From Candidatus Altarchaeum sp. (GTDB lineage: Archaea > Altiarchaeota > Altiarchaeia > Altiarchaeales > Altiarchaeaceae): DNA of 15,459 nucleotides. Position 1 is the first letter of the stretch. The number at the start of each line of letters is the position of its first letter. Positions 1-15,459 of the stretch are shown piece by piece. A program made the position numbers and the translations under genes. Under the pieces are notes generated by a model that searched no databases, was not told the DNA's origin, and worked only from the letters and a program-made list of their open reading frames with translations. Location: NCBI GenBank assembly GCA_018260615.1, contig JAGWDQ010000008.1:1-15459 (forward strand), read 5' to 3'.

Positions 1-224
1 GAAAATATCCGAGCAACAGCGAGGTTAGAGAACAATAAAACGAAATTTCCCATACTATAAAAAAATCAGAAGAATATTCACACAAAGCCACAAAGTCACA
101 GAGCAACATTGCCCTTTGTGTCTCCGTGTCTTGGTGCGATTTTCAAAACGCGGAGTTTTTGAAAATATCCGAGCAACAGCGAGGTTAGAGAACAATAAAA
201 CGAAATTTCCCATACGATAAAAAA
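1..224. repeat. Direct repeat, 1-64 and 161-224 (period 160 bp); may extend left of the window
   Basis: GAAAATATCCGAGCAACAGCGAGGTTAGAGAACAATAAAACGAAATTTCCCATAC(T/G)ATAAAAAA is present at 1 and 161, 63/64 identical. Confidence 0.95.
78..139. repeat. Short element with imperfect 26-bp inverted ends built from CAC(A/C)AAGA-like octamers, 10-bp interior
   Basis: Left end TCACACAAAGCCACAAAGTCACAGAG (78-103), right end CTTTGTGTCTCCGTGTCTTGGTGCGA (114-139). Both ends recur in reverse orientation at 2115-2140 and 1765-1790. Confidence 0.8.
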
Positions 225-382
225 CCGAAATTTCATAAGTCATTGGTTTCATTTTTAAATAAATGACTTAAATTTTATTTAAATTTTAAACAAAAATGTC
301 TAAAAAAGGTTATTTTTTAAACTCCAAATTATTATATTGGGATTAATAATTAAAATGTAATTTAAAATTTAAAAAATACAAA

Positions 383-1741
383 ATGGCAGCAATAGAGTTA
401 AAAGGAAAGGCAAAAGGAATCTATGAAAATGTCGTTGAAAAAAATCCCGGACAACCGGAATTTCATCAGGCGGTGAAGGAAGTGCTGGCTTCCATAGAAC
501 CGGCATTAAAGGCACACCCCGAATTTGAAAAAGCAAAAATTGTTGAGCGGCTTGTTGAACCGGAAAGAGTTATTATGTTCCGAGTTCCGTGGGTTGATGA
601 TAACGGAGAAGTGCAGATAAACAGGGGCTACAGAGTTGAATTTAACAGTGCCATAGGGCCATATAAAGGTGGATTAAGGTTACATCCGAAAGTAAATTTA
701 TCCATACTTAAATTTTTGGGCTTTGAACAAATCTTAAAGAATGCTTTAACAACACTTCCGATGGGCGGCGGAAAAGGTGGCAGCGACTTTGATCCGAAAG
801 GAAAGAGCGATAACGAAGTTATGAAATTTTGCCAGTCATTTATGAACGAACTTTACAGGCATATAGGTGCAGATACGGATGTTCCGGCAGGAGATATCGG
901 AGTCGGAGGAAGAGAAATCGGCTACATGTTCGGGCAATATAAAAAATTAACAAATAAATTTGAAAGTGTGCTTACCGGAAAAGGAATTGAATACGGCGGT
1001 TCATTAGTCAGACCGGAAGCAACGGGCTACGGATTGCTTTACTTTGTCAGAGAAATGTTAAAATTAAAGAAAGAAACGGTTAAAGGAAAGGTTGTGGCAA
1101 TTTCCGGCTCCGGAAATGTATCCCAATATGCTGCACAAAAGACAATTCAAATGGGCGGAAAGGTTGTTACACTGTCTGACTCTGCTGGAGTTATACATGA
1201 TGCGGAAGGAATAGATGAAAATAAACTGGCTTATGTAATGGAATTGAAGAATATTAAGCGAGGAAGAATTAAAGAATATGCTGAAAAGTTCGGATGCGAA
1301 TATGAGCCGAATGAAAAGCCGTGGAAATTTAAGTGCGACATTGCGTTACCATCTGCAACACAAAATGAAATTAACAAAGATGATGCAAAGAAGTTAATAA
1401 ATAACGGAGTTATTGCAGTTGGAGAGGGTGCAAATATGCCTTCTACAATTGAAGCAATCGACTTGTTTTTGGCAAATAATGTTCTTTTTGGGCCGGCAAA
1501 AGCAGCGAATGCGGGCGGTGTTGCAACATCAGGTCTTGAAATGTGCCAGAATCGCATTGGCTTGTCATGGACATTTGAAGAAGTTGATGCAAAATTAGAC
1601 GGGATTATGAAAAGTATATTTAACCAGTGTACAACTTCCGCAGAAAAATATGCCAAAGATAAAACAAACCTTGTTGTCGGAGCAAATATAGGAGGATTTA
1701 TGAAGGTTGGAAAGGCGATGCTTGCGCAGGGAATTGTGTAA
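383..1741 (+). CDS. gdhA: NADP-specific-type glutamate dehydrogenase (452 aa)
   Basis: Motifs GPYKGGLRLHP, LPMGGGKGGSDFDPKG, DVPAGDIGVGGREIG, RPEATGYG, GSGNV (Rossmann), EGANMP, KAANAGGVATSGLEM; N-terminus NPGQPEFHQAV typical of the ~450-aa GdhA family. Cofactor specificity is inferred from family. Confidence 0.97.
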   Translation: MAAIELKGKAKGIYENVVEKNPGQPEFHQAVKEVLASIEPALKAHPEFEKAKIVERLVEPERVIMFRVPWVDDNGEVQINRGYRVEFNSAIGPYKGGLRLHPKVNLSILKFLGFEQILKNALTTLPMGGGKGGSDFDPKGKSDNEVMKFCQSFMNELYRHIGADTDVPAGDIGVGGREIGYMFGQYKKLTNKFESVLTGKGIEYGGSLVRPEATGYGLLYFVREMLKLKKETVKGKVVAISGSGNVSQYAAQKTIQMGGKVVTLSDSAGVIHDAEGIDENKLAYVMELKNIKRGRIKEYAEKFGCEYEPNEKPWKFKCDIALPSATQNEINKDDAKKLINNGVIAVGEGANMPSTIEAIDLFLANNVLFGPAKAANAGGVATSGLEMCQNRIGLSWTFEEVDAKLDGIMKSIFNQCTTSAEKYAKDKTNLVVGANIGGFMKVGKAMLAQGIV

Positions 1742-1764
1742 AAGCATATGTTTTCATTGGTCCC

Positions 1765-2140
1765 TCACACCAAGACGCAGAGACGCAAAGGTTATACTGA
1801 AAATCTGTGAGATTTTCAATCTTTAAAAAATAAATTTTTTAAATACTGAAAATCTGTGAGATTTTCAATCTTTAAAAATCTTTGGGATTTTAAAATCATC
1901 TCGCTCTTGCGCGGAAATTTTCAAAATCTGTTGATTTTGAAAATCACCTCACTGCAGTTCAGAGATTTAAAAATTTGTGAAATTTTTAAAGACGCAAAAG
2001 ATGTAATTTTACTGAAAACTATACTGAAAATCTACGAGATTTTCAATCTTTAAAAATACTTCAAGTATTTTTAAATGAGTTTTCAATCTTTAAAAATCTG
2101 TTGATTTTTAAATACTCTGTGGCTTTGTGTCTTTGTGTGA
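1765..2140. mobile_element. MITE/REP-like non-coding element: octamer-based inverted ends enclosing a cluster of AT-rich palindromes
   Basis: Left end TCACACCAAGACGCAGAGACGCAAAG (1765-1790) and right end CTCTGTGGCTTTGTGTCTTTGTGTGA (2115-2140) are 20/26 complementary. The interior has 3 copies of ATACTGAAAATCT-NNN-AGATTTTCAATCTTTAAAAA (1794, 1843, 2021) plus further hairpins. No transposase and no TSD seen, so mobility is inferred. Confidence 0.6.
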
Positions 2141-2195
2141 ATATTTTATTAATTTTTTTATTTTTTTCTAATTATTTGCTTGGTTTTACTAATTA

Positions 2196-2203
2196 TTTAT
2201 ATA
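2196..2203 (+). promoter_or_regulatory. Putative archaeal TATA box of glnA
   Basis: TTTATATA begins 30 nt upstream of ATG 2226, the spacing expected for a leaderless or near-leaderless transcript; no Shine-Dalgarno sequence present. Confidence 0.5.
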
Positions 2204-2225
2204 TTATTTGTTAATTACCTTTAAA

Positions 2226-3566
2226 ATGGAAAAAAATAAAATTGTAGATGAGATAGTCAAAACAATAACCGAAAAGAATATAAAATTTATGCGATTGCAG
2301 TTTTCTGACTTAAATGGTAAAATAAAGAGTTTTGCGGTCTCTACAAAAGAGATTGAAAATATAATTAAAAACGGGCAGTCATTTGACGGCTCTTCGGTTA
2401 CAGGGTTCGGAGATATTGAAGAGTCAGATATGCTCGTAAAGCCGGATGTGAATACATTTGTAACCATACCCTGGAGACCAAAAGAACATGCTTCCGCAAG
2501 AATGATTTGTGATATTTATGTGCCGGACGGAAAGAGATTTGAAGGTGACCCCCGTTACATTGCACAAAAAATTTCCGAAAAGGCAAAAGAGCTCGGATTT
2601 GTGTTTAATTGTGCTCCCGAATATGAATTCTTTATTTTTAAGAAAGAGCCGGTTGCGGAACCGATGGACAGCGGCGGATACTTTGATTATCATCCGGCAG
2701 AAATGGGAGAGGACTTAAGAAGAGAAATGGCAGAAATTGCAGAACATTTCGGGATTGAAATTGAAGTTGCTCATCATGAAGTTGCTCCCGGACAGCATGA
2801 ACTGGATTTTAAGTATGGAAATTTACTTTTAACCGCAGACAGAGCAGTGACACTTAAAGCGATAATTAAAGGGGTTGCAAACAGGCGCGGATATGTCGCA
2901 TCGTTTATGCCAAAGCCGATATTCGGAATTAACGGCTCGGGAATGCATGTTCATCAGAGTTTATGGGACATAAAGGAAAACTGGAATGCTTTTTTTGATA
3001 AAAACAATGACCATGATTATAATCTCTCGGATACGGCTTTACATTTTATAGGAGGACAAATTAAATATACAAAGGAAATGATTGCAATATTGGCATCGTG
3101 GCCAAATTCTTACAAACGACTTGTGCCCGGCTATGAAGCACCGGTTCATATTGCATGGGGTTTTAGGAATCGTTCGCCTTTACTCAGGGTTCCGGATTTT
3201 GGAAAAAGACCAAATGCCGCCAGAGTAGAAATAAGGTGTCCCGACCCTGCGGGAAATACTTATTTGCAGTTAGCAGTTCTGTGTGCAGTTGGCTTACGGG
3301 GAATTAAAGAAAAAATTGCGCCGCCTGAACCCACCGATAAGAATGTTTATAATATGTCATTTAAGGAAAGAAGAGAAAGAGGAATTGATTGTTTACCGGA
3401 TAATCTGGGCTATGCATTAAGAGAATTTGAGAACAGCGAATTAATGAGGGAAATTTTAGGAGATGTTCTTTTTGAAAGTTTTTTGCAGGTTAAAATGAAC
3501 GAATGGGAGGAATACAGCAAACAGATAACTGATTACGAACTTAAAAGATATTTGGAGACATTATAA
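2226..3566 (+). CDS. glnA: Glutamine synthetase type I (GSI-alpha-like size), 446 aa from ATG 2226
   Basis: FDGSS, EYEFF, HHEVAPGQHE, FMPKP..GINGSGMHVHQS, YKRLVPGYEAP, NRSPLLRVP, RVEIRCPDP motifs. ATG 2226 preferred over TTG 2208, which lies in AT-rich intergenic-like sequence. Confidence 0.97.
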   Translation: MEKNKIVDEIVKTITEKNIKFMRLQFSDLNGKIKSFAVSTKEIENIIKNGQSFDGSSVTGFGDIEESDMLVKPDVNTFVTIPWRPKEHASARMICDIYVPDGKRFEGDPRYIAQKISEKAKELGFVFNCAPEYEFFIFKKEPVAEPMDSGGYFDYHPAEMGEDLRREMAEIAEHFGIEIEVAHHEVAPGQHELDFKYGNLLLTADRAVTLKAIIKGVANRRGYVASFMPKPIFGINGSGMHVHQSLWDIKENWNAFFDKNNDHDYNLSDTALHFIGGQIKYTKEMIAILASWPNSYKRLVPGYEAPVHIAWGFRNRSPLLRVPDFGKRPNAARVEIRCPDPAGNTYLQLAVLCAVGLRGIKEKIAPPEPTDKNVYNMSFKERRERGIDCLPDNLGYALREFENSELMREILGDVLFESFLQVKMNEWEEYSKQITDYELKRYLETL

Positions 3567-3765
3567 ATACGGAAGTTTTAAATACTGAAAATCTACGGGA
3601 TTTTCAATCTTTAAAAATCTACAAGATTTTTAAATACTGAAAATTTATAAAATTTTCAATCTTTAAAAATTTATAAAATTTTTTAAATACTGAAAATCTA
3701 CAAGATTTTCAATCTTTAAAATAAATTTTAAATACTAAAAATCTACAAGATTTTTAAATACGGAA
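3564..3765. repeat. Tandem array of palindromic units (52, 53, 45, 26 bp) between glnA and the Lrp gene, bounded by TAAATACGGAA
   Basis: Units start with AAATACT at 3580, 3632, 3685, 3730 and contain TGAAAATCT-ACA-AGATTTTCA-type hairpins. The 11-mer TAAATACGGAA occurs at 3564-3574 and 3755-3765. Confidence 0.92.
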
Positions 3766-4278
3766 ATGAAATGGACAAGAAATGAAAGAAAGGTATTGGG
3801 ATATCTGATTGAAAATGCAAAAATAACCGACAGCGAAATTGCAGAAAAATTACATATAACACCTCAGGCAGTTGGAAAAATAAGAAAAAAATTAGAAACC
3901 AGTGGAGTAATAAAGGGCTATCATGCAGTTGTAGATCTTGAAAAGACAGGCATTAATGTCATCGCTATCGGAATGTTTAAATTTAATATTGACGCATTCG
4001 GCGAATCTGAAAATATCAGGGAAAGTATAGATACGGATATCACAAAACGAATACAAAATCCTTTGATTATAAATTTTTACCGGCTTCCCGAAGGGGATAT
4101 TACGCACATCGTTGTTTACGGATTTAAAACCATTAACGAACTGGATTCTTATTTTCACACACTTCAGGCAAAAAGAGGACATATAAGCGAGCTGAAAAAT
4201 TTATACATACTTTCGGTAAAAAGCATGAAAAAGTCCTCTCCGAATGATTTGCTCGTTAAATTACTCAAGGAGGATTAA
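3766..4278 (+). CDS. Lrp/AsnC family transcriptional regulator
   Basis: N-terminal HTH LIENAKITDSEIAEKLHITPQAVGKIRKKLETSGVIKGYHAVVD with a divergent C-terminal effector domain; 170 aa. Confidence 0.88.
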   Translation: MKWTRNERKVLGYLIENAKITDSEIAEKLHITPQAVGKIRKKLETSGVIKGYHAVVDLEKTGINVIAIGMFKFNIDAFGESENIRESIDTDITKRIQNPLIINFYRLPEGDITHIVVYGFKTINELDSYFHTLQAKRGHISELKNLYILSVKSMKKSSPNDLLVKLLKED

Positions 4279-4291
4279 ATTTTAAATTTAG

Positions 4292-5350
4292 ATGAAATAC
4301 AGAAAATTTTTAAAGAAAATAGATGGAGATAATATTGGCTATGAATCGGCAACTCCTGAAATTGTTGCAAATTTTATTGCCAAAGACATTTCTGAAAGAT
4401 TAGGGTCTTATGCTTCAATTAATATTATTGACTGCTGCTGCGGAATCGGGAGCGATGCGCTCGCACTGTCAAAGGTCTGTAATTTTGTTCTGGCGGTTGA
4501 TAAAAATAAAGAACGACTAAAAATCGCAGAAAAAAATGCGAAAATTTCTCGCTGCAAAAATATAAAATTTATCTGTGCTGATATTTTTGACTTAAATCTT
4601 AAAAATTTAAAGGAAGAATACAAATTAAATGTTGCGTTTGCCGACCCTCAAAGACGGCTAACTGAAAACGGTAAATTTAAACGGACAAGCAATCTCGCAG
4701 AGACATCGCCAAATACAATAAATTTAATAAATTTCCTGCGGACAGAAATTCCGGATATGTGTATTTTAGCGTCTTCCAATGCGGAAGTAAATTTAGACCT
4801 GCCCTGTGAAAAAGCATACATCGGATGGGAAGGCAGGAAAGGTAAAAGAGAGACATTATTGGTTTTGTATTTTGGAAATTTAAAGAGATGCGGTGTAAGT
4901 GCGGTTGTTCTTCCTGCCTGCGCTCAAATTTGCGGAACTAAAAGCGAGACCGAAAATAAAGAAAATTTTTCGGATAAACCTCTAAAATATCTCTATGAAA
5001 TTAAGGACTGCGTTGTGAAGGCAGGACTGCAGAATGAACTGACAAAGTTAACGGAATGCAAAATTTGGACTGAGAAATTTTTGACCTCTGAAAAGATTGC
5101 GGAAAGTAATTTCTTTGAGAACAGATTTAAGCTCCTTGCGGTCTGTGCTCATGAAAATTTGATTGAAAATTTAAAGAAATTTAATGCGGGGAAAATTGTA
5201 ATACGGGGAAAAATAATGCCTGAAGAATATACGAAAATGAAAAATGAGGTTGAAGGTATATTGGCAAAATTTAAGGGAAAAGAGAAAATTCATATATTCC
5301 TGGACGATAAAAGCGATAAAATTTTGATTGGAAAGTGCATTGATTTTTAA
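4292..5350 (+). CDS. Class I SAM-dependent methyltransferase, probably RNA-directed, with a THUMP-like C-terminal region
   Basis: SATPEIVANFIA, motif I IIDCCCGIGSDALAL, AVD (acidic SAM-ribose contact), ICADI, FADPQRR. The substrate is inference. Confidence 0.75.
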   Translation: MKYRKFLKKIDGDNIGYESATPEIVANFIAKDISERLGSYASINIIDCCCGIGSDALALSKVCNFVLAVDKNKERLKIAEKNAKISRCKNIKFICADIFDLNLKNLKEEYKLNVAFADPQRRLTENGKFKRTSNLAETSPNTINLINFLRTEIPDMCILASSNAEVNLDLPCEKAYIGWEGRKGKRETLLVLYFGNLKRCGVSAVVLPACAQICGTKSETENKENFSDKPLKYLYEIKDCVVKAGLQNELTKLTECKIWTEKFLTSEKIAESNFFENRFKLLAVCAHENLIENLKKFNAGKIVIRGKIMPEEYTKMKNEVEGILAKFKGKEKIHIFLDDKSDKILIGKCIDF

Positions 5351-5469
5351 AAATGTCTGAATGTAAGATATTCTTTAAAATTTGATTGAAAAACATCATC
5401 TGCTTCGTTCGGAAATAGCAAAAAATTTACTATAAAAAAACATAATTATTACATTGATTACATTTAAAA

Positions 5470-6429
5470 ATGGATGCTGAAAAAATAAAAAATTTAAAAA
5501 ATTTAAAGGAAAATTTAACCGAAATAATAACCGAAGACGAATTTGACAACCTGAAAGAAGGCAGCGTTGTTTATTGCGGATACGAAACATCCGGCCCATT
5601 TCACATAGGAACTATGACGACTGCATTAAATTTACTACGACTTCAGAATGCCGGATTTAAGGTAAAAATTTTGCTCGCCGATGTTCATACGAAACTGAAC
5701 TGTAAAGGCGATGCTCAGTTTATTGAAGAAATGGTTAATTACTGGAAAAAATGCTTCGTTGCTCTCGGATTGAAAGATGCGGAATTTGTTTGCGGCTCTG
5801 AGTTTCAGTTTGAAACGGCTTACATAAAAGATGTATTAACACTGGGCTTACAGATTACGGTAGATAGAGCAAAGAGAAGTATGCAGGAAGTGGCAAGAGA
5901 CCTTGAAAATGCGAAGGTTTCACAGATGATTTATCCGCTTATGCAGATTGCAGACATGAAGGCATTAAAGGTTGATGTTGCTTACGGCGGATTAGAGCAG
6001 AGAAAAATTCACATGTTAGCGAGGGAAATTTTGCCAACGATTTATAAAAATATTGTATTTGTCCATAGTCCTTTAATCGTATCTCTTTTAGGACCCGGTT
6101 CAAAGATGTCAAGCAGCAAGCCGGAAACGATGATAAAGATTGACGAAGAGCCGGAAGTAATAAAGAAAAAAATTTCATCCGCATATTGTCCAATATCAAC
6201 AGAAGACAATCCGGTTTTACAAATTTGTAAATTTATAATATTTTCAAAGACGGCTAAATTTGAAGTAAAAAGGTTAACAAAATTCGGCGGAAATCTGGAA
6301 TTTGATAATTATGGGGAGTTAGAGGATGCGTTTATAAACAAAAAATTACATCCTGCCGATTTAAAGAGTGCAACAGCAGAAAATCTGATTGAAATTTTAA
6401 ATCCTGTAAGAGAGGAAATAAAGAAATAA
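5470..6429 (+). CDS. tyrS: Tyrosine--tRNA ligase, archaeal type
   Basis: YCGYETSGPFHIG (HIGH-like), LLADVH, YPLMQIAD, GGLEQRKIHMLARE, KMSSS, KISSAYCP, LHPADLK. Confidence 0.97.
   Translation: MDAEKIKNLKNLKENLTEIITEDEFDNLKEGSVVYCGYETSGPFHIGTMTTALNLLRLQNAGFKVKILLADVHTKLNCKGDAQFIEEMVNYWKKCFVALGLKDAEFVCGSEFQFETAYIKDVLTLGLQITVDRAKRSMQEVARDLENAKVSQMIYPLMQIADMKALKVDVAYGGLEQRKIHMLAREILPTIYKNIVFVHSPLIVSLLGPGSKMSSSKPETMIKIDEEPEVIKKKISSAYCPISTEDNPVLQICKFIIFSKTAKFEVKRLTKFGGNLEFDNYGELEDAFINKKLHPADLKSATAENLIEILNPVREEIKK
6388..6422 (+). repeat. att-like 35-bp direct repeat, copy 1 (inside tyrS 3' end)
   Basis: ATTGAAATTTTAAATCCTGTAAGAGAGGAAATAAA, identical to 8166-8200. Confidence 0.95.
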
Positions 6430-6455
6430 AAATTTAAGGTTAAATTTTATAAAAA

Positions 6456-7076
6456 ATGAAAATTTACAGCTTCGGTCATGGTGCTCAACCATTTGATGAA
6501 TTTTTAAATAAAATAAATCAGGCAAAGATTAATATAATATTTGATATGAGAGAAAGACCTTTTTCAAGATATTACCCTTATTTTAACCGAAAGGCGTTAG
6601 AAAAGAAATTAGGAGAAAAATATGTATTTGCAGGTGGTTTTTTAGGAGGCAGCTCAAATTTTCATAATGACCTGTTAGAATATATGGAAAACAAGGGAAA
6701 AAATTTAACTCCTGAAAACAGATTATCTTCTTTAATTGATGAAAAAACAAGGGAAAAAATATTTTCTAAAAATATGAATTTTTCAAATGACGAAAAAAGG
6801 AAAGAGTGGATTACAGAAAATTTTCTAAAATTTTACATCCCCCCTCAAAGACGCCAACAAGCCATTAATTTTTTAAAAGAAAAGGTATTTACAAAAGAAA
6901 ATGAGGATAAGATTATTTGTTTTTTGTGCTCTGAAAAAAATTATAAATTTTGCCACAGATATTATTTGTTAGAGGAGGACTGGTTAAAGGAATTTCCACA
7001 GGTTAAAGAGGTTTTTCATTTGGGAGAACAATTATGCAAAACGATAAACAAAGAACACCTCTTAAACAATTATTAA
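6456..7076 (+). CDS. DUF488 family protein
   Basis: IYSFGHG..F.EF, IFDMRERPFSRYYPYFNRKAL, Y...G.LGG, and CFLCSEKNYKFCHRYYL (C.E....CHR signature of DUF488). Confidence 0.88.
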   Translation: MKIYSFGHGAQPFDEFLNKINQAKINIIFDMRERPFSRYYPYFNRKALEKKLGEKYVFAGGFLGGSSNFHNDLLEYMENKGKNLTPENRLSSLIDEKTREKIFSKNMNFSNDEKRKEWITENFLKFYIPPQRRQQAINFLKEKVFTKENEDKIICFLCSEKNYKFCHRYYLLEEDWLKEFPQVKEVFHLGEQLCKTINKEHLLNNY

Positions 7077-7086
7077 TAGTAGGGAA

Positions 7087-7848
7087 ATGAAAAAGAAAAT
7101 AATAATTACTTATTTTAGCAAGTGGAACAATGGAATTTGCATTTTTGGTTATGATGAAGAATATAATGGAATAAGGCCCATTTATGATTGGGATAAGGAA
7201 AAAACTCCGTTACCATGGCCAGATAATCCTGAAACACGGCAAATAGTCCCCTTTACGGAAGTAGAATTTGATTTTGATGATGAGAATACTTATCCAACTT
7301 CCCCTCCACATACAGAGGACAAAGTATTGAAAAATAGAGAATATCATCAGATAATAAGAACCATTTCAGAAAAAGAAAAGAAAGAATTTTTAGAAAAGTT
7401 AACATCCAAGTCAATTAAAGAAGATTTTTGGGGAACAAATTGGTATGCATATAATCCACATCTAACAAAAAACAAAAGTGGAGATATAACATTTGCTTAT
7501 ATAATACCTGTGGAAGGAAAAAGGTCTATTGTAACCATAAAGAAAAAGAAATGTAAGTTTACTCTTGATGATCGTGATGAAGTAAGGATAGAATCGCCTA
7601 TAAAATCTGAAATTTTTTATAGTTTTGCTATTACAGATTTGGAATTGGAGCATTATGTGAATAAAGGTGAGGCGAAACGTATTGAAAAGAAATATATTGT
7701 TGAAGAATTAAACCAAAATATAAGTGGAATAGACATTTTTCTGCGAATAGGAACAGGAAGACCTTTTAAACCAATGCCTGATTTTGAGGGGTGTTTTTTA
7801 TTTGTTACGGGTATTTATTCGTTTCCTGATTACAAAACAAAAATTTAG
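7087..7848 (+). CDS. Dual-OB (DuOB)-like protein, partner of DUF488
   Basis: Pattern IIITYFSKWNNGICIFG...GIRPI, SPPHTED, FAITD, FLRIGTGRPF...CFLFVTGI recalls DuOB proteins (S-x-K...C-x-x-G...RP; C-terminal G.PF..C..V.GI). Recognised from memory; needs HMM confirmation. Confidence 0.65.
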   Translation: MKKKIIITYFSKWNNGICIFGYDEEYNGIRPIYDWDKEKTPLPWPDNPETRQIVPFTEVEFDFDDENTYPTSPPHTEDKVLKNREYHQIIRTISEKEKKEFLEKLTSKSIKEDFWGTNWYAYNPHLTKNKSGDITFAYIIPVEGKRSIVTIKKKKCKFTLDDRDEVRIESPIKSEIFYSFAITDLELEHYVNKGEAKRIEKKYIVEELNQNISGIDIFLRIGTGRPFKPMPDFEGCFLFVTGIYSFPDYKTKI

Positions 7849-7883
7849 ATAAATTTGTGGTAAATAGTTACAATAGTTTATAC

Positions 7884-7905
7884 ATTTAAGTTCAAAATTT
7901 TAATT
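7884..7905 (+). repeat. 22-bp direct repeat, copy 1 (copy 2 at 8228-8249)
   Basis: ATTTAAGTTCAAAATTTTAATT vs ATTTAACTTCAAAATTTTAATT, 21/22 identical; AT-rich, so statistically weaker than the 35-mer. Confidence 0.6.
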
Positions 7906-7968
7906 ATAACGAATTCACTAATTACACACACTTCGTTACGCCCAAAATCAAAAGATTTTTGAGGAAAG

Positions 7969-8157
7969 ATGACAAAACCACTTAAAAAATGTCCGATTTG
8001 CGGTGGAAAAGTTGAAGGGGAAAAAACTGGTAAAATTACCAATACACGCAGGGACTTTGTAAAGATTCAGAAAATCAGGGAAGAATTGAATAATAAAATT
8101 CCGGTATTAAAGCAAATCATGTATATCTATGCCTATCCTGTCGCAGAAAGTGTTTGA
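7969..8157 (+). pseudogene. Possible remnant of a YgiT-type zinc-finger gene (only the first CxxC remains)
   Basis: MTKPLKKCPICGGKVE start preceded by GAGG; no second Cys pair; ends 8 nt before the att-like repeat. Confidence 0.35.
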
Positions 8158-8165
8158 TTTTAAGA

Positions 8166-8213
8166 ATTGAAATTTTAAATCCTGTAAGAGAGGAAATAAA
8201 AACCAATGGCTAA
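8166..8213 (+). repeat. att-like 35-bp direct repeat, copy 2 (8166-8200), followed by an alternative tyrS tail
   Basis: Identical to 6388-6422. In the tyrS frame it reads IEILNPVREEIKTNG-stop (TAA 8211-8213). Confidence 0.93.
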
Positions 8214-8277
8214 ATTTGATGTTTTAAATTTAACTTCAAAATTTTAATTGATATCAATATTAATAATAACCTATAAA

Positions 8278-8724
8278 ATGGATAACACAACGGACCAAAA
8301 AGAGGACTTTAAGTTAATTCAGAAGACAGATAAAGAGATAGAAATTGAAGCATTAGTTGCAAAAGAAATTCCCGACATAGTTAGAAAAAAACTGATAGAG
8401 AAAAAAATTGATGCTTATGTTTATACTCCCCATCCGCTGCTAAATGGGCCACGAATACATATTCACTCATCAGACCCGGCAGATGACTTAATTTCGGCAA
8501 GCGAGGATGTTGAGAATGACTTAAAGGAATTTAAGGAATTAGTTGGCAAAGAATTTAAGAAGGTGAAAAAGGAAGACAAAAAAGAAAACACTAAGAAGGA
8601 AGAAAAGAAAGAAGAAAAGAATATTGAAGATGAAAAAAAGGATGTGAAATCAGCGGATGCCGAAGAAAAATCAGAGAAGGTCGGAAAAAAGAGGGGCAGA
8701 CCGAAAAAAGAAGAAAAAATTTAA
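8278..8724 (+). CDS. rpoL: Divergent RNA polymerase subunit Rpo11 (RpoL) with a Lys/Glu-rich C-terminal tail
   Basis: EIEIE...IVRKKL.....AYVYTPHPLLNGPRIHIHSSDP...L..A...V..DLKEF matches the Rpo11 fold pattern (HPL...P.i.i). The usual DHTLGN is replaced by AKEIPD. ATG 8278 preferred over TTG 8248. Confidence 0.7.
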   Translation: MDNTTDQKEDFKLIQKTDKEIEIEALVAKEIPDIVRKKLIEKKIDAYVYTPHPLLNGPRIHIHSSDPADDLISASEDVENDLKEFKELVGKEFKKVKKEDKKENTKKEEKKEEKNIEDEKKDVKSADAEEKSEKVGKKRGRPKKEEKI

Positions 8725-8751
8725 ATTTTTATTTTAAAATTTTTATTTAAA

Positions 8752-8826
8752 GGGCTTGTAGCTCAGGTTGGTTAGAGCGCACGACTGATAATCGTGAGGC
8801 CTGGTGTTCAAATCACCACAGGCCCG
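8752..8826 (+). tRNA. tRNA-Ile (anticodon GAT at 8787-8789), no intron, CCA not encoded
   Basis: Acceptor GGGCTTG/CAGGCCC, D-arm GCTC/GAGC, anticodon arm CACGA-CTGATAA-TCGTG, T-arm TGGTG-TTCAAAT-CACCA. Confidence 0.97.
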
Positions 8827-8902
8827 TTATTTATTAAATTTTATAAATTTTAATTTTTTTGAAATTTTAGAGAAATTTTAATCATGAAATTACCTTCATC
8901 AA

Positions 8903-9997
8903 ATGAAATCATCAATAAAAATTTTTGAAATTTTCGGAATTTCTGTAAATTTGCATATATCGTTTTTAATGTTTATATTGCTTCTCTTCATATTACTGGT
9001 ATTTTCTTATGGTTTCATAGCGGGAATAGTATCTATTTTCCTGTTTTTCATTTTGTTTTCAATTGTTGTGCTTCATGAACTTTCACACTCCCTCGTTGCC
9101 ATTGAATTCGGATTTAAAGTCAGAAGTATAACTCTTCTTCCGTTGGGCGGAGCGGCAGATGTTGAAATGGATGAAAATCCCAAAGCAGAACTTCTGATGG
9201 CTTTTGCGGGACCATTATTTAACATTTTATTTGCGTGGATTTGTCTTGTTTTGCTCATATCTTTAACTCCGAACTGGTCTCATTATCTTAGTATTTTTGG
9301 AGCAAATTTTTCGTTAGACCTTTTTGGGTTTTTGGGCTGGCTGATATGGATAAATTTTATGCTTGCCGCATTTAATCTTCTTCCCGCATTCCCGATGGAC
9401 GGCGGAAGGGTTTTAAGGGCATTTCTTGCGTTGTTTATGGATTATCTCAAAGCAACAAAAATTTCGTTGTTTATTGCAAAAATTTTATTCGTACTGATGA
9501 TGCTCGTCGGATTATTTCTGACGCTCAAAGGATACACATTGAATGGTATGATGCTGGTGTTTATAGCGATGTTCCTGTTTTTTGCCGGCAATCGTGAAGT
9601 AAAATGGACAGAAGCGAGAGAAAAATTTAAAGGAATGAAAAACAGAGACATAGCAGTCCGGTTACAGGAAACCGATGGAAATTTAACTGTGGAGGATGTC
9701 CTAAATTTAAGTTCCTTTACCTATCCGCACTCTCCGTTTTTTGTAGTTACGATGAACGGAAAAATTGAAGGAGTAATTAAGACGGGAGATATAATGAACA
9801 AAAGAGCAAACAACAAAATTAATGACAATATGCCTGTTTATGAAGTAATGAATAAAGATGTTTCATTTATTGAGGCAGATGGTTTGGTAACAAAATCGTT
9901 TAGAAAAATTTTATCGGCGGATTTATGCGTTGTTGAAGAAAACGGAATTGTGATTGGATATATAACGAGAGATATGATAATTAGACAAATTAAATAA
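8903..9997 (+). CDS. Site-2 protease (peptidase M50) with C-terminal CBS-like domains
   Basis: HELSH zinc motif, LLPLGGAA, AFAGPLFN, FNLLPAFPMDGGRVLRA, multiple hydrophobic segments, CBS-like VYEVMNKDV and IGYITRDM. Confidence 0.92.
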   Translation: MKSSIKIFEIFGISVNLHISFLMFILLLFILLVFSYGFIAGIVSIFLFFILFSIVVLHELSHSLVAIEFGFKVRSITLLPLGGAADVEMDENPKAELLMAFAGPLFNILFAWICLVLLISLTPNWSHYLSIFGANFSLDLFGFLGWLIWINFMLAAFNLLPAFPMDGGRVLRAFLALFMDYLKATKISLFIAKILFVLMMLVGLFLTLKGYTLNGMMLVFIAMFLFFAGNREVKWTEAREKFKGMKNRDIAVRLQETDGNLTVEDVLNLSSFTYPHSPFFVVTMNGKIEGVIKTGDIMNKRANNKINDNMPVYEVMNKDVSFIEADGLVTKSFRKILSADLCVVEENGIVIGYITRDMIIRQIK

Positions 9998-10084
9998 GAA
10001 TAAATTGACGAATATTTTTGCTAAATTTATATTGTTAGACATCTTTTTAAATATTTATAAAATTTAATTAAAGTTTACTGAACA

Positions 10085-13000
10085 ATGACTATTGAAATTA
10101 GCTTTACTGACAGAGTATTGAATGCTTTCAAAAACATAATCAACGAGGTAGAAGAAGGGTCTTTGGAACATGATATCCGTCCCAGATTTGTGAAATATTT
10201 TATAGAGCAGGTTCTGGGATATTCTGGATCTGATTACAGATACGAAAAAAACAGAACAGACATTACAATATTTGATGAAAATCGCTTTCCTGTCATTAAA
10301 ATTGAGACAAAGCCGCCAAAGGAAGACATTAATCAGACAAAACATGAAGAACAAGCTTTTGGGTATGCAGAAGAAACAACTAGATTCATAATCCTGACGA
10401 ATTTCTTACAGTTTAAATTATGGGAAATCAAAAAAACAGGCAGTGAGATGAGAGTTGATTTGGACTTTTCAAATATAGAAAAACAAAGAAAACTAACTAA
10501 TGAAGCGGAAAATAAAGAAAAGGAACAGATATTATTTTTCAACAATTTAACCAGGGAAAATATTTTTGACACAGGCAAATATGCAAAATTTAATGAGACC
10601 TACGCAAGAATAGATATAACCAAAGAAACGGGCTTTACAAAACTTCTTGAAAGATTAAATTATGTCGCCGGCACATTGCTTTATAGCTATACTTTAAAGG
10701 CATTTGGCGAATATAAAGAAGGGTACGGCAGGTATTTGACTGAGTTTAACGAAGTTGAAAAACACTCAAAAAATAATAAAGGAAATCCGGAATTAACGCA
10801 CAACATAGCAAAATATAAACAGAAACTGAATGAAAAGTATGAAAAGTACAAAACATTCCCGGGTTACTGGTTATGGAAAGAATACTCGGGAAAAGAGAAT
10901 ATCCCTGATGATGAGGTAAAAGAAATTTTTTGTAAAGAGACAATTTATGTTTTTCTTAATAAGTTAATGTTCCTGCGGATTTGCGAAGACAAAGGTCTTC
11001 TTGAAAAAAACATCTCAAATGGTGGTATTGAAGAAATGAGAAATTTTTTGACAAAAAGGTTTAAAGAGGGTGTCATAAACAAAGAAATTTTAGAAATAGC
11101 ATTCAAAAGTGCTATGGGTTTATACTCTCATTTTTATGAGACAGGCATTCTTGACTGGTTCAGAACAGGAGATGGTGAATTAAACGAATTACTAAACAGG
11201 GTCTTGTGGATTTTAAATCAGTTTGATTTTGCTCATGTAGACAGGGATATTTTAGGTAACCTTTATGAAAAATATCTGCCTATTGGAGAAAGGAAAAAAT
11301 TGGGAGAATTTTACACGCCAACCGAAGTAATAGATTATATTTTAACATCCGTTGGCTATACTTACAGTTATGATATTGAGATAAAGGACTTGCTTGATCC
11401 CGCATGTGGTTCAGGTGGTTTCTTAGTAAGAGCAACGAGAAGATTGATCAGCAGATATCTGATGAAGTTCGGCAAAACCGACAAGAGCGAACTAATAAAT
11501 CCTAAGAATTGGGAGAAAATTGCAGACAGGTTATCACCTGACGAGTCAAAGAATATTCTTGAAGCCATTCAGGAACATATATACGGACTGGATATTAATC
11601 CGTTTGCCTGCCATATTGCAGAAATGAACATGCTATTCCAGACAATTGACTTGTACCAAAAAACAAAAGAAAAATATCCGGATTACAAACTTAAAAGATT
11701 TAAGATTTACAGAACCGACTCTTTAGAAAAACCCTCACAGAAACAAATTATAGATTATAGTTACTCTGTATTTTTAGAAGAACAGGAGGAAATCTGTTCA
11801 ATCAAGAATAAGAAATTTGATTATGTTGTGGGAAATCCGCCTTATGTTAGAGTTCAAATGTTAGACAAAAGAGTAAAGGATTATATAAAAAAGGAATATA
11901 AAACACCCGTAGGAAAATTTGACATTTATGTACCTTTTATAGAAAGGGGAATTCATTGGTTAAAAGATAATTCAAAATTGGGCTATATCAATCCTAATTT
12001 ATTTTTCAACAGGGACTATGGAAAAGAGATAAGAAAGTTTTTGTTAGAAAATACGATCTTACAAATAATTGATTTTGGAGATTCCGGGGTTTTTAAAGAT
12101 GTAACAAATTATCCGTGCATTTTTGTAGTTCAAAAGAAGAAATCCGTCGGAAACAAAATAAGGACAATTGTTGTTAACCTGGCAAAAGACGGGCTTCTCT
12201 ATGACATTCAAAAAAGATTTTATCAAAAAAACTATAAAAACGAATACTTTTCGTTGTTTGATGTTGAACAGAGTAAACTAGGGTTTGAGCAATGGAAATT
12301 AATTTCTGATCGTTCATTAAGATTATTTAATAAAATTAAATCTTCAACGGATAAAGCACTTTTTAATATAACTGAAAGGATTTACGAAGGTTTTATAACC
12401 GGCAATAATAAAATTTATTTTGTAACTCCTGAAAAAGCCAGGGGTCTACGTCTGGAGAAAAAGTTGTTAAAACTATTGCCCAAAGGCAGAAATGTAAGAC
12501 GATGGACATATTCCGCAGACAGATTTGTTATTTATCCTTATGAATATGTTAATGGGAAAACCGAAGTGATACGAGATATAAAATCTGAATATCCTAACAC
12601 ATGGCAATACTTCAAAGATAATGAATTCGAACTTAAGAACAGGAAGTATCTAATGGATGCTATCCAAAACGGAAGTAGAAAAGAATGGTTCGAAATCTGG
12701 AATCCAAGAAGATATTCCTGGTTCAATCAGCCAAAGATCATAACGCCCAACCTATCTACAAAAAATAATTTTGCATTTGACGAAGAAGGTATGTTTTTGG
12801 ATCACGATTGCTATGGAATTATACTGGATAATAAAGACAGAAATAACTATTTGTATGTTCTTGGACTTCTAAATTCCATGCTTTTAGAGTTTTATCTAAA
12901 ACAAATAAGTCCGTATGCTTCCGGAAAGTATTACAGATACATGACGAGCTATCTTAAAAAACTGCCGATTAAACTTCCTCAAACTTCGGAAGAACAGAAA

Positions 13001-13510
13001 ATATCAAACCAGATTATAAAGAAAGTTGATGAAATTCTTGAACTGCATAAATCCGAAATCCTGAATATAGATGAAATTCCTGAAGGCGAAGAAACAGAAA
13101 AATTATGTAATCTACCAGAAGTTATCTTTTCCATAAATGACAATACCGAATTTGTGAAAGTTAAGTCCGAAGAAAATAGGATATATATAAATTCCTGTGA
13201 TTTCATAGAAATAAAAAATAAGAAAATATCGGACTTTATCAGAGTATATCTTAATTCAAATGAAGAAAAATTTGCTAAAGCCAAAGATATTAAAAGCATG
13301 CTCATCAATTTACCTGTTCCAAAATCCGATGAAATTTTAAGAGAGATAATCAAAAAAGGCAGCGTTGATCATTCTCAAATCAAAGAAAAAATCAAGAACA
13401 TAGAACAGGAAATTGATGAATTGGTTTATAAAATTTACGGACTTGAAGAGGAGGATATAAAAATCATAGAAGAGTTTTTTAAGGATGATAAATCAAAATG
13501 GATTTCATAA
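10085..13510 (+). CDS. Fused Type IIG restriction-modification enzyme (PD-(D/E)XK nuclease + N6-adenine methyltransferase + TaqI-C-like TRD)
   Basis: RTDITIFD...VIKIETK nuclease motif, LGEFYTP, motif I LLDPACGSGGFLV, YGLDINPFA, motif IV FDYVVGNPPY, DIYVPFIERG, KIITPNL, YVLGLLNS.LLEFYLK. Confidence 0.9.
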   Translation: MTIEISFTDRVLNAFKNIINEVEEGSLEHDIRPRFVKYFIEQVLGYSGSDYRYEKNRTDITIFDENRFPVIKIETKPPKEDINQTKHEEQAFGYAEETTRFIILTNFLQFKLWEIKKTGSEMRVDLDFSNIEKQRKLTNEAENKEKEQILFFNNLTRENIFDTGKYAKFNETYARIDITKETGFTKLLERLNYVAGTLLYSYTLKAFGEYKEGYGRYLTEFNEVEKHSKNNKGNPELTHNIAKYKQKLNEKYEKYKTFPGYWLWKEYSGKENIPDDEVKEIFCKETIYVFLNKLMFLRICEDKGLLEKNISNGGIEEMRNFLTKRFKEGVINKEILEIAFKSAMGLYSHFYETGILDWFRTGDGELNELLNRVLWILNQFDFAHVDRDILGNLYEKYLPIGERKKLGEFYTPTEVIDYILTSVGYTYSYDIEIKDLLDPACGSGGFLVRATRRLISRYLMKFGKTDKSELINPKNWEKIADRLSPDESKNILEAIQEHIYGLDINPFACHIAEMNMLFQTIDLYQKTKEKYPDYKLKRFKIYRTDSLEKPSQKQIIDYSYSVFLEEQEEICSIKNKKFDYVVGNPPYVRVQMLDKRVKDYIKKEYKTPVGKFDIYVPFIERGIHWLKDNSKLGYINPNLFFNRDYGKEIRKFLLENTILQIIDFGDSGVFKDVTNYPCIFVVQKKKSVGNKIRTIVVNLAKDGLLYDIQKRFYQKNYKNEYFSLFDVEQSKLGFEQWKLISDRSLRLFNKIKSSTDKALFNITERIYEGFITGNNKIYFVTPEKARGLRLEKKLLKLLPKGRNVRRWTYSADRFVIYPYEYVNGKTEVIRDIKSEYPNTWQYFKDNEFELKNRKYLMDAIQNGSRKEWFEIWNPRRYSWFNQPKIITPNLSTKNNFAFDEEGMFLDHDCYGIILDNKDRNNYLYVLGLLNSMLLEFYLKQISPYASGKYYRYMTSYLKKLPIKLPQTSEEQKISNQIIKKVDEILELHKSEILNIDEIPEGEETEKLCNLPEVIFSINDNTEFVKVKSEENRIYINSCDFIEIKNKKISDFIRVYLNSNEEKFAKAKDIKSMLINLPVPKSDEILREIIKKGSVDHSQIKEKIKNIEQEIDELVYKIYGLEEEDIKIIEEFFKDDKSKWIS

Positions 13511-15186
13511 GAATCGCTGAAATTTTTGACAAAATAGATAAGGAAAATATTACGAGCAGAATTGAATTAACAAAGAGCGTTGCTAAATTTATTGCTGATA
13601 TTTCTGATGAAGACCTGCAAATCGTGCTGTTATTTTTTCAGGGAAAAACATTTCCAATATGGAGCAATAAAGAGCTGGGAATTGCTGAAAATTTGGTTGT
13701 AAAAGCACTATCAAAGACAACCGGATGGAGCGAGGAAAAAATTAAGGACAAAATCAGGGAAGAAGGTGATTTGGGAAATGTTGCGGGTAAAATTTTAAGC
13801 GGAAGGATTCAGCATTCGTTATTTTCATCCGAAACGGAAAATTTAACTGTCCGGGAAGTAAGCAATGGTTTTCAAAAAATTTCAGAGTGTTCAGGTGGTG
13901 GCTCGCAGGATAAAAAGATGCAGTTAATAGACAAAATTTTATCAAAGACAACAGAAACAGAGGCAAAATTTTTTATAAGATTGCTGCTCAGGGAAATGAG
14001 GGTAGGAATCGGAGAAGGCGTAATCAGGGATGCGATTGCCAAGTCATATAATGTTGATTCAAATTTAGTTGAGCGGGGCTATTACTTAATTTCGGATATC
14101 GGAGAAGTGGCGAGGATTGCAAAAACGAACGGAAAAGAGGGACTTGAAAATATTGTGCCTGAAATAGGTATTCCTGTCCGGGTTATGCTTGCACAAAAAG
14201 TAGATGGTGTTAAGGTTGCGCTCTGTGAATTCGGAAAATGTGCTTTTGAGGTAAAATATGACGGAATGAGGATACAAATTCAGAAAAATAAGGGTAAAAT
14301 TTATTTATTTACGCGGCGGCTTGAAAATGTTACGGCCCAGTTTCCTGAAATAGTCAGAGCGGTTAAAGAAAATGTAAAGGCAGACAACGTAATTATGGAA
14401 GGCGAAACAGTAGCAATACAAGGCACGGGACAAGGTGAAGAGTCCGAAAGAAGAAAACCGAGGGTCTTTCAGGAATTATCAAGAAGGATAAAGAGAAAAT
14501 ACGATATTGATGAAATTGCCAGTAAAATTCCTGTTGAAATAAATTTGTTTGACATTCTTTATCTGAACGGAAAATCGCTGCTCAATGAAAAATTTGAAAA
14601 CAGGAGAAAAATTCTGGAAAATACGGTAAGGACAACAGAGACATTTCGGCTGGCGGAACAGATAATTACGGACAGCATTGAGGAGGCGGAAAAATTTTAT
14701 AATTATGCTCAAAAGTCAGGTCATGAAGGAGTTATGGCAAAAAAGTTAGATGCCGTTTATCAGGCGGGTTCAAGGGTCGGATATATGTATAAGATTAAGC
14801 CGGTTATGGAAACCCTGGATGTCGTCATTGTCGGTGGAACATGGGGAGAAGGAAAAAGGGCGCAATGGCTGGCATCGTTTTTGCTGGCAGTCAGAGAGCC
14901 AATAAGTAATAAATTTTTAACAATAGGCCGGCTTGGAACAGGATTCACGGATGAGCAATTTAAAGAGATGACAGAAAATTTAAGGGAATTAATTACAAGA
15001 GAAGAGGGAAAAGATGTTGAAATCAGGCCAAGTGTTGTCATTGAAGTTGCTTATGAGGAAATCCAGAAATCGCCTTCATACACAAGCGGATATGCTTTAA
15101 GATTTCCGAGATTGGTAAGATTTAGAGGGGATAAATCGCCGGAGGAAGCAGATACGGTTGAAAGGGTTGAAGAATTAAGCAGATAA
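13498..15186 (+). CDS. lig: ATP-dependent DNA ligase, archaeal type
   Basis: Motif I EVKYDGMRIQI, MEGETV, NLFDILYLNG, EGVMAKK, YQAGSR..MYKIK, LDVVIVG..WGEGKR, ALRFPRLVRFRGDK. Confidence 0.97.
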   Translation: MDFIRIAEIFDKIDKENITSRIELTKSVAKFIADISDEDLQIVLLFFQGKTFPIWSNKELGIAENLVVKALSKTTGWSEEKIKDKIREEGDLGNVAGKILSGRIQHSLFSSETENLTVREVSNGFQKISECSGGGSQDKKMQLIDKILSKTTETEAKFFIRLLLREMRVGIGEGVIRDAIAKSYNVDSNLVERGYYLISDIGEVARIAKTNGKEGLENIVPEIGIPVRVMLAQKVDGVKVALCEFGKCAFEVKYDGMRIQIQKNKGKIYLFTRRLENVTAQFPEIVRAVKENVKADNVIMEGETVAIQGTGQGEESERRKPRVFQELSRRIKRKYDIDEIASKIPVEINLFDILYLNGKSLLNEKFENRRKILENTVRTTETFRLAEQIITDSIEEAEKFYNYAQKSGHEGVMAKKLDAVYQAGSRVGYMYKIKPVMETLDVVIVGGTWGEGKRAQWLASFLLAVREPISNKFLTIGRLGTGFTDEQFKEMTENLRELITREEGKDVEIRPSVVIEVAYEEIQKSPSYTSGYALRFPRLVRFRGDKSPEEADTVERVEELSR

Positions 15187-15209
15187 TAAATGATAAGAGG
15201 CCGCCAAAT

Positions 15210-15458
15210 TTAAACAAGTCCGTTTTTAAGCCCGTATTTCTCACACAACCTGTTTGTGCTTTCTTCAAGTCCTTTTTGATATTCCTTTGACGGGAAAAAG
15301 AAAATTCTAAACAAACTTTTATATTTCGGCACGAGTTCGGGCTCATATTTCTCCAGAAATTTATAGTAAAGCGTCTTACAGTCCGTCGGATTCCTGTCAA
15401 ATAACCCATTAGCACGAAAATTAAGCACTAAAAAAACAGGTATTTTTTCTAATTTTTT
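15210..15458 (-). CDS. 3' end of a probable SplB-like radical SAM protein (partial or degenerate)
   Basis: DCKTLYYKFLEKYEPELVPKYKSLF...PSKEYQ..L......LCEKYGL resembles C-termini of that family as I recall them. The frame stays open to the window edge; no CxxxCxxC is visible in the window. Confidence 0.4.
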   Translation of the reverse strand, partial: KKLEKIPVFLVLNFRANGLFDRNPTDCKTLYYKFLEKYEPELVPKYKSLFRIFFFPSKEYQKGLEESTNRLCEKYGLKNGLV

Positions 15459-15459
15459 T

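Follow-up and report, generated by a model that had tools for sequence, protein, structure and literature searches.

A probable two-layer, recombinase-less accessory islet between tyrS and rpoL in Candidatus Altiarchaeum

The window, by which we mean the whole stretch of 15,459 nucleotides that was analysed, belongs to Candidatus Altiarchaeum, a groundwater archaeon, and is here referred to the genome G000. In it the gene for the archaeal-type tyrosine--tRNA ligase (tyrS) and that for RNA polymerase subunit L (rpoL) are separated by an islet in which copies of the tyrS tail recur between and beside small accessory genes. The features of this region are listed below with the evidence for each.

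5470-6429, + strand: tyrS, archaeal-type tyrosine--tRNA ligase, 319 aa, ending EEIKK-stop (NCBIfam NF006330, 374.6 bits; Pfam tRNA-synt_1b).
6388-6422, + strand: proximal copy of the exact 35-nt repeat, the last tyrS codons (exact-repeat search).
6415-6430, + strand: 8-nt tandem duplication, GAAATAAA x2 (comparison with the tyrS ends of G001, G003, L032 and L036).
6423-6447, + strand: native-type tyrS tail and first spacer bases, flanking the DUF488-DuOB insertion on its left (collinear by BLAST with G002 and G003 up to 6447-6450; alignment).
6456-7076, + strand: gene for a long protein of the DUF488 family, 206 aa, lying first in the younger cassette (Pfam DUF488, 41 bits; PADLOC PDC-M45B, E 6e-18).
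7087-7848, + strand: DuOB gene, for a dual OB-fold protein of 253 aa, lying second in the younger cassette (Pfam PF22557, 35.5 bits).
7834-7905, + strand: middle, displaced copy of the tyrS tail, followed by spacer and the motif upstream of rpoL; it forms the right-hand part of the left repeat of the older cassette (aligns with the live tyrS end and spacer of G003 and with the left repeat of G002).
7906-7944, + strand: leader of the old toxin-antitoxin cassette (comparison with G002).
7969-8157, + strand: what is left of an antitoxin gene of the YgiT/MqsA zinc-ribbon type, 62 aa (60% identical to the antitoxin of G002, which has 85 aa; BLAST blocks).
8166-8249, + strand: distal copy, comprising the exact 35-mer (8166-8200), a fossil tail TNG-stop ending at 8213 and a spacer with the rpoL upstream motif (collinear with the target that G001 and L036 have in one copy).
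8278-8724, + strand: rpoL, for subunit L of RNA polymerase, the product ending in a K/E-rich tail (NCBIfam NF002240 at E 7.8e-08, which falls short of the family cut-off; synteny).
8752-8826, + strand: tRNA-Ile (GAT), a bystander outside the islet (same place in the empty-site genome G001).

The exact 35-bp repeat that a sequence-only reading of this DNA had placed in tyrS and again 1778 bp downstream is indeed found at 6388-6422 and 8166-8200, and neither the window nor the rest of the 2.2-Mb assembly contains a further exact copy. The repeat is real and far above chance expectation: when the window was simulated 200 times with an order-2 Markov model, the longest exact repeat had a mean of 15.6 ± 1.2 nt and a maximum of 22. 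The tyrS 3' end translates as ...IEILNPVREEIKK-stop and the distal copy, ahead of which lies an in-frame stop, as RIEILNPVREEIKTNG-stop ending at 8213; translation thereby upholds the EEIKK-stop end and the in-frame EEIKTNG-stop end given by the same reading. The repeat exceeds 35 nt, since the distal copy continues to 8249, and the counterpart of that copy lies in two pieces (6423-6447 and 7834-7905) separated by a later insertion, with 7878-7905 being 89% identical to 8222-8249. The 8-nt tandem duplication turns a native-type EEIKI-stop of tyrS into EEIKK-stop, while the TNG tail of the distal copy aligns as a native-type tail with a 25-nt insertion and for this reason looks like a decayed fossil. 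In a search of 6300-8900 against Rfam in E-value mode the tRNA was the sole match.

Relatives present the site in both states. Where it is empty, a tyrS ending EEIKI is followed directly by rpoL, across a spacer of about 117 nt in G001/L032 and of 29 nt in L036; it is occupied in G000, G002 and G003, and the TyrRS of G003 likewise ends ...EEIKI. The L032 spacer contains a MITE-like insert. An empty-site TyrRS ending ...REEIKTNG and followed by rpoL had been predicted: the adjacency of tyrS and rpoL was found in G001/L032 and L036, with EEIKI in place of the predicted ending. Likewise the distal copy, taken to be the displaced original end, is a displaced tyrS tail whose TNG is not the native end, every empty-site TyrRS ending EEIKI. 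Alignment of these sites indicates that the islet is an insertion beside the tyrS 3' end and that the duplicated target measures about 75-83 nt rather than a 35-nt core; the 35-mer is thus not supported as an att core, the exact 35 nt forming a haplotype-specific patch within a longer target. Nor is any role for the tRNA-Ile supported, the gene, intact at 8752-8826 as described, holding the same position in the empty-site G001. Trees from tyrS alone, from the ligase alone and from four concatenated genes did not settle the order of G000-G003, so that G001 may have kept an ancestral empty site or lost the insert secondarily, and insertions may also have occurred independently. A duplicated ligase 5' end upstream of an MmeI-like gene was considered and rejected, the match being only 28 nt at 79%.

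The older of the two cassettes is intact in G002. There, direct repeats of 75 nt (72/75 identical, 813 nt apart) enclose 738 nt in which the only genes are those for DUF4258 (74 bits) and a YgiT zinc finger (TIGR03831, 34.2 bits), both above their family cut-offs and together an intact type II toxin-antitoxin pair. The repeats correspond to a duplicated tyrS tail and rpoL upstream region, both copies being collinear with the single-copy target. By comparison with G002, G000 has lost 407 nt at 7944/7945, including the whole DUF4258 toxin gene, and its antitoxin remnant has suffered a 69-nt in-frame deletion at 8062/8063 which removes 23 residues, the second Cys pair being gone. With the toxin deleted and the antitoxin shortened there is no such pair in the islet of G000, and the 62-aa ORF, homologous to the antitoxin of the G002 cassette, which has both genes of a DUF4258/YgiT (MqsA-like) type II system, is a relic rather than part of a working pair. 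G003 and G000 carry different deletions of the same toxin-antitoxin cassette with an identical right junction, and this junction is common to the three species. A scan of genome contigs from 185,579 species genomes with the longer cassette leader motif gave matches in G002 and G003 only, which argues that the leader is not a multicopy element. Two paralogous DUF4258/YgiT loci occur elsewhere in G000, that on contig C80 with no flanking repeat and that on C62 with a 69-nt repeat but abutting the contig end.

The younger cassette consists of the DUF488 and PF22557 (DuOB) genes, which are adjacent on the same strand with a gap of 10 nt; the first scores 41 bits against a cut-off of 22.2, the second 35.5 bits against one of 27. 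Their GC3 is 0.256 and 0.22, against 0.32-0.34 for core genes. The DUF488 gene starts only 26 nt past the tyrS stop and is for that reason probably expressed by read-through from tyrS. At the other end of the cassette the last codons of DuOB and its TAG stop fall within the displaced tyrS tail: in 9 of 11 aligned homologues the C-terminus is FPDYK followed by one residue, mostly K, while the islet DuOB ends FPDYKTKI. The two junctions of the cassette resemble each other in a short repeat of weak significance (p ~0.024). Since the DUF488-DuOB pair is missing from G002 and G003 and interrupts the left repeat of the older cassette, this layer appears to be younger than the toxin-antitoxin layer and specific to the present species. 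What had been read as a single element therefore proves to be two nested cassettes of different age.

The pairing of DUF488 with DuOB is seen again in L016-L018, L131, L133 and L134, and in unrelated contigs long-DUF488/DuOB genes lie next to a UvrD helicase, Fic, RadC and restriction-modification genes of type I and of Eco57I-like kind. A three-gene form, DUF488-DUF488-DuOB, is present in other families of this class, where this islet has a single long DUF488. Set against the PADLOC candidate PDC-M45, the DUF488 protein matches PDC-M45B, whereas DuOB matches no PADLOC model; the pairing of the two is conserved and found beside restriction-modification genes. An AlphaFold model of DuOB (pLDDT 80) returned nothing from Foldseek at E <= 1e-3, weak RPA/POT1/HIN-type tandem-OB rows being all that appeared, and a sequence search of the PDB with the DUF488 protein gave nothing useful. 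Gene neighbourhood and the candidate-system HMM suggest a role in defence, and the pair is probably a candidate nucleic-acid-binding, defence-associated module; as a conserved two-gene unit of long DUF488 and DuOB it may be added to the defence-island candidates. A functional tie of DuOB to the class I W/Y synthetases (tyrS here, trpS in G021) was rejected, because its other neighbourhoods show restriction-modification and repair genes.

Between two strain haplotypes of the region the islet shows no difference at all (0/1743), against 24/1059 for the methyltransferase gene, 26/918 for tyrS and 29/1095 for the M50 gene. As the flanking core genes thus differ by 2.3-2.8%, a pattern found also in a Logan contig, the islet appears to have become common to both haplotypes recently by recombination, and these population data suggest that it is far younger than the core genes around it; alternatively, its zero divergence could reflect the import of flanking core genes around a stationary islet. 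The last haplotype differences before the islet, at 6411 and 6414, lie inside the repeat, and it is at these two positions that the proximal copy in L122, L125 and L126, of the same species, is mismatched, so that the exactness of the 35 bp holds for this assembly and not for those. L124 combines the tyrS of the other haplotype with the exact 35-mer. That the 35-mer is exact in one haplotype group only points to gene conversion between the repeat copies; in G002 the repeats are more alike to each other than to the tyrS ends of other species.

Several known systems resemble this arrangement. Integrases produce genomic islets at the 3' ends of tRNA and protein genes, and the integrase-less derivatives of these islets are known as CIMEs. 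The tyrS islet shares with them repeats resembling attL and attR that restore the gene end, empty sites, accretion at a single site and cargo decay; it differs in that an integrase or its remnant is missing from every lineage, that its own genome and viral contigs yielded no attP partner, and that the cargo is very small. At Rhs, CDI and T6SS toxin loci, recombination within the conserved part brings in a new gene end with cargo, and old ends accumulate downstream as orphans. By analogy, tyrS may be said to have gained a new end and cargo with old ends left downstream, but what is displaced in this case amounts to a few codons of a housekeeping synthetase with no functional tie to the cargo, and where the toxin loci have alternative toxin tips, the tyrS tails are almost synonymous. 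A third pattern, in which bacterial restriction-modification gene units are inserted with a long target duplication, was reportedly described by Nobusato et al. in 2000. Such units are flanked by repeats of more than 30 nt of which an empty-site relative has one copy (Furuta, Abe & Kobayashi 2010, PMC2853133); overlap of the repeat with a gene 3' end is seen in the Haemophilus cases, and the 2010 survey contains no archaeal case (PMC2853133).

The criteria taken from that work (Furuta et al. 2010, PMC2853133) are a presence/absence polymorphism with alignable flanks, direct repeats >30 nt that match a single-copy target, an insert <20 kb with no mobility gene, and a restriction-modification cargo. 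Here the site is empty in G001, L032 and L036 and occupied in G000, G002 and G003; the repeats, collinear with G001 and L036, are 75 nt long in G002 and in G000 are exact over 35 nt within a copy of about 83 nt; and the inserts, of which that in G002 measures 738 nt and that in G000 1743 nt, lack a mobility gene. The cargo is DUF4258/YgiT and DUF488/DuOB instead of restriction-modification genes, which confines the likeness to the mode of insertion. Shared with the described cases, then, are a small selfish or defence unit without mobility gene and long direct repeats lying over a gene 3' end, whereas toxin-antitoxin and DUF488-DuOB cargo, an archaeal host, two stacked insertions and apparently ongoing gene conversion of the repeats set the islet apart. 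It is on this comparison a fairly ordinary instance of a known insertion pattern.

The segment 6423-8165 with its flanking repeats is thus probably best described as a two-layer, recombinase-less accessory islet in the tyrS-rpoL spacer, of the type 'insertion with long target duplication'. In the proposed order of events, the old layer would have arisen when the DUF4258-toxin/YgiT-antitoxin cassette entered together with a duplication of a target of about 75 nt, made up of the last ~40 nt of tyrS and the spacer as far as an A/T-rich motif upstream of rpoL. Such an entry would leave tyrS intact and the upstream motif with both the cassette and rpoL. In G000 this layer would then have decayed by deletion of the toxin gene and truncation of the antitoxin gene, and a foreign, promoterless DUF488-DuOB pair would have been inserted at the tyrS stop codon, within the left repeat, displacing the old tyrS tail downstream, where it would now provide the last codons and stop of DuOB. 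The spare tails may continue to recombine with the live tyrS end through gene conversion, which would be why 35 nt are exactly identical in the present haplotype, and the islet as a whole may move between strains via host homologous recombination. The original insertion is most likely of the long-target-duplication type, through, for example, a Campbell-type crossover of a circular or looped-out copy with the target segment on it, rather than the action of an element-encoded integrase. Neither deletion nor circle junctions were seen in the Logan contigs of the two runs with the locus, contigs being a form of data that hides rare forms.

A classical site-specific integrative element, in which, along the lines of the sequence-only reading, an integrase encoded elsewhere or since deleted joined an attP mimicking the tyrS tail to attB, would make the repeats attL and attR and the islet a decayed, cis-mobilisable remnant. 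Direct repeats at the 3' end of a conserved gene whose end is restored, the single repeat copy at empty sites, the right junction identical across three species and the repeated use of the site are all as it would have them, and the genome, which is 87% complete, encodes on contig C79 one XerA-like/integron-integrase-like tyrosine recombinase (PF00589) that could conceivably act in trans; an integrase elsewhere in so incomplete a genome could also have been missed. Pfam searches, however, found no recombinase, transposase or replication domain in the ORFs between the repeats, as the sequence-only reading had stated, nor a recombinase domain elsewhere on the 15-kb contig, and no serine recombinase (PF00239) in the genome, while the islet is devoid of integrase or integrase remnant in all three species and in the haplotypes. 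The 738 nt of cargo in G002 are few for such an element, its 75-nt repeat has no evident short core, and the degenerate 32-nt repeat pattern found no attP-like match in 2.9 million viral contigs. Neither was an attC-like hairpin found 3' of DuOB (7849-7968 folded as single-stranded DNA gave z = -0.16 against shuffles, and a palindrome present in G003 is not conserved), and the native TNG end that this explanation predicts is not found in empty-site relatives. An integrase-made islet is on balance unlikely. Still more doubtful is a local origin, in which slippage or unequal crossover first duplicated the tyrS tail and rpoL upstream segment in tandem, so that the repeats would not be a product of the insertion event, and unrelated DNA was captured later by illegitimate recombination. 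The spacer is certainly very unstable (29 to ~117 nt in empty sites, the 8-nt tandem duplication, the 25-nt insertion in the fossil tail, the MITE-like insert in L032), and an uncurated scan of the genome, to which no weight is given here, yields hundreds of local direct repeats (860 pairs >=24 nt); yet the intermediate, tandem copies without cargo, occurs in no genome compared, a copy of the tail borders each of two separate cassettes, and addiction or defence cargo such as this is typical of modules that move horizontally.

That the arrangement is a repeat-induced chimera, DNA of different genomes having been fused at the 35-mer, might be suspected from the window being a whole MAG contig and from k=31 contigs of the probable source run, which stop exactly at the 35-mer. 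Six other public assemblies (from JGI, ENA and NCBI sources, some with source samples in common) have the same order, however, and a k=31 contig from a second sample, spanning 5900-8615 in the haplotype with the two proximal-repeat mismatches, crosses the entire islet unbroken; sister species moreover have homologous structures. The islet arrangement has therefore passed the misassembly check and is not an assembly artefact, an explanation to which we attach almost no weight. In run X1 the depth was 3296 upstream and 2496 in the islet, these being per-contig means that are not comparable as copy number. In run X2 one contig tracks tyrS as far as 6432 and diverges beyond that point, while run X3 contains none of the region and no RNA run is listed with it.

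How small defence and addiction modules spread without mobility genes is still poorly understood, and the mechanism of insertion with long target duplication has never been settled. One locus alone alters no larger picture, but as a two-layer, recombinase-less islet the tyrS-rpoL spacer offers a compact natural series within one uncultivated archaeal genus, from the empty site through the intact cassette to decayed cassettes and a stacked second one. Because the islet appears younger than its flanks, and its repeats seem still to be exchanging sequence with a live essential gene, the site could serve as a test of recombinase-free cassette traffic. More tentatively, the spacer might be a recombinase-free docking site and the duplicated segment a portable homology arm, with which cassettes loop out, pass between strains, re-enter by host homologous recombination and stack, their fossil tails rewriting the TyrRS C-terminus by gene conversion, as would have happened in G002. 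The TyrRS of that genome ends GKITS, the same as its fossil copy.

The exact 35-nt direct repeat on which the sequence-only reading was built is confirmed, its copies lying 1778 nt apart at 6388-6422 and 8166-8200 and no others occurring in the 2.2-Mb assembly; the longest repeat in composition-matched simulated sequences measured 15.6 ± 1.2 nt (maximum 22). Translation bears out both of the ends that had been described, EEIKK-stop for tyrS and, for the distal copy, which has an in-frame stop ahead of it, a frame running on to EEIKTNG-stop at 8213. The three ORFs between the repeats contain no recombinase, transposase or replication domain, as had also been noted. The window makes up one whole contig of a Candidatus Altiarchaeum MAG, and an assembly artefact is practically excluded, since six other public assemblies have the same gene order and a single k=31 contig from a second sample spans 5900 to 8615 without a break.

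Features of the tyrS-rpoL region (window coordinates)
5470-6429: tyrS (NF006330, 374.6 bits), C-terminus EEIKK-stop
6456-7076: DUF488-family gene
7087-7848: DuOB gene
7969-8157: zinc-ribbon ORF, 62 aa
8278-8724: rpoL, 3' of the islet
8752-8826: tRNA-Ile, after rpoL

The tyrS-rpoL neighbourhood is kept within the genus while the spacer varies, from 29 nt in the related contig L036 to ~117 nt in the related genome G001. In L032, a contig near G001, the otherwise empty spacer carries in addition a MITE-like insert of ~190 nt (L032:5961-6160) that contains inverted repeats and has a 7-nt target duplication (TTTTTTG), another sign that this spacer is an insertion hotspot. By sequence comparison all three represent empty sites. 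The expectation for such a site held in that rpoL follows tyrS directly, but the predicted EEIKTNG end did not appear, TyrRS ending in EEIKI in all empty-site genomes and in the related genome G003. L032 also has ~2.4 kb of extra DNA relative to the window between the methyltransferase gene and tyrS (2609-4986).

Comparison with the occupied relatives indicates that the islet is not the single element first proposed; a younger insertion is nested in an older one, and a copy of the tyrS tail borders each. The older is best preserved in G002, where two 75-nt direct repeats (72/75 identical, 813 nt apart) enclose genes for a DUF4258 toxin (74 bits) and a YgiT-type zinc-finger antitoxin (34 bits). 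Both repeats copy the 3'-terminal ~40 nt of tyrS and the spacer as far as an A/T-rich motif immediately 5' of rpoL; the single copy of the empty sites aligns collinearly with each. Deletion has removed the toxin gene and one half of the antitoxin gene from the same cassette in G003, where the distal repeat is degenerate. Window 7866-8165 is this cassette again, with an identical right junction, its toxin gene lost via a 407-nt deletion at 7944/7945 distinct from that of G003 and the second Cys pair of its antitoxin via a 69-nt in-frame deletion at 8062/8063. GC3 in what is left of the antitoxin gene is host-like, and the cassette leader was found nowhere outside the tyrS-rpoL locus. The TNG tail equals a tail of native type with 25 nt inserted, and so has the look of a decayed fossil, not of the original end.

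Neither G002 nor G003 has the younger layer, the DUF488-DuOB pair, which interrupts the left repeat in the window: 6423-6447 retains resemblance to the native tyrS tail and spacer start, and 7834-7905 aligns with G003 from its live tyrS end across the spacer to the upstream motif. Nesting is further argued by the DuOB C-terminus, which is FPDYK plus one residue, mostly K, in 9 of 11 aligned homologues and FPDYKTKI in the window, its stop codon being the displaced tyrS stop; by the modestly significant similarity between the two junctions of the cassette (p ~0.024); and by a GC3 of 0.22-0.26 against 0.32-0.34 in core genes. Since the DUF488 gene begins 26 nt past the tyrS stop codon, read-through from tyrS probably accounts for transcription of the pair. 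One contig of sequencing run X2 tracks tyrS to 6432 and continues into 255 nt that match nothing in the window's genome or in the loci compared with it; this may be another occupant of the tyrS site in a co-occurring strain.

Differences of the second haplotype of the same species (assemblies L122, L125 and L126 and an X2 contig) from the window
Methyltransferase gene: 24/1059
tyrS ahead of the repeat: 26/918
Proximal repeat: 2, at 6411 and 6414
Islet 6423-8165: 0/1743
Distal repeat and spacer: 0/112
rpoL: first difference at 8478
M50 gene: 29/1095

Were the islet as diverged as its flanks, it should hold ~44 differences. Since none was found, either the two lineages came to share the islet long after the divergence of their core genes or its flanks were replaced around it, and under either reading homologous exchange stops at the islet edge. 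A third haplotype, assembly L124, combines the tyrS of the second with the exact 35-mer, and in G002 the two repeats are closer to each other than to the tyrS ends of other species, TyrRS ending in GKITS as in its fossil copy. Each of these findings suggests that the repeats undergo gene conversion, so that the exact 35-nt identity would be a conversion patch and not an att core. Repeat indels make the K/E-rich C-terminal tail of rpoL (8555-8724) differ in length among assemblies (148, 161 or 174 aa). A 1141-aa MmeI/Eco57I-like type IIG restriction-methyltransferase gene (10085-13510; BREX PglX-like by NCBIfam), flanked by the genes for an M50 peptidase and DNA ligase and missing at the same place in G002 and G003, shows 2-5 differences in ~1.7 kb between the two haplotypes versus 2.6% in the M50 gene, and appears to be a second accessory insert that was shared recently.

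As to the mode of insertion, the 3' end of the target gene is displaced in Rhs-type loci, and by analogy the tyrS locus would work alike. It has the operational features of an insertion with long target duplication (PMC2853133), differing in the kind of cargo, and lacks the integrase and attP of a classical integrative element. An integrase could have acted on it in trans; the 87%-complete genome encodes a single tyrosine recombinase that passes the XerA model, and no serine recombinase was found there. No viral contig carries the repeat, and no attC-like hairpin was found. Excision or circle junctions were not seen in the contigs of the available runs, which cannot show rare forms.

Unrelated metagenomic contigs also carry the long-DUF488/DuOB pair, variously alongside a UvrD-like helicase and type I restriction-modification genes, alongside Fic and RadC genes, and near an Eco57I-like gene; a three-gene form, DUF488-DUF488-DuOB, occurs in other families of the same class. 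The window DUF488 protein matches the PADLOC candidate PDC-M45B, and the DuOB model (pLDDT 80) has weak matches to tandem-OB DNA binders. We read the pair as a putative defence-associated, nucleic-acid-binding module. In genome G021 (L016:392-3160) the genes of the DUF488-DUF488-DuOB form overlap each other and the start of trpS, which aroA follows; a link of DuOB to class I W/Y synthetases did not recur beyond this trpS and the window tyrS. In genome G056 a 600-aa protein fuses a DuOB-like N-terminal part to RQC, HRDC and HEAT repeats (L017:388-2190), its gene adjoining two DUF488 genes and a UvrD-like helicase gene.

Elsewhere in the window, short palindromic units recur every ~26 nt in intergenic arrays at 1788-2112 and 3575-3766, the G003-like contig L033 having similar units in two positions, and a 64-nt direct repeat (1-64 and 161-224; 98% identical, 160-nt spacing) marks the contig start. 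The DNA ligase gene of G001 (L116/L117, G001:C67) is a single open frame of 1119 aa with ~1.8 kb inserted between residues 185 and 236, probably an intein.
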